Shown here: positions 1-40,212 of the stretch, piece by piece
Layout of the letters: each line of letters begins with the position of its first letter
How positions within the stretch are numbered: the stretch's first letter is position 1
Virus record (IMG/VR): IMGVR_UViG_3300031521_000016
Location: 99,895-140,106 of that record
Length of the DNA stretch: 40,212 nt
From: a virus
Taxonomy: Duplodnaviria; Heunggongvirae; Uroviricota; Caudoviricetes
Strand: one strand, 5' to 3'
Program-made: the position numbers and the translations under genes
Notes under the pieces: generated by a model
What the model was told of the DNA's origin: nothing
Seen by the model: only the letters and a program-made list of their open reading frames with translations
The model's database searches: none

Positions 1-320
1 TGGACATTTGTTATGCCAACTGCTCGTATACCCAATTCACATAGATTACTATTAAACAGTTCATTTGCTAATTTGCCCTTTTCACTGTTCAAAAACTCTA
101 TGTGACCGAATATTTTCATGTCTTCTGATGAAATATCAGTTATTGCATGTGTAGCATTACCTAAGTGTATTTCACAAGTGTCTGGATGTCCTAATTCACC
201 AATACATAGACTATTTTCTCTATTTAAGAATTTATCTATTGCAGTATTAACAGATTCTTCATTCACGTTATACCATCGTGTTGAATTAAAATCTGTAAGC
301 AAAACTTTATTTTTGTTCAT
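1..320 (-). CDS. T4 gp21-like prohead protease homolog (S80 family), truncated by window edge, catalytic Ser apparently replaced
   Basis: Not in ORF track because it runs off the window. Manual translation from ATG at 320: MNKNKVLLTDFNSTRWYNVNEESVNTAIDKFLNRENSLCIGELGHPDTCEIHLGNATHAITDISSEDMKIFGHIEFLNSEKGKLANELFNSNLCELGIRAVGITNV. GELGHP and the G-x-x-x-L-x-(T/S)-x-x-G-K pattern match gp21. Confidence 0.75.
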   Translation of the reverse strand, partial: MNKNKVLLTDFNSTRWYNVNEESVNTAIDKFLNRENSLCIGELGHPDTCEIHLGNATHAITDISSEDMKIFGHIEFLNSEKGKLANELFNSNLCELGIRAVGITNV

Positions 321-576
321 TTTGCAGTCTATCTATTTCTGCAGCAATAAGTGCTCCAGCAACTGTTAATTGTTCAATTTTAGTTTTGTTGACTATCTTT
401 TCTCTGAATTTAGTAGTCCATTGCCATGGCCATTCAAATATTTGTTGATCTATGCAGAACAAAGCGGCTTTAATAAGCTCGCCTTGTTTATAGTCTTCAT
501 CATTCTGAAGATTCCAATTGTGTTTTACAATCTGTTCTTCACGTTCTTCTGATATTAATTCGCTTCCCTTTTTCAT
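307..576 (-). CDS. conserved phage hypothetical protein (WPW...GALIAAEIDRL type)
   Basis: 89-aa ORF overlapping both neighbours; motifs EREEQI, GELIKAA, WPW and AGALIAAEIDRL recur in small phage proteins. Confidence 0.7.
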   Translation of the reverse strand: MKKGSELISEEREEQIVKHNWNLQNDEDYKQGELIKAALFCIDQQIFEWPWQWTTKFREKIVNKTKIEQLTVAGALIAAEIDRLQNEQK

Positions 577-956
577 AAATTTGTACCGTTTACTCTATCT
601 TCTATTTCATTCAATCTTTCATCTTTGACATACTTTATGCCATAGTGTGCACATAAATCTTTCAATGAAAAATAGATAGGGATATTATTTTCTTTTGCTA
701 CTTTTTCTTCTTCGTCTGCTCCACGACTTTTACCTGGTAGTCTTAGCATGCAATCTGCTACTTTTAACCATTCAAAATCCCATTGTAACCATTCATCATC
801 TGTTCTTGGATAAAACATGTGATGAAAATGTGCATAAAGTGGGTTAAAAGGCGCAAAACCTAACCTCGATAATTCTTCAAACTTATCTATTTGTCTTCTT
901 ACATTTAATGCTGAATCGCCTAATGTATAAGGACTTGCTACGTAAACTCTAATCAT
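573..956 (-). CDS. DUF4406/DUF1937-type nucleoside 2-deoxyribosyltransferase-like protein
   Basis: VYVASPY, GFAPFNP, WDFEWLKVADCMLRLPG, SRGADEE motifs. Confidence 0.8.
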   Translation of the reverse strand: MIRVYVASPYTLGDSALNVRRQIDKFEELSRLGFAPFNPLYAHFHHMFYPRTDDEWLQWDFEWLKVADCMLRLPGKSRGADEEEKVAKENNIPIYFSLKDLCAHYGIKYVKDERLNEIEDRVNGTNL

Positions 957-957
957 A

Positions 958-2631
958 TTATTCTACTGCTTCTATTGTAAATGATGAGAAACCTTTACTT
1001 TTCTCGATTTCTATTTTATAGTCAAATTCTGTTGAAGTTAAAGGATAGTGAGAAATTACAAAAGTGTTCAATTCTAAATCTCTAACAGTTTCTCTTAGAA
1101 TCTTCAAAATATGATATATCCCATCTCCGTCGATTGATGAAAATATCTCATCTAAGAAAATTATGTTCATTCCCGGGTATTTCAACTTCATTAATTTCAC
1201 TATTGAAAGTAAAACTGCAAAGTCAACCTTTTTTGATTCACCGGTACTTAATGTGTCAGGACTAACTTCTATACCAAAATGTGATATATGTGAGTTAAAT
1301 TCTTCATCAAAAAGTATACGATGTTCAATACCAAGCATATTTATTAAACGTTGAATCTCAGTATTTAGAGAGGGTAAGATAGAACGAATTGCCATCTGTT
1401 TTATACCTTTTTCGCCAAGTATTTCATCTACTAATGAAAAGAAATTTACTTTCTTTTCAGACATGAATTTGTTTTTACCAGACTGTTGGATATTCATCTT
1501 TGCCTCTTCAGCGATCTTCTTAAGTGATTGAGTCTGTTCAGATACATCACTGCCATTCTCTAAGATTATTCTAAGCTCATTATTTACACCTTTCAACTGT
1601 GTTTCAGCAGATGAAAGTTGTTTCATTACTGAATTTTTAGCTTGATCTATCTTCTCGTAAATTCCGTCTATTCTGGTTTGATGTTCTCTTAATGCATCTA
1701 TTCGTTTTAGACATCCAGTAAGATTCTCTTCTATAACTTTCTGATTATCTTTGTGGAAATCAGTAGTTAAATCTGAAGCACAAACCGGACATTGAGAATT
1801 TTCATAGAGTTTAATTTGCTGTGTAAGTTCTTTTTTATACTGCAATTCACCTGATAGACTCTTATCTATAGCTCGTTTCGTTTCTTTAGCTTTCCCTATC
1901 TTGGAATTTATTTCACTTTCTTTTGCATGCGATCTATCAATATACTCTTCAAGCTTTATTTTTTGCTCTTTTAATAATTCAACTTTTTCACCTCTTGATT
2001 CCAAGATACGTTTAGCAAGATTATTCAATTCATCTTCAGAACTTTTAAGTGTTTTACCAAATGCTGTAGCAGTTGCTCCTAATTGTTCTATCTCATCTTT
2101 AAGTCGCTTGGTTTGCTGTTTAAGCAAGTCTCGCATTTTATTTAGAATCTGCAAACCGAATATCTTATCAATAATTGCTCGTTTATCAAAGTTTGACATT
2201 TTGACAAATGATTTGAAATCATTGATAGATAATGAAAGAGTATTAGAGAATACGTAAAATGGCATTTCTAATAGTTCTTCTTCTAAAAAGTCTTGAACAG
2301 ATCGTTTTCCAGCTTTATCGATGTGTTTACCGTCTAAGAATAGTCTGAAATATCCTGGCTCTAGTCCTCTTTCAATAGTAACCAAACCTCTTCGAGTCTG
2401 AAGATCAATTTTTATCTCTGTATGCTTATTTAATCGGTTCGGAATATCTTTCATCTTTTTAGTTTCAAGCTTTCCGAATATTCCGAACTTTATAACGTCT
2501 GATAATGTAGATTTTCCATGACCGTTCTTACCTACTACTAAAGAAAATCCTGCTTTATCTGGCATTTCTATAACTTGTAGCTTGTTGCCATAACTACCAA
2601 AATTTCTAAATTCACAACGTAATATTTTCAT
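958..2631 (-). CDS. sbcC: SbcC/Rad50-like recombination endonuclease ATPase subunit (T4 gp46)
   Basis: Walker A GKNGHGKST, coiled coil with CPVC zinc hook, signature LSTGE, Walker B IFLDE. Confidence 0.95.
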   Translation of the reverse strand: MKILRCEFRNFGSYGNKLQVIEMPDKAGFSLVVGKNGHGKSTLSDVIKFGIFGKLETKKMKDIPNRLNKHTEIKIDLQTRRGLVTIERGLEPGYFRLFLDGKHIDKAGKRSVQDFLEEELLEMPFYVFSNTLSLSINDFKSFVKMSNFDKRAIIDKIFGLQILNKMRDLLKQQTKRLKDEIEQLGATATAFGKTLKSSEDELNNLAKRILESRGEKVELLKEQKIKLEEYIDRSHAKESEINSKIGKAKETKRAIDKSLSGELQYKKELTQQIKLYENSQCPVCASDLTTDFHKDNQKVIEENLTGCLKRIDALREHQTRIDGIYEKIDQAKNSVMKQLSSAETQLKGVNNELRIILENGSDVSEQTQSLKKIAEEAKMNIQQSGKNKFMSEKKVNFFSLVDEILGEKGIKQMAIRSILPSLNTEIQRLINMLGIEHRILFDEEFNSHISHFGIEVSPDTLSTGESKKVDFAVLLSIVKLMKLKYPGMNIIFLDEIFSSIDGDGIYHILKILRETVRDLELNTFVISHYPLTSTEFDYKIEIEKSKGFSSFTIEAVE

Positions 2632-3161
2632 AGTCCAAATTTTTTGCCAACAATAAATCCTCTTTTCTTATGTGTAAATTCTTCCCAGTTCATACCAGAG
2701 TTTTTCCAACTATCAGCTATTTCTCTATCAGCCAATTTGAACGATAGTATGTTATCGGGTAAGAATTGTGTCGCCATTAAGTCGATTCTCATACCCAGAT
2801 AACCATTCTCAAGATCGTTTACATCAGATAAAGATATATGATCTTCATTGTCTTTGATAATCATGGTGATTTCTATTGAATCACCAAAATCGAGGAAATA
2901 CCCATATAGTATGTGATTTCCTTTTCTCTGATAACGATGTTCATCATTTTCATTCATTGAACTTTGTCCTAGAATATTGTAGCCTATGTTATCTTTCGGT
3001 AAAAAACTAGCTATTATAGACATTCCATCATCTAAGTTTATTTCACGTTGCACATCTGGGGTAATGGACGTTTTTATGACATCATTTTTTCTATCTACAC
3101 CTCTTGTTCCAAATTTTTTAATCTGGGCTTCTATGTATAGTAACTGTTCTTGTTTAGTCAT
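2628..3161 (-). CDS. hypothetical protein with C-terminal RGFIVGKKFGL tag
   Basis: 177-aa ORF between gp47 and gp46 with overlapping stop/start; C-terminus shared with ORFs 36052..36552 and 36555..37031. Confidence 0.75.
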   Translation of the reverse strand: MTKQEQLLYIEAQIKKFGTRGVDRKNDVIKTSITPDVQREINLDDGMSIIASFLPKDNIGYNILGQSSMNENDEHRYQRKGNHILYGYFLDFGDSIEITMIIKDNEDHISLSDVNDLENGYLGMRIDLMATQFLPDNILSFKLADREIADSWKNSGMNWEEFTHKKRGFIVGKKFGL

Positions 3162-4275
3162 CTAATATATTTTCATTTAGTACTGAATAGTGTAGTTTTT
3201 TGATTGTAGTTAGTAGTAAGTTCTTTAACTTTTCATCATGTGATGATGCATTAATAGCTTTTTCTGCTAATGTAAGTAAATCAAAATTTTCAACTTCACA
3301 TTCTTCACTGATAACGTAACCTTGATCATCAACATCTGAGGTACGCGGAATAAATTCTAATCGTCTATATGTATTCTCTAAATCTTCTGAAAAGGCACTA
3401 AAAGGGAAAAGCATAGACCATTTCGGGTGTACTAAAATGTCTACGAAATTGTTCATGAACATCTTGTTTATATCTTCTATTTCCATTTCTAAGACTTTTT
3501 CAAATAAGATTCTTACGAACTTAGGTGAATAATCGTTAGATGTAAATTCTTCAACATCAGTTTCGAAATCGAGTTTCCAAATTCCTTTATCGTTTCCTAT
3601 GTCAGATCTCGTTAGTTGATAGGGACATCCTACCATCCTGAAATTTCTGCTTAATTGTGAATAGTGAATATGACCACTATATACACGTTTAAACTTATTC
3701 AGTAAATCTAATTGTATACCACCTTCTGATGCAGTATATTTACCCATCTTTAAGCCTTTTACTTCTGTATGACAGAATAGATAATCTGCATTGTTACCTT
3801 CAATAGTAGCAATTTCGTCTTCTACAGATTTTCTCCATGGCATTAAAAGTAATCTTTTTCCACCAGCAATTATAACTTCTGGTTCTTCAAAGATAAAGAC
3901 ATTAGGAATCCATTTTAAGCTCTTACTTGAATTGACTTCATTGGAATCTTTTCTGTACAAATCGTGATTTCCCAGTATGATAACAACTGGCATAATCTGT
4001 GCTAATTTCTCAAAAATTGAAACAGCTTCATTCAGTACAAGTAAGTTTAAAGAATGTCTTGAATCGAATACATCTCCACAGTGCATAATAAAATCACCAG
4101 GTTTGTAGTCTTTAGTGATAAGTGGAATAAAAAAGTTATCGAAATAATTCTTTATTATATCGAGCCATTCAATGGATGAATTTCTAACACCTAGATGTGT
4201 ATCCGTTACTATGAAAGCTCGTTTTAACTCTGGAAGTCTTTTACGATGTTCATAAATATCAAAATTATGACTCAT
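3154..4275 (-). CDS. sbcD: SbcD/Mre11-like recombination nuclease subunit (T4 gp47)
   Basis: Metallophosphoesterase motifs DTHLG, GDVFD, GNHD, FCH, SGHIH; upstream of gp46 homolog. Confidence 0.93.
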   Translation of the reverse strand: MSHNFDIYEHRKRLPELKRAFIVTDTHLGVRNSSIEWLDIIKNYFDNFFIPLITKDYKPGDFIMHCGDVFDSRHSLNLLVLNEAVSIFEKLAQIMPVVIILGNHDLYRKDSNEVNSSKSLKWIPNVFIFEEPEVIIAGGKRLLLMPWRKSVEDEIATIEGNNADYLFCHTEVKGLKMGKYTASEGGIQLDLLNKFKRVYSGHIHYSQLSRNFRMVGCPYQLTRSDIGNDKGIWKLDFETDVEEFTSNDYSPKFVRILFEKVLEMEIEDINKMFMNNFVDILVHPKWSMLFPFSAFSEDLENTYRRLEFIPRTSDVDDQGYVISEECEVENFDLLTLAEKAINASSHDEKLKNLLLTTIKKLHYSVLNENILDD

Positions 4276-4501
4276 ATTTTCGTATTGTTATTATGTATAG
4301 ATGTTTCCCAGATTCTTTATCTTTACGATTTTCACTGATATCTATTGGGAAACATAAACTTTTTTTATCTTTACCGACTATTATCGGTCCATGATTTCCT
4401 GAGTATTCATTTAGTTGTTCTGCAATCATTACAAATTCTTCAGTAAATTTTACTATCTCTTCTGTAAATGTTTCTTCATCAACGTATTTGAATTTTTTCA
4501 T
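4265..4501 (-). CDS. hypothetical protein
   Basis: 78-aa ORF tightly packed in operon. Confidence 0.6.
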   Translation of the reverse strand: MKKFKYVDEETFTEEIVKFTEEFVMIAEQLNEYSGNHGPIIVGKDKKSLCFPIDISENRKDKESGKHLYIITIRKYES

Positions 4502-4504
4502 TTT

Positions 4505-5203
4505 TTATTTGTTCATTTTACAATTGCTAAAATGATGTCGTTGCATTGCTCCAGTCCCTCCTATTTTTCCACAATGTGGACATTCTATTTTAGCTTTCGG
4601 TTTACGCATATTCTGCTTATGTTCTTCCGTTAACTTTTTGCCAGTCATAGTAGCTATCATTTTTAGCTTTGTTGCCTCGGAAAGTTTTTTTCCTGACATT
4701 CTAGCAGATAGATTAGCTCTGAATTTATCACTTTTATTAACCCATGGTTTCTTAGTACCCTTTTGCGCCTCTGAAATATTCTTTCGATGTTCATCAGACT
4801 TTTGCACTCCTTTAGCAGCATTACTCATACGTTGTCTTGTTTCTAGAGTTCTTTCCCATTCAGCCATTTTTTTACGTGATTCTAATGTATAACGTTTCCC
4901 AGTGGTTCCAGATGAGTAAGATCCTCCTTTTGCTATATTCATGCACAATGAGTCTTCTAAAAGTTCTTCATTTACTATCTCCCTTTCTCTATCAGATAAA
5001 GATGATCTATCAGATAAAAATTCTAAGACTTCTTTAACATGATTATCTATTCCATATTTCTTCAGAGATCTGTATATATGCAGTCCAGAACCCATATATC
5101 CATCATCAAGATTAGATGTAGAATGCATGCCTATATAATATTTACCCGTGATATTGCAAGTTATTTTATAGATATAGTGATAACTATGTGGTTTTCTTGG
5201 CAT
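4505..5203 (-). mobile_element. free-standing GIY-YIG homing endonuclease (Seg-like) with NUMOD3 repeats and C-terminal Zn-finger
   Basis: YIYKIT...YYIG N-terminus; repeated H/S-x-x-E-x-R/K-x-K/N-(M/I)-S units; terminal CPHCGK...HHFSNC. Confidence 0.9.
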
Positions 5204-5212
5204 TTTTTATTC

Positions 5213-5220
5213 TATATATA
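5213..5220 (-). promoter_or_regulatory. TATATATA variant of putative late-promoter box
   Basis: One mismatch to GATATATA, 9 nt upstream of endonuclease ATG. Confidence 0.4.
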
Positions 5221-5242
5221 AGCTTAAAGAACAAAATAAGCT

Positions 5243-5752
5243 CTAGAATAATTTTCGTTGTCCTCTCTTTTTTAGAATGCCGAATTTATTATCTAATTCT
5301 CTAACGAGGACTTCTCTGTATACCGCTGGGATATTTTCATAAAAAACTTCATAAGACATACTGAAATATTCTGCTATAATAGTAAAAAATTCAGTTTCTG
5401 TAAGTTCATCTTTTTTGAAACAATCCCTCATTGAAATATACAATCGTGGTATCATTTGTTTAGGAACTTTCTTTTTTGCTCCTAGAATAGTGCCGATTTC
5501 TGAAGTTTTGAAAAATGCATCAACTTTTTCCATATTTTGCATTTTCTCAAAATAGTTATTAGAATCATAATAACTTTCCATGTTGTTATCGATATACTCT
5601 TGATCTACTTTAGGAGGACCGTATTCTTCAAATTCTAAATTGCCTGTATTATAGTCATTTTGAAATATCTTGTCGGTCTTTAGTGGATTTACTCGTATAT
5701 CTTCTGCGGGTTCTTCATCCACAAAATCTTCTTCGAAAAGGGCCTTGCTCAT
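5243..5752 (-). CDS. hypothetical protein
   Basis: 169-aa acidic ORF, TAG stop. Confidence 0.75.
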   Translation of the reverse strand: MSKALFEEDFVDEEPAEDIRVNPLKTDKIFQNDYNTGNLEFEEYGPPKVDQEYIDNNMESYYDSNNYFEKMQNMEKVDAFFKTSEIGTILGAKKKVPKQMIPRLYISMRDCFKKDELTETEFFTIIAEYFSMSYEVFYENIPAVYREVLVRELDNKFGILKKRGQRKLF

Positions 5753-6829
5753 TTATTGTAATTTTTTTATTGCAGCTTCTAATGTATCTTCTAACGTATT
5801 ACTGATTTCAAGTTTTTTAGCACGCATTCTTATGTAGCGTTCACCTGAAAATTCTGGTTCTATACCGACAGTTAAAGTTTCATTATTCCCTTTTGATAGC
5901 CATTCTGCTAATTCAAATCTTGTAGTTTGTGCATATGCTCTAGTTGGGTTAAAATTTTCTTGCTTAGCTAACCAAAAAAGTATTACACCTTTTTTATTTG
6001 CCATGTTTAGATGTTTTGTTTCCCAATTAACTTGTACATCATATTTGAATTCTCCAGCTTCATAATTTCGTCTAGGTGATGCAATTTGAAAAGTTTTGTC
6101 TCCTCTATTTGCATTCAACCAATCAATCGCTTTGGATTGCCAATCTGGAGCATCTTGGATTGGTCCTGCTAAGAATATCGTATATAAATTAGGATCGCCA
6201 GCAGTACCAGGAATAATAACGTTAGGTTTAGTATTAATATCTGTTTTTTCTAGTTTTAATGATGGTTTATATGTCATATTACATTCTAGTTCTCCTGCAA
6301 ATACGTTTTGATCATAAAACTTTTTAATACCGTTTATAGAAAATGCTATCTGGTCTTCTGATACTGGAGTAAAATGATTAGCATCGGTTCCAACATTTAT
6401 CATGTTACGTTGTACTTTCCATAGGCCGTGTATATGACCGACAATATTGAAAAAGTCTGGTCTACCATTTACTGGATAGTGGTTCATGTAACACGATTCT
6501 CCTTTTACACCTATGAATCCGTCTGATGCTACATATTCAAAATACTGTTCTAACAGAGCATCTGATACATCAAATTTTGCTGTTGCTGCTTCATCGTAAT
6601 TACCCTTTATGAGTATTTTACGACCATTGCAGAGCTTCATTTTGTCAAGTCCTGCTTTAGATAATGCTACATCACCTATTACGATTACATAGTCATCTTT
6701 TGTTACTAATTTGTTCCAATTTTCTATGATGTGGTTATCCACTTCTTCTTTTGTCTTGAAAAGAATATCTCTTCCGAATAGATTTAATCTATCGTCATCA
6801 AAATGTAAGTCACTTGTAAAATATCTCAT
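5753..6829 (-). CDS. calcineurin-like metallophosphoesterase fused to C-terminal nucleoside 2-deoxyribosyltransferase-like domain
   Basis: N-half FTSDLHF, IGD, GNYD, HYP, GHIHG; C-half IFLAGPIQDAPDWQ, SPRR, QVNWE, ILFW, TTRFELAEW. Confidence 0.85.
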   Translation of the reverse strand: MRYFTSDLHFDDDRLNLFGRDILFKTKEEVDNHIIENWNKLVTKDDYVIVIGDVALSKAGLDKMKLCNGRKILIKGNYDEAATAKFDVSDALLEQYFEYVASDGFIGVKGESCYMNHYPVNGRPDFFNIVGHIHGLWKVQRNMINVGTDANHFTPVSEDQIAFSINGIKKFYDQNVFAGELECNMTYKPSLKLEKTDINTKPNVIIPGTAGDPNLYTIFLAGPIQDAPDWQSKAIDWLNANRGDKTFQIASPRRNYEAGEFKYDVQVNWETKHLNMANKKGVILFWLAKQENFNPTRAYAQTTRFELAEWLSKGNNETLTVGIEPEFSGERYIRMRAKKLEISNTLEDTLEAAIKKLQ

Positions 6830-7269
6830 TTTATTTTTCCTTTTTCAAATTTATCACTCTCTAAGTATACCAGAGATGTATAGAAATCATCCATTACATT
6901 CCCCATTAATGAATTAAAGTAATTATGGTTTATACTTCCGGTTTCATTCTGAATATTGGCTTTAACTCCATCATCGTCAATTTCAAAAATTCTATACTTA
7001 TTTGGATCAAGCTTTGGAATAATATGATATTCCTCATCATCGGCATCTATTTTTGGATTGCTTTGTACTGCATGTGCCAAGATGCCGTTATTTAATGCAT
7101 ATAGAAGAAACATATCTACTGAATCAATTATGCAATTGTCATTTTCTAAAAGAAAATTGTACATTCTATTCTTTTCGTCTTCTATTTTATCTGCAAAAGT
7201 CAAAGAATTATTGAACCATTTTACTGTCTTGCCAGATGAAACATCTCCTATCTCAAATCGTATTTTCAT
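6826..7269 (-). CDS. hypothetical protein
   Basis: 147-aa ORF overlapping neighbours. Confidence 0.7.
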   Translation of the reverse strand: MKIRFEIGDVSSGKTVKWFNNSLTFADKIEDEKNRMYNFLLENDNCIIDSVDMFLLYALNNGILAHAVQSNPKIDADDEEYHIIPKLDPNKYRIFEIDDDGVKANIQNETGSINHNYFNSLMGNVMDDFYTSLVYLESDKFEKGKIK

Positions 7270-7849
7270 GTTCTTCTATTTTAATCTTACCGTTAATCAT
7301 TTTAATATCGTGTATTGTCTTTGAGTAGCAATCTACAATTGCAAATTGTCCGTTACTCTGTATTTCTCTGGTTCCTATACCAGCAAAGTTTTTAGTTAGT
7401 GAAGGGGTGTCACATTCTATGAAATGCTTGCTTGCAGAAGAAAAAAAGTACCATTTAGAATCTGACTGATTAAATACGTATGTTGGATGTTCAACTATTA
7501 TTGACATTGCAACTGCCCAACCAGTACCACCTCCTACAATATTTGTATTCAAATCTAAGCTATTTGCTATAGCAAATGTAGCTTCAGAATACTTTATTTG
7601 ACACCAATTTCTTGCTAACAAATTCATATAGTTGTCTGGCCTACGATGAAGAATACTATTAGCTTTCTTTACCATTGCTTTACCTTCAATGAAATCTGCA
7701 GTGTTTATCTCAAAGTTACCAAATGGAGTTTTTGTATTGAGATAATAGTGATTGATATTATCGGGTAAAAGACCAGCTTTTTGGCCTATTTGATCCCATG
7801 CTCTATCAGAACCGATTGCTCCTCCTGAATGTAAAACAAAATTATTCAT
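7253..7849 (-). CDS. SLOG-superfamily (DprA/YspA-like) nucleotide-binding protein
   Basis: HSGGAIGSD, RN..Q, GGGTGWAV, FAGIGTR motifs. Confidence 0.7.
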   Translation of the reverse strand: MNNFVLHSGGAIGSDRAWDQIGQKAGLLPDNINHYYLNTKTPFGNFEINTADFIEGKAMVKKANSILHRRPDNYMNLLARNWCQIKYSEATFAIANSLDLNTNIVGGGTGWAVAMSIIVEHPTYVFNQSDSKWYFFSSASKHFIECDTPSLTKNFAGIGTREIQSNGQFAIVDCYSKTIHDIKMINGKIKIEEHENTI

Positions 7850-8372
7850 AGAGAATAGTTCGAATTTTAGTTGCTAAAAAAGATTGTCTGTCAAATGCAT
7901 CTATTTCCCATGGTCTATTTTCATAAGCTATAATATGCCCGTCATAAATTGAATCATTCCATAATACTAGCATATCATTTTTTATGATCAGATTTTTATT
8001 TCTGTATTGTGAGACGTGTATAAGTTCATGGGATAGTACATCTATAGATTTTTGTCTGCTATAATCACGAATATAGATATAGTATGAGCCGCTGAATTCT
8101 ACTACGTATGCATCAAATTCTATGCCCGCTTCTGTATTATTAGTAGACATTGGCAAAATTACAACATTCAAGTTTTTTAGATTCAGTGACTTGAGGCCTG
8201 CATAGACGATAGTATCTAAATACTTTTCTTTAGTACCATTTACTATCGTATTTTCTGTATCTATTGTTACTTTATTGAAGTATTTTTCTTTGGCTGTTAT
8301 AGCCAAATATAGCAGGTAAATTGAAAGTATCGATAATAGAACTATCGATATGATTATTAAAGTCTTTTTCAT
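7842..8372 (-). CDS. membrane-anchored zincin-like metallopeptidase
   Basis: N-terminal hydrophobic segment IIISIVLLSILSIYLLYLAI; HELIH (HExxH) followed by RPWEIDA. Confidence 0.7.
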   Translation of the reverse strand: MKKTLIIISIVLLSILSIYLLYLAITAKEKYFNKVTIDTENTIVNGTKEKYLDTIVYAGLKSLNLKNLNVVILPMSTNNTEAGIEFDAYVVEFSGSYYIYIRDYSRQKSIDVLSHELIHVSQYRNKNLIIKNDMLVLWNDSIYDGHIIAYENRPWEIDAFDRQSFLATKIRTILYE

Positions 8373-9682
8373 TATAGCCCTCCTTCGATAATTTGTGAGT
8401 TCAAATCTTCCAATATTCGCATATAATCGTAGTTGATAGTAAATCGTTTCTTAGAACCTTTATATCCTTCATCTCTATTTACAAGATTTTTGAAATAATA
8501 TTCATTATTCATTAACATCATACTATCTTGAATAATACCGAACATTGAGTCGACCGTGTGTATAAGACCAGCAGATTCAGAAATTTGTTCAATTGTAACA
8601 TCTGATGCATCGTATGCACCTCTATTAAACTGAGTAGCTGTCAAAATAGTCCAGTTATTTCTCATTGCCATGGCACGTAAATCTTCAGCAATCTGTTTAA
8701 TCTTCATATAAGTATTTTCCGTATTTGGATTTCTCCAGTTACGCATAATATTTATATAGTCGAGAACTATCAGCTTAAACTTTATGCCTTTTAGTTCTTC
8801 CATTCTTTTTAGCCAATTTTCAACGTCTATAACGGAAGCAGTTGATGTAGGAAACTCTTTTACTTTCAAAGCTCCAGGTGTACCAAACATACTATTTGAT
8901 GACACATTGGCAAGTCTTTTCTTTATTTCTGCACCGTCTTCAGCTATAGTTGCATATTCTTGCATTTTAATTCCTAATAGATTAGCACCCAATCTCTTGA
9001 TTACTTTTCTATCTGCCATCTCAAATGAAATATATGCTGTGTTATATCCATTTCGTACACCTTGTGAAGCTAAATTGGCTAACCAAATTGACTTACCAAT
9101 CTTAGGCTGTCCAGCTAATACGATTAAAGTTTTTGGAGTATAACCACCACCTAGAACTGTATCGATATACTCGTATCCAGATGAGAACGTTTCATTCTTA
9201 AATTGTCTGTGTGATTCAGGATTTGAAAAATCCAAACCTTCATCAAATTTAAAGTCTACATTATTTCTATCTGATATGATAGATTTTGCAGTCTGTACTA
9301 CATCTTTTACGTTTTCAGTATCTACTTTTGCAGTCTTAAGATATTGTACCAAATCTATAACAGATGCATCTAGATTTTTATATTCTATCCATGCTTCTGC
9401 TGATTCTGCAAGCCAAGTCTCTTCATATTGAGACATGTTAATCTCATATATAGCATCAATACGTTCATTTGGCAATCTTTCATCTAATCCCTTTAGTTTT
9501 GCAAGTTCTTTTATCTGAGATGCCGTTGGAGCTTTATGATACCGTTCTCTAAATTCTTTTCGAATATCGAAAACCTCTTTTAATGCTGGTATAGAAAAGA
9601 AGCGTGAAGATACAATTCCTTCTAATTCAGGACGTTGATCTATATAGTGATAAAAAATTTTTTCTAAATGTTGTGATTGCAT
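8372..9682 (-). CDS. dnaB: replicative DNA helicase, DnaB-like (T4 gp41)
   Basis: Walker A GQPKIGKS, SFEM, VLDYINIM, LRAMA...LTATQFNR. Confidence 0.93.
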   Translation of the reverse strand: MQSQHLEKIFYHYIDQRPELEGIVSSRFFSIPALKEVFDIRKEFRERYHKAPTASQIKELAKLKGLDERLPNERIDAIYEINMSQYEETWLAESAEAWIEYKNLDASVIDLVQYLKTAKVDTENVKDVVQTAKSIISDRNNVDFKFDEGLDFSNPESHRQFKNETFSSGYEYIDTVLGGGYTPKTLIVLAGQPKIGKSIWLANLASQGVRNGYNTAYISFEMADRKVIKRLGANLLGIKMQEYATIAEDGAEIKKRLANVSSNSMFGTPGALKVKEFPTSTASVIDVENWLKRMEELKGIKFKLIVLDYINIMRNWRNPNTENTYMKIKQIAEDLRAMAMRNNWTILTATQFNRGAYDASDVTIEQISESAGLIHTVDSMFGIIQDSMMLMNNEYYFKNLVNRDEGYKGSKKRFTINYDYMRILEDLNSQIIEGGL

Positions 9683-9700
9683 ATCTTATTGTTTATAAAC

Positions 9701-9726
9701 CTTTTAGTGATGGGTTGAAAGAGTTC
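9701..9726 (-). promoter_or_regulatory. bipartite promoter-like motif GAACTCTTT-N10-CTAAAAG
   Basis: Same two boxes and spacing upstream of several replication genes. Confidence 0.55.
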
Positions 9727-10009
9727 AAAATATATCGTTAAATGTATGTGAAATTAACGTATAGTATTTTCTTTTTCCGGCTCCAATTCGTTGTTTCAAA
9801 AAACCTTGAACTACAAGTGAGGTTAATAATTTGTCGATTTCATCTTCTTCTAGTTTCTTCTTAAATGCAGGTTTCATTCCTAGATCGGACCATTCTTCTG
9901 TCATTCTGCCTCTTTCATGTAGAAATGAGCATATATCGAAAAGTGCATCTTCTTCAGTAGGATAATACTCTGTAAGATGATGCACATTATATTTGTATTT
10001 TATTTTCAT
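9725..10009 (-). CDS. hypothetical protein, possible winged helix
   Basis: 94 aa; helix EIDKLLTSLVVQGFL then beta-hairpin-like KQRIGAGKRKYYTL. Confidence 0.6.
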   Translation of the reverse strand: MKIKYKYNVHHLTEYYPTEEDALFDICSFLHERGRMTEEWSDLGMKPAFKKKLEEDEIDKLLTSLVVQGFLKQRIGAGKRKYYTLISHTFNDIF

Positions 10010-10011
10010 TG

Positions 10012-10320
10012 TTAAAATGGTAAATTATTGTCGTCAGGTTGTTCTTTTTCCCATTTCCATTCTATCTTAGTAACTGGGAATGGCATAACTTCTCTCCAAA
10101 TTGGTTCATAAAAATAGATTCCTTCTGCGAAACCCCATTCAAACATGAAATATTTTCTATCGGATTCACGTTGTACTATGACTGTTTGCCATTTACTATC
10201 AGGATCAAGTTTGCATGTTTCAATGTATTCATATACATCGCCATCTACTATCCAATGTCCATATGACTTTGCATAATCATCAATGTTATGCTTATCTACA
10301 TGAAATATTTCTCGTTTCAT
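10012..10320 (-). CDS. hypothetical protein
   Basis: 102-aa ORF in operon. Confidence 0.65.
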   Translation of the reverse strand: MKREIFHVDKHNIDDYAKSYGHWIVDGDVYEYIETCKLDPDSKWQTVIVQRESDRKYFMFEWGFAEGIYFYEPIWREVMPFPVTKIEWKWEKEQPDDNNLPF

Positions 10321-10322
10321 GG

Positions 10323-10541
10323 TTACAAGTTATTTACTAGGTCTTCTAGTTGTTGTGGTAATGGTTCTCTACTATTCAATAACTCAAAACAAATTTCAGG
10401 TGATTGAGAAGCTACAATGAATGTGTAATAGTCATTGCTAAAATTGGGTTTTTCAGCAATTGCTCGTAGCAATTCTTCTTTTATCTCTACAGCTTTAGAT
10501 GGAGAGACATTAGGTAATCTAATAATCAGTATAGGTTTCAT
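10323..10541 (-). CDS. hypothetical protein
   Basis: 72-aa ORF in operon. Confidence 0.6.
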   Translation of the reverse strand: MKPILIIRLPNVSPSKAVEIKEELLRAIAEKPNFSNDYYTFIVASQSPEICFELLNSREPLPQQLEDLVNNL

Positions 10542-10798
10542 ATTTGATCATATATTTTTGGGTTTACAATTATCCGGGATTGCCCAGATTCATGATAGAT
10601 GTGAGCAAGTTGATTAAGAACTATGATGTCTGAGTCGTAACCTTCATCATGAATCTTTTCAAAAGCTTCTATTAACTCTTCTTTATCTTGTGCATTAGGA
10701 ACGATTATTTTAAATTGCGTCCACTGTACATTCTGATATTCTTCTTTAGTTAATGGTTTATTGTCTTTTTTTAATTTGTAATCACTATATTTTCTCAT
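10538..10798 (-). CDS. hypothetical protein
   Basis: 86-aa ORF, ATGA overlap with next gene. Confidence 0.6.
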   Translation of the reverse strand: MRKYSDYKLKKDNKPLTKEEYQNVQWTQFKIIVPNAQDKEELIEAFEKIHDEGYDSDIIVLNQLAHIYHESGQSRIIVNPKIYDQI

Positions 10799-10808
10799 AA
10801 TGTAAAAG

Positions 10809-10835
10809 TGGTGCTAACCGTTTTGATTAGCACCA
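10809..10835 (-). terminator. intrinsic terminator after recA/uvsX
   Basis: TGGTGCTAA/TTAGCACCA 9-bp stem; CTTTT follows on minus strand. Confidence 0.7.
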
Positions 10836-10841
10836 TTATTT

Positions 10842-12104
10842 TTATTCTGCTGATTCTTCTTCGTTTTCTGAATCATCTCCTAATCCAAGTTCTTCAGCTA
10901 AGTCATCCTCATCTGATACATATTTAGGCAATTCAAACATTGGTTTAATGATCTCGTCATCTAACTTATGTAGAATCTCATCAGGCCATACCTCTGCTCT
11001 AAAGATACCTGAACCTTTAATCGTTTTACCCAAATGCTTTACTGCAAAAGTATTAGCTTTTGGATCAGCTTCGTAAATGTAGTTTCCGGTCTTTGTACGT
11101 TCGATTTTAGGTTTTCCTCTGTACATTTTAGGAGTTACACCGTCTTCTTCAAAAATAGGAGTTTCGATAATTTCTTCGATAAGTTTACCTCTTCCTATTC
11201 CGCAACATTCCCATGTAGCATAGTTCTCAAGACCTACGTAAGGATTCATACCTTTGTAGAATGAAATATGGAACTTAACTGCAATAGGTTTTGCAAATCT
11301 GTTCTTGAAAGGTTTCGATGTAACAATGATACCAGTTTTTGAAGCAACTTCTGCTCCGGCATCTGCTCCTGAATCATCCTTCAATTGTGCTTTTCCTAGT
11401 TGCAAAATGATAGAAGCATTATAGATTGCTCCACCACCACCAGAAATGATCTGAGATGGGAAATAAGAACCTACTGCATCATAAGTGTGATTTGTCATGA
11501 TAAGTGGAATCTTAAATTCAGCTAGATCTGTGGTTATAACGCGGAACATTGAACGTAGATTTTGTTGTTTAGTCATATCTCGTTTGTCTGAACCTGAAAG
11601 CGCATCATTAGATTCTTTTTCTGTTGCAAGGTTACCTAATGAATCGATAACGAACATGATCTTTGGTAGTTCTAAACCTTTTTTCTTTTGTTCTCTTAAA
11701 GTTGCACATAGATTCATAACGATATGTCTTGTATGCAAAACAGTTTTTAGAGGTTGGTAACGAACTTTAGATGGATCGATACCGAAGTTTTCCATTGTAC
11801 CCATATCGATAGCGGTTTCAGAGTCACCGTATATGACATAATACCCCATTTTAATAGCTTCTCGTACTACATTTAGTGCCAAGAATGTTTTACCAGTTCC
11901 AGAAGGGCCGGTAAACATTATACCTCTATTTCCTGGAGCTCCTTTGAATAATGATCCACCGATTTGCGCATTTAATACATAATTGCCTGTTGGAATCCAC
12001 TCACTAATTTTAGAAAATTCATTCTCGGTCATTACTGATCCGAGGCCATCGACTTTAGACATTGCCTTGTCTAAATCGTCAAATGAAAAAGTTCCTTTTG
12101 CCAT
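10842..12104 (-). CDS. uvsX: RecA-like recombinase (T4 UvsX)
   Basis: IPTGNYVLNA, Walker A GPSGTGKT, IDSLGNL, NHTY, GGG, KNRF; acidic tail. Confidence 0.95.
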   Translation of the reverse strand: MAKGTFSFDDLDKAMSKVDGLGSVMTENEFSKISEWIPTGNYVLNAQIGGSLFKGAPGNRGIMFTGPSGTGKTFLALNVVREAIKMGYYVIYGDSETAIDMGTMENFGIDPSKVRYQPLKTVLHTRHIVMNLCATLREQKKKGLELPKIMFVIDSLGNLATEKESNDALSGSDKRDMTKQQNLRSMFRVITTDLAEFKIPLIMTNHTYDAVGSYFPSQIISGGGGAIYNASIILQLGKAQLKDDSGADAGAEVASKTGIIVTSKPFKNRFAKPIAVKFHISFYKGMNPYVGLENYATWECCGIGRGKLIEEIIETPIFEEDGVTPKMYRGKPKIERTKTGNYIYEADPKANTFAVKHLGKTIKGSGIFRAEVWPDEILHKLDDEIIKPMFELPKYVSDEDDLAEELGLGDDSENEEESAE

Positions 12105-12128
12105 TTAATCTTTATTATTTTAGTATTA

Positions 12129-12155
12129 CTTTTAGAGTAGATAATCAATAAGTTC
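12129..12155 (-). promoter_or_regulatory. bipartite promoter-like motif GAACTTATT-N11-CTAAAAG
   Basis: Upstream of uvsX. Confidence 0.55.
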
Positions 12156-12220
12156 TTTATAACCGAAAAAGTTGCCACCATTGAATATATAAGAAAAGAT
12201 GTTTTAAAACATATGCATCA

Positions 12221-12246
12221 AAACTTTTTATGATGCAGGCTAATAA
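12221..12246 (+). promoter_or_regulatory. bipartite promoter-like motif AAACTTTTT-N10-CTAATAA
   Basis: Upstream of plus-strand lipoprotein; first box in loop of TGCATCA/TGATGCA inverted repeat. Confidence 0.55.
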
Positions 12247-12277
12247 TTATGATTAAACATCAAAAAATAAAACGAAA

Positions 12278-12568
12278 ATGAAAAAATTAACTATTTATGC
12301 AATGTCTTTGATTATCTTATCTGGATGTGCATTTAATCAAAAGAATTCTCCTAAAGAAGTCACTTTAACTAGCAAAAATTACGCTATTAATGACAAAGAC
12401 AAAATCATGCTAATAGATTCTACTTGCTATTCATATGAAAATATGTCAGCAGTTATTTTTCCTGGGAAAAAACGTGGAATTGCAATTGAAACACATGATA
12501 GTGTAGGAAATGCAATGGTTGTTACAGTAATAACAACTGAATCAGAAAAATTACTTGTTATGCGATGA
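12278..12568 (+). CDS. predicted lipoprotein
   Basis: MKK, hydrophobic core and lipobox LSGC; own promoter-like box and terminator. Confidence 0.75.
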   Translation: MKKLTIYAMSLIILSGCAFNQKNSPKEVTLTSKNYAINDKDKIMLIDSTCYSYENMSAVIFPGKKRGIAIETHDSVGNAMVVTVITTESEKLLVMR

Positions 12569-12590
12569 AATCAGTAGAAATACACACTAT

Positions 12591-12631
12591 AAAGGGAGAG
12601 TCAATTATAAAAATTTGACTCTCCCTTTTTT
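12591..12631. terminator. bidirectional intrinsic terminator
   Basis: AAAGGGAGAGTCAA/TTGACTCTCCCTTT perfect inverted repeat between convergent genes, T-run on both strands. Confidence 0.85.
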
Positions 12632-12852
12632 TAGACTTCAACTATATTCGATTGGAAGTTATTTATGACTTTTTGCCTCCATTTTTGTAAGTTATCGATT
12701 TGTTCATCGAATTCTGCAAAAAACTCGGTAGATTCTGAAATTTTTAAGGTCATATCGTTTTGTACAATACAATTAAAACATGACATTTTACTCATTATCG
12801 ATTTATATTCGTTAAATAAGTCTTCTGTATCGTGTACGTCTATTACTTTCAT
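12631..12852 (-). CDS. hypothetical protein
   Basis: 73-aa ORF. Confidence 0.6.
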   Translation of the reverse strand: MKVIDVHDTEDLFNEYKSIMSKMSCFNCIVQNDMTLKISESTEFFAEFDEQIDNLQKWRQKVINNFQSNIVEV

Positions 12853-12856
12853 GTTG

Positions 12857-13270
12857 CTATTTCTTTCTAAATATCAGTTCACTTTCTTCATTATTTACAA
12901 AATCTGCAATATCTTTGAATTTTGTGAAATATTGACCACCATTTGTTTGTACCATTTTTCCTACCTTTGTCAAGCTCTTATGTTGATCTGAATCAAATTC
13001 TAACTCACCATAGTCACCAAAGCAAAAAATTGTCTTTTCTGGGCGCTTATTTGAGTCATCAATAACTTCTGCTATTGAGTACACTCCTTTCATTTCTGGT
13101 GTTATAACATATAAACAAAAATCGCAAGATTCACGTTCTCTTAATTCTTCTTCATAAGCTTCTTCTGTCCATTCTTCTACTACTGGATTAAAGTAGTCTA
13201 TTTTTAGCATGGGAATTAACTCGTCACGCCATGTACTGTCATTGCAGGTACCTCCTAAAAATACTCTCAT
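12857..13270 (-). CDS. nucleoside 2-deoxyribosyltransferase-like protein
   Basis: VFLGGTCNDSTWRD, YFNPVV, YVITP, GVYSIAE. Confidence 0.85.
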   Translation of the reverse strand: MRVFLGGTCNDSTWRDELIPMLKIDYFNPVVEEWTEEAYEEELRERESCDFCLYVITPEMKGVYSIAEVIDDSNKRPEKTIFCFGDYGELEFDSDQHKSLTKVGKMVQTNGGQYFTKFKDIADFVNNEESELIFRKK

Positions 13271-13497
13271 ATTTCTCTATTTATCATTTTTTCAAAATTT
13301 TCTTTATACTGTTCTCTATCTGCTTCTGATTCGAATGTCATAGGAATCAGATCGGGTTCTCGTCCTTCACGTAAACTATCTATCATTTCTTCATTAATAG
13401 TCTTTCTTATTTCTCTAGCTAATACAGTAGATAGTACGTCACCTACATCCATGCCGTAATGTGTAAATTGTTCTTCCATGTCATATCGTATCACCAT
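13267..13497 (-). CDS. miniprotein resembling the T4 gp23 major capsid spine helix
   Basis: HYGMDVGDVLSTVLAREIRKTINEEMIDSL vs recalled T4 gp23 VHGMDADAELSGILATEIMLEINREVVDWI. Confidence 0.7.
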   Translation of the reverse strand: MVIRYDMEEQFTHYGMDVGDVLSTVLAREIRKTINEEMIDSLREGREPDLIPMTFESEADREQYKENFEKMINREI

Positions 13498-13644
13498 TTA
13501 CGTGGTGACAAGGTTTTTTCCATTGTAGCTGTCTAAAATTTCAAGTTTTAGTTTTTTCGCTTCTAATACTTTTCCCTTTGTCTTTAGACGATCATATTCT
13601 TTCCAACGTTCATCGTCGGATATTTTAAGCTTCTTCGTTTTCAT
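13498..13644 (-). CDS. small basic hypothetical protein (48 aa, below ORF-track cutoff)
   Basis: MKTKKLKISDDERWKEYDRLKTKGKVLEAKKLKLEILDSYNGKNLVTT; TAATG overlap upstream and abutting ATG downstream. Confidence 0.6.
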   Translation of the reverse strand: MKTKKLKISDDERWKEYDRLKTKGKVLEAKKLKLEILDSYNGKNLVTT

Positions 13645-13961
13645 TAGAATAGCCGTAAAGGGTCTTTAAAATCTTTAAACTGGTCTGGAGCTACATAGTA
13701 CATGCCTATTTTATAGTCAGCATAAGAAACTGTCTTTAGTTGATAATAGACTTTTATCGTATCGTCATCTGGTATCATCCAGAAATAAAAATAAGGGACG
13801 TTTGTGTCCTCTATTTTATTTCCAAATTTACTGTGAAGGTTTGGAATTATCTGTGATTCAGAAAACTCTACATAAGCTCCTCTACCGCCATGTACTACTC
13901 TGGTAAATTCATGAGCAAATAAATTGCCATTTATTGTGATTAATTCTTGTTTAGTGCTCAT
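13644..13961 (-). CDS. conserved hypothetical protein (HGGRGAYVEF motif)
   Basis: 105 aa, aromatic-rich; coupled to neighbours. Confidence 0.7.
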   Translation of the reverse strand: MSTKQELITINGNLFAHEFTRVVHGGRGAYVEFSESQIIPNLHSKFGNKIEDTNVPYFYFWMIPDDDTIKVYYQLKTVSYADYKIGMYYVAPDQFKDFKDPLRLF

Positions 13962-15226
13962 TGTAAGTTAAATAAGTTACGACCAAACTTTTTATTGAAT
14001 TTTCTTGCCATTTCAGTGGTTAGATACTGTTTTCGAGATTCATCTTCTGTATCTAATGTCTGACTACCAAGATGGGTTACAGATGATGTCGATATCAAAT
14101 AGTGTTTTATACCGGAATTCAATAACTGTTCTCTATAGCTATCGTCAGCACACCAAAATTCAAAATCTTCATCGAAACCACTTATTTTATCCCAAACTTT
14201 TCGTTTTAGACAGATACACCATCCACTGATATGTTTTCCAGTTTCATATCCCATGATTGCTCCATACATATCTCTTTGTAGAAGATTTTTTGGACATTTA
14301 GGTGACATACTATCATATCCATATTTGAGCAATTGAGTAGCCCATGAATCGTTAAATATCAAGTCATTATTACATACACAAACGTATTCACTTTTGCCTT
14401 CTGCAATTCCTATATTAGCAAACTTGTTATAGTTAAACTTGCCTTCTGGGTGAATAGTTTTTACTTTATCGTAAGTAACACCCTTTATAGATTCTACAAC
14501 TATTACATTGAATAATCCTGCTCTATCTGAAGCATATAGACTTTTAATGCAGTCTTCAGTTAATTTCTTAAATGCATCAGTTTTTGCATAAGACAGTATG
14601 ACAATGTCTATAGTACTATTATCATATTCGACTATCTTATTTTGTATGATGTTATCTGTATCAATAGGCTCCATTGTCAATTCTAACTCATCATACGAAA
14701 ATTTGAAAAAATAGAGAGCTTCATAGATATTAAACTCTGTACGAATTTTACTTTTTACGTATGTAATATAGTCGGGGCGATTTACAGCATTCTTTACTAT
14801 GTCACGTTTTATGCACATTAAATGATTAGGTGATCCGTATAATGATACTACCTTATCGTTCACTATTTCTTCTTTGAGCTCTTCATTATCATAGTTCATC
14901 GATAAGAAACATGGTACTATTTCATCTTCATTTATATGCTGATCTATGACAAAGTTTATAACGTCAACATCTTTAGAAGTGGCATCGTACAAAGAAGCAA
15001 TATAGTTATCTGATACATCATCATTATCGTCAATAAATGCTACATATTTCCCAGTAGACATTTCTACTAATTGTCTACGCTTCTTACTTATTTCAACACG
15101 CTGATTGTCTAAGAGACAGATTATTTCAACGTCTTTATATTGTTCAGCCTGATCAGAGATTTTCTGTATAAGAGTAAGTGTATTTGCTTTTGACGTTATA
15201 CTACATACTAATATTGATAGTTTCAT
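13958..15226 (-). CDS. two-domain family 2 glycosyltransferase (GT2-GT2); start probably 15226
   Basis: Domain 1 KLSILVCS...GKYVAFIDDND; domain 2 IDIVILSY...FNYNKFANIG...YVCVCNND...ISGWC...FEFWCADD; ATGA overlap at 15223-15226 favours this start over 15298. Confidence 0.88.
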   Translation of the reverse strand: MKLSILVCSITSKANTLTLIQKISDQAEQYKDVEIICLLDNQRVEISKKRRQLVEMSTGKYVAFIDDNDDVSDNYIASLYDATSKDVDVINFVIDQHINEDEIVPCFLSMNYDNEELKEEIVNDKVVSLYGSPNHLMCIKRDIVKNAVNRPDYITYVKSKIRTEFNIYEALYFFKFSYDELELTMEPIDTDNIIQNKIVEYDNSTIDIVILSYAKTDAFKKLTEDCIKSLYASDRAGLFNVIVVESIKGVTYDKVKTIHPEGKFNYNKFANIGIAEGKSEYVCVCNNDLIFNDSWATQLLKYGYDSMSPKCPKNLLQRDMYGAIMGYETGKHISGWCICLKRKVWDKISGFDEDFEFWCADDSYREQLLNSGIKHYLISTSSVTHLGSQTLDTEDESRKQYLTTEMARKFNKKFGRNLFNLQ

Positions 15227-16095
15227 TTCTTCTTTTTCAATTTCTCTTTTAAAATATCGCTTAAATATACTAAAAGATTGTATTTTCTTTCGTCCCATTT
15301 TATCATTCTGTATATAAGAGGTTGTTCTTCAAATGAAGAAACTGCAATATTTTTATTGAGTACATAACGTCTTCTCATATGAACATCAACCACAGTCTCT
15401 ATATCTTCAGCTTTATCTTTATCTTCTATTACTGCTATTACGCCATTGTACACAGAATTCTCAGAATATTTTACACCCATGATTATTGGTGCGTCCATCT
15501 TTGCATATAAATCTACAATAACGGATATACCATGTATATTTCCTATTACTTCAGTTCCACTGAACTCGGTAGAATGTGTTGTGTTATAGTTAAAATTAGT
15601 ATGACCTTCTATTATACATGCAGATTTTTTTGATACGATAACGAAATCGGCCAATTGTTGAGTATCTCTTAGTATTTTTTGTCTACACTTATGTATCTCT
15701 TTTACTATATCGTAAGACGTTACTATCTGAGTACGTGGTTCATACTTAAACCACTTGAATAATTTAGCTTGTGTCGGTGTAAAATTTCTTCTATATGAAT
15801 CTTCTGATAATCTATACAATTCTTGACCAATACGTTTTTCAAAATATGAATCCATTTCGGTTAGAATTACATGACTCACTTTTTGCTCCGGTATGATACC
15901 CATTCTAGTAAGATTGTTATAGTCAGTTTCGTGTATGACAGTATCAACTTTATATGGCTGCAGTTTAATGAGCTTAGATTTAATTTCTAACATTAACTGT
16001 GCATATTTGTAATTATACGCCCTATATATTGCTTCGTATCTGTTTAGATTACGAGGGTTTTTTTTTACACAAACAAAATCTGATAGTTTTTTCAT
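15223..16095 (-). CDS. divergent gp23/gp24-like (HK97-fold) capsid protein homolog, shortened
   Basis: EIHKCRQKILRDTQQLADFVIVS and VIGNIHGISVIVDLYAKMDAPIIMGVK match recalled gp23 QIDKEAVEIARQTGRGEGNFIIAS and FAGVLGGKYRVYIDQYAKQDYFTVGYK. Confidence 0.65.
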   Translation of the reverse strand: MKKLSDFVCVKKNPRNLNRYEAIYRAYNYKYAQLMLEIKSKLIKLQPYKVDTVIHETDYNNLTRMGIIPEQKVSHVILTEMDSYFEKRIGQELYRLSEDSYRRNFTPTQAKLFKWFKYEPRTQIVTSYDIVKEIHKCRQKILRDTQQLADFVIVSKKSACIIEGHTNFNYNTTHSTEFSGTEVIGNIHGISVIVDLYAKMDAPIIMGVKYSENSVYNGVIAVIEDKDKAEDIETVVDVHMRRRYVLNKNIAVSSFEEQPLIYRMIKWDERKYNLLVYLSDILKEKLKKKK

Positions 16096-16343
16096 TAGTT
16101 CATTCTTATTTTTTTCTTATTAACTAACGTATCTCTGAATAATACAGCAGAACTTATAACGTCTTCAAATTCCATAGTTTGCCACACTACTAATGATTGC
16201 ATAAATTCTACATCATTTGCCTCATCTCTGAGTACTGGATCGCCATCTTCTGCATCTATCAAAGATATTCCGTGTTTGTGTAATTCTAAAACTATTCTTG
16301 CATACTTATCGAATGCATCCTCAAATCTTATTTTTTCACTCAT
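16095..16343 (-). CDS. hypothetical protein
   Basis: 82-aa ORF. Confidence 0.6.
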   Translation of the reverse strand: MSEKIRFEDAFDKYARIVLELHKHGISLIDAEDGDPVLRDEANDVEFMQSLVVWQTMEFEDVISSAVLFRDTLVNKKKIRMN

Positions 16344-16590
16344 CCTTTAATTGTAATTTAGTATTCGCAATAGATTCTTCATTTATTACGATTTCATCTT
16401 CATACATGAAACCTTCACAGTCATGCTTATATGCATGCATAACTTCTGCATTTTTCTTGCACTGATCTATTGCTAGTTCACATGCTTCACGCATTGCAGC
16501 AATAGCATCTTCGACTTCAATATTATTGTTCCAAATCGATCCATTAGCTTTTAAGATTTCTCTTAAGTTTATTTCAATCTTTGTATTCAT
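16336..16590 (-). CDS. hypothetical protein
   Basis: 84-aa ORF. Confidence 0.6.
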   Translation of the reverse strand: MNTKIEINLREILKANGSIWNNNIEVEDAIAAMREACELAIDQCKKNAEVMHAYKHDCEGFMYEDEIVINEESIANTKLQLKDE

Positions 16591-16945
16591 TTTCTGTAAA
16601 ATTCTTTAATGATTCATCATTCATTGTCTCAATAGGATATTTCATAATATATGCATCCATTATGATCTGTCTTCTGCTTGCTGCCGCCATAGATTCATAA
16701 TTGTCTACACGATAAGATTGTAACCAAGCATCTTGGGTTTCTCTAACTTCTCTTACTATGTCGTAAAATTTTTCAAGTTCTTCATCATTATCGAATTCTA
16801 ATGTAAATGAACCATCATCGATTATATTAATCTTCTTTACGATGCCATCCTTTGAATGTTCTTTTATAAACTTTTCATACTCTAAACGAGTAGTTTTTGC
16901 TATTTCGTTTAGAGCTGCAGTCTTTTCAGATATATACGCTTTCAT
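16574..16945 (-). CDS. hypothetical protein
   Basis: 123-aa ORF coupled to polymerase gene. Confidence 0.65.
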   Translation of the reverse strand: MKAYISEKTAALNEIAKTTRLEYEKFIKEHSKDGIVKKINIIDDGSFTLEFDNDEELEKFYDIVREVRETQDAWLQSYRVDNYESMAAASRRQIIMDAYIMKYPIETMNDESLKNFTENEYKD

Positions 16946-18126
16946 TAGAATAATTGTGTTGATGTTACAAGTTTTGCACTAATAGCTGAGAAGCCCATAG
17001 CTTCGACGAATCTATTTAATGGAGATATGATAGACTTGTTAAATTGAATATCGTGGTCGATAGGAGGTGCAATTTCTATTGGGAACTGCCCAGGTTGAAA
17101 AGCAAATACATTTTCTTCGTCACGTTTACCTTTTGCCACATAGTACTTAACTTTATCACCAGTTCTAATCAAAGGATATTTCCTTTTATACTTCGAGTTT
17201 GATACTGTAAAGTTATAGATAGCTGCAGCTCTAACGTGAATTGGACATCCTTTTTCTAGTACAAGTTTTTCTTTGTCTTGTAGTACAAACTTTTCATAAT
17301 CTCCAATTGAAGATGCCATAGAAATCTCTTCGATATCTTTAAGCTTATATTCTTCTTTATGTTTACGCAGAATACTTGTAAATTCACTGATAGAAAAATC
17401 ACGTTTCTTGTCTAAGATATATCTTAACATAGACATTAATGTAGTTCTAACGTAAATAGATGAAGAAGATTGAACAATTTCTACACCTTTTGCTGTTATA
17501 TGACTTAAACTGTCAATATCGATACCTGGGTCTTTCCATATTGGATCATATACATACTTCTTTTTTCCTAACCAAATACCTGATGCTGATATTGCTTCAA
17601 GTTCAAAGTTTTGAATATTTGTAGTTCCTGATTTCTTGGCATATAGTTCAAAACACATGTTTAGATATTCCTTTAAGAATATGTCATATATTCTTTTTAT
17701 GAAATCGGTTGGAGAACCTGGCCAGTTGCATTTTGATATGATCTCTTCGAATACAACATAATTTGAATCCGTATCGATATAGAGAACTGGAGCTAAATCT
17801 ATTTTTTGTACTTCAGTTATGCCGAGTTTTTCATGCAATTTAGTATCAAGATGCCAAAACTCCATAAAGTATCTGTTGATTACCTTTTCGGAATATTTGA
17901 TTAAATCTTGGCCTTGTAAAGTAACAGCTTCTGCTACTGCAGTATTATAGAAGATAAACCATGGTGAACCAGTGGCTCCATAAACTGAATTAATGAAAAT
18001 CTTTAAAGCCTGTTCACGGTTCATGTAGAAATTGGCTAAATCTTCCATTCTCTCTATTTCCGCTTCGAGTTCTTGTTTTGTTACGTTATTTGGGTCTATC
18101 TGACACCATTTTAAGTTTTCTATCAT
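16945..18126 (-). CDS. polB: family B DNA polymerase, C-terminal subunit (fingers P helix, palm, thumb; gp43B-like)
   Basis: Motif B KIFINSVYG, motif C YIDTDS, KKKY, KGVE; no exonuclease or motif A. Confidence 0.93.
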   Translation of the reverse strand: MIENLKWCQIDPNNVTKQELEAEIERMEDLANFYMNREQALKIFINSVYGATGSPWFIFYNTAVAEAVTLQGQDLIKYSEKVINRYFMEFWHLDTKLHEKLGITEVQKIDLAPVLYIDTDSNYVVFEEIISKCNWPGSPTDFIKRIYDIFLKEYLNMCFELYAKKSGTTNIQNFELEAISASGIWLGKKKYVYDPIWKDPGIDIDSLSHITAKGVEIVQSSSSIYVRTTLMSMLRYILDKKRDFSISEFTSILRKHKEEYKLKDIEEISMASSIGDYEKFVLQDKEKLVLEKGCPIHVRAAAIYNFTVSNSKYKRKYPLIRTGDKVKYYVAKGKRDEENVFAFQPGQFPIEIAPPIDHDIQFNKSIISPLNRFVEAMGFSAISAKLVTSTQLF

Positions 18127-18147
18127 TGTAAATTATTTTTCTCTATA

Positions 18148-18173
18148 GTTTTAGAGGGTAATTCATAAGGTTC
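18148..18173 (-). promoter_or_regulatory. bipartite promoter-like motif GAACCTTAT-N10-CTAAAAC
   Basis: Upstream of polB C-terminal gene. Confidence 0.55.
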
Positions 18174-18180
18174 ATTATCG

Positions 18181-18291
18181 GTGCTATAACTAGACTCGAA
18201 CTAGTAGTTTTGGAGTTTCCAAATTGGTATATTCCTAGAAATTATATGTTGACTATAAATCCCGTTATTCAACTTTCACCACATATAGCAC
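18181..18291 (-). tRNA. atypical tRNA-like element, 8-bp acceptor stem, long variable arm, predicted CUA anticodon
   Basis: GTGCTATA/TATAGCAC acceptor; ACTAG-TTCGAGT-CTAGT T-arm; TTTGGA-AAC-TCCAAA variable arm; TATAAT-TTCTAGG-AATATA anticodon arm with one mismatch; oversized D region; followed by CGA, not CCA. Confidence 0.65.
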
Positions 18292-18293
18292 TG

Positions 18294-19256
18294 TTACTTA
18301 TTTCGTTTTCCAAAATATGCATTTAAACTTTCGCCCTTCATACTTCTGCCGCCTTTCAGACTTTGAATATCTTCATTTTCAAATGGATCGATTAGATAAT
18401 CTAAGTTCAGACCAGCTTTTTCGTAGAAAAAGTCATCGTATCTATCTCCCCAAATATTGAAGAATACATTTATGATACCGCCCATGTAAATAGATTTTTT
18501 ACCCATTGCTTTTATATGAGTGCCTAAGAACATTGAATATGAAGCGCATGATAAGAATGCGATGTCAAAATCGATCTCTTTAATATCGTTCAGTATACGT
18601 TGACACTCTTCGTGCCAATTATTTGTTGAAATATTGAGACTTTCTTTTGTATCAGATGGTGTGCTGTAAGTTATAGGTGTGTTATAAGTCAACAATTCAA
18701 TATTAGGGAATTGATAGTTTAAATAAAGTTTGTCAATTCTCTCGAATTGATACTGTATACTTTTAGAAAAAGGACTTATTATGAGAATTTTCTTGTCTTT
18801 GCCCCAAATGGAGAATGACTGTAGAAATGGCTTAATCTGTTCGATGAATGCGTATTGATACTTATCTTTTCCTATAGACATGTACTGTAAGAAGTTTTTA
18901 TCTTCATGATTAAAGTTTCTTGTTTCAAACTGATATATGAGATGACTTCCTGCATATGACATATCGTCTCCATCTTTGTAGAATGATATCATATCTTCGA
19001 GATATTTTCGGAAATTCTCTTTCCGCTCATCATGTGAACCAAAATCGAAATACCCATTATAATGTCTTACAACGTCTAGTTTATGTTCTAACCATACTGG
19101 ATTATCTATCAGATTTTTATTACTGAAATATTCTACTATAGCCATATAGTCCGAGCCTCCTATTCTACTGAAAAAATAGGGTCTATCTTTTGACATCAAT
19201 GTCGTAAAATTTTCTATAGCTCTATCTGTATTGTAATCATTATAAATGTTATCCAT
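18294..19256 (-). CDS. GT-D fold (DUF1792-like) glycosyltransferase-related protein
   Basis: SRIGGSD; KKILIISPF; DFDIAFLSCASYSMFLGTHIKAMGKKSIYMGG...IWGDRYD. Confidence 0.65.
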   Translation of the reverse strand: MDNIYNDYNTDRAIENFTTLMSKDRPYFFSRIGGSDYMAIVEYFSNKNLIDNPVWLEHKLDVVRHYNGYFDFGSHDERKENFRKYLEDMISFYKDGDDMSYAGSHLIYQFETRNFNHEDKNFLQYMSIGKDKYQYAFIEQIKPFLQSFSIWGKDKKILIISPFSKSIQYQFERIDKLYLNYQFPNIELLTYNTPITYSTPSDTKESLNISTNNWHEECQRILNDIKEIDFDIAFLSCASYSMFLGTHIKAMGKKSIYMGGIINVFFNIWGDRYDDFFYEKAGLNLDYLIDPFENEDIQSLKGGRSMKGESLNAYFGKRNK

Positions 19257-19303
19257 GTTTTTTCTTTTATAGAAACTTTACCACTATAATTCTGTGAACA
19301 CAC

Positions 19304-19332
19304 AAATGGCCACTAGAACTTAGTGGCCATTT
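19304..19332 (-). terminator. intrinsic terminator
   Basis: AAATGGCCACTA/TAGTGGCCATTT 12-bp stem just after stop of 19339..19641. Confidence 0.75.
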
Positions 19333-19338
19333 ATTTTG

Positions 19339-19641
19339 CTATCCTACGATTACGCTTAAATTATAAGATGTTTCAGACAATGAAGTATTAACGTTCTCTA
19401 TTCTATATGCTAAAGAATGTAATGCCTCCATAAAATTATTCGAATTAACGGTCTCAATAGGAGCCATTGCTCCTCGTAAATCTTTCAACATAGCAACTTT
19501 ATCGCTGATATTAATAGCTAATTTTTCATTTGTTTCAATAGCATAAACTAAACGATTTACCAATTTAACAAATTCTGGTAATTCTATTTCGGCATTTTCT
19601 TTCAATTGTTTAGTATTCTGTGTTCCAGTTTGATTATTCAT
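19339..19641 (-). CDS. hypothetical coiled-coil protein
   Basis: 100-aa helical ORF. Confidence 0.65.
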   Translation of the reverse strand: MNNQTGTQNTKQLKENAEIELPEFVKLVNRLVYAIETNEKLAINISDKVAMLKDLRGAMAPIETVNSNNFMEALHSLAYRIENVNTSLSETSYNLSVIVG

Positions 19642-19657
19642 AGTAAGTAAAGTTTTT

Positions 19658-20389
19658 TTATTCTACTTTTCCGATAGCGATAGTACTATCTGATTCTAAT
19701 GATTTGAAAATAACTTTGTTTTCAAGAATGAAAACTTCACTATCTTCTTTATCTACGAATCCAAAGTGTGTCTTATAAAAGGTGATAGTTGTATCTTCTT
19801 TTACAGTTACACCTGGCAAATTCAAATCAAAAGCTTTACCTGCGAAAAAGATTTCTCCTCCTGTTGAGTAAATTTTAAGACTGTCATTATCAGAGTCAAT
19901 AGAACATAATGAAGAGATTTTAGTAAGTGTATCTTTATCGATACGGAAACTGAAAATAGCTGATGAAGTATCAGTAATTTTAGCTGCCAAGTCTTTATCG
20001 ATATACTTGAATAGAGAAGGACTGGCACTTGGAAAGTTGAATTTCAAACTCTTATTGTAAATCTTAAGCTGTGTAGCAGTTTCTTCACCACCGACTTTTT
20101 CAGATGTTACCTCGAATTTTACATCATTTTCACCAAGATGCTTGAATGTCTGAATAAAATTATCTACCGCAAACATACCGATTTTTACATCAGTAGCTTT
20201 TATAGGATTGAAAATTTCGGTCAAATCAGTTGATGAAATTTTTACAACAGCTTTATCTGGTGTATGAGTTTTTGCAATAAACTTGTTATTGCTGATTTCT
20301 AAGAGAAGAGTTTTCTCTATCGATGAGAACCTCTTCAAATATGCGGAGAAGTTCGCAGTAGAATGTAAATCTAAGATTTGTTTTGACAT
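19658..20389 (-). CDS. probable DNA polymerase sliding clamp (gp45-like)
   Basis: 243 aa, two-repeat alpha/beta pattern (FSAYLKRFSSI; IDKDTLTKISSL), replication-gene context. Confidence 0.6.
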   Translation of the reverse strand: MSKQILDLHSTANFSAYLKRFSSIEKTLLLEISNNKFIAKTHTPDKAVVKISSTDLTEIFNPIKATDVKIGMFAVDNFIQTFKHLGENDVKFEVTSEKVGGEETATQLKIYNKSLKFNFPSASPSLFKYIDKDLAAKITDTSSAIFSFRIDKDTLTKISSLCSIDSDNDSLKIYSTGGEIFFAGKAFDLNLPGVTVKEDTTITFYKTHFGFVDKEDSEVFILENKVIFKSLESDSTIAIGKVE

Positions 20390-20425
20390 GTGTTATACGT
20401 TTTGCTTTCTAAATTTCTTTAATCT

Positions 20426-20758
20426 TTAGATTGTAGTAGTGGTTTCTAAAGGTTCGGTCGGAATTGGATCGATTACTAATGATTCAATAACTGTATCGAA
20501 TGCCACATACGGATCAGCACAATTATTATTCTTATAAAGACTTTTTTCAGAAGTTTTCACTCCTCGTCTTGTCGATGGAAACACTTCTAATGTATTTCCA
20601 TATAATGGCATAAAATAGGACACGATTACATAGTAACTTTTTTCTACTTGAAATACCCATGCTTTTACACGTGTACTGGTATCTACTGTATGTAAGTTTT
20701 CTCTTATCGATAGTATTTTTTCATCTCTCGTTGGTAATGCTTTGACTTTTTTCGCCAT
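20426..20758 (-). CDS. hypothetical protein
   Basis: 110-aa ORF. Confidence 0.65.
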   Translation of the reverse strand: MAKKVKALPTRDEKILSIRENLHTVDTSTRVKAWVFQVEKSYYVIVSYFMPLYGNTLEVFPSTRRGVKTSEKSLYKNNNCADPYVAFDTVIESLVIDPIPTEPLETTTTI

Positions 20759-21152
20759 TTTCTATTGGGTTTTTAATTTTTTGTATTTCATCTCTTATAT
20801 TTACACACTTTTCATACTCTTCTTTTTCAAGATAATATTTGAGCATATCTTCAAGTGTTCGTAATTTTGCTTCATCTGTTACTGGAGTTATAGATAGATT
20901 TGTATCGTCATAAAATGCTGGGTTATTATCTATAAAGTAAGTATCATATGCAATGTCCATTAAATAACTATCCAGCTCTTTTCGCACTTTCGCTGAAAGA
21001 AACTCGATAGGCATGTATAGAAAAATCGATATATCTTTTCCGCTATTCTTTGCATCAAAAAAGGCGTTTTCAACTTGTTCCTGATGCATTTTCATTATAT
21101 CATCCTTTCCCATACCTTTGTCATCATCTTCTGAGTAATCGTCGTTAAACAT
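20721..21152 (-). CDS. protein with C-terminal UVR (UvrB/UvrC) coiled-coil motif
   Basis: LEDMLKYYLEKEEYEKCVNIRDEIQKI. Confidence 0.7.
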   Translation of the reverse strand: MFNDDYSEDDDKGMGKDDIMKMHQEQVENAFFDAKNSGKDISIFLYMPIEFLSAKVRKELDSYLMDIAYDTYFIDNNPAFYDDTNLSITPVTDEAKLRTLEDMLKYYLEKEEYEKCVNIRDEIQKIKNPIENGEKSQSITNER

Positions 21153-21173
21153 AATAGTCGTTTAAATAATACC

Positions 21174-22592
21174 TTAATCTTCAGATTCTGGTTCCTCAAC
21201 ATCTTCTGGTTGAATACCGAATACTTCTATGCCATCAATTTCATCTTCTTCTCCCATAAATAAATCCACTGATCTATTTTTTACTGATTTACTCTTTTGT
21301 GGCATAACAGATTTCATCTGTTCATATAAAGCACTTATCTTTATTTTATTTGCTTTCTCGTCAGAAATTTCTTTCAGAGTTTCTTTAATTCTAGTCTGAG
21401 TACGTTTCAAACTTTCTTGTGAAAGATCACGTAAAACAATTCGTTCTAGTCTTGACTTTATCTTTGAAACGTATTGTTCTAAAAAGACATCTATTTCGGG
21501 TTCTGGACGTTTTTTAGCTAACATGAACTTTAAATAATCTTCTTTGGCACTAAGGAATGCCAATTCATCAGTATACAATGAAAGATCGTAATCAGAACGT
21601 AATAGTCTTACATATTCTCTATGAACTTTGTATTCATTCAGATAATCAGTTATGTCAGAGTATTCTACTACAGTACCGTCTTTAACAAAGACTAATGTTT
21701 CTGTAACGATTAGTTTTGTCATCTTGACTGTACGTGTCTTAAATTCTTCCCAATCTACACCACCTTTGTGTTTGAGTGTAATGTCTATGATATCAGAACT
21801 ATCGTTCTGTATAGAAAATTCTGCTTTACTGTTATTTGTATAATTTGAAAGCTTCTTGATGAAAGATTCATATTTCATCATAGGTGGAATTTCAGTTATA
21901 CGTACAGTCTTCAGTTTTTCATCGATTTCTGAATTACCTTCTAACAGCCAAGATTTGTTTCCATCTCCGAATTTTGAAACTTTTCCAGTAAATCCTTTGA
22001 AAAAAGGTGTAAGATCAGCTTTCTTATTGTTATCTAAGAATTTTTTAAGTTCTTCAAGGTTTCTCGATAATACAGTAGTTTTGTAACCTACTGCAATACC
22101 CATAATATTCGTGAGAAGTCCAATAGGAATTTCAACTTTTAGCCATTCCCATTGATCGTTATCGTTCTTAGAGTTTAAGACCGTATTCTTACTTATTATT
22201 TCACTAATGAGTGAGTTCATCTTTACTGATGTATACCTTGCAGCTGAAGCTTCTGGATTCACAGGCGTTCCAAAGAAACCATCGCCGAAAAGTAATTGTT
22301 CTCCACATGCAAATGGTCTTGCTATTTTATTTATTGCACCTTGTAATGATGCATCACCGTGGTGGTATCCGTCTGATATACAAGAACCTACGAGTGAAAT
22401 AGTTTTATTGAACGTTTTAGGAGCATTCATTAAGATTACACGTTGCACATTTGTTAATGCATCATAAAATCCTGGAATACCTCTATGCTCTAATACATAA
22501 AGAGCATAATTTCTAAAGTTAATATCTATTTGCTTCGATATGGTAAGTGGAAATTCCCGTGTATTCCTTTGTATTTCTATTTTTTTTGCCAT
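21174..22592 (-). CDS. gp52: type IIA DNA topoisomerase, breakage-reunion subunit (gp52/GyrA-like)
   Basis: DALTNVQR, YHHGDASL, SAARYT catalytic Tyr, GIAVG. Confidence 0.93.
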   Translation of the reverse strand: MAKKIEIQRNTREFPLTISKQIDINFRNYALYVLEHRGIPGFYDALTNVQRVILMNAPKTFNKTISLVGSCISDGYHHGDASLQGAINKIARPFACGEQLLFGDGFFGTPVNPEASAARYTSVKMNSLISEIISKNTVLNSKNDNDQWEWLKVEIPIGLLTNIMGIAVGYKTTVLSRNLEELKKFLDNNKKADLTPFFKGFTGKVSKFGDGNKSWLLEGNSEIDEKLKTVRITEIPPMMKYESFIKKLSNYTNNSKAEFSIQNDSSDIIDITLKHKGGVDWEEFKTRTVKMTKLIVTETLVFVKDGTVVEYSDITDYLNEYKVHREYVRLLRSDYDLSLYTDELAFLSAKEDYLKFMLAKKRPEPEIDVFLEQYVSKIKSRLERIVLRDLSQESLKRTQTRIKETLKEISDEKANKIKISALYEQMKSVMPQKSKSVKNRSVDLFMGEEDEIDGIEVFGIQPEDVEEPESED

Positions 22593-22608
22593 ATTTATTA
22601 TTTAGTTG

Positions 22609-22635
22609 TTTATAGATAACAAAAATATGATGTTC
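22609..22635 (-). promoter_or_regulatory. bipartite promoter-like motif GAACATCAT-N11-CTATAAA
   Basis: Upstream of topoisomerase A subunit, immediately after a terminator. Confidence 0.45.
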
Positions 22636-22644
22636 TAGAAAAGA

Positions 22645-22673
22645 AAAAGGAGCTATTTTAGGTAGCTCCTTTT
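22645..22673 (-). terminator. intrinsic terminator
   Basis: AAAAGGAGCTA/TAGCTCCTTTT stem with T-run on minus strand. Confidence 0.8.
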
Positions 22674-22693
22674 ATTATTGTCAAACAACTATG

Positions 22694-23065
22694 TTATTGT
22701 AATGTTAAAAGATATTTTAATTTGTCTATAAGAGCTTTAATCTCATCGACGATATTGGATATTTCGGTATCAACTTGTTTATCTAATCCGCAAGACCAAA
22801 TTTCTAAAGAAAAGAAATTCTGTATGTCAATAAAGAATACATTTATCTTCAAATTACTGTAATCTGATACCTGAATAGAATCAATACCTCCAAGTGAAAT
22901 TCTACCATATTTTCCTTGTATAGCTTCAATTAATCTATCGATTACTGAGTCTACATCTTCATAGAATGAACCAAATGCCATATGCTCTGCATATCTCATT
23001 GTTTGCCAGTGTAAAATTCTCGTTTCTGCTTGCAGCTGTAAGCATTTCAAGACGATTTTTTTCAT
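22694..23065 (-). CDS. DUF5856 ferritin/Dps-like four-helix-bundle protein
   Basis: ILHWQT, AEHMAFGSFYE, IDRLIEAIQG, IDKLKYLLTL. Confidence 0.8.
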   Translation of the reverse strand: MKKIVLKCLQLQAETRILHWQTMRYAEHMAFGSFYEDVDSVIDRLIEAIQGKYGRISLGGIDSIQVSDYSNLKINVFFIDIQNFFSLEIWSCGLDKQVDTEISNIVDEIKALIDKLKYLLTLQ

Positions 23066-23076
23066 TTCATTTTAAG

Positions 23077-23925
23077 TCATTTTAGCTTATTGATATATTT
23101 CAACTTGTTGTTGTATATCTTATTTGTTGTAATATTTGTGTCCTCTATTTTACCGTCGATATCATTCTGAAGTTTTATGTCAGATTGTTTGAAACGCATA
23201 TCTTGATTAGCGACTACTGCTTTAACTTGTGCCACTGTATGTAATTTAGTAGCTTGTAAAACTAAATCATCTACTGGTGCATCATTATAAAGATCACAGG
23301 CTTCTAAGTAATTGTCTAAGATTACATTAAGATTATTCTCATTAGGAATTTCTATTGTACTATGAAAAGTTTCTTTGCCATTAATAGTGGTTGTTACAGT
23401 AATTCCTGATATTCTATTATGAGGAACTCTAACGATATAGCACAAAACAGATGTCATATCGTCATTTGGTTGTGTAGATTTTATATCGAATACGTAGTCA
23501 CCGTCTTCTTTACGAATAGCTGAAACTTTTGATACACTCTCTGATGCTTGAGCAAATAAGTGAAATTTCTCACATAGCTCTTTCGGATTATAGGGATTGT
23601 GTATTGCATTATCATCTACCATTTCTGATTCTTTAATAGCATAGATGAAATTCATTACTTTTTTAATGATCACTTCGTCTGTACTATTATCGCAATTTAT
23701 CGTATGTTCATTACCATTTCTTACAACTTCTATAATAGAAGATGATAGATTGCAAGTAACTTTTAACATGTCTCCACTTCGAGTTTCAAATGAAAATGTA
23801 CGAGAATCTGCTACAGACTTAATACTTGAAACATGTTCTGTATCTTCCGATGTAGCAATTAATCCATGTATCTTCTCGATAAGCTCTTGAATTTTAAAGT
23901 GCTCGAACAATACTGTAAATCTCAT
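23077..23925 (-). CDS. hypothetical protein, possible head-internal protein
   Basis: N-terminus MRFTVLFEHFKIQE resembles the CTS-like motif. Confidence 0.7.
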   Translation of the reverse strand: MRFTVLFEHFKIQELIEKIHGLIATSEDTEHVSSIKSVADSRTFSFETRSGDMLKVTCNLSSSIIEVVRNGNEHTINCDNSTDEVIIKKVMNFIYAIKESEMVDDNAIHNPYNPKELCEKFHLFAQASESVSKVSAIRKEDGDYVFDIKSTQPNDDMTSVLCYIVRVPHNRISGITVTTTINGKETFHSTIEIPNENNLNVILDNYLEACDLYNDAPVDDLVLQATKLHTVAQVKAVVANQDMRFKQSDIKLQNDIDGKIEDTNITTNKIYNNKLKYINKLK

Positions 23926-24047
23926 TTCTTTCTCTTTTTTAATCGAGCTCTGTATAGCTCTTCTCTTGGAAGTATATCGTTAAGGAGTATAAGTTTAGCT
24001 CTTCTCATCTGTTCCTCTATTGTTATTCCCGTAATAATAGTCCTCAT
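23922..24047 (-). CDS. small basic hypothetical protein (41 aa, below ORF-track cutoff)
   Basis: MRTIITGITIEEQMRRAKLILLNDILPREELYRARLKKRKK; ATGA overlaps at both ends. Confidence 0.6.
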   Translation of the reverse strand: MRTIITGITIEEQMRRAKLILLNDILPREELYRARLKKRKK

Positions 24048-24265
24048 TTTTTCAATTGTGAAATTGAATCTTGGTCTACTACATAATATGACTCATCATA
24101 TTCTCCCATATTACCACTAAACTGTGTAATACGTTTAAGTTTGACAGCTTCTGCTACATCAATAAGTGCTTGATTGTATGCATCTTTTTGAACTAGCTCT
24201 ATCAATATAGTAGCTTGATTAGTATCTAAACTTACAAGAGGTAAGAAGAACTGAGGTGTTTTCAT
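24044..24265 (-). CDS. hypothetical protein (start probably 24265 rather than 24292)
   Basis: MKTPQFF... downstream of topoisomerase B stop. Confidence 0.6.
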   Translation of the reverse strand: MKTPQFFLPLVSLDTNQATILIELVQKDAYNQALIDVAEAVKLKRITQFSGNMGEYDESYYVVDQDSISQLKK

Positions 24266-24270
24266 ATGAT

Positions 24271-24278
24271 TATATATC
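24271..24278 (-). promoter_or_regulatory. GATATATA putative late-promoter box
   Basis: Overlaps TGA stop of topoisomerase B; heads the run of genes to the 22645 terminator. Confidence 0.5.
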
Positions 24279-26064
24279 AGTTTTGCAACCATTTTTTACG
24301 TAATCCAGCATTTGAACCGAATGCAATGTCCATCATCTTACTGCTGTTTTTGTCTTCTGTGATCTTTAAGAGTCTCATATCTCCGAATACATGTTCCCAA
24401 TCTTCACGTGATAATGATCCCAATCCTTTTAGATATCGTACAGCAGCAGGTTTTTTCAACCTAGAATATGCTTCGAATTCTTTCATTGTGAAAAAATACT
24501 TCTTCTTTTTTGCTTCATCTACTGATAAAAGAGGGGTTTGCAATATGAATAGTTTCCCTTGTAGGATAACGTTTGGAAACCATTTGAAGAATAAGTTTAT
24601 GACCAAAGATGCAATATGACCAAGACCATCAGGGTCAGCATCTGCTGATATGACGATTCTTTCATATTTACAGTTCCTATCGTTATCAGGTTCGATGCCT
24701 AAAATGTTCATCAAATCTATGATTTCCATGTTAGATGTCAAGTCTGATAATCTTCTAGCATTTTTTATCTTTCCCTTTAATGCATACACTGCATCAATTT
24801 TAGGGTCTCTTTTCTGTAAAATTGAACCCATAGCAGAACCTCCTTCTACAATATAGAGATTCTTTGTTTTCATAGAAGGTGGAAAATACTTATCTGATAT
24901 TTTAGACTTTTGAACACGTTTCTTAGTTTTCAAGTTACGCATATCTGAATCTCTTTCTGCTTCTGATATTTTACGTAAAATGTTATCGTAAATAGATGAG
25001 TTTCTAATTTCTCTTTTTATTCCAGGGAAGAAATTCTTTTCGAGGAGTGGAGATAATTCATTTCTAGAAGTAACAAATCTTGTCTTATTTTGATCACCGA
25101 AACTTACATATTTAGGTGGAAGATTTAACATGATAAACGATTCGTAAAATCTACCAGCTAATGGATTTTCATATACACTATTTACGTGGTCGAGTAATAT
25201 ACGTTGGTGAATTCCTGTACATTGTGCACTGTTAACAAAAGATACTGATCCACCTTGTGGATAACTTTCCCATAAGAAGAATGATCCGTATCTGTTTTCT
25301 ACAGTGATAACGTCATCTGGTAAAAATTTGGCATTAACGTCAAGTGGTTGATCGTCATAGAAACAAAGAAACTCTAGGTTGCTTATTTCCGGGTCATGCT
25401 TTTTCAAAAACTGTTTGAATAGCATGAGAGTATGAATATATTCTTTATCCCATTTACAATTTTTGAACTTATCTTTACGAGGAGTAAAGGAAATTACAGT
25501 TCCGGTTTCATCTTTGGGCTTCTTTGGTGTATTAACAGTATTAACGCTTATGAATTTTTCCCAAGTTTGTTCGTATATCTCTTCAGCATTAACTGTTCTG
25601 ATAGTAAAGTTATCGGCTAACATATTAACTACTGATGCGCCTACACCATTTGTTCCGAGTAAACTTTCAGCAGTTGTGTCATTATAGAAATTCGAACCTG
25701 CTCTAAGCATAGTCATTGCAGTTTCTACGTTTGATACTCCAGTTTTTTCATTTAGATGGGAAGCATTTATAAAACCACCTCCTGTATCTACTACTTTTAC
25801 ACGATTATCTTTACTGTAGAAATGAATTTCGATTCGCTTCATGAGACCTTTTTGACGTTTAGCTTCATCGAATGCATTATCGAGAATTTCATTCATCATT
25901 TTGTAAAATCCTACTGATATTTCTTTTATATCGTTTATGATCTTATCGTCTCTTACTATTTGTACTTTCTCTTCTGACGCTTCAAGAGAACCCACATACA
26001 TGGTAGGTCTAGTTAAAACGTGTTCAAAATCTGATAATGCAATAATTTTTTTATTCGCAGTCAT
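24277..26064 (-). CDS. gp39: type IIA DNA topoisomerase, ATPase/TOPRIM subunit (gp39+60/GyrB-like)
   Basis: EHVLTRPTMYVGS, EILDNAFDE, GTNGVG, IVEGGSA, ALKGK, ADADPDG, RYLKGLGS. Confidence 0.95.
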   Translation of the reverse strand: MTANKKIIALSDFEHVLTRPTMYVGSLEASEEKVQIVRDDKIINDIKEISVGFYKMMNEILDNAFDEAKRQKGLMKRIEIHFYSKDNRVKVVDTGGGFINASHLNEKTGVSNVETAMTMLRAGSNFYNDTTAESLLGTNGVGASVVNMLADNFTIRTVNAEEIYEQTWEKFISVNTVNTPKKPKDETGTVISFTPRKDKFKNCKWDKEYIHTLMLFKQFLKKHDPEISNLEFLCFYDDQPLDVNAKFLPDDVITVENRYGSFFLWESYPQGGSVSFVNSAQCTGIHQRILLDHVNSVYENPLAGRFYESFIMLNLPPKYVSFGDQNKTRFVTSRNELSPLLEKNFFPGIKREIRNSSIYDNILRKISEAERDSDMRNLKTKKRVQKSKISDKYFPPSMKTKNLYIVEGGSAMGSILQKRDPKIDAVYALKGKIKNARRLSDLTSNMEIIDLMNILGIEPDNDRNCKYERIVISADADPDGLGHIASLVINLFFKWFPNVILQGKLFILQTPLLSVDEAKKKKYFFTMKEFEAYSRLKKPAAVRYLKGLGSLSREDWEHVFGDMRLLKITEDKNSSKMMDIAFGSNAGLRKKWLQN

Positions 26065-26162
26065 AATTATTTATTTGTATTGAAATATAACAAAAAATGA
26101 ATATGCGTAAACATTTTTGTAATTCAAATTTTTATATTCAGAACATTAAAATGGTTCATATG

Positions 26163-26193
26163 ACATTGGGAGAATTATTAATTCTCCCAATGT
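26163..26193 (-). terminator. intrinsic terminator
   Basis: ACATTGGGAGAATT/AATTCTCCCAATGT 14-bp perfect stem after 26210 gene. Confidence 0.8.
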
Positions 26194-26209
26194 ATTTCAT
26201 AACGTGTTC

Positions 26210-26665
26210 TTATTTACTGTAAACAAGAAAGTGATCATTTAAATCAACTACTCCTTTTCTTTTTCGTAGTCCGTATTTTTTCACATCTCCAATAGCTTCT
26301 TCTATTTCCTTTGTGTCAATATATCTATCATTATTTAATGATGCTATTGCATAGAATATATCGGCAGTTTTAGCCATGTCATCAGAATCGATTTCTAGAA
26401 ATTCTTTTACCCATTCTGCATCATCTACTTCACGTATTTTTCCGTGTTCAAGAGTATAAATGCCTAATTCTTCTCCGTCATCGTCTTGTAATATAATCTG
26501 AAAATCAAAGTCTGGAAATTTCCCTTTCATAATTTCCAATGTACTGTCGACAAATTTATAGTTCACGACATCAGAAACTGTAGCAGAGAATTTAGTTGTG
26601 ATATATGACTTTGGTGCTTGAAAAGCTTCATTTATAAAAGCCTCGAAGAGCTTAACATGTTTCAT
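26210..26665 (-). CDS. putative head-internal protein (CTS-like N-terminus); start probably 26665
   Basis: MKHVKLFEAFINE. Confidence 0.7.
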   Translation of the reverse strand: MKHVKLFEAFINEAFQAPKSYITTKFSATVSDVVNYKFVDSTLEIMKGKFPDFDFQIILQDDDGEELGIYTLEHGKIREVDDAEWVKEFLEIDSDDMAKTADIFYAIASLNNDRYIDTKEIEEAIGDVKKYGLRKRKGVVDLNDHFLVYSK

Positions 26666-26679
26666 AGTATTTCTTTTTT

Positions 26680-27519
26680 TCATAAATTAACGTCTAGCTC
26701 TCTAATTTGTTCACCTTTTTCTTTGATGACTTTACCAATGTTTGTTATATTGACAGTATCATACCACAAAGGCGTTTTGGTCTTGCTATTCAATGATACG
26801 TACAGTCCATTTAAACCTACATATTGAACCAAAGATTTTCCATCGTATTGGATTCTATTCGCAATAAGATTTCCGTCTTTATATGACAGTCTATAGAGAT
26901 CATCATTAAGCTTGACCATGTTAGAATTTGTCTCTTTACGTTCAAGATTATTTACACCTTTGATATATGCAGCGTATAGATTTCGTTTACCGTTATCTAA
27001 TTTATTGCCGTATATTAGTACTACACCTCCAGTTGTATAACTTACACTTTCTAATAAATGATCGTAAGTATCTAACGCTCTGATAATCTTTTTATTTCCT
27101 TGATATTCACGTCTAATAGACTTTGAAATTTCAAGATTCATTTTCACGAGCAAATCTCCTGATTCCCATGATTGGTCAGTATCACCAATATCTTCTGGTT
27201 TAAAGTCACTTGCCCATGCCATAATAGCTTCATCATCTACATCTTCATACTCTTCTTCATCATCTCTATCGCGTACAGCTTTTAGAGTATATTTATGAAG
27301 TTCTTCATCAGCTATATACGCAGCATAAAGTTGATGATCATCTAAATTTTTAAGGATAGCAAGAGACTTGTAATCACTTACTACAACTTTAAATTTTATA
27401 CGATCAGCATTCTTTTTGTCCTCTATCCAATCTTCATCTCTTGAAAATTCAATTTCGGGTTCTAACCATGGCTCATCATGTTTTTCTGAGATGAAGTTAT
27501 CGAATGTTTTAAGTTTCAT
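26680..27519 (-). CDS. putative head-internal protein (CTS-like N-terminus)
   Basis: MKLKTFDNFISE; acidic. Confidence 0.75.
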   Translation of the reverse strand: MKLKTFDNFISEKHDEPWLEPEIEFSRDEDWIEDKKNADRIKFKVVVSDYKSLAILKNLDDHQLYAAYIADEELHKYTLKAVRDRDDEEEYEDVDDEAIMAWASDFKPEDIGDTDQSWESGDLLVKMNLEISKSIRREYQGNKKIIRALDTYDHLLESVSYTTGGVVLIYGNKLDNGKRNLYAAYIKGVNNLERKETNSNMVKLNDDLYRLSYKDGNLIANRIQYDGKSLVQYVGLNGLYVSLNSKTKTPLWYDTVNITNIGKVIKEKGEQIRELDVNL

Positions 27520-27805
27520 TATAATGAAAAAATTTGTCGAATCTTATTAGTTGATAATGCGAGCCATGTTCTGGATAGATGAATACTCCAGATTTATTGA
27601 CCATAATAACATCGTAGAAATTAAATTCTATCTTTTCTGGTACCATATCTCTTATAGTACGAACACATGAACATTTATGACCTAATACACCACAGTGATT
27701 ACCATGAAGTATAGTTACTAGCTTAGTTTTCAGCTGTTCATCAGTTAATAGAAATAAATCTTCAAATATGCTTTGTCCACACTCGGCATCTTTCAAATCT
27801 TCCAT
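27509..27805 (-). CDS. hypothetical protein
   Basis: 98 aa with HCGVLGHKCSC Cys/His cluster. Confidence 0.6.
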   Translation of the reverse strand: MEDLKDAECGQSIFEDLFLLTDEQLKTKLVTILHGNHCGVLGHKCSCVRTIRDMVPEKIEFNFYDVIMVNKSGVFIYPEHGSHYQLIRFDKFFHYNET

Positions 27806-27810
27806 AGTTG

Positions 27811-28053
27811 TTACGAATTGCGTATCATGTCAACGAATACTGTGTATCTATTTGTTTCTTCTCCTTCTTTACCGTCTGGTGATTTAAATGAATATTTGAC
27901 TAATACATCTGGTGTAATTGCATTTGCATCAATGTAGATATCCTTAACAGATAATTTGCTGCCTTTTTTCGAAACATACATTTTGCCTGATTCTATTAAT
28001 CCAAATCCCTCTGTTTCATAGAGCTTGCCTATGTTATTTGCGTAAGTTTTCAT
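27811..28053 (-). CDS. hypothetical protein
   Basis: 80-aa ORF, MKTY...KLYE start. Confidence 0.65.
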   Translation of the reverse strand: MKTYANNIGKLYETEGFGLIESGKMYVSKKGSKLSVKDIYIDANAITPDVLVKYSFKSPDGKEGEETNRYTVFVDMIRNS

Positions 28054-28068
28054 TCGTATTTTTATTTT

Positions 28069-28902
28069 TTATTCTTCGTCTTCGTCTTGAAGCATTTGAG
28101 CTGCCATAAAGATGTCTTTTAATAGATCGATGTCTTTTATGTCTCTTCTTTTTGCATATTCTTCACATTCTTGGTATGAATCTGGTAATTCAGCACCATA
28201 GAAATCGAACATGTCTTGTGCCATATCGTCTATATCATCTTTTGATTCAAAAAGATTATCTACGATAAAGTAATCTAAACTTTCATTTTGTTTAGAGCCT
28301 GATGCAAGTTCAGTATTTTTCTTTAACCAGTTAAGTGCTCTACCTGCACTATATTTTAGAATCTTTATGAATTTTTCTGCCATTTCATCGATAGTAAAAT
28401 CAGTATCAGCTTTCAGTTTATAACCATAATCATTGTCATTAACTTTGATGAAATACTGATCGTTTTTAACCCCGACTGGTACTACTTTAAATTCTTTTAC
28501 AGATTCTGATTCATTAAGCAGTTTCAATATCTTTTCAAGCTCTATCTTTTTACCGAATAGTCTTGAAATCTTACCTACTATTGCCCATTCACCTTCAATG
28601 TTTTCAATTTTATATGACTCGGTAAGTGAAGGAGAACTTTTAGCTTTCCATGCTGAATCTAATTGTTTTTTAGCATCAGTTACTTTAGTGCTATCTACAT
28701 TTAGTCTTTTAAACCATTTATCTTCACCGTACTTTTTATCTAAGAGAGCTGATACCTGATCATCTGACATAGCAGATGTTATACCCAACTCAGCATCCTT
28801 TTTTATATCTATCCTGTACTGATCTCCAGTACTAGGAATGAGGATTACATTAACAAATTCTGCTTCATTAATGTAATCCTCATATAACTTCACATATCCC
28901 AT
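28069..28902 (-). CDS. putative head-internal protein (CTS-like N-terminus, several x-x-E-S sites)
   Basis: MGYVKLYEDYINE; internal LTES, LNES, QNES, LFES. Confidence 0.75.
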   Translation of the reverse strand: MGYVKLYEDYINEAEFVNVILIPSTGDQYRIDIKKDAELGITSAMSDDQVSALLDKKYGEDKWFKRLNVDSTKVTDAKKQLDSAWKAKSSPSLTESYKIENIEGEWAIVGKISRLFGKKIELEKILKLLNESESVKEFKVVPVGVKNDQYFIKVNDNDYGYKLKADTDFTIDEMAEKFIKILKYSAGRALNWLKKNTELASGSKQNESLDYFIVDNLFESKDDIDDMAQDMFDFYGAELPDSYQECEEYAKRRDIKDIDLLKDIFMAAQMLQDEDEE

Positions 28903-28921
28903 TGATATAATTTATTTTGAA

Positions 28922-28929
28922 TATATATC
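28922..28929 (-). promoter_or_regulatory. GATATATA putative late-promoter box
   Basis: 19 nt upstream of 28902 start, heading the CTS-protein operon. Confidence 0.6.
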
Positions 28930-28947
28930 TTGCTGTGCAAATTGTTG

Positions 28948-29451
28948 CTAAAGAAGAATAACTGTTGTATCTACTCCTTTTTCGACTAGTTCATCTTTTA
29001 TAATTTGTTCGATGATATCCCAATTTCCACCTGCTAGGCCTGCTCCTATTTTTGGTAGTTGTACACTGTAATTTTCATACAATGCTTCTTGACAGATAGT
29101 TTGCATTCCTTTTCGAATTGCATCATATCTAATTGGAGCATTTCCAAATTCATCAAAGCCAATGCTTCTTTGACCCAGAATATTTACTATATACCCTTCA
29201 TCGATTTTTACGAATTGAGCTTCTCCAAGTTTCCATTCTACAGGTAAATCTCTATCGTCTACATAAGATATTCCTAGAAAAGAGGTATTGTACCATCTTC
29301 TATATTCTTCTCTTGATTGTGGATATCTATTTGCAAGTGGAATAACGAAACCAGCTCCCCAACCTCCAATATCGTTGCAACAATGAGTAATAATTACTCT
29401 TTCAGAAAGAGGTAATGTTGCATCACCTGTAATGTATTTAAGTTGATTCAT
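28948..29451 (-). CDS. macrodomain protein (Poa1p/TARG1/DarG-like ADP-ribose hydrolase)
   Basis: IITHCCNDIGGWGAGF, NILGQ, LPKIGAGLAGGNW. Confidence 0.88.
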   Translation of the reverse strand: MNQLKYITGDATLPLSERVIITHCCNDIGGWGAGFVIPLANRYPQSREEYRRWYNTSFLGISYVDDRDLPVEWKLGEAQFVKIDEGYIVNILGQRSIGFDEFGNAPIRYDAIRKGMQTICQEALYENYSVQLPKIGAGLAGGNWDIIEQIIKDELVEKGVDTTVILL

Positions 29452-29497
29452 ATAGAATGTGTTTATTTTAAAATAACAAATCTTTATTCTGAATAAA

Positions 29498-29761
29498 CTA
29501 TTCTACCAATTTCTTTTTATACACATCAAATCTATCTATATGTCGTGGAAGCTCGCTAGTCAATAGTTTGAATAAACTGTATACTCCTGCTTCGTATGGT
29601 TCAAGATACGTTTTGCCTAAATTTTTGTAATAGACTTCCAAAAATTGTTTTGTACCGTAACATGGTATGGCACAGAGTGCTCTTGCTTCATCTTCCGATA
29701 AAGTAAGAGTCACTGTTAATTTCAATTCAGATGTTGATTTTATGCTTGAAGTTTCCATCAT
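29498..29761 (-). CDS. hypothetical protein
   Basis: 87-aa ORF coupled to polB N-terminal gene. Confidence 0.65.
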   Translation of the reverse strand: MMETSSIKSTSELKLTVTLTLSEDEARALCAIPCYGTKQFLEVYYKNLGKTYLEPYEAGVYSLFKLLTSELPRHIDRFDVYKKKLVE

Positions 29762-31140
29762 TTTTCCTTTAGTAATTGTTTTAGTTGATCAACTTCTTTT
29801 TCTATAGCAAATCCACATTTTTTAGCTTCTTTACGTAATCCATAAAAGTTAGCAAGCATGGCTCTCATTAATGAATCTTTAGAATTATCGAATACTGCAC
29901 CTGAAGCAGTTTTGATCCAATTTTTGTCTTCTGGAATATCTATTCCTTTTCCCATAAATGATTCTGGAGATATATTCCATTGTCTCATAGTAGAAGGATA
30001 TAGTGATGCAAAGTCAAAAGTAGCTAAATATTGAAATAGTCCTTTTTTAGGGTCTTTTACATATGCACCTTCAAATGATTGATCTTTCGATCCTTTTTTC
30101 ACTTCTGCTATAACTCTTTTTCGTTTGTAGAACTCTCTAATCATGATAGCTTCTGTCATCCAAATCGGTGAGAATGCTTTTTGAGATTCTACTTGTGTAA
30201 CATTTCCTAACATTAAGAAAGTTTGAAGAGTCTTAATTTTTCTGTCAATTTGATACACCAAGTAAGTATCGACAGCATTGTAAAACATGTAAGTTTCTGG
30301 ATCGTTATGATACAAATCCATAAGTGATCCGTTATATTGAATTTTCTGAATACCCAATACTGCTTTACCTACGGTGTCAAGTTTAAAGTTATCTTTAATC
30401 TTTACTACTCTATCCCATTTCTTATACAAGTCCAAATAATCGACAACGATTTTATGCTGTGGTAATTGATCGTCGCCTTTCATTGTTCTACTTGGTGAAC
30501 ATGTAGAAGGATCAATATTCAATCTTTTACATCTGTTAATCAAGAACTTCCAGTCAAAGTTTATAAAGTTCCATCCTGTAATAAGTGGGGCTTCTCTGAA
30601 CCATTTACCGAATAATGTTATCAGTAATTCAGACTCTGATTTGAAATGAATATATTGAATTGATGCATTTGGATCGTAATCTTTTAAATGTTCTCTATAT
30701 CGTCTTTCGATATTCTGTTGTTGCTGAATAGTTAACTCTTTTGTTCCAAGTACAGTAGTGGCACCTCTTGAATTTACTAATGCTACTGCGGTAACTTTAG
30801 TAGCTGCTATAGCAGGATCGGGAAAATCATCTTCAACTTCAACCTCGATATCACAAAACCATGATTCAGGAGCATTAAATTCGTATATTTCTTTCAGATA
30901 TTCTGGACCTAAAGCAGTCATAAATTCTTCAATTCTGAATCTATTTAGCCAGTTAGCTCTAGTTTTCTTTACGGGCTTACCATCCCATGTATGATAGTAA
31001 GGATCTGCTCTTTCGGAACCTGCTAGTTCCCATTTGTACTTTTCAGTTCGTGGAATAGCAATATCTTTAAATGCTACTTTACCGTCTTTACCGAAATGTG
31101 ATACTCTTAATGTATCATTTATTTGTTCTATATCGATCAT
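29758..31140 (-). CDS. polB: family B DNA polymerase, N-terminal subunit (3'-5' exonuclease plus motif A; gp43A-like)
   Basis: ExoI CDIEV, ExoII GWNFINFDW, ExoIII YNAVD, motif A DFASLYPS; ends in first fingers helix. Confidence 0.93.
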   Translation of the reverse strand: MIDIEQINDTLRVSHFGKDGKVAFKDIAIPRTEKYKWELAGSERADPYYHTWDGKPVKKTRANWLNRFRIEEFMTALGPEYLKEIYEFNAPESWFCDIEVEVEDDFPDPAIAATKVTAVALVNSRGATTVLGTKELTIQQQQNIERRYREHLKDYDPNASIQYIHFKSESELLITLFGKWFREAPLITGWNFINFDWKFLINRCKRLNIDPSTCSPSRTMKGDDQLPQHKIVVDYLDLYKKWDRVVKIKDNFKLDTVGKAVLGIQKIQYNGSLMDLYHNDPETYMFYNAVDTYLVYQIDRKIKTLQTFLMLGNVTQVESQKAFSPIWMTEAIMIREFYKRKRVIAEVKKGSKDQSFEGAYVKDPKKGLFQYLATFDFASLYPSTMRQWNISPESFMGKGIDIPEDKNWIKTASGAVFDNSKDSLMRAMLANFYGLRKEAKKCGFAIEKEVDQLKQLLKEK

Positions 31141-31148
31141 CTTAAAAA

Positions 31149-31592
31149 TTATTTAGTACCTGTTGAACCGAAACCACCTGCTCCTCTTTCTGAAGATTGG
31201 CCTGCATATAATTCTGCGAGTGAAGTAGATTCTTCTATATCGTCATATGCAACATCTAATAAAAGGAATTGTACAATTTTATCTCCAGGTTCTATTGTTA
31301 TTGGCGAATCTGATAGATTTGTAAGATGTAAATGTACTTCACCTTCATAATCTTCATCTACTACACATGCACCTACTTGTAATTTCTTTTTAGTAGCAAC
31401 ACCAGATTTGTTGAATGCAACAAGTGCTTTACCAGTTGGAACATTTACATGTATTCCACTTGGAATATTTATGTCTTTGTGTGGAAATACTACTACAGGG
31501 ATGAAATCATTAGGCACAAAAAAATCTAATCCAGCGGATTGTTTAGTACCACGACGTGGTGTTTTTACGTCTTTTACTTTAAATATCTTCAT
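31149..31592 (-). CDS. dut: trimeric dUTPase
   Basis: SAGLDF, KSG, VVDEDYEGE, QFLL, RGAGGFGSTG. Confidence 0.95.
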   Translation of the reverse strand: MKIFKVKDVKTPRRGTKQSAGLDFFVPNDFIPVVVFPHKDINIPSGIHVNVPTGKALVAFNKSGVATKKKLQVGACVVDEDYEGEVHLHLTNLSDSPITIEPGDKIVQFLLLDVAYDDIEESTSLAELYAGQSSERGAGGFGSTGTK

Positions 31593-31608
31593 ATATTAAT
31601 CATTTTGC

Positions 31609-31636
31609 CTTTTTAGTAATTTTATTCAATATGTTC
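31609..31636 (-). promoter_or_regulatory. bipartite promoter-like motif GAACATATT-N11-CTAAAAAG
   Basis: Upstream of dut-polB(N) operon, right after a terminator. Confidence 0.55.
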
Positions 31637-31648
31637 TGAAAACACACA

Positions 31649-31675
31649 AAAGGGACACTGGATTAGTGTCCCTTT
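31649..31675 (-). terminator. intrinsic terminator
   Basis: AAAGGGACACT/AGTGTCCCTTT stem with T-run on minus strand. Confidence 0.8.
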
Positions 31676-31726
31676 CTTGAAAAAGCCCTCTAAGTGTGCA
31701 TCAAAATGAGAGGCATAGAAAGCGTT

Positions 31727-32212
31727 TTATGATTTTTTGAATACCAATTTAGCTTTTGTAGATAAACCTGTCAAAAGTTTTGCCAATTCTTTACCTGGCT
31801 CACCAAGTTCTCCATCTTCTAATTTAAGAAGAATTCCTTTTAGTATTAAGTAAGATACTCCACCTATTACAGCACCTGCTGCGGTAGCGGTTAATGCAAC
31901 CAGCGAATTTGTCAATAGACTAGTTAGAGCAGCTACATCTTCATTAGCTTCTACTTCTACTTGTTCACCTTTACTTGCTAATTCTTTAATCCAAGAAGCA
32001 AATTTCTTACCTTTATCTCCAAGTTTTCCTGCTTCAAGTTGTTTGAATGCTTCATTAGCAGACTTTGCAGCAGCAATTGATATACCAGCAGCAGCTGTAC
32101 CAGTAACAATACTCTTAATAATTGGAACAACTTTGTCAACTAACGCGCTTTCATTAAGTGCTTCGTTATTAAGATTTTCATTTACGAAATCATCGTATCT
32201 TTTAATTTTCAT
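31727..32212 (-). CDS. putative head-internal protein with two Ala/Gly-rich hydrophobic repeats
   Basis: MKIKRYDDFVNE; repeats end LEAGKLGDKGKKFA and LEDGELGEPGKELA. Confidence 0.75.
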   Translation of the reverse strand: MKIKRYDDFVNENLNNEALNESALVDKVVPIIKSIVTGTAAAGISIAAAKSANEAFKQLEAGKLGDKGKKFASWIKELASKGEQVEVEANEDVAALTSLLTNSLVALTATAAGAVIGGVSYLILKGILLKLEDGELGEPGKELAKLLTGLSTKAKLVFKKS

Positions 32213-32240
32213 TTTTTGTAACTTTTATTTTGTTATTTCA

Positions 32241-32404
32241 GAACTTTTGCCGACGATGAATACAATAATTATCGGATCATTTAGTGGTAAAGTATGCTAT
32301 TTAAGACTTAGATAATAAACCCAATCTCGTAAATTGGGTACGCATCTTAAGGCAATGCGATTGAGAGAACAAGTCTCATGCCACGTCCTTTACTCTTTGA
32401 GTAA
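32241..32404 (-). ncRNA. candidate structured intergenic RNA
   Basis: Four adjacent hairpins (TTACTC/GAGTAA, TGAGA/TCTCA, CGCAT/ATGCG, ACCCAAT/ATTGGGT) plus possible long-range closing stem in a 200-nt gap. Confidence 0.45.
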
Positions 32405-32415
32405 TGACAATTAAA

Positions 32416-32652
32416 TCAGAGCTCTACGAATTCTATTGGAACTTTAATTTCCCAAGCAGTAGTTTCGTATGTCTTATATGTTTTACTCCAATCTTTCAGA
32501 TTGATTACACGTTGTACTGCTACTACATAAAGCGGTGTTACGCTAAATGTAATTGTTCCACCTCTTACATTGACAACTTTTCTGTTTATCAAAGTCAAAT
32601 CTTCTTCAAGAAATGGAAAATGTTCTTTTGTTATCGTTGCTCTCAGTTTCAT
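32416..32652 (-). CDS. hypothetical protein
   Basis: 78-aa beta-rich ORF. Confidence 0.6.
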   Translation of the reverse strand: MKLRATITKEHFPFLEEDLTLINRKVVNVRGGTITFSVTPLYVVAVQRVINLKDWSKTYKTYETTAWEIKVPIEFVEL

Positions 32653-33131
32653 TATGATATAGGTGCTATGCCTGATCCTTCTTTACTAGCTTTACCAGTT
32701 AAGTTTTGACCGTGGCCGTTTTGTGTGTTATTATCGTGAGTTTTGTAATTGATAAGTTTCAAGAATCCTTCAAAGTCATAAATTCTACGTTCATGTTTTG
32801 CTTTCTTCTCAAGTGGCAACTTAAATGTAGAAGGTGTGAATCTAGGATATTTCTTTTCAGCCTTTTCGATACCTGGAGTTCCTCCTTGATAATCGTCTGG
32901 AGTTAATCCTTCATTCATCGATTCCAGAAATTTTTCAGCGGCAAATTCAATAGCTTCTGTTACTTCTTCTGGTAGTCCTTCATGTTTTGTTCCAGCCATT
33001 CTTTCTAATTCTTCTTCTGACATTGAATCAGCTAAAGCTTTTATTCCTTTTGGACAATCTTTGGATTCTCCTCTTTTACATGCTAGTGCCCATCCGAAAA
33101 GACGTTGTTGAGATTTTGATTTACTTGGCAT
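32652..33131 (-). CDS. DUF3008-domain protein with C-terminal extension
   Basis: MPSKSKSQQRLFGWALACKRGE...MSEEELERMAGTKHEGLPE. Confidence 0.8.
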   Translation of the reverse strand: MPSKSKSQQRLFGWALACKRGESKDCPKGIKALADSMSEEELERMAGTKHEGLPEEVTEAIEFAAEKFLESMNEGLTPDDYQGGTPGIEKAEKKYPRFTPSTFKLPLEKKAKHERRIYDFEGFLKLINYKTHDNNTQNGHGQNLTGKASKEGSGIAPIS

Positions 33132-33167
33132 CTTAGTTAATATTTTTATTTGTATGGTATCTCTCCA

Positions 33168-33704
33168 CTATAATTGTCGAATTATGAGTTCTTCATCTGC
33201 TATAACATCAAATTCTGGTCGAAGTATAGTGAGTAACATTCCGAGAATATTCTTCTTTAAATCTGGAAGTAAAGTCGTCTCATCAAATTTCATACCGGCA
33301 GACTTAAGTGCAACTCTAGTAATTTTCAAATCTTCTAGTGAAACAGCAAAGTCTGTACTTTCTTTATCATAATCATTAGGGTTATTATTATCAAACTCAG
33401 GTTGTCCCTTATATTTAACAATAAAATGCACTTCTAATTCATATTCTTGGTTATCGATTGCTACTTGTATGTAATAAGTACATTTCGATTCTTTTTCTTC
33501 TTCTTGAGTTTGCAAATTCAGGAAAACTGGCCATGAACGTTTTTCCTGCATAAAGACTATATTGTCCTGTTCTCTATCAGGCATTACAAATTTTGAATAG
33601 TTTCTGTTGATTTCACTAGCTACCATTGATACAGTAGATGAATCACTCATGATATTCTTTTCTGCTTCTGCTAAATAATCTTTATACGATAAAATTTTTC
33701 TCAC
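33168..33704 (-). CDS. putative head-internal protein (CTS-like N-terminus, GTG start)
   Basis: MRKILSYKDYLAE. Confidence 0.7.
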   Translation of the reverse strand: MRKILSYKDYLAEAEKNIMSDSSTVSMVASEINRNYSKFVMPDREQDNIVFMQEKRSWPVFLNLQTQEEEKESKCTYYIQVAIDNQEYELEVHFIVKYKGQPEFDNNNPNDYDKESTDFAVSLEDLKITRVALKSAGMKFDETTLLPDLKKNILGMLLTILRPEFDVIADEELIIRQL

Positions 33705-33725
33705 AATTATCTTTTAATTTCAAAC

Positions 33726-33733
33726 TATATATC
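33726..33733 (-). promoter_or_regulatory. GATATATA putative late-promoter box
   Basis: 21 nt upstream of 33704 start. Confidence 0.6.
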
Positions 33734-33741
33734 AACATGCA

Positions 33742-34170
33742 CTAAAATGTTGCTGAATGTAATACTTCTTGCATCATACTATCTTGTGCATTATATCCTT
33801 TTCTTGCAATAGTGAATTTCTGTAAAGCAGGTGTGACAATTGTTATTCTATCTGCTCTGAATAATCTCCATCCTGGTACTAATCTAGGGTTTATTTTCCC
33901 AGATCTACTGTATCCTCTGATCAGCCATGCTCTTACGAGTGTATTCCCATGTTTATCTACGCCTATAGCATAAGGTTCTATAACTCTTATACCGGGAAGT
34001 ATCTTAGAATTCGGTTCACCTCTATAATCAATTGTACATACAAATTTATTCGTTACTGCATCATTCAATTTTGTCATGTTTGATCCATAGTCTTCATTTA
34101 TTTGCATATCGTAAGAATTTGAATTTACGAACTCATTTATAAATTCATCATAGTCTGCTACATGTTTCAT
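33742..34170 (-). CDS. stand-alone WYL-domain protein with CTS-like N-terminus
   Basis: MKHVADYDEFINE; IDYRGE...RVIEPYAIG...LVRAWL...WRLFRADRI. Confidence 0.85.
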   Translation of the reverse strand: MKHVADYDEFINEFVNSNSYDMQINEDYGSNMTKLNDAVTNKFVCTIDYRGEPNSKILPGIRVIEPYAIGVDKHGNTLVRAWLIRGYSRSGKINPRLVPGWRLFRADRITIVTPALQKFTIARKGYNAQDSMMQEVLHSATF

Positions 34171-36023
34171 ATATTCTGATCTTTTAAATCTTTACGTAAT
34201 TTATAGTAGTAGTTATGTACTATAGGCGGACAAATTGACTTAAATGCATGATAGTCATCTCCTCTTAATGCTTTAAGTGGTATTTCTGTACCAAAATAAT
34301 CTTGTGCATCTACGTATTCAGGTTTCATTCCTGTTTGCATTACAAAGTCATTATAGTAGTTTTCTTCTCCGCAAAAGTGTGTAGGTAAACATTCTCTAGT
34401 CTTTAATGCCGAATCGATTTCTGAATAGTCAGGTCTTGTACATAAGATTAATCCTTCTAAATAGTCTTTGTTATTATTTAAGAAATCTGAAGATAGACTC
34501 TTATAAGTATCTAATGTTGTGAAAGGGTTACCTATCATTACAAGAAATGTCTTCTGATTAGTACGTTCTTTCATATCTCTTAATGCAGTTACTATCCCAT
34601 TATGATAAGGTGCAGTTTTCGAAACCATAACCGATACTGATTTTCCACCATTTGGTAATGAAGGAGAACTTAAATTTTTCAGTAGTGTAATAAAAGATAC
34701 CTCTTTCTCGACAGTTTTTTCTGCTGGAGTTTCTGCTACTGGAATATTTTCAAGAGGTTGAGTGCCTTGGAATCCATCTTCGTGAATACGTATCCCATAT
34801 TCTTCCCATCTGTCACTTTCACTTGACATGAAAATATCTCTGAAATCATTAAAAGCTAAAAGACTTTCAGATATTCCAATGTTGATATAATCAGCTATTT
34901 TATCAACTAACTTATTATGATACCAAATAAGCTCTTGTTTAAAGAATCCGAATGGTTTCTTTTTATGTGTTCGCATAGAAGCTAGCATTATCTTAAATAA
35001 ATCTCTATTCAAAGAGCTTTTTCTAAGTAACTCTACAGCTTCATTGTTTTTTACAAAATTGAAGTTTACACCAGCTTCTGCTCTAGTAAGGAATGCTGGC
35101 ATTTCAAAATCTATTTCTCCACTAAAATTATTCTTGTAATAAGAAGATTTGCAAAATGATACAAATGCACGAGAAATGAATTCGATATATCTATCTTCAA
35201 ATGTCTTCTGCTTTAAGTCTATTTTACTGAAATTTAAAGTCTGGAAAAATTCTTGGAACATTACAAGCGTTAAACTGTAAATATCAGAAGGTTTATCGTC
35301 TTTCTTATCTACCTTCTCATTTTGATACACTGGATTCATAATCTTCAAAGGATTTTCTCCATCAAATTTGAATACTAATGCTTCAATGTCTCTATCAAGG
35401 GTGTTTTGCATGAATGATTTTCCCATGCCTGGAACTAATACATTCAAGAAATATGCAGCGAAGTTTTCAATTTTAAATTTTTTCAGAATCTCATCTTGTG
35501 GAGTATTCAGATAGTCTAAAATTTTATCTAATTGTTCTTTGTTCAACTTTCCTTTGAATAAAATAGGAGAAGGTTCAACTTCTAAATAATCAGCCCATTT
35601 ATTCAACGTTTCTTTATCGGAAATTATATCGATTACTTTACCATTCGGATCTCTTACTGTGATATCTGTCAGAACTAAATTATTCTTTGGCATCCTTTCG
35701 TATGCTGTTCTGACAGGATTTAAGTTTGGGAAATATTCAAATCCAAATCTCCAACCAGACGGAATGCCGGCTAATTTCTCATCAGTAAAAGATGAGAAAT
35801 GAGAGATTGCTTTCTCATAATATCTTGCAAGTGTTCTATCTATTTTCGTAATAGGAGCAGAATCATTTCTTTTGAAAAATTTGAATTCATCGGCATCATT
35901 CAACTCTGCAGAAAAGCGTGAACCGTCAAGCTGTTCTTCACATGTTAAGTCTTTATCTAATAATTTTTCTACATATTTAGGATCTTTTTTATAAAGATCG
36001 TATAAATGATTTATACCTGCCAT
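34167..36023 (-). CDS. RNA ligase (Rnl2-like) nucleotidyltransferase domain fused to HIGH-type cytidylyltransferase-like domain, both degenerate
   Basis: EQLDGS (KxDG with K to Q), FKR, FGFEYF, LVLTDI, IEALVFKF, LKIMNP; C-terminal VMVSKTAPYHNGI in place of GRFQPFHxGH. Confidence 0.65.
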   Translation of the reverse strand: MAGINHLYDLYKKDPKYVEKLLDKDLTCEEQLDGSRFSAELNDADEFKFFKRNDSAPITKIDRTLARYYEKAISHFSSFTDEKLAGIPSGWRFGFEYFPNLNPVRTAYERMPKNNLVLTDITVRDPNGKVIDIISDKETLNKWADYLEVEPSPILFKGKLNKEQLDKILDYLNTPQDEILKKFKIENFAAYFLNVLVPGMGKSFMQNTLDRDIEALVFKFDGENPLKIMNPVYQNEKVDKKDDKPSDIYSLTLVMFQEFFQTLNFSKIDLKQKTFEDRYIEFISRAFVSFCKSSYYKNNFSGEIDFEMPAFLTRAEAGVNFNFVKNNEAVELLRKSSLNRDLFKIMLASMRTHKKKPFGFFKQELIWYHNKLVDKIADYINIGISESLLAFNDFRDIFMSSESDRWEEYGIRIHEDGFQGTQPLENIPVAETPAEKTVEKEVSFITLLKNLSSPSLPNGGKSVSVMVSKTAPYHNGIVTALRDMKERTNQKTFLVMIGNPFTTLDTYKSLSSDFLNNNKDYLEGLILCTRPDYSEIDSALKTRECLPTHFCGEENYYNDFVMQTGMKPEYVDAQDYFGTEIPLKALRGDDYHAFKSICPPIVHNYYYKLRKDLKDQNI

Positions 36024-36045
36024 TTTTTCTTATTTTATTATGATT

Positions 36046-36053
36046 TATATATC
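36046..36053 (-). promoter_or_regulatory. GATATATA putative late-promoter box
   Basis: Overlaps TGA of 36052 gene, 22 nt upstream of 36023 start. Confidence 0.6.
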
Positions 36054-36552
36054 AAAATCCGTACTTCTTTCCCATAATCATGCCTCTAAATGCATGTCCA
36101 CCTCTTATTAGCCATTCATTAAAGCTTATGTCTTTTCCTATCCCTGAATGAATCCATTTTCTAAATTCTAGATTTTGAATAATATCAGTGAATGGTTTAA
36201 CGAGTTTTATTATATCTTTTTCTGCAGCTGATCCATAAAATGGATGTGGATCAGGTATAACTTTACCATCCTTTAATATCGATAATACCCTTTCTGAATT
36301 AGAAATCGTCTTACCGTTTTCATCATATTGATATACTTCTACTTGTACAATAGTATGATCTGTATAGATATATGCTCCATTAAATTTAACTTTGAATTTA
36401 TGTTTATCATCTAATTCTTGTTCTAAAATAATAGCACTATCTTTTGGTACAACATTAGTAAAATTGGACTCTACATAAGAAAACTTAAATTTATCTTCAA
36501 GTATAATTTTTTTATACGGTTTTAGCTTATTGTCAGCTTCTGGTTTATTCAT
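36052..36552 (-). CDS. hypothetical protein, paralog of 36555..37031, C-terminal RGMIMGKKYGF tag
   Basis: Shared LEQ.LD...KF.VKF, FTD.IQNLE.RKWI.SGI, GKKYGF. Confidence 0.8.
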   Translation of the reverse strand: MNKPEADNKLKPYKKIILEDKFKFSYVESNFTNVVPKDSAIILEQELDDKHKFKVKFNGAYIYTDHTIVQVEVYQYDENGKTISNSERVLSILKDGKVIPDPHPFYGSAAEKDIIKLVKPFTDIIQNLEFRKWIHSGIGKDISFNEWLIRGGHAFRGMIMGKKYGF

Positions 36553-36554
36553 AT

Positions 36555-37031
36555 TTAAAATCCATATTTCTTTCCCATAATCCTACCTCTAAATGTATGA
36601 CTACCTTTCTTTACCCAATCAGTAAAACTTACTTCTTTAGCTATACCAGATTGAATCCACTTTCTAACTTCTAGATTTTGTATAGCATCAGTAAATGGCT
36701 TAACTAATCTTATCATATCATTTGATGTCTCAAATTTGCATGATGGATCAGATGTGACTTTGCCGTCTGCTGATATGATCAGATCTCTGTCAGAGTTGGG
36801 ATATATCTGGCCTCCTTCATTATAATGAACCAAGTAAAGTTCTACAACTGTGTGACCATCTATGTATATTTTAGCTGCAGAAAATTTAACTCTAAATTTA
36901 CGTCTATTATGATCTAACGCTTGTTCTAAAATAGTAGCAACTTCTCTAGGCACTGCATTAATAGTACTTGCTTCTATACAGAGAAATTTAGTATTGTCAT
37001 TAAGTATAAGCGGTTTACCTTCTAAAAACAT
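36555..37031 (-). CDS. hypothetical protein, paralog of 36052..36552, C-terminal RGRIMGKKYGF tag
   Basis: As for 36052..36552. Confidence 0.8.
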   Translation of the reverse strand: MFLEGKPLILNDNTKFLCIEASTINAVPREVATILEQALDHNRRKFRVKFSAAKIYIDGHTVVELYLVHYNEGGQIYPNSDRDLIISADGKVTSDPSCKFETSNDMIRLVKPFTDAIQNLEVRKWIQSGIAKEVSFTDWVKKGSHTFRGRIMGKKYGF

Positions 37032-37040
37032 AGTTTCTTC

Positions 37041-37048
37041 TATATATC
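37041..37048 (-). promoter_or_regulatory. GATATATA putative late-promoter box
   Basis: Overlaps TGA of methyltransferase, 9 nt upstream of 37031 start. Confidence 0.55.
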
Positions 37049-38249
37049 AAAATAGTGCTGTTATCTCTTTAGATTTTAGTTGTTCTAATTCAATCTTTTG
37101 TTGAATATTATCTTGATGCAAAAACTTTACACCAGAGTCTTCTAACTCTCCATTTATGTATTTGATAACTTCAGTAGTCCAATCTGCAGAAGTCATAGAG
37201 GGCACGTTTTGAAAAATCTTACCTGGTGCTTCTGTTGGTATTTTCATATCGATAGGAAGACCCATAAGATGTGCTAATTCTCTATATGTCATAAATCTAT
37301 CTTCAAATGGGTGGATCATATTCATTCTAGCTCCTGTCAATGCTCCTGTATATTCGGCTGGTATAAATGGACTGAAATCCCAATAGTTCTTTCCGATCTC
37401 TCTTTTATGTTTAGCATGTTTAGCTCTATTATAAGCCTCTTCAGAATAATCATCACTATTCTTCACGAATTCTAAATAGTCATCTATTTTACCGCTTAAT
37501 AGTACTACATCCATTAACGATTTTCCCATTTTTAGTACATGTGAACGCCAGTCGTCTCCATGTTCATGTCTAAGCCACTGATATAGCGGATCTTTAACTA
37601 GAGCTAAAGTTTTAGTTTCAACTTCATCTGTATCTAGCCAAGCAACGGGCATTTGCATAAAATATTCTTTAAGTGTAGGTAATGCTCTACTGTACCAATT
37701 TAGAATAGGAGCATTTGTACCTTTCCAGAAAAAGTAAAATGTACGTTGTCTTTTCTGTGGAACCCCGTGCAATGTACTAGAAGTTCTAAGTAATGACATA
37801 GAATATCCATTACGTTCACTTATTTCTCTTAAACGTTCAGCTACGGGTAATCCAGTAACACCATAAAGAGCTGGAGCATTTTCTCCCCAAAATACTTTCG
37901 GTTTTATCTGTTCAAGAACAAACTCAGCAGTCTTATACATCCATTCATTTTGGGGAGCATTAGCACCTCTAGATGCAGCAGAATTTAATTGAGAAAGACC
38001 AGCACAAGGACATAATGCACTGATAAAATCAACTTCAGGTAATGAAGTATCTGTAGGTAACAGATTAGTCTCAGGATCAATAGTGTGATAAGGTACTTCA
38101 GGCATGTAATCTGTAAGAATCTTATCGTTTCCTAAGAATGGAGGGTAACTGAGAATGAACTCTGGTTTTTGACCGTGTGTGGCCTTCTGTGCTCCTAAGA
38201 TCATACCGCCGATAAGCGGTACTATAGCTGCATATTTAATTTCTCCCAT
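37047..38249 (-). CDS. DNA cytosine-C5 methyltransferase-like protein
   Basis: Catalytic PC (CPCAGLS), WGEN (ENV), GVPQKRQRTF (QxRxR); motif I atypical (VPLIGG). Confidence 0.8.
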   Translation of the reverse strand: MGEIKYAAIVPLIGGMILGAQKATHGQKPEFILSYPPFLGNDKILTDYMPEVPYHTIDPETNLLPTDTSLPEVDFISALCPCAGLSQLNSAASRGANAPQNEWMYKTAEFVLEQIKPKVFWGENAPALYGVTGLPVAERLREISERNGYSMSLLRTSSTLHGVPQKRQRTFYFFWKGTNAPILNWYSRALPTLKEYFMQMPVAWLDTDEVETKTLALVKDPLYQWLRHEHGDDWRSHVLKMGKSLMDVVLLSGKIDDYLEFVKNSDDYSEEAYNRAKHAKHKREIGKNYWDFSPFIPAEYTGALTGARMNMIHPFEDRFMTYRELAHLMGLPIDMKIPTEAPGKIFQNVPSMTSADWTTEVIKYINGELEDSGVKFLHQDNIQQKIELEQLKSKEITALF

Positions 38250-38268
38250 GAATATGGTTTATTTTAAG

Positions 38269-38294
38269 TTATTAGATGTCTGTTGAAAAAGTTT
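38269..38294 (-). promoter_or_regulatory. bipartite promoter-like motif AAACTTTTT-N10-CTAATAA
   Basis: Upstream of methyltransferase; first box inside ATGTCT/AGACAT inverted repeat. Confidence 0.55.
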
Positions 38295-38383
38295 AGACAT
38301 ATCTGTACATGTATCATATAAAAACAACTATACAATATCAATACGATATGTTTCTAATTCATACATTGTTTTCATATTGAATA

Positions 38384-38391
38384 GATATATA
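38384..38391 (+). promoter_or_regulatory. GATATATA putative late-promoter box (T4-type TATAAATA also at 38395..38402)
   Basis: 23 nt upstream of endolysin ATG. Confidence 0.6.
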
Positions 38392-38414
38392 AATTATAAA
38401 TAAAACTAAATACT

Positions 38415-39056
38415 ATGGCAGAAACATTAAAAATCGATAAACTGAAGGGTATTATTCCTGATTCAGTTTTAGCAGAAATTCCAATAACAGCTGAAAAGTT
38501 CAATATAACAACTAATCTAAGATTAGCACATTTTTTATCTCAATGTGCTCATGAAAGTGGTGGTTTTTCAGTCGTAAAAGAAAATTTAAACTATTCTGAA
38601 GATAGAATGGTACAGATATTCAAACATGACTTTGACGTTAATCATGATAAAGTAATATCTGATTCAGAAAAGAAAAAAGCTAAAGAGTTAGCAGGACAAC
38701 CAGATAAGATAGGCAATTTCGTATATGCTAATCAGAATGGAAATGGAAATGAAGCAAGTGGAGACGGATACAAATATTCAGGAAGAGGATATATCCAACT
38801 TACAGGAAGAGTCAACTATGCAGAATTTGATAAATTAGTCACTGAAGACATCATGGAATCTCCAGGATTAGTAGCTACTAAATATCCGTTATCATCTGCA
38901 GCTTTTTATTTCAGTAAGAACAATCTGTGGAAAATATGCGATCAAGGTGCTACAAATAATGTAGTAATACAATTAACTAAACGTATAAACGGTGGTACGA
39001 TTGGACTAGATGATCGATTGGCAAGATTTAAAAAGTATTATGACATACTCAAATAA
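38415..39056 (+). CDS. glycoside hydrolase family 19 endolysin
   Basis: RLAHFLSQCAHESGGF, ENLNYS, GDGYKYSGRGYIQLTGRVNY, RINGGTIGLDDR. Confidence 0.92.
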   Translation: MAETLKIDKLKGIIPDSVLAEIPITAEKFNITTNLRLAHFLSQCAHESGGFSVVKENLNYSEDRMVQIFKHDFDVNHDKVISDSEKKKAKELAGQPDKIGNFVYANQNGNGNEASGDGYKYSGRGYIQLTGRVNYAEFDKLVTEDIMESPGLVATKYPLSSAAFYFSKNNLWKICDQGATNNVVIQLTKRINGGTIGLDDRLARFKKYYDILK

Positions 39057-39087
39057 AAAGGGACGGAAATTAAATTTCCGTCCCTTT
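39057..39087. terminator. bidirectional intrinsic terminator
   Basis: AAAGGGACGGAAATT/AATTTCCGTCCCTTT perfect inverted repeat between convergent genes. Confidence 0.85.
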
Positions 39088-39090
39088 GTT

Positions 39091-39972
39091 TTAGATATTA
39101 TCTAGTTCAATAAGAATACTATCTTCTGTTATTTCAGAAGCTTCTTTACCTATCGTTTTTATGATTGTATCTAAAGTAAGATCACAATAGTCATCTATCC
39201 AATCATCTATGAAATAGAGGTTTCTAGAGTTTTTTATTACACCGAACAGAATAGGATCTTTTTTCTTTTCTTTTTCTGCATTAGTATCAGCACTTGCCGA
39301 TCCGAGAGGATCGTAATGTAATATGACATAGTTGTCGAAGACATTTAATGTATCAGCGGCCTTCTTCTTTTTTGAAACAGACTCAGGAATAACTTTTACG
39401 AAATTCTTGATATACGTTAGACATAATCCAGTTCTATATTTATCGTGAACAGAAGCTTTACTATGAAAAGCTACAATATCTGCTTCTGTTAAATATTTCT
39501 TACCATATTTTGCTACACTTAATGTCAATTCATATTTTAGAGTTTCCGCAAATGCTTCAATCTTTTCTACTAGTGCCACTTGATTATTATCTTTCGCATT
39601 CTGTAGTACAGTATCATATTTATTCAGAACTTCCTCAATAGTGGATTTTTCAAGCTCACGTACATTATTCTTGATCGAATCGAAGAATGACTTGATATGG
39701 TTAAACTTCGATATTTTATGCAGTTTAGCATCAAAATTATGTCCATACATTTTTCTGTAGAGCCATATCTTAAACTTCAGATATACCGTAGGAGCATTGG
39801 CATAGAGATACTTGAGATACTCCAAATGTGAATCTTCAGTTAATCTATTTACATTTGAAGATATAACTCCCCAAGTATTTACTGATGTAGGATTTTCTCG
39901 ATCTTTATACTTCGGTAAATTGAAATCGACTTCTATGTTATTTAGAAGTGTTATACGATTATTTGCTATCAT
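39091..39972 (-). CDS. conserved phage hypothetical protein (KDPILFG...LYFIDDW..DYCDLT C-terminus)
   Basis: 293-aa ORF with a conserved-looking aromatic/acidic C-terminal block. Confidence 0.75.
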   Translation of the reverse strand: MIANNRITLLNNIEVDFNLPKYKDRENPTSVNTWGVISSNVNRLTEDSHLEYLKYLYANAPTVYLKFKIWLYRKMYGHNFDAKLHKISKFNHIKSFFDSIKNNVRELEKSTIEEVLNKYDTVLQNAKDNNQVALVEKIEAFAETLKYELTLSVAKYGKKYLTEADIVAFHSKASVHDKYRTGLCLTYIKNFVKVIPESVSKKKKAADTLNVFDNYVILHYDPLGSASADTNAEKEKKKDPILFGVIKNSRNLYFIDDWIDDYCDLTLDTIIKTIGKEASEITEDSILIELDNI

Positions 39973-40210
39973 CTTTATCTGGTAAAACTGTTAAACTTAA
40001 AATCTTTATTAATTCTTCACGTTTTATATCGGACACATATTCTATTTCGATACCGTCGAAATCCGGTACTGCTTCCTTTTTCCAAGGACTAGGAAAATAA
40101 AGCTTATGACTATCACCTTTAGAATCTGTAGCTTCTATAATTGTCGTTCCGCCATCTCTGTATCTAGAAAAAGAAGTTATTTTCCATTCTTGAACAGACT
40201 TATCTATCAC
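39959..40210 (-). CDS. hypothetical protein, start may lie outside window
   Basis: 83-aa ORF from GTG two bases from window end. Confidence 0.55.
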   Translation of the reverse strand: MIDKSVQEWKITSFSRYRDGGTTIIEATDSKGDSHKLYFPSPWKKEAVPDFDGIEIEYVSDIKREELIKILSLTVLPDKDDSK

Positions 40211-40212
40211 TA

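Follow-up and report, generated by a model that had tools for sequence, protein, structure and literature searches.

The window analysed here, a stretch of 40,212 nucleotides, is the final 40 kb of a 140,106-bp viral contig from IMG/VR with a GC content of 33% and a CheckV completeness estimate of 57%, nearly all of whose genes are carried on the minus strand. On this strand, at positions 13267–13497, we located an intact ORF for a protein of 76 residues, which ends in a TGA stop codon and could alternatively start at Met7 (13479). An earlier sequence-only reading of this DNA had pointed to this ORF, and the peptide that it quoted is indeed present in the product. It had also claimed that the gene is coupled to its neighbours, which is borne out by both of its junctions: the TAA of the upstream ORF directly abuts its ATG, and its own TGA overlaps the ATG of the downstream gene in the form of ATGA. 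The downstream gene (12857–13270, minus strand) encodes a nucleoside 2-deoxyribosyltransferase-like protein of 137 aa (Pfam PF15891, E=2.1e-10), and upstream are found ORFs of 48 aa (13498–13644, minus strand) and 105 aa (13644–13961, minus strand). These genes make up a conserved four-gene block, the order of which (105 aa, 48/54 aa, mini-gene, deoxyribosyltransferase-like gene) is retained in the nearest relative, L003, where both immediate neighbours of the mini-gene are syntenic. A short inverted repeat (13491–13508) allows a 6-bp pairing in the mRNA across the UAA-AUG junction that covers a part of the start codon, and, judging from this arrangement, it may enforce translational coupling of the mini-gene to the upstream ORF.

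Relative to contig L004, which is 99.7% identical, a 1-nt indel in a run of A at about position 13525 alters the tail of the upstream ORF, with lengths of 48 versus 54 aa and different last residues. In the window this ORF is in the same frame as the mini-gene, with a single TAA between the two. A fusion of the two through read-through was considered and ruled out, because the frames at this place differ in the relatives. Over the 1227 nt that could be aligned with L004, all four substitutions are confined to 22 nt (13360–13381, codons 39–46), three of them being synonymous A-to-T changes and the fourth resulting in L42V; this cluster looks like a short conversion patch or a local hot spot. 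The only sizeable ORF on the plus strand nearby (12278–12568, 96 aa) lies between the mini-gene block and uvsX, and its product has a lipoprotein-type signal with an LPAM_1 match (E=0.0067) that is under the cut-off.

The local gene order begins with the C-terminal half of polB, followed by three small ORFs, a 290-aa ORF resembling major capsid proteins (MCPs), and a double GT2 glycosyltransferase; it then proceeds through the ORFs of 105, 48, 76, 137 and 73 aa to uvsX, four small ORFs and a gp41-type helicase. Across 8372–18126 this mirrors the T4 order gp43-imm-42-beta-gt-SegA-uvsX-40-41, which supports the earlier placement of the gene in a replication operon and not in the head module. The mini-gene thus lies between the glycosyltransferase and uvsX, and not beside a scaffold and prohead protease; by synteny, its slot is that occupied in T4 by the homing endonuclease SegA. 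The counterpart cluster of T4 is expressed early to middle. The synteny with this cluster would be compatible with early or middle expression, as would the finding that the minus strand has no late-promoter-like word from 12 to 24 kb. The head-vertex assembly chaperone gp40 of T4 is encoded inside the same uvsX/gp41 cluster, and head functions therefore have a precedent in a replication cluster, although gp40, unlike the mini-protein, is not derived from a capsid protein. The DNA polymerase is split, with its C-terminal half at 16945–18126, and its nearest relatives are those of the Lak megaphage Lak-A2 (40% identity) and of uncultured phages of 460–640 kb. In this non-structural region a third, likewise faint trace of a head gene is found 13 kb from the mini-gene: a 225-aa ORF at positions 1–320 of the window (extending to G000:C1:99537-100214, minus strand), whose match to the prohead serine protease family Peptidase_S77 is weak (E=0.024, 14.6 bits against a cut-off of 27). 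A tRNA-like amber suppressor that had been suggested at 18181–18291 was not recovered: ARAGORN and Rfam (at gathering thresholds) detected no tRNA or RNA family anywhere in the window.

Profile searches connected the mini-protein with the gp23-type MCPs of tailed phages. Its residues 6–53 align with positions 161–208 of the Pfam Gp23 profile (PF07068) with E=3.9e-4 and 20.4 bits, which is under the gathering score of 24.4 bits and leaves the protein outside formal membership of that family; the 'major head protein' profile phrog_138 was matched with E=1.5e-3. All six members of the stand-alone family described below matched Pfam Gp23 (best E-value 2.3e-5), and five of them matched phrog_138. 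A further profile, phrog_37782 (E=0.0018 with the mini-protein), was matched by just one of the six and was not found in five phage genomes. With BLASTP, residues 5–76 align with residues 257–326 of the MCP of Listeria phage LIS04, the gene for which is uninterrupted, at 29% identity over 73 aa, and the E-value of 4e-7 refers to this single pairwise comparison. For this analysis we also built an alignment and HMM of 15 diverse gp23-family MCPs, comprising those of T4, a cyanophage, KVP40-like, Campylobacter, Acinetobacter and Aeromonas phages, a 360-kb Klebsiella phage, LIS04 and the G001 clade (see below). When the alignment of the small family was compared with it using hhalign, a probability of 88% and P=2.8e-6 were obtained over 58 columns, equivalent to about residues 281–356 of T4 gp23, and the MCP HMM scored all six small proteins above 1800 shuffled sequences and 239 other ORFs of the contig. 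In a tblastn search over 50,697 phage records the best matches were MCP genes at the same site, namely those of Bacillus phage SP-15, LIS04 and Aeromonas phage Ahp1; a megablast search of the region against the same records yielded no match. The kinship with gp23 that the sequence-only reading had proposed is thus significant by both profile and BLAST comparison, and neither of the observations that it had named as fatal to it, namely a missing gp23 profile match or an ORF lost in relatives, was made.

The alignment of the mini-protein with the spine-helix segment of the Gp23 family is collinear, and T4 gp23 and the mini-protein have in common the motif 'L..(I/V)LA.EI...IN.E'. The T4 gp23 string from which the similarity was originally recognized is correct, for it agrees with residues 282–310 in the T4 record; the gap-free alignment with it holds in that 13 of 30 positions are identical, but the 'GMD' motif that had been included in it is not conserved across the family. 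Codons 18–44 (13366–13446, minus strand) form a long helix, the homologue of the spine helix of MCPs (about residues 286–312 of T4 gp23), as indicated by the alignments and by an AlphaFold2 (AF2) model with pLDDT >90 in this segment. Codons 45–72 (13282–13365, minus strand) comprise a loop, whose PMTF motif matches PLTF in the LIS04 MCP, and a second helix that matches the start of the first helix of the MCP A domain. The description of the gene as a copy of the spine helix is therefore right as regards the homology of that helix, but the copied piece is longer and runs through the loop and strand with PMTF into the next helix. Unlike T4 gp23, which has the HK97 fold, the mini-protein is without the N-arm, E-loop, insertion domain, P-domain sheet and most of the A domain, and it cannot therefore form a capsid subunit; its 76 residues were modelled by AF2 as a helix-loop-helix only. 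It further differs from gp23 in being encoded in a replication cluster and in having family-specific invariant residues. Structure searches were uninformative for a 76-aa helix-loop-helix: Foldseek retrieved nothing from the PDB at E<=0.001, and the best matches in a wide search with VIA-align were generic helical hairpins (Z up to 4.3). Six-frame translations around the mini-gene contained no flanking MCP remnants, and no full MCP gene was found on the 140-kb contig.

An exhaustive phmmer search of 1.84 billion representative proteins recovered, at E<=1e-3, only four other clusters, all of 65–98 aa, and neither a long nor a fused version; a word-based search added one 68%-identical and one 99%-identical copy. 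The family accordingly consists of six lineages of stand-alone proteins of 65–98 aa, all of metagenomic origin and diverged down to 36% identity; one lineage occurs on 15 contigs, and each of the remaining ones on two at most. In their alignment T24, L26, A27, R28 and I30 of the spine-like helix, P52 and F55 of the loop, and R74 are invariant. Of these, T24, R28 and R74 lack conservation among MCPs, and several polar residues of the MCP consensus, namely E29, N35 and E36/E37 of 'EI..IN.E', are kept in the family together with the PxTF strand. Most members are strongly acidic, with a pI of about 4.5 and a net charge of −8 to −9, an exception being P0003 with a pI of 9. AF2 modelling on the six-sequence alignment gave helices at 18–44 and 58–72 joined by a loop, with a mean pLDDT of 84; the N-terminal 12 residues vary between the members, and the model has low confidence there. 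Intact copies of the ORF are present at seven of seven loci, and its ends are conserved throughout the six diverged lineages, in keeping with the conservation that had been anticipated. The dN/dS comparison that had been proposed as a check also came out in favor of the gene: between the window and L003 pN is 0.196 and pS 0.745, the latter being saturated, with omega <0.1, and between the window and the near-identical L004 omega is about 0.08. The family is under strong purifying selection. At four distant loci the mini-gene alone is held in common and its neighbours differ. The mini-protein is, with high probability, an acidic helix-loop-helix of about 70 aa descended from gp23-type MCPs, which belongs to a rare stand-alone family of huge T4-related phages that is under purifying selection and moves between neighbourhoods independently of the resident MCP.

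A profile search of Lak-A2 and four other phages of 460–640 kb, the nearest by DNA polymerase, found no stand-alone homologue. The best match there (E=0.015 for the genome) was a 514-aa prohead-protease fusion protein of Lak-A2 (L028, 1474–3018, minus strand), which has an N-terminal Peptidase_S77 domain (E=1.3e-9) and C-terminal helical residues 451–491 that match the family with a hhalign P of 0.005; this match is probably driven by composition.

The 290-aa ORF in the same operon (15223–16095, minus strand) encodes a truncated MCP paralogue (phrog_138, E=2.7e-5). Using hhalign, its residues 27–269 aligned with residues 237–521 of T4 gp23 (P=1.2e-5), so that it includes a spine helix of its own, and it is without the N-arm, E-loop and insertion domain. 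It has no pairwise similarity to the 76-aa protein. The notion that the two ORFs are halves of one broken MCP gene was ruled out, given this separate spine helix and an order that is not collinear. A lone homologue, 98% identical, was found among 5.8 billion proteins, and none by tblastn in the 50,697 phage records; the AF2 model has a pLDDT of 33 and is unusable. Along with the T4 vertex protein gp24, a paralogue of gp23, it provides a precedent for capsid genes that took on a role of their own after duplication and divergence; gp24, however, is a full-length structural protein, whereas the 76-aa protein is a fragment.

The relationship to a resident capsid gene could be followed on the 93-kb contig G001, which carries both the member P0003 and a 601-aa MCP of the Gp23 family and is the only genome with both, the MCP of the phage in the window being off the contig. 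BLASTP produced no alignment between P0003 and this MCP, and their pairwise z-score is 0.5. The family profile does fall on the right spot of the G001 MCP, its spine helix at 391–425, but weakly (P=0.008). Pairwise z-scores of the family are highest against a Thornevirus MCP (10.4, 8.2 and 6.5) and reach 7.6 against T4-type MCPs, as compared with 0.5–2.8 against the G001 MCP itself and up to 4.3 against members of its clade. The lack of resemblance in G001 implies that the mini-gene is neither a fresh copy nor a close mimic of the resident MCP, and any action on the resident capsid would therefore have to proceed through shape or a few residues. On these comparisons the mini-gene does not co-evolve with the resident capsid gene, and it is either old or horizontally mobile. 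In G001 (L007, 4430–6739) the member is situated among nucleotide-metabolism-type genes, which, to judge from their translations, appear to encode a radical-SAM-like protein with a CxxxCxxC motif, a P-loop protein resembling kinases and a protein resembling HAD-type nucleotidases.

A clue to the origin of the gene comes from Bacillus phage SP-15 (L005), whose MCP gene is split (1860–3006) by an intron of about 1.15 kb with an endonuclease I-like ORF (SP15_032/033/034). The break corresponds to a point between residues 256 and 257 of the LIS04 MCP, directly before the spine-helix segment, and the alignment of the mini-protein with LIS04 starts at 257; the boundary of the homology thus coincides with a known intron insertion site. 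Exon 2 of SP-15 begins where the mini-protein homology begins, and the family is most similar to a Thornevirus-type MCP such as this; exon 2, however, continues up to the C-terminus of the MCP, and splicing makes it part of a full-length protein, whereas the mini-gene corresponds to its first 70 or so residues alone. The presence of two C-terminal-type MCP derivatives in a slot known to house mobile endonucleases suggests that these elements relocated exon-like fragments. It is conceivable, though we would stop short of calling it probable, that a piece of the 3'-exon type, originating from a capsid gene with an interruption, was inserted into the plastic slot between beta-gt and uvsX. No intron or homing endonuclease was detected beside the mini-gene, there being no Rfam family in the window and no endonuclease domain in the neighbours, and the N-terminal residues that bear the boundary are variable; we therefore treat this origin as a lead.

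MicroProteins and the capsid-redirecting proteins of satellites, such as SaPI CpmB, P4 Sid and PICI Ccm, offer a putative working analogy, that of a small protein acting in trans on the machinery of capsid assembly. The mini-protein is not homologous to CpmB or Sid and is encoded by the phage itself and not by a satellite. As the best explanation on the whole we tentatively put forward that a capsid-derived gene acts in a microProtein-like manner on the capsid pathway, and we regard this as a serious possibility that falls short of being probable. The particular mode of action typical of microProteins, in which the protein would serve as a soluble copy of one parental interaction surface, is a more doubtful element of it. 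In the expanded T4 head, the insertion domain of gp23 rests on the spine-helix/A-domain junction of its neighbour, and the substitutions G292S/V306I/V307I, which in combination bypass gp31, all fall within the spine helix of gp23 (PMC9546572). It is this helix that determines whether gp23 depends on the co-chaperonin gp31. G292, V306 and V307 correspond to the invariant T24, to M/I38 and to I/L/V39 of the family, and hence the mini-protein has the hydroxyl and the bulky hydrophobics of the self-folding state; going by the alignment, such residues would be expected in a fragment that has to fold alone. A free copy of the junction, made alongside the replication genes, would occupy whatever normally grips the spine-helix/A-domain junction, with the MCP insertion domain, a scaffold or protease component, the 290-aa paralogue and the capsid protein of a T4-like competitor as candidate targets, and the formation of capsomers could thereby be delayed, steered or poisoned. 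Against action on the capsid pathway speak the missing pairwise similarity between P0003 and the MCP in G001, where the profile reaches just P=0.008, and the invariant T24, R28 and R74, whose absence from the MCP consensus fits a new function equally well as a retained one. The explanation as a whole is further weakened by the lack of an endonuclease or intron beside the gene, by intron-boundary residues that are variable and modelled with low confidence, and by the rarity of the family, which has no stand-alone copy in the five huge phages nearest by DNA polymerase.

Charged helices are prone to yielding spurious matches, as exemplified by the protease-scaffold protein of Lak-A2, and the similarity of an amphipathic charged helix to the spine helix of gp23 could have arisen by chance, without shared ancestry. 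The match is indeed short and under the Pfam gathering score, and against the PDB chains of T4 gp23 and gp24 the profile obtains E-values of only 0.4–0.9, with an ATP-synthase chain scoring better. However, all six members match Pfam Gp23 at the same profile positions, score above every one of the 1800 shuffles and give the profile-profile P-value stated above; the collinearity continues past the helix through PxTF into the next helix; and the best tblastn matches among the phage records fall in MCP genes at this very site. A relic or passenger devoid of function, left over from a broken capsid-gene copy or from exon DNA carried by a mobile element, would suit the plastic slot (with its homing endonuclease in T4), the boundary at the SP-15 intron site and the rarity of the family, but it is contradicted by the strong purifying selection, by ORFs that are intact in six lineages down to 36% identity, by the survival of the mini-gene through the turnover of its neighbours, by the confident and compact AF2 model and by the lack of flanking capsid remnants in any frame. 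The match statistics and the selection data effectively exclude both, and we consider a dead relic highly improbable and chance even more so. A more substantial competitor is exaptation, whereby the protein would be capsid-derived by history only and serve the early program as a regulator or adaptor in the form of a small, acidic helical hairpin, with a nucleotide-metabolism, replication or host protein, for example, in place of a capsid partner. Both informative contexts, the window (with the deoxyribosyltransferase-like gene, the glycosyltransferase, uvsX and polB) and G001, consist of nucleotide-metabolism and replication genes, the surface residues R28 and R74 are invariant without being conserved in MCPs, there is no likeness to the resident MCP in G001, and most members are acidic. 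Yet polar residues of the MCP consensus and PxTF have been retained despite saturated synonymous divergence, a second MCP derivative lies within the same operon, and the charge is not conserved, P0003 having a pI of 9; the fact that neighbours are not conserved across lineages also suggests that there is no fixed enzyme partner. Exaptation to an unrelated task thus appears somewhat unlikely, and we favor microProtein-like action on the capsid pathway over it by a small margin, on account of the 290-aa paralogue in the operon, the prohead-protease echo (E=0.024), and the retained polar residues and PxTF.

The sequence-only reading had thought of an expressed capsid decoy or a dominant-negative assembly regulator, and much of what underlies it holds, namely the gp23-type descent, the intact and selected gene and the T4-like replication cluster; what is weakened, by G001 and by the family-specific invariants, is simple mimicry of the phage's own capsid. 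Either role, decoy or assembly regulator, would be conceivable. As a decoy, the protein would be made early, bind a host sensor of the capsid segment without triggering it and hide the later flood of capsid protein. This would accord with the location of the gene in a cluster that by synteny is early to middle, such timing being established for T4, with the absence of a putative late-promoter word on the minus strand from 12 to 24 kb, and with the copied segment being the most conserved part of gp23-type proteins in the 15-MCP alignment, which makes it a good target for a sensor. The premise that defences sense capsids is correct in that CapRel, Thoeris, CBASS and other systems are often set off by capsid and vertex proteins (review PMC13728456), but the Gol trigger of Lit, the one capsid sensor of T4 whose trigger has been mapped and which the reading had also cited, lies in the first quarter of gp23, outside the copied segment (PMC3014915), and no sensor is known for the segment itself. 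A decoy should moreover track the resident capsid, which in G001 it does not, as P0003 shows no BLASTP resemblance to its own capsid protein (z=0.5), and the mini-protein matched no anti-defence family. Our literature search found no described capsid-fragment decoy or mimic and no stand-alone gp23 fragment gene, and the decoy would therefore be without precedent. We regard it as improbable. Scarcely more probable is a combination of the two ideas, an early 'capsid microProtein' whose free junction copy would blind a gp23-capsid sensor or poison the capsomers of competing T4-like phages or satellites. The resident MCP would then have diverged at the copied segment and hence be immune, which fits the observation in G001 that the small protein resembles consensus T4/Thornevirus MCPs and not its own.

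By sequence criteria the mini-gene family is real and rare, and its likeness to capsid proteins goes beyond chance. Even before its function is considered, it illustrates cleanly how a fragment of a structural gene has been domesticated as a gene in its own right. Its origin may even be traceable, because an intron site in a related capsid gene matches the boundary of the mini-gene, and the family is small enough for direct testing. Few triggers of bacterial immunity are as common as capsid proteins, whose assembly is under tight control; if the proposed action is true, the mini-protein would represent a new kind of trans-acting tool, by which a phage could control or sabotage capsid assembly or hide the capsid from sensors.

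Follow-up and report, generated by a model that had tools for sequence, protein, structure and literature searches.

The gp24 protein of phage T4 is a known specialised penton protein, paralogous to the major capsid protein (MCP), gp23, and evolving faster than it. It is 427 amino acids (aa) long, carries an insertion domain, has a cleaved N-terminus and is encoded two genes after gp23. In HK97-type lattices, the N-arm of the capsid protein ties capsomers together. T4 gp24 is dispensable in bypass mutants (PMC3012670), so that a patchy distribution would be expected for a protein of this kind. Shorter versions are known: the gp24 vertex protein of phage phi-pp2 has 299 aa (PMC3468402), and that of nt-1 (YP_008125261.1), which has no insertion domain, has 297 aa. 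The match of the nt-1 protein to Pfam Gp23 spans positions ~126-367, and the phage has a full-length MCP as well; its gp24 gene neighbours gp55, with gp47 located 8 genes (about 5 kb) downstream and gp23 at a distance of 55 kb. Penton proteins remain unidentified for several jumbo phages, and the vertices of phAPEC6 are closed by an unassigned protein (PMC7247149).

We analysed a stretch of 40,212 nucleotides (hereafter the window) from the contig of a large uncultured T4-related phage from peat, in which a short capsid gene lies among DNA-replication genes. This gene (positions 15223..16095, minus strand, ATG start) encodes a minimal gp23-type HK97-fold protein of 290 aa. An earlier note, made from the sequence alone, had described it as a shortened gp23/gp24-like capsid paralog, a description borne out by the intact reading frame, the family profile and the predicted fold (see below). 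Directly upstream are three small ORFs (123, 84 and 82 aa; 16095..16945, minus strand) of no known family, which gave neither a PHROG match nor any capsid-protein remnant; the stop codon of the last one overlaps the ATG of the 290-aa gene. Preceding these ORFs is the C-terminal half of a split family-B DNA polymerase (16945..18126, minus strand; PF00136, E 1e-19; phrog_262 positions 494-841 of 856). Directly downstream is a GT2-type glycosyltransferase (13958..15298, minus strand; PF00535, E 1.8e-10; phrog_8858, E 3.9e-39). Since its Pfam match begins at residue 25-26, the real start of the glycosyltransferase is probably an internal Met at 15226, abutting the stop of the 290-aa gene. Both the start and the stop of the capsid gene are translationally coupled to the neighbouring genes. 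The UvsX recombinase gene (10842..12104, minus strand; 42% identity to LR756500.1 by tblastn) lies further downstream, and the order DNA polymerase (upstream anchor), short capsid paralog, UvsX (downstream anchor) is conserved in LR756500.1. The claim that this is a replication region devoid of head genes was too strong: genuine morphogenesis genes are interleaved with it, portal, gp2-, gp4-, gp55- and gp15-like genes lying just left of the window (about 16 kb from the 290-aa gene to the gp15-like gene and about 22 kb to the portal gene). Two copies of the T4-type late promoter TATAAATA are present in the window, neither of them near the short capsid gene, and a candidate ATATATAG/ATATATTC motif is absent from the region upstream of the gene and has one copy inside it.

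Taken singly, the window protein matched PHROG 138 ('major head protein') with an E value of 2.7e-5 over residues 120-213 and T4 gp23 in BLASTP with an E value of 0.061; it had no match to Pfam Gp23 (PF07068) at E<=1, and tblastn against 50,697 phage records returned nothing. Pattern scans of IMG/VR with this protein and with P0003 found no relatives. The full family alignment (A1) being too divergent for pattern design, a sub-alignment (A2) was used instead; its patterns retrieved a complete relative, G001 (100% complete, 348 kb), and three short metagenome contigs. A word-indexed protein search with the family profile yielded two proteins only, and the ESM Atlas gave only weak Gp23-fragment structure rows, its own model being poor. 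The family comprises 34 representatives of 282-317 aa, with 20-30% pairwise identity, and full-length homologues of the short protein fall into at least 34 clusters. All 34 representatives match phrog_138; the G001 member scores 39.6 bits against Pfam Gp23 (cut-off 24.4), P0031 carries PF07068, and L036 is 28-31% identical to huge-phage MCPs. The family profile matches these MCPs with E values of 1e-37 to 1e-50 and T4 gp23 with an E value of about 1e-18 (profile positions 32-230 to gp23 residues 243-451); its match to T4 gp24 is weak (E 2e-3) and confined to the spine helix. The resemblance of the window protein to gp23 is real, but it takes the family profile and the fold to make it significant. 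In the T4 gp23 alignment obtained via this profile, the three blocks that had been named as following the order of gp23 do so. The spine helix, the A-domain motifs and an N-terminal strand motif are common to the short family and the huge-phage MCPs. Judged from sequence, the family is clearly gp23-derived and closest to the phage lineage's own MCPs, its nearest relatives being T4 gp23 and the 550-610-aa MCPs of LR756500-4, LR745206, Lak and G001 (MCP families phrog_138, phrog_28442 and Pfam PF07068). The short capsid family is previously undescribed, and it is widespread in uncultured huge phages.

Structure prediction, proposed in the earlier note as a check for the HK97 fold, returned that fold. 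The AlphaFold (AF2) model of the 290-aa protein (pLDDT 84.5, pTM 0.83) gave 340 Foldseek matches in the PDB at E<=1e-3, and all among the matches listed were capsid or encapsulin structures. In VIA comparisons the Z scores were 18.5 with T4 gp23, 18.1 with T4 gp24 (PDB 1YUE, 5VF3 chain a; rmsd 2.8 over 237 residues) and 15.2 with HK97 gp5, the alignments with gp23 and gp24 covering 237-253 residues. Model residues 1-270 correspond to gp23 106-521, gp24 33-421 and HK97 131-383. The predicted structure is thus clearly that of an HK97-fold capsid protein. The fold prediction of the window copy leans on the family alignment, of which this copy is the most divergent, long-branch member. The same minimal domain content and size are found in HK97 gp5 and in the family 1 and 2 encapsulins; apart from the fold, no relationship to these is detectable in the sequence, and encapsulins match the model by fold only (Z about 14).

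In the model, the P domain has a 35-residue spine helix and the A domain is also present. The N-arm and the E-loop had both been thought to be missing. The N-arm is indeed absent, residue 1 of the model aligning to HK97 131, gp23 105-106 and gp24 33 and the N-terminus starting 5 residues before the first core strand; the E-loop, on the other hand, is predicted as a plain hairpin of 12+12 residues (residues 19-44). HK97 gp5, unlike the 290-aa protein, has an N-arm, as well as a delta domain. Family HMM positions 7-33 correspond to MCP residues ~100-135 and positions 32-275 to MCP residues ~305-600. Compared with a full-length MCP, therefore, the short form is missing two parts: ~100 residues at the start, corresponding to the propeptide and N-arm, and an insertion domain of ~170 aa that sits at the tip of the E-loop. 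It does not have the full-length, 450-610-aa Gp23/phrog_138 architecture. No propeptide-like segment or obvious gp21 cleavage motif is visible in the 290-aa protein. A basic C-terminal helix (residues 274-289) is specific to the family, conserved in it and absent from full-length MCPs.

The open frame around the gene spans 297 aa, with only 7 codons upstream of the ATG, so that no longer or hidden N-terminus lies upstream. When a 577-position HMM of huge-phage MCPs was run against all six frames of window positions 12500-18300, it matched only the 290-aa frame and a 76-aa frame (see below), and the hypothesis of a fragmented full-length capsid gene was rejected. The N-terminal 300 positions of this HMM had no match in those frames, and no remnants of a propeptide or insertion domain were found with it in the DNA flanking the 290-aa gene. 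An alternative genetic code was likewise rejected, since table 11 already gives 98% stop-to-stop coverage. The word-indexed search uncovered a 98%-identical variant, also of 290 aa. Variants in the peat population comprise 5 synonymous and 4 non-synonymous changes, and no frameshifted or truncated alleles were seen in four peat metagenome runs. Up to 100% of the words sampled from the locus occur in such runs, and no RNA data set was among those listed for it.

In a careful IQ-TREE analysis, the short family formed a separate split (support 96/92). T4-type gp24 proteins formed a clade of their own (100/97) that joined T4-type gp23 at 100/100 to the exclusion of the short family. By this phylogeny the short proteins are not orthologues of T4-type gp24 and make up a clade of their own apart from the MCPs. 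A tree to which five very divergent huge-phage paralogs were added lost resolution because of long branches, and their placement was not used. End branches in the short family are mostly 0.5-2.2, as against 0.05-0.6 in the MCPs, and the window copy has the longest in the short family (1.69). The difference between gp24 (0.9) and gp23 (0.2) parallels that between the short family and the MCPs, which are in addition encoded elsewhere in the genome. The nt-1 gp24 protein resembles the short family in length, in architecture and in lacking the insertion domain, and is colinear with it from the N-terminus. It differs in having about 20 more N-terminal residues, in lacking the basic C-terminal helix and in grouping with T4 and PX29 gp24 (100/97) within the joint T4-type gp23 and gp24 clade (100/100), outside of which the short family falls.

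Like nt-1 gp24, the short form coexists with a full-length MCP in relatives. G001 encodes a 597-aa MCP next to the true protease at 300-304 kb and a 296-aa short form at 130 kb, 170 kb away, which bears out, in this genome, the earlier placement of the paralog outside the true head module. In LR756500.1 the MCP gene is located at 225 kb; the short form, here of 313 aa, is flanked by DNA polymerase and UvsX as in the window, and a second gp23-derived gene (209 aa) accompanies it there. In some other huge phages, short paralogs resembling gp23 lie at 5-12 kb from the MCP. Every one of the complete relatives checked that carries the short form also has a 550-610-aa MCP beside the true protease. 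Occurrence is patchy: the short copy was not found in Lak-A2, LR756504.1 or the cultured Tenacibaculum phage pT24, the last having the full-length MCP only. The window's own contig (140 kb) carries no full-length MCP and, the 76-aa gene aside, no other gp23-like gene; it is 57% complete, and other expected late genes are also absent from it.

Two further genes derive from head proteins. A gp21-like ORF occupies the left edge of the window (1..320, minus strand; its first 106 codons; phrog_207, E 9e-9 and 4e-8). It had been described as a dead gp21 confined to this segment. Dead it appears to be: aligned with gp21 of T4, nt-1 and PX29 and with true huge-phage proteases, it keeps the His85 equivalent and has Gly in place of the catalytic Ser140 equivalent. 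It is not a stub, the ORF being complete (225 aa; G000:99537-100214, where G000 is the window's contig) and merely crossing the window's edge. Its relationship to gp21, suggested by phrog_207 and the alignment, was not reflected in a PDB sequence search, which returned no match. Loss of catalytic residues from the protease paralogs is seen in four phages. In G001 the gene of the pseudo-protease homologue runs directly into the short capsid gene, overlapping its start, and it is the one exception to the absence of small neighbours common to the family loci; in G000 the pseudo-protease adjoins the gp15-like, gp55-like, gp4-like and portal genes. The other gene (13267..13497, minus strand) encodes a stand-alone 76-aa protein resembling the gp23 spine helix (Pfam Gp23 E 3.9e-4, positions 161-208 of 376; huge-phage MCP HMM E 0.004, hmm 341-377) and is the second gp23-derived gene in the co-directional string that includes the 290-aa gene. 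Its product aligns to columns 73-105 of the family alignment A1, where the spine helix of the 290-aa protein falls, and a 73-aa homologue with 68% identity exists. The three echoes of head genes reported for this region are real and correspond to the 290-aa paralog, the 76-aa Gp23 match and the serine-less gp21-like ORF. A pairing of short capsid genes with catalytically dead protease paralogs was not found in the literature searched.

By analogy with gp24, the short protein is probably a specialised capsid subunit and could be the penton, a reading to which we give about an even chance. A full-length MCP-like ancestor would have lost its first ~100 residues and the ~170-residue insertion domain while keeping the HK97 core, and the family would have gained its short basic C-terminal helix. 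The resulting paralog, conserved, faster-evolving and coexisting with the full-length MCP, would be a virion component at a specialised position in the lattice, most likely the pentameric vertices, where it would form pentamers as an independently arisen functional analogue of T4 gp24. The dead gp21-like protein might serve as an assembly partner, for instance by tethering a subunit that has no propeptide to the scaffolding core. Homology and fold, the architecture of nt-1 gp24, the coexistence with an MCP, the paralogs near the MCP in other huge phages, the link to morphogenesis genes, the faster evolution and the intact frame all argue for a virion role. Against a penton stand the non-orthology to gp24, which leaves the vertex role to analogy, the patchy occurrence, the missing N-arm, the lack of a propeptide or obvious gp21 cleavage motif and the position of the gene in a tight string with DNA polymerase, glycosyltransferases and UvsX with no late-promoter motif upstream. 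Among the three functions suggested in the earlier note (decoy, vertex variant, size regulator), the vertex variant has the best precedent, given the existence of nt-1/KVP40-type gp24, a protein of 297 aa with no insertion domain encoded away from gp23.

It seems conceivable, if rather unlikely, that all three products (the short capsid protein, the 76-aa protein and the dead protease paralog) are head-protein mimics with a role inside the cell and not in the virion. As decoys they might, for example, titrate host defence sensors that recognise capsid protein or prohead protease; as regulators they might influence the assembly or size of the head. Three head-protein derivatives in one early- or middle-looking co-directional string would fit such a set, as would the two gp23-derived genes at the same place in LR756500.1, the loss of catalytic residues from protease paralogs in four phages, the overlap of the dead protease and short capsid genes in G001, the lack of an N-arm for lattice bonding and the lack of a late-promoter-like motif upstream. 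For a decoy, however, the epitope that is sensed would suffice, whereas the family has retained the entire HK97 core at pairwise identities of 20-30%. Portal, gp4-, gp15- and gp55-like genes lie nearby on the same strand, so that position says little about the timing of expression; the only characterised proteins with such an architecture are annotated vertex proteins, and the neighbours of the short capsid gene include no identified defence or anti-defence gene. A broader reading, which we consider unlikely, is that huge T4-related phages possess, in addition to the genuine head genes, a reduced second set (a minimal HK97 capsid protein, a catalytically dead prohead-protease paralog and, in this phage, a spine-helix mini-protein) that takes no part in building the virion and functions in the infected cell, as decoys for host immunity sensing capsid or protease proteins or as an independent small compartment. 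A separate small HK97-type shell, akin to an encapsulin or a satellite capsid, with the pseudo-protease as cargo or scaffold, is improbable. In its favour, the short protein has the size and domain content of a minimal HK97 fold capable of self-assembly, the entire model can be aligned with HK97 gp5 and encapsulins (Z 14-15), there is no propeptide, and the conserved basic C-terminal helix is foreign to full-length MCPs. But the sequence is clearly gp23-derived and closest to the phage lineage's own MCPs, family neighbourhoods are not conserved beyond the DNA polymerase to UvsX position, and, although encapsulins have cargo systems, no cargo-type neighbour, partner or targeting peptide was recognised here.

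It is very improbable that the short protein is the phage's sole MCP, with no full-length gp23 in the rest of the genome. The protein has a fold complete enough for shell building and the 140-kb fragment has no other gp23-like gene, but this fragment also lacks other late genes, the complete relatives checked that carry the short form have an MCP in addition to it, and the short family forms a clade apart from the MCPs. A decaying, functionless duplicate, as the long branch and the failed Pfam match of the window copy might suggest, is scarcely credible in view of the frame kept intact in this copy and in its 98% variant, the number of clusters of full-length homologues, the synonymous excess among population variants and the translational coupling.

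Short capsid genes of this family may be mistaken for the major capsid gene or, like the window copy, missed altogether during annotation. The short family is a concrete candidate for the missing penton role in jumbo phages, and, if it is the penton, it would be a second natural example of a major capsid protein pared down to a vertex subunit. Its recurrent pairing with dead protease paralogs suggests a so far unstudied layer in head assembly or, with lower probability, in host manipulation.

The short capsid paralog is a real ORF of 290 aa on the minus strand (window 15223-16095), in an open frame of only 297 aa. An 82-aa ORF ends across its ATG, and the true start of a GT2 glycosyltransferase gene probably lies right against its stop. 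Taken by itself, the sequence bears a marginal likeness to T4 major capsid protein gp23: the protein matches PHROG 138 ("major head protein") at E 2.7e-5 and gp23 at E 0.061 (BLASTP), finds no Gp23 match in Pfam, and gave no tblastn match among 50,697 phage genomes. Scanned exhaustively with HMMER, 1.84 billion representatives yielded 34 proteins of this short family, 282-312 aa long and alignable end to end save for one fragment; all 34 match phrog_138 (best E 9e-25). The family profile does far better: it matches gp23 with an E-value of about 1e-18 (positions 32-230 of the profile against gp23 residues 243-451) and, in seven huge phages, the 550-610-aa major capsid proteins (MCPs) with E-values from 1e-37 to 1e-50. 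The three gp23-like blocks recognized in the earlier note map to the spine helix and A domain in this alignment. Among deposited phage genomes the family was not found, except as divergent copies in metagenomic huge phages, and the literature searched holds no description of it or of dead prohead-protease paralogs; a report on huge phages predicted to infect freshwater Bacteroidetes does not mention it (bioRxiv 10.1101/2021.10.11.463225).

An AlphaFold2 model of the 290-aa protein, computed with the family alignment, has a pLDDT of 84.5 and a pTM of 0.83. A Foldseek search of the PDB returned 340 matches at E<=1e-3, T4 vertex protein gp24 first, and the matches listed were all HK97-fold capsid proteins or encapsulins. 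VIA-align superimposed model residues 2-270 on T4 gp23 106-521 (Z 18.5, rmsd 3.4, 253 residues), 1-270 on T4 gp24 33-421 (Z 18.1, rmsd 2.8, 237 residues) and 1-269 on HK97 gp5 131-383 (Z 15.2, rmsd 3.0, 211 residues). The predicted structure is thus the HK97 fold, any other fold being what the earlier note had named as refuting its proposal. These alignments begin exactly past the N-arms of the three references, indicating that the N-arm and any propeptide are absent from the short form. The model also has a hairpin of 12+12 residues at positions 19-44, and after it come a strand of the P domain and the spine helix, 35 residues long; therefore the E-loop, thought to be missing along with the N-arm, is present. 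Positions 32-275 of the family HMM correspond to huge-phage MCP residues ~305-600, positions 7-33 align weakly but consistently with residues ~100-135, and in an E-INS-i alignment the family's N-terminal strand motif falls on the corresponding motif of gp23. The short form therefore amounts to an MCP that lacks the first ~100 residues and an insertion of ~170 residues at the tip of the E-loop. No N-terminal MCP remnants were found in the DNA flanking the gene, and a basic helix at residues 274-289 is conserved in the family and absent from MCPs. That the 290-aa protein is a genuine, conserved, minimal HK97-fold paralog of gp23-type capsid proteins is a solid conclusion.

Fold matches in BFVD include the head vertex protein (297 aa) of Vibrio phage nt-1, which covers positions 126-367 of Pfam Gp23, runs colinear with the short family and likewise lacks the insertion domain. 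Its gene adjoins gp55 and lies 8 genes (about 5 kb) upstream of gp47, with gp23 55 kb away; a table for phage phi-pp2 gives the same arrangement (PMC3468402). Vertex paralogs that are short and displaced are therefore an already existing pattern. A careful IQ-TREE tree (52 rows, 294 columns) resolved four groups, one split each: the short family (96/92), huge-phage MCPs (98/93), T4-type gp23 (99/99) and T4-type gp24 including nt-1 (100/97). Since T4-type gp23 and gp24 join at 100/100 with the short family apart, the latter is not an orthologue of gp24 but an independent paralog lineage with long branches (1.69 for the window copy versus 0.05-0.6 for MCPs). In the literature gp24 has been called a recent, bypassable addition (PMC3012670), and a jumbo phage has been reported whose vertex protein remains to be identified (PMC7247149).

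The window is the final 40 kb of a 140,106-bp IMG/VR viral contig (G000; CheckV completeness 57%) whose locus occurs in many peat metagenomes, fitting the standard genetic code and bearing nearly all its genes on the minus strand. Its UvsX, gp41, gp46/47 and DNA polymerase genes place the phage among huge uncultured T4-superfamily phages, the nearest UvsX (42%) being in LR756500.1 (462 kb) and Lak phages coming next. Just left of the window, directly upstream of gp46/47 (G000:91140-99107), lie genes for the portal (phrog_213, E 2e-61), a homing endonuclease, a gp2-like DNA end protector, a gp4-like head closure protein, a gp55-like late sigma factor, an 858-aa ORF and a gp15-like tail sheath stabiliser. 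With morphogenesis genes thus mixed in among replication genes, this is not purely the replication region it had been taken for. The polymerase is split: a 393-aa ORF (window 16945-18126, minus strand) covers only the C-terminal half of a family-B enzyme (phrog_262 positions 494-841 of 856), and the matching region of LR756500.1 (L032:12784-16184) is also interrupted, by a 567-aa ORF. The replication genes are also accompanied by two nucleoside 2-deoxyribosyltransferase-like genes and two glycosyltransferase genes, GT2 and GT-D-like (window 573-956, 12857-13270, 13958-15298, 18294-19256), which hint at modification of DNA bases or sugars. Only two copies of the T4 late-promoter octamer TATAAATA are present in the window (8749-8756, minus; 38395-38402, plus) versus 9.7 expected from shuffles, one copy lying 20 nt upstream of the sole sizeable plus-strand gene (38415-39056). 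A candidate lineage-specific late promoter, ATATATAG or ATATATTC, lies 16-43 nt upstream of ten G000 minus-strand genes, including the gp15-like gene and the 858-aa ORF (for example window 5219, 28926, 33732 and 37047, and G000:97864, 98218 and 99131, all minus strand); a different motif, TTTG...TTATATTT(T)TG, precedes many other G000 genes.

The morphogenesis run (portal, gp2-like, gp4-like, gp55-like, 858-aa ORF, gp15-like) ends in a gp21-like pseudo-protease (G000:99537-100214, minus strand). What had been described as a dead gp21 at window 1-320 is not a fragment but the start of this whole 225-aa ORF. An alignment with gp21 of T4, nt-1 and PX29 and with true huge-phage proteases shows that it retains the histidine of GEL-xHP (T4 His85) and that Gly-Ile replaces the Ser-Ser of GVSSRG (T4 Ser140); in T4 gp21, His85 and Ser140 are the catalytic pair. 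Similar short paralogs of 182 aa (L010:9463-10011, in the relative G001), 134 aa (LR756500.1) and 178 aa (LR756501.1) lack the histidine, the serine or both, and each coexists with a long protease beside the MCP that keeps both residues. Judged by these residues, short, catalytically dead gp21-like paralogs (window, L010, L049, L050) are a recurrent family in huge phages; in G001 the pseudo-protease and short capsid genes overlap at the start of the latter. The 76-aa ORF at window 13267-13497, also held to be a head-gene echo, does match Pfam Gp23 (E 3.9e-4); it falls on the alignment columns that the spine helix of the 290-aa protein occupies, and a homologue 68% identical to it exists.

G001, a 348,582-bp IMG/VR contig rated 100% complete, carries a 597-aa MCP (300.6-302.3 kb) adjoining the true protease (phrog_207, E 7e-40) and, at about 130 kb, a 296-aa short-family member whose neighbours are RNA ligase, epimerase and nucleotidase-like genes. 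In LR756500.1 the MCP gene is at 225 kb, and the interval from DNA polymerase to UvsX contains a divergent short form of 313 aa and, after it, a 209-aa gp23-like ORF (in tandem at L032:10963-12534, equal to 246963-248534); this phage shares with the window the order gp45-like, pol, short form, UvsX, gp41, gp47, gp46. The N-terminal ~80 residues of the 313-aa ORF match phrog_9572, annotated as a sulfatase-modifying factor enzyme. Further huge phages have additional short gp23-like ORFs 5-12 kb from their own MCP; Lak-A2, LR756504.1 and pT24 show no short copy. An RNA ligase gene lies within 2-5 kb of the short paralog in G001 (L010:3783-4874) and in another contig, L035 (4324-5373), and rnlB directly 3' of gene 24 in T4 (L041:4637-5641), which may be what is left of a common gene order, or else coincidence. 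In L035 the gene for a ClpP-like "head maturation protease" (269-946; phrog_94, E 1e-34) lies one gene upstream of the short paralog; in G001 (L010:16298-16981) it is 6 kb from the paralog, and in G000 (47065-47721) 68 kb away.

A decoy or mimic role, as first put forward, is possible though less likely than a role in the capsid. The family profile finds no gp23-like gene beyond the 290-aa one on the window's own contig; that the protein is the sole MCP, or forms a separate shell, is unlikely, and the true MCP presumably lies in the missing 43% of the genome. In contigs from four peat runs the gene has nine single-base variants (five of them synonymous, four non-synonymous) and no indels; few as they are, these variants and the family-wide conservation are consistent with purifying selection, and a decaying relic is likewise unlikely.

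The independent origin, the absent N-arm and propeptide and the patchy distribution count against a penton. We nevertheless infer, at about an even chance, that the 290-aa protein would be a specialised capsid subunit, most likely the penton, because the only characterised proteins with such architecture and genomic behaviour are vertex proteins, because relatives carry the gene alongside a full MCP, and because the pseudo-protease links it to head morphogenesis genes.

Follow-up and report, generated by a model that had tools for sequence, protein, structure and literature searches.

The T4 species 1 RNA (rnaC) is a 139-nt RNA encoded at positions 70908-71046 of NC_000866, with conserved counterparts in about 750 GenBank phages. 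Read from the T4 record, it comprises a closing stem, a long arm, a hairpin and a T arm (CCGGG-TTCGAAT-CCCGG). The RNA lacks any anticodon function, and no role has yet been established for it (PMC3014915, PMC9697503). Phages have been known to carry non-decoding tRNA look-alikes since this RNA was described, and an explanation for them is still lacking.

Elongated tRNA-like genes are also found in G001, a 238-kb relative of the phage described here, which carries 12 ordinary tRNAs and two elongated genes of 121 and 132 nt. The elongated genes have perfect acceptor, D and T arms, with 50-60 other nucleotides where the anticodon arm belongs, and their 5' motif is present in more than 120 IMG/VR contigs. 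In the AGTCAGG-frame family the resolved matches span 70-246 nt in total and share a near-invariant frame, AGTCAGGTGGCGGAATTGGTAGACGC ... ACAGGTTCGAATCCTGTCCTGACTA, around an interior that varies freely in length and sequence.

Outside phages, the t-elements of plant mitochondria are located at mRNA ends, where they are processed by RNase P and RNase Z and sometimes acquire C or CCA tails (Forner et al. 2007, PMC1920247).

The element described here belongs to an uncultured phage. The window is the 40,212-nt stretch of DNA that was analysed, and it makes up the final 40 kb of an IMG/VR phage contig of 140 kb (IMGVR_UViG_3300031521_000016) with a completeness rating of 57%. The phage is T4-like, with topoisomerase II subunits and a split PolB. 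The genome is 31% G+C and one strand carries almost all of the genes. TAG is used as a normal stop, as an earlier note on this DNA had stated: it terminates 24 of the 206 long ORFs in the 140-kb genome, coding density falls from 0.904 under the standard code to 0.898 when TAG is treated as sense, and the frames past TAG stops are as short as those past TAA and TGA stops. No signal of TAG recoding or readthrough was found across the 140-kb genome, and ARAGORN at its default threshold calls no canonical tRNA genes in the window or in the whole 140-kb genome. A 254-aa nucleotidyltransferase of the phage is predicted to resemble a CCA-adding enzyme (Table 1).

Table 1. Features of the tRNA-like element, its surroundings and related genes; positions are those of the window unless marked as genome positions.
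Feature	Position	Strand	Remarks
DNA polymerase B C-terminal half (polB-C)	16945..18126	-	Pfam PF00136, phrog_1918
tRNA-like element, 111 nt, G-1 to C73	18181..18291	-	only all-Watson-Crick match of the scan for T arm plus acceptor
Acceptor-like 3' strand TATAGCAC	18181..18188	-	pairs with 18284-18291
T arm ACTAG-TTCGAGT-CTAGT	18189..18205	-	5 perfect pairs, loop 18194-18200; pair probability 0.41-0.48
Hairpin TTTGGA-AAC-TCCAAA	18209..18223	-	perfect 6 bp; pair probability 0.68-0.97
AU-rich hairpin GGGA-U-UUAUA-GUCAACA-UAUAA-U-UUUC	18237..18263	-	pair probability 0.5-0.7; in MFE and centroid folds
Acceptor-like 5' strand GTGCTATA, then U8 G9	18284..18291	-	pair probabilities 0.79-1.00
GT-D-like glycosyltransferase, 320 aa	18294..19256	-	cargo gene of the insert; weak Pfam and NCBIfam GT-D matches
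Palindromic hairpin, 13 bp	19304..19332	.	terminator-like, after the 100-aa ORF; followed by a promoter-like site, then the glycosyltransferase gene
100-aa ORF	19339..19641	-	first gene of the insert; no family; stop TAG
Conserved 243-aa ORF	19658..20389	-	abuts polB-C directly in many relatives
DNA polymerase B N-terminal half	29758-31140		PF03104
Class II nucleotidyltransferase, 254 aa	genome 73025-73789		PolyA_pol head domain, 62 bits; partial matches to CCA-adding enzymes

The element is present at the 3' end of a lineage-specific insert of 1.5 kb, in which it is preceded by the 100-aa ORF, a strong hairpin with a promoter-like site and the glycosyltransferase gene. Relatives identified through polB-C (39-80% identity) have a conserved gene order of topoisomerase, small ORFs, a 243-253-aa ORF and polB-C. 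In L016-L020 and L027 the stop codon of the 243-aa ORF overlaps the start of polB-C (TAATG), and contact between these two genes marks the ancestral junction. The junction just upstream of polB-C is an insertion hotspot, the contents of which differ among phages. L002/L013 carries a different 243-aa ORF at this place, L003/L015 a short ORF with a GIY-YIG-like N-terminus, of which a degenerate trace is found in L004/L021, L068 two ORFs, one with a faint NUMOD3 match, and L069 a terminator and a gap.

The element was sought in about 20 relatives, comprising 16 from IMG/VR and three closer ones from assemblies, and is absent from all of them. The other copies on record come from the same phage in JGI 3300031722 and 3300028864 and are identical, giving three copies in all. 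The suggestion that the element controls polB-C does not survive this comparison: since about 20 relatives lack it, and in them the upstream stop often overlaps the polB-C start, it is no conserved regulator of that gene. The element may still have a cis role in the processing of a transcript that now continues into polB-C.

The glycosyltransferase has 144 homologues, the nearest with 59% identity, and these are located in sugar-epimerase and sugar-nucleotide/GT2 clusters. Co-transfer of the element with the glycosyltransferase gene was considered and rejected, as tRNA-like DNA is absent after those homologues of this gene whose flanking DNA was read. A repeated regulatory cassette of the PeSL-like type (PMC2839356, PMC4122927) was also rejected, the gap sequence not being repeated in the genome. 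The composition of the gap does not stand out. The glycosyltransferase cassette, with the element at its 3' end, was probably acquired recently.

The gap between the glycosyltransferase stop codon (TAA, 18294-18296) and the polB-C ATG (18126) is 167 nt long and consists mostly of the element, which starts 2 nt past the stop codon and ends 54 nt ahead of the ATG. It is wholly intergenic and lies inside one of the few long non-coding gaps. The minus strand from 18291 to 18181 reads exactly as the earlier note had written it, and the hairpin TTTGGA-AAC-TCCAAA (18209-18223), the CTA triplet (18236-18238) and the CGA trailer lie where that note had placed them. Its description of the acceptor and T arms as perfect is also borne out, with 8 and 5 perfect pairs in stems that abut.

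The acceptor-like stem is formed by GTGCTATA and TATAGCAC, in which all eight of eight pairs are perfect, and its 3' strand is directly adjoined by the T arm. As in a canonical tRNA, a 7-bp acceptor is stacked on a 5-bp T stem, the T loop (GTTCGAGTC) has T54 T55 C56 R57 A58, and G53:C61 is present. U8 and G9 (R9 type) come right after the seventh acceptor base, and a pyrimidine (Y48) is found just 5' of the T stem, at the tRNA-like place. The T arm is aligned as such by the Rfam tRNA model and by a covariance model, R2, of the elongated tRNA-like frame family. The 3' trailer after C73 is CGA, so the element encodes no CCA.

The whole genome was scanned for a 7-bp acceptor directly adjoined by a Watson-Crick T arm with the loop TTCRANN, and the result was compared with dinucleotide shuffles. 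This module occurs once in the real genome, as the element described here, versus 0.02 times per shuffle. T-arm-like hairpins by themselves number three in the real genome and 1.9 per shuffled genome, and only one of the three, that of this element, has G53:C61. An 8-mer with a perfect complement 44-142 nt upstream is found at 0.30% of positions in the real genome. Combining the shuffle and real-genome counts, we estimate that about 5e-4 strict modules would be expected per genome by chance, and fewer than this if the module must also fit wholly in a non-coding gap. Because the strict module is so rare by chance, we conclude that the tRNA-like top half of the element is real. When G:U pairs are allowed, the same scan returns two clearly spurious matches in this genome.

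The minihelix encloses an AU-rich interior of about 78 nt without a usable D or anticodon arm. Taken as a whole the element is no stabler than its shuffles (folding z = -1.0 to -1.6). Ensemble pair probabilities are 0.8-1.0 for the closing stem, 0.7-0.97 for the TTTGGA/TCCAAA hairpin, 0.5-0.7 for the AU-rich hairpin and about 0.45 for the T arm. The TTTGGA-AAC-TCCAAA hairpin, which is not significant on its own, is the 'variable arm' of the earlier note, and it takes the anticodon-arm position in an alternative four-way fold. This fold is near-optimal, at -21.1 kcal/mol. The connectors of its four-way junction have canonical lengths (2, 1, 3, 0); a 57-nt arm occupies the D position and a 15-nt mini-hairpin without a 7-nt loop occupies the anticodon position.

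No D arm of 3-4 bp with a 7-11 nt loop containing G18 G19 starts at position 10. The sole candidates are TGGT/AATA, which includes one G:U and one G:A, and GGTG/CAAC, which closes a 25-nt loop; the D region is left unaligned by both the R2 and the Rfam models. The element has no D-loop GG within a D arm that could serve in elbow formation, nor does it have, at the proper spacing, an anticodon stem of 5 bp that closes a 7-nt loop with U33 and R37.

These features bear on whether the element decodes. It had been described as a non-canonical tRNA-like RNA with CUA in its best anticodon loop, and the first part of this description holds for the acceptor/T-arm half and fails for the rest of the element. 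ARAGORN at its default threshold finds no gene in the element, and Rfam gives no match at gathering scores. In permissive runs on the bare element, RF00005 gives a local match of 12.8 bits, which is essentially the T arm and compares with a gathering score of 29. The permissive Rfam runs otherwise return noise only (MIR845, snR61 and ToxI).

We consider it very improbable that the element is a functional decoding tRNA whose D region is oversized, either an amber tRNA(CUA) or a sense tRNA in the AUA or CAA register. The loop UUCUAGG does carry U33 and R37, a CCA-adding-like enzyme is encoded by the phage, and suppressor tRNAs are known from phages with recoded genomes (PMC6784885). Against this, the proposed stem TATAAT/AATATA contains an A:A mismatch and has an ensemble pair probability of 0.00, and the cloverleaf built on it folds at -14.8 kcal/mol compared with -22.5 kcal/mol for the MFE structure, a difference of 7.7 kcal/mol. 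The thermodynamically favoured AU-rich hairpin uses up the proposed CUA (18236-18238). Rival registers yield different anticodons, namely the sense triplets AUA (relaxed ARAGORN, with a 21-nt 'intron') and CAA (in the 7-nt loop GUCAACA of the MFE hairpin). The D loop lacks G18 G19, and bacteria are without machinery to excise such an insert.

In a deletion scan every internal segment of 3-55 nt was removed in silico and the resulting 2597 variants were submitted to ARAGORN at its default threshold. A tRNA is called in 35 of the variants, and a tRNA(CUA) in 25 of them, after the loss of 16-24 nt from the D region. This result appears to favour a tRNA interrupted by an insertion, a possibility that was rejected when it failed a control in which the acceptor and T arm were kept and the interior was shuffled (60 shuffles). 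At least one call was obtained in 65-68% of the shuffles, and at least 25 calls with one anticodon in 10-17%. Once the frame is fixed, the interior resembles a tRNA no more closely than random AU-rich sequence does, and the CUA assignment carries no weight.

Phages that bear tRNA(CUA) have recoded TAG (PMC6784885). In this genome neither in-frame TAG codons nor depletion of TAG as a stop was found, and the frequent use of TAG as a terminator and the failure of TAG-as-sense to raise coding density, described above, argue against a decoding role. The element is a single unconserved sequence, and a regulated amber suppressor is not supported.

Two specialised tRNAs were also considered and rejected. 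The identities of tRNA-Sec and tRNA-His had been invoked for this element, and they are matched in its 8/5 geometry and G-1:C73 and in no anticodon loop (UCA or GUG), nor in any Rfam or ARAGORN call. For tRNA-Sec, the 8/5 geometry is accompanied by a hairpin at the variable position, but the UCA loop and the 6-bp D stem are missing. For tRNA-His, G-1:C73 is present, yet GTG occurs only at positions 10-15, outside the loops of the predicted folds.

Searches for homologues and for a donor gave little. In IMG/VR, three exact or degenerate patterns returned nothing or chance matches in coding DNA, and blastn against GenBank phages returned noise only. One pattern searched against JGI metagenomes gave 19 chance matches, none of the 19 with a T arm. 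A pattern of the T arm plus acceptor had no match in 185,579 species genomes that might have indicated a donor tRNA. R1, a covariance model built on the single sequence, gave no match in the phage's own genome or in the records of four relatives, and noise only (E above 0.3) in 15 loci. R2, which combines the conserved frame with a free interior, finds the element end to end (22.3 bits, E ~1e-4) as the sole significant match in the window and the 140-kb genome. On the scale of this model members of the family score 76-86 bits, an ordinary class II tRNA (tRNA-Leu) 26.6 and the element 22.3.

We tentatively favour, with a good deal of doubt, the reading that the element mimics a tRNA without decoding, and that it is a substrate of RNase P, RNase Z and CCA addition, serving as mRNA punctuation or as a released small RNA. 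The functional part would be the acceptor/T-arm minihelix of 7 or 8 plus 5 stacked pairs. The element would be transcribed along with the surrounding minus-strand genes and the minihelix recognised by the tRNA-end enzymes of the host. RNase P, which cuts tRNA-like structures and operon mRNAs (PMC11143913), may cut at the 5' edge, 1-3 nt past the glycosyltransferase stop codon, and RNase Z or exonucleases may trim at C73. The trimmed RNA could then be tailed by a CCA-adding enzyme, which the phage itself appears to encode. The outcome would be the separation of the cassette mRNA from the polB-C mRNA and the release of an RNA of about 110 nt. The t-elements of plant mitochondria operate in this manner (PMC1920247), and T4 rnaC is similar in appearance.

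The argument that the element is functional lies in a minihelix free of flaws around an interior that looks random, which is the pattern to be expected if only the half recognised by the enzymes matters. Also in favour of the mimic reading are the rarity of the module by chance, the intergenic position, the end-to-end match to R2, the precedents of the G001 genes and T4 rnaC, and a CCA-adding-like enzyme in a phage whose element encodes no CCA. The argument against function is that conservation is wholly lacking; so young an element could be neutral. Counting against the mimic reading are a fold no stabler than shuffles, a T arm with a pair probability of only about 0.45, the lack of a D-loop GG and an R2 score at the level of an ordinary class II tRNA. 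There is a slim chance that the RNA, excised from a replication-gene operon by RNase P and RNase Z of the host and tailed by the phage's own mini CCA-adding enzyme, functions in trans as a tRNA mimic without an anticodon. It might, for instance, titrate a factor or a defence system of the host that has the acceptor/T-arm half of tRNAs as its recognition target.

A neutral relic would account for much of the same evidence. On this explanation a tRNA or tRNA-like gene was brought in with the cassette or arose beside it, its body then decayed and it has no present function. The element is an orphan, missing from about 20 relatives and located at a junction that collects insertions, its interior equals shuffled sequence by the criteria of ARAGORN, and the lack of a D arm and the ARAGORN and Rfam results agree with a decayed body. 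Decay should however strike the 26 paired and 7 loop bases of the minihelix equally, and all of these are perfect. The 185,579 species genomes contain no tRNA with this T arm and acceptor that could have been the source, and the homologues of the cargo gene are not beside tRNA genes. We therefore regard a relic as unlikely, while giving it real weight. It is rather more unlikely that the element serves the new junction as some other signal acting in cis, in RNA or in DNA, with an incidental match to the T loop, the candidates being a structure that protects the glycosyltransferase 3' end from exonucleases, a translation leader of polB-C or a polB-C promoter region. The position at a gene junction fits such a signal, the relative L069 has its terminator and gap at this very place, the most probable pairs are those of the long-range 8-bp stem and the inner hairpins, and promoter-like hexamers are present within the element (GTGAAA-N16-TATAGT). 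Promoter-like sites are nevertheless rarer than in shuffles (7 versus 10.2), the stem has no U-tract behind it, and the element stops 54 nt short of the ATG and does not sequester it. A signal of this kind also leaves the exact tRNA geometry, with a T arm abutting the acceptor, U8 and G53:C61, unexplained.

Chance resemblance in AT-rich non-coding DNA might be proposed for a genome of 31% G+C in which T-arm-like hairpins arise about 1.9 times per shuffle, the fold z-score is unremarkable and spurious modules appear once G:U pairs are allowed; very many windows were examined, so that rare coincidences will surface. The strict module, on the other hand, is expected only about 5e-4 times per genome, less often in a non-coding gap, and U8, G9 and Y48 are also correctly placed. 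We consider coincidence to be highly unlikely.

Returning to the mimic reading, the only unusual points of the element are its solitary position among the protein genes of an operon, its place at the border of a fresh cassette, and the CCA-adding-like enzyme encoded by the same phage. If processing does occur, the element would be a case in which a bacterial virus relies on tRNA 'punctuation' to accommodate a newly gained gene in an operon already present, and it would provide a minimal, young example for asking what tRNA mimics do. If the excised RNA acts in trans, it would be a newly born phage 'tRNA-like RNA', caught just after acquisition.

The known systems share different parts of this architecture. 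With bacterial tRNA-Sec (8/5) and tRNA-His (G-1:C73) the element has 8 + 5 pairs and G-1:C73 in common, and it differs from them in the absence of a UCA or GUG anticodon loop and of a 6-bp D stem. The tRNAs of Lak megaphages (Devoto et al. 2019, PMC6784885) are, like the element, phage-encoded and over-long, and in both a loop can be drawn that displays CUA. In Lak phages TAG is recoded and canonical tRNAs are numerous, whereas the genome of this phage uses TAG as a stop and has no canonical tRNAs in 140 kb, and the Lak inserts are found in recognisable tRNAs whereas the tRNA body of the element is unrecognisable.

The t-elements of plant mitochondria are characterised by a T-arm motif, a non-canonical cloverleaf and a position at an mRNA border, and all three of these are found in the element. 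The t-elements are organellar and their ends have been mapped by experiment, while the element belongs to a phage and is known here from its sequence. The AGTCAGG-frame family resembles the element in placing an acceptor, U8 G9 and a T arm around a non-tRNA interior, at a size of about 100-140 nt. Unlike the element, the family has a near-invariant frame and a textbook Leu/Ser-type D arm (GCGGAATTGGTAGACGC); this frame, including the D arm, is absent from the element.

Among the closest known systems are T4 rnaC and, in general, the stable tRNA-like RNAs of T-even phages. The four-way layout of T4 rnaC, with a closing stem, a long arm, a hairpin and a T arm, is shared by the element, and both are longer than a tRNA, with the long arm and hairpin replacing the D and anticodon arms. 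The T4 RNA is located in a tRNA cluster, unlike the element, which is alone between a glycosyltransferase gene and polB-C. T4 rnaC is strongly structured, with a folding z of -4.7 compared with about -1.3 for the element, and T4 rnaC is conserved while the element is not. In sequence the element has nothing in common with T4 rnaC or with the elongated genes of G001 beyond the T loop. The element fits the architecture of these RNAs but belongs to neither the rnaC nor the AGTCAGG-frame family, and we regard it as a weakly supported new case of a known kind of phage tRNA-like RNA.

The stretch between the conserved 243-aa ORF and polB-C (window 18127-19657) is an insertion hotspot, whose cargo varies from relative to relative (see table). 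Several relatives have an overlap (TAATG) between the two genes.

The family B DNA polymerase is split between two separate genes. The C-half by itself matches phrog_1918, a PHROG family of C-halves, and in many metagenomic relatives the C-half stands alone and measures about 392 aa. When the polB-C leader of the window (18127-18180) and those of two relatives were compared by eye, no Shine-Dalgarno sequence was seen. The leaders of the window and of L002, a polB-C junction from a relative, have a short A/T-rich motif in common (ATAATTTACA / TATAATTTGT). At 20 nt upstream of the polB-C ATG (leader 18127-18180) there is a small hairpin with the sequence CTCTA-N6-TAGAG.

Features of the phage and its relatives (G000, the phage's 140-kb genome record; G001, a 238-kb relative; G002 and G003, further relatives; L-numbers, individual loci; R2, covariance model of the elongated tRNA-like genes)
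Feature	Position	Strand	Remark
Short ORF, GIY-YIG-like N-terminus	L003:2807-3004		junction content
Degenerate trace of the L003 ORF	L004:2904-3000		junction content
Unrelated 243-aa ORF	L002:2252-2983		junction content
Terminator and gap	L069:2305-2500		junction content
Family B DNA polymerase, two genes	window 16945-18126 and 29758-31140		11.6 kb apart
Elongated tRNA-like gene	L060:13307-13439 = G001 211307-211439	-	
Elongated tRNA-like gene	L061:18075-18196 = G001 235875-235996	-	
Weak R2 match	G001:C1:231699-231776	-	within 18-22 bits
Weak R2 match	G002:C1:105540-105634	-	within 18-22 bits
Weak R2 match	G003:C1:85803-85858	+	within 18-22 bits
254-aa class II nucleotidyltransferase	G000:C1:73025-73789 = L209:526-1290 (outside window)	-	PolyA_pol head
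Perfect 13-bp palindromic hairpin, AAATGGCCACTA...TAGTGGCCATTT	window 19304-19332		

The G001 pair and loci L089-L168 belong to a large phage gene family in which the tRNA frame is almost constant (5' AGTCAGGTGGCGGAATTGGTAGACGC, 3' ACAGGTTCGAATCCTGTCCTGACTA). The interior is hypervariable, with no sequence common to the family, and the whole gene spans 70-246 nt in the resolved matches. More than 120 IMG/VR contigs among the matches listed carry the gene, some of them in two copies. ARAGORN at default settings does not call these genes; the Rfam tRNA model gave 34.9 bits on one of them. The three weak R2 candidates also went uncalled in default tRNA searches.

The 140 kb of phage sequence contain no canonical tRNA gene. 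The nucleotidyltransferase encoded there matches the PolyA_pol head with 62 bits, and CCA-adding enzymes in part.

The 100-aa ORF ends in TAG, and the 13-bp hairpin comes directly after this stop. A promoter-like site lies between the hairpin and the glycosyltransferase gene. This terminator-then-promoter cassette is similar to the PeSLs of T4-type phages.
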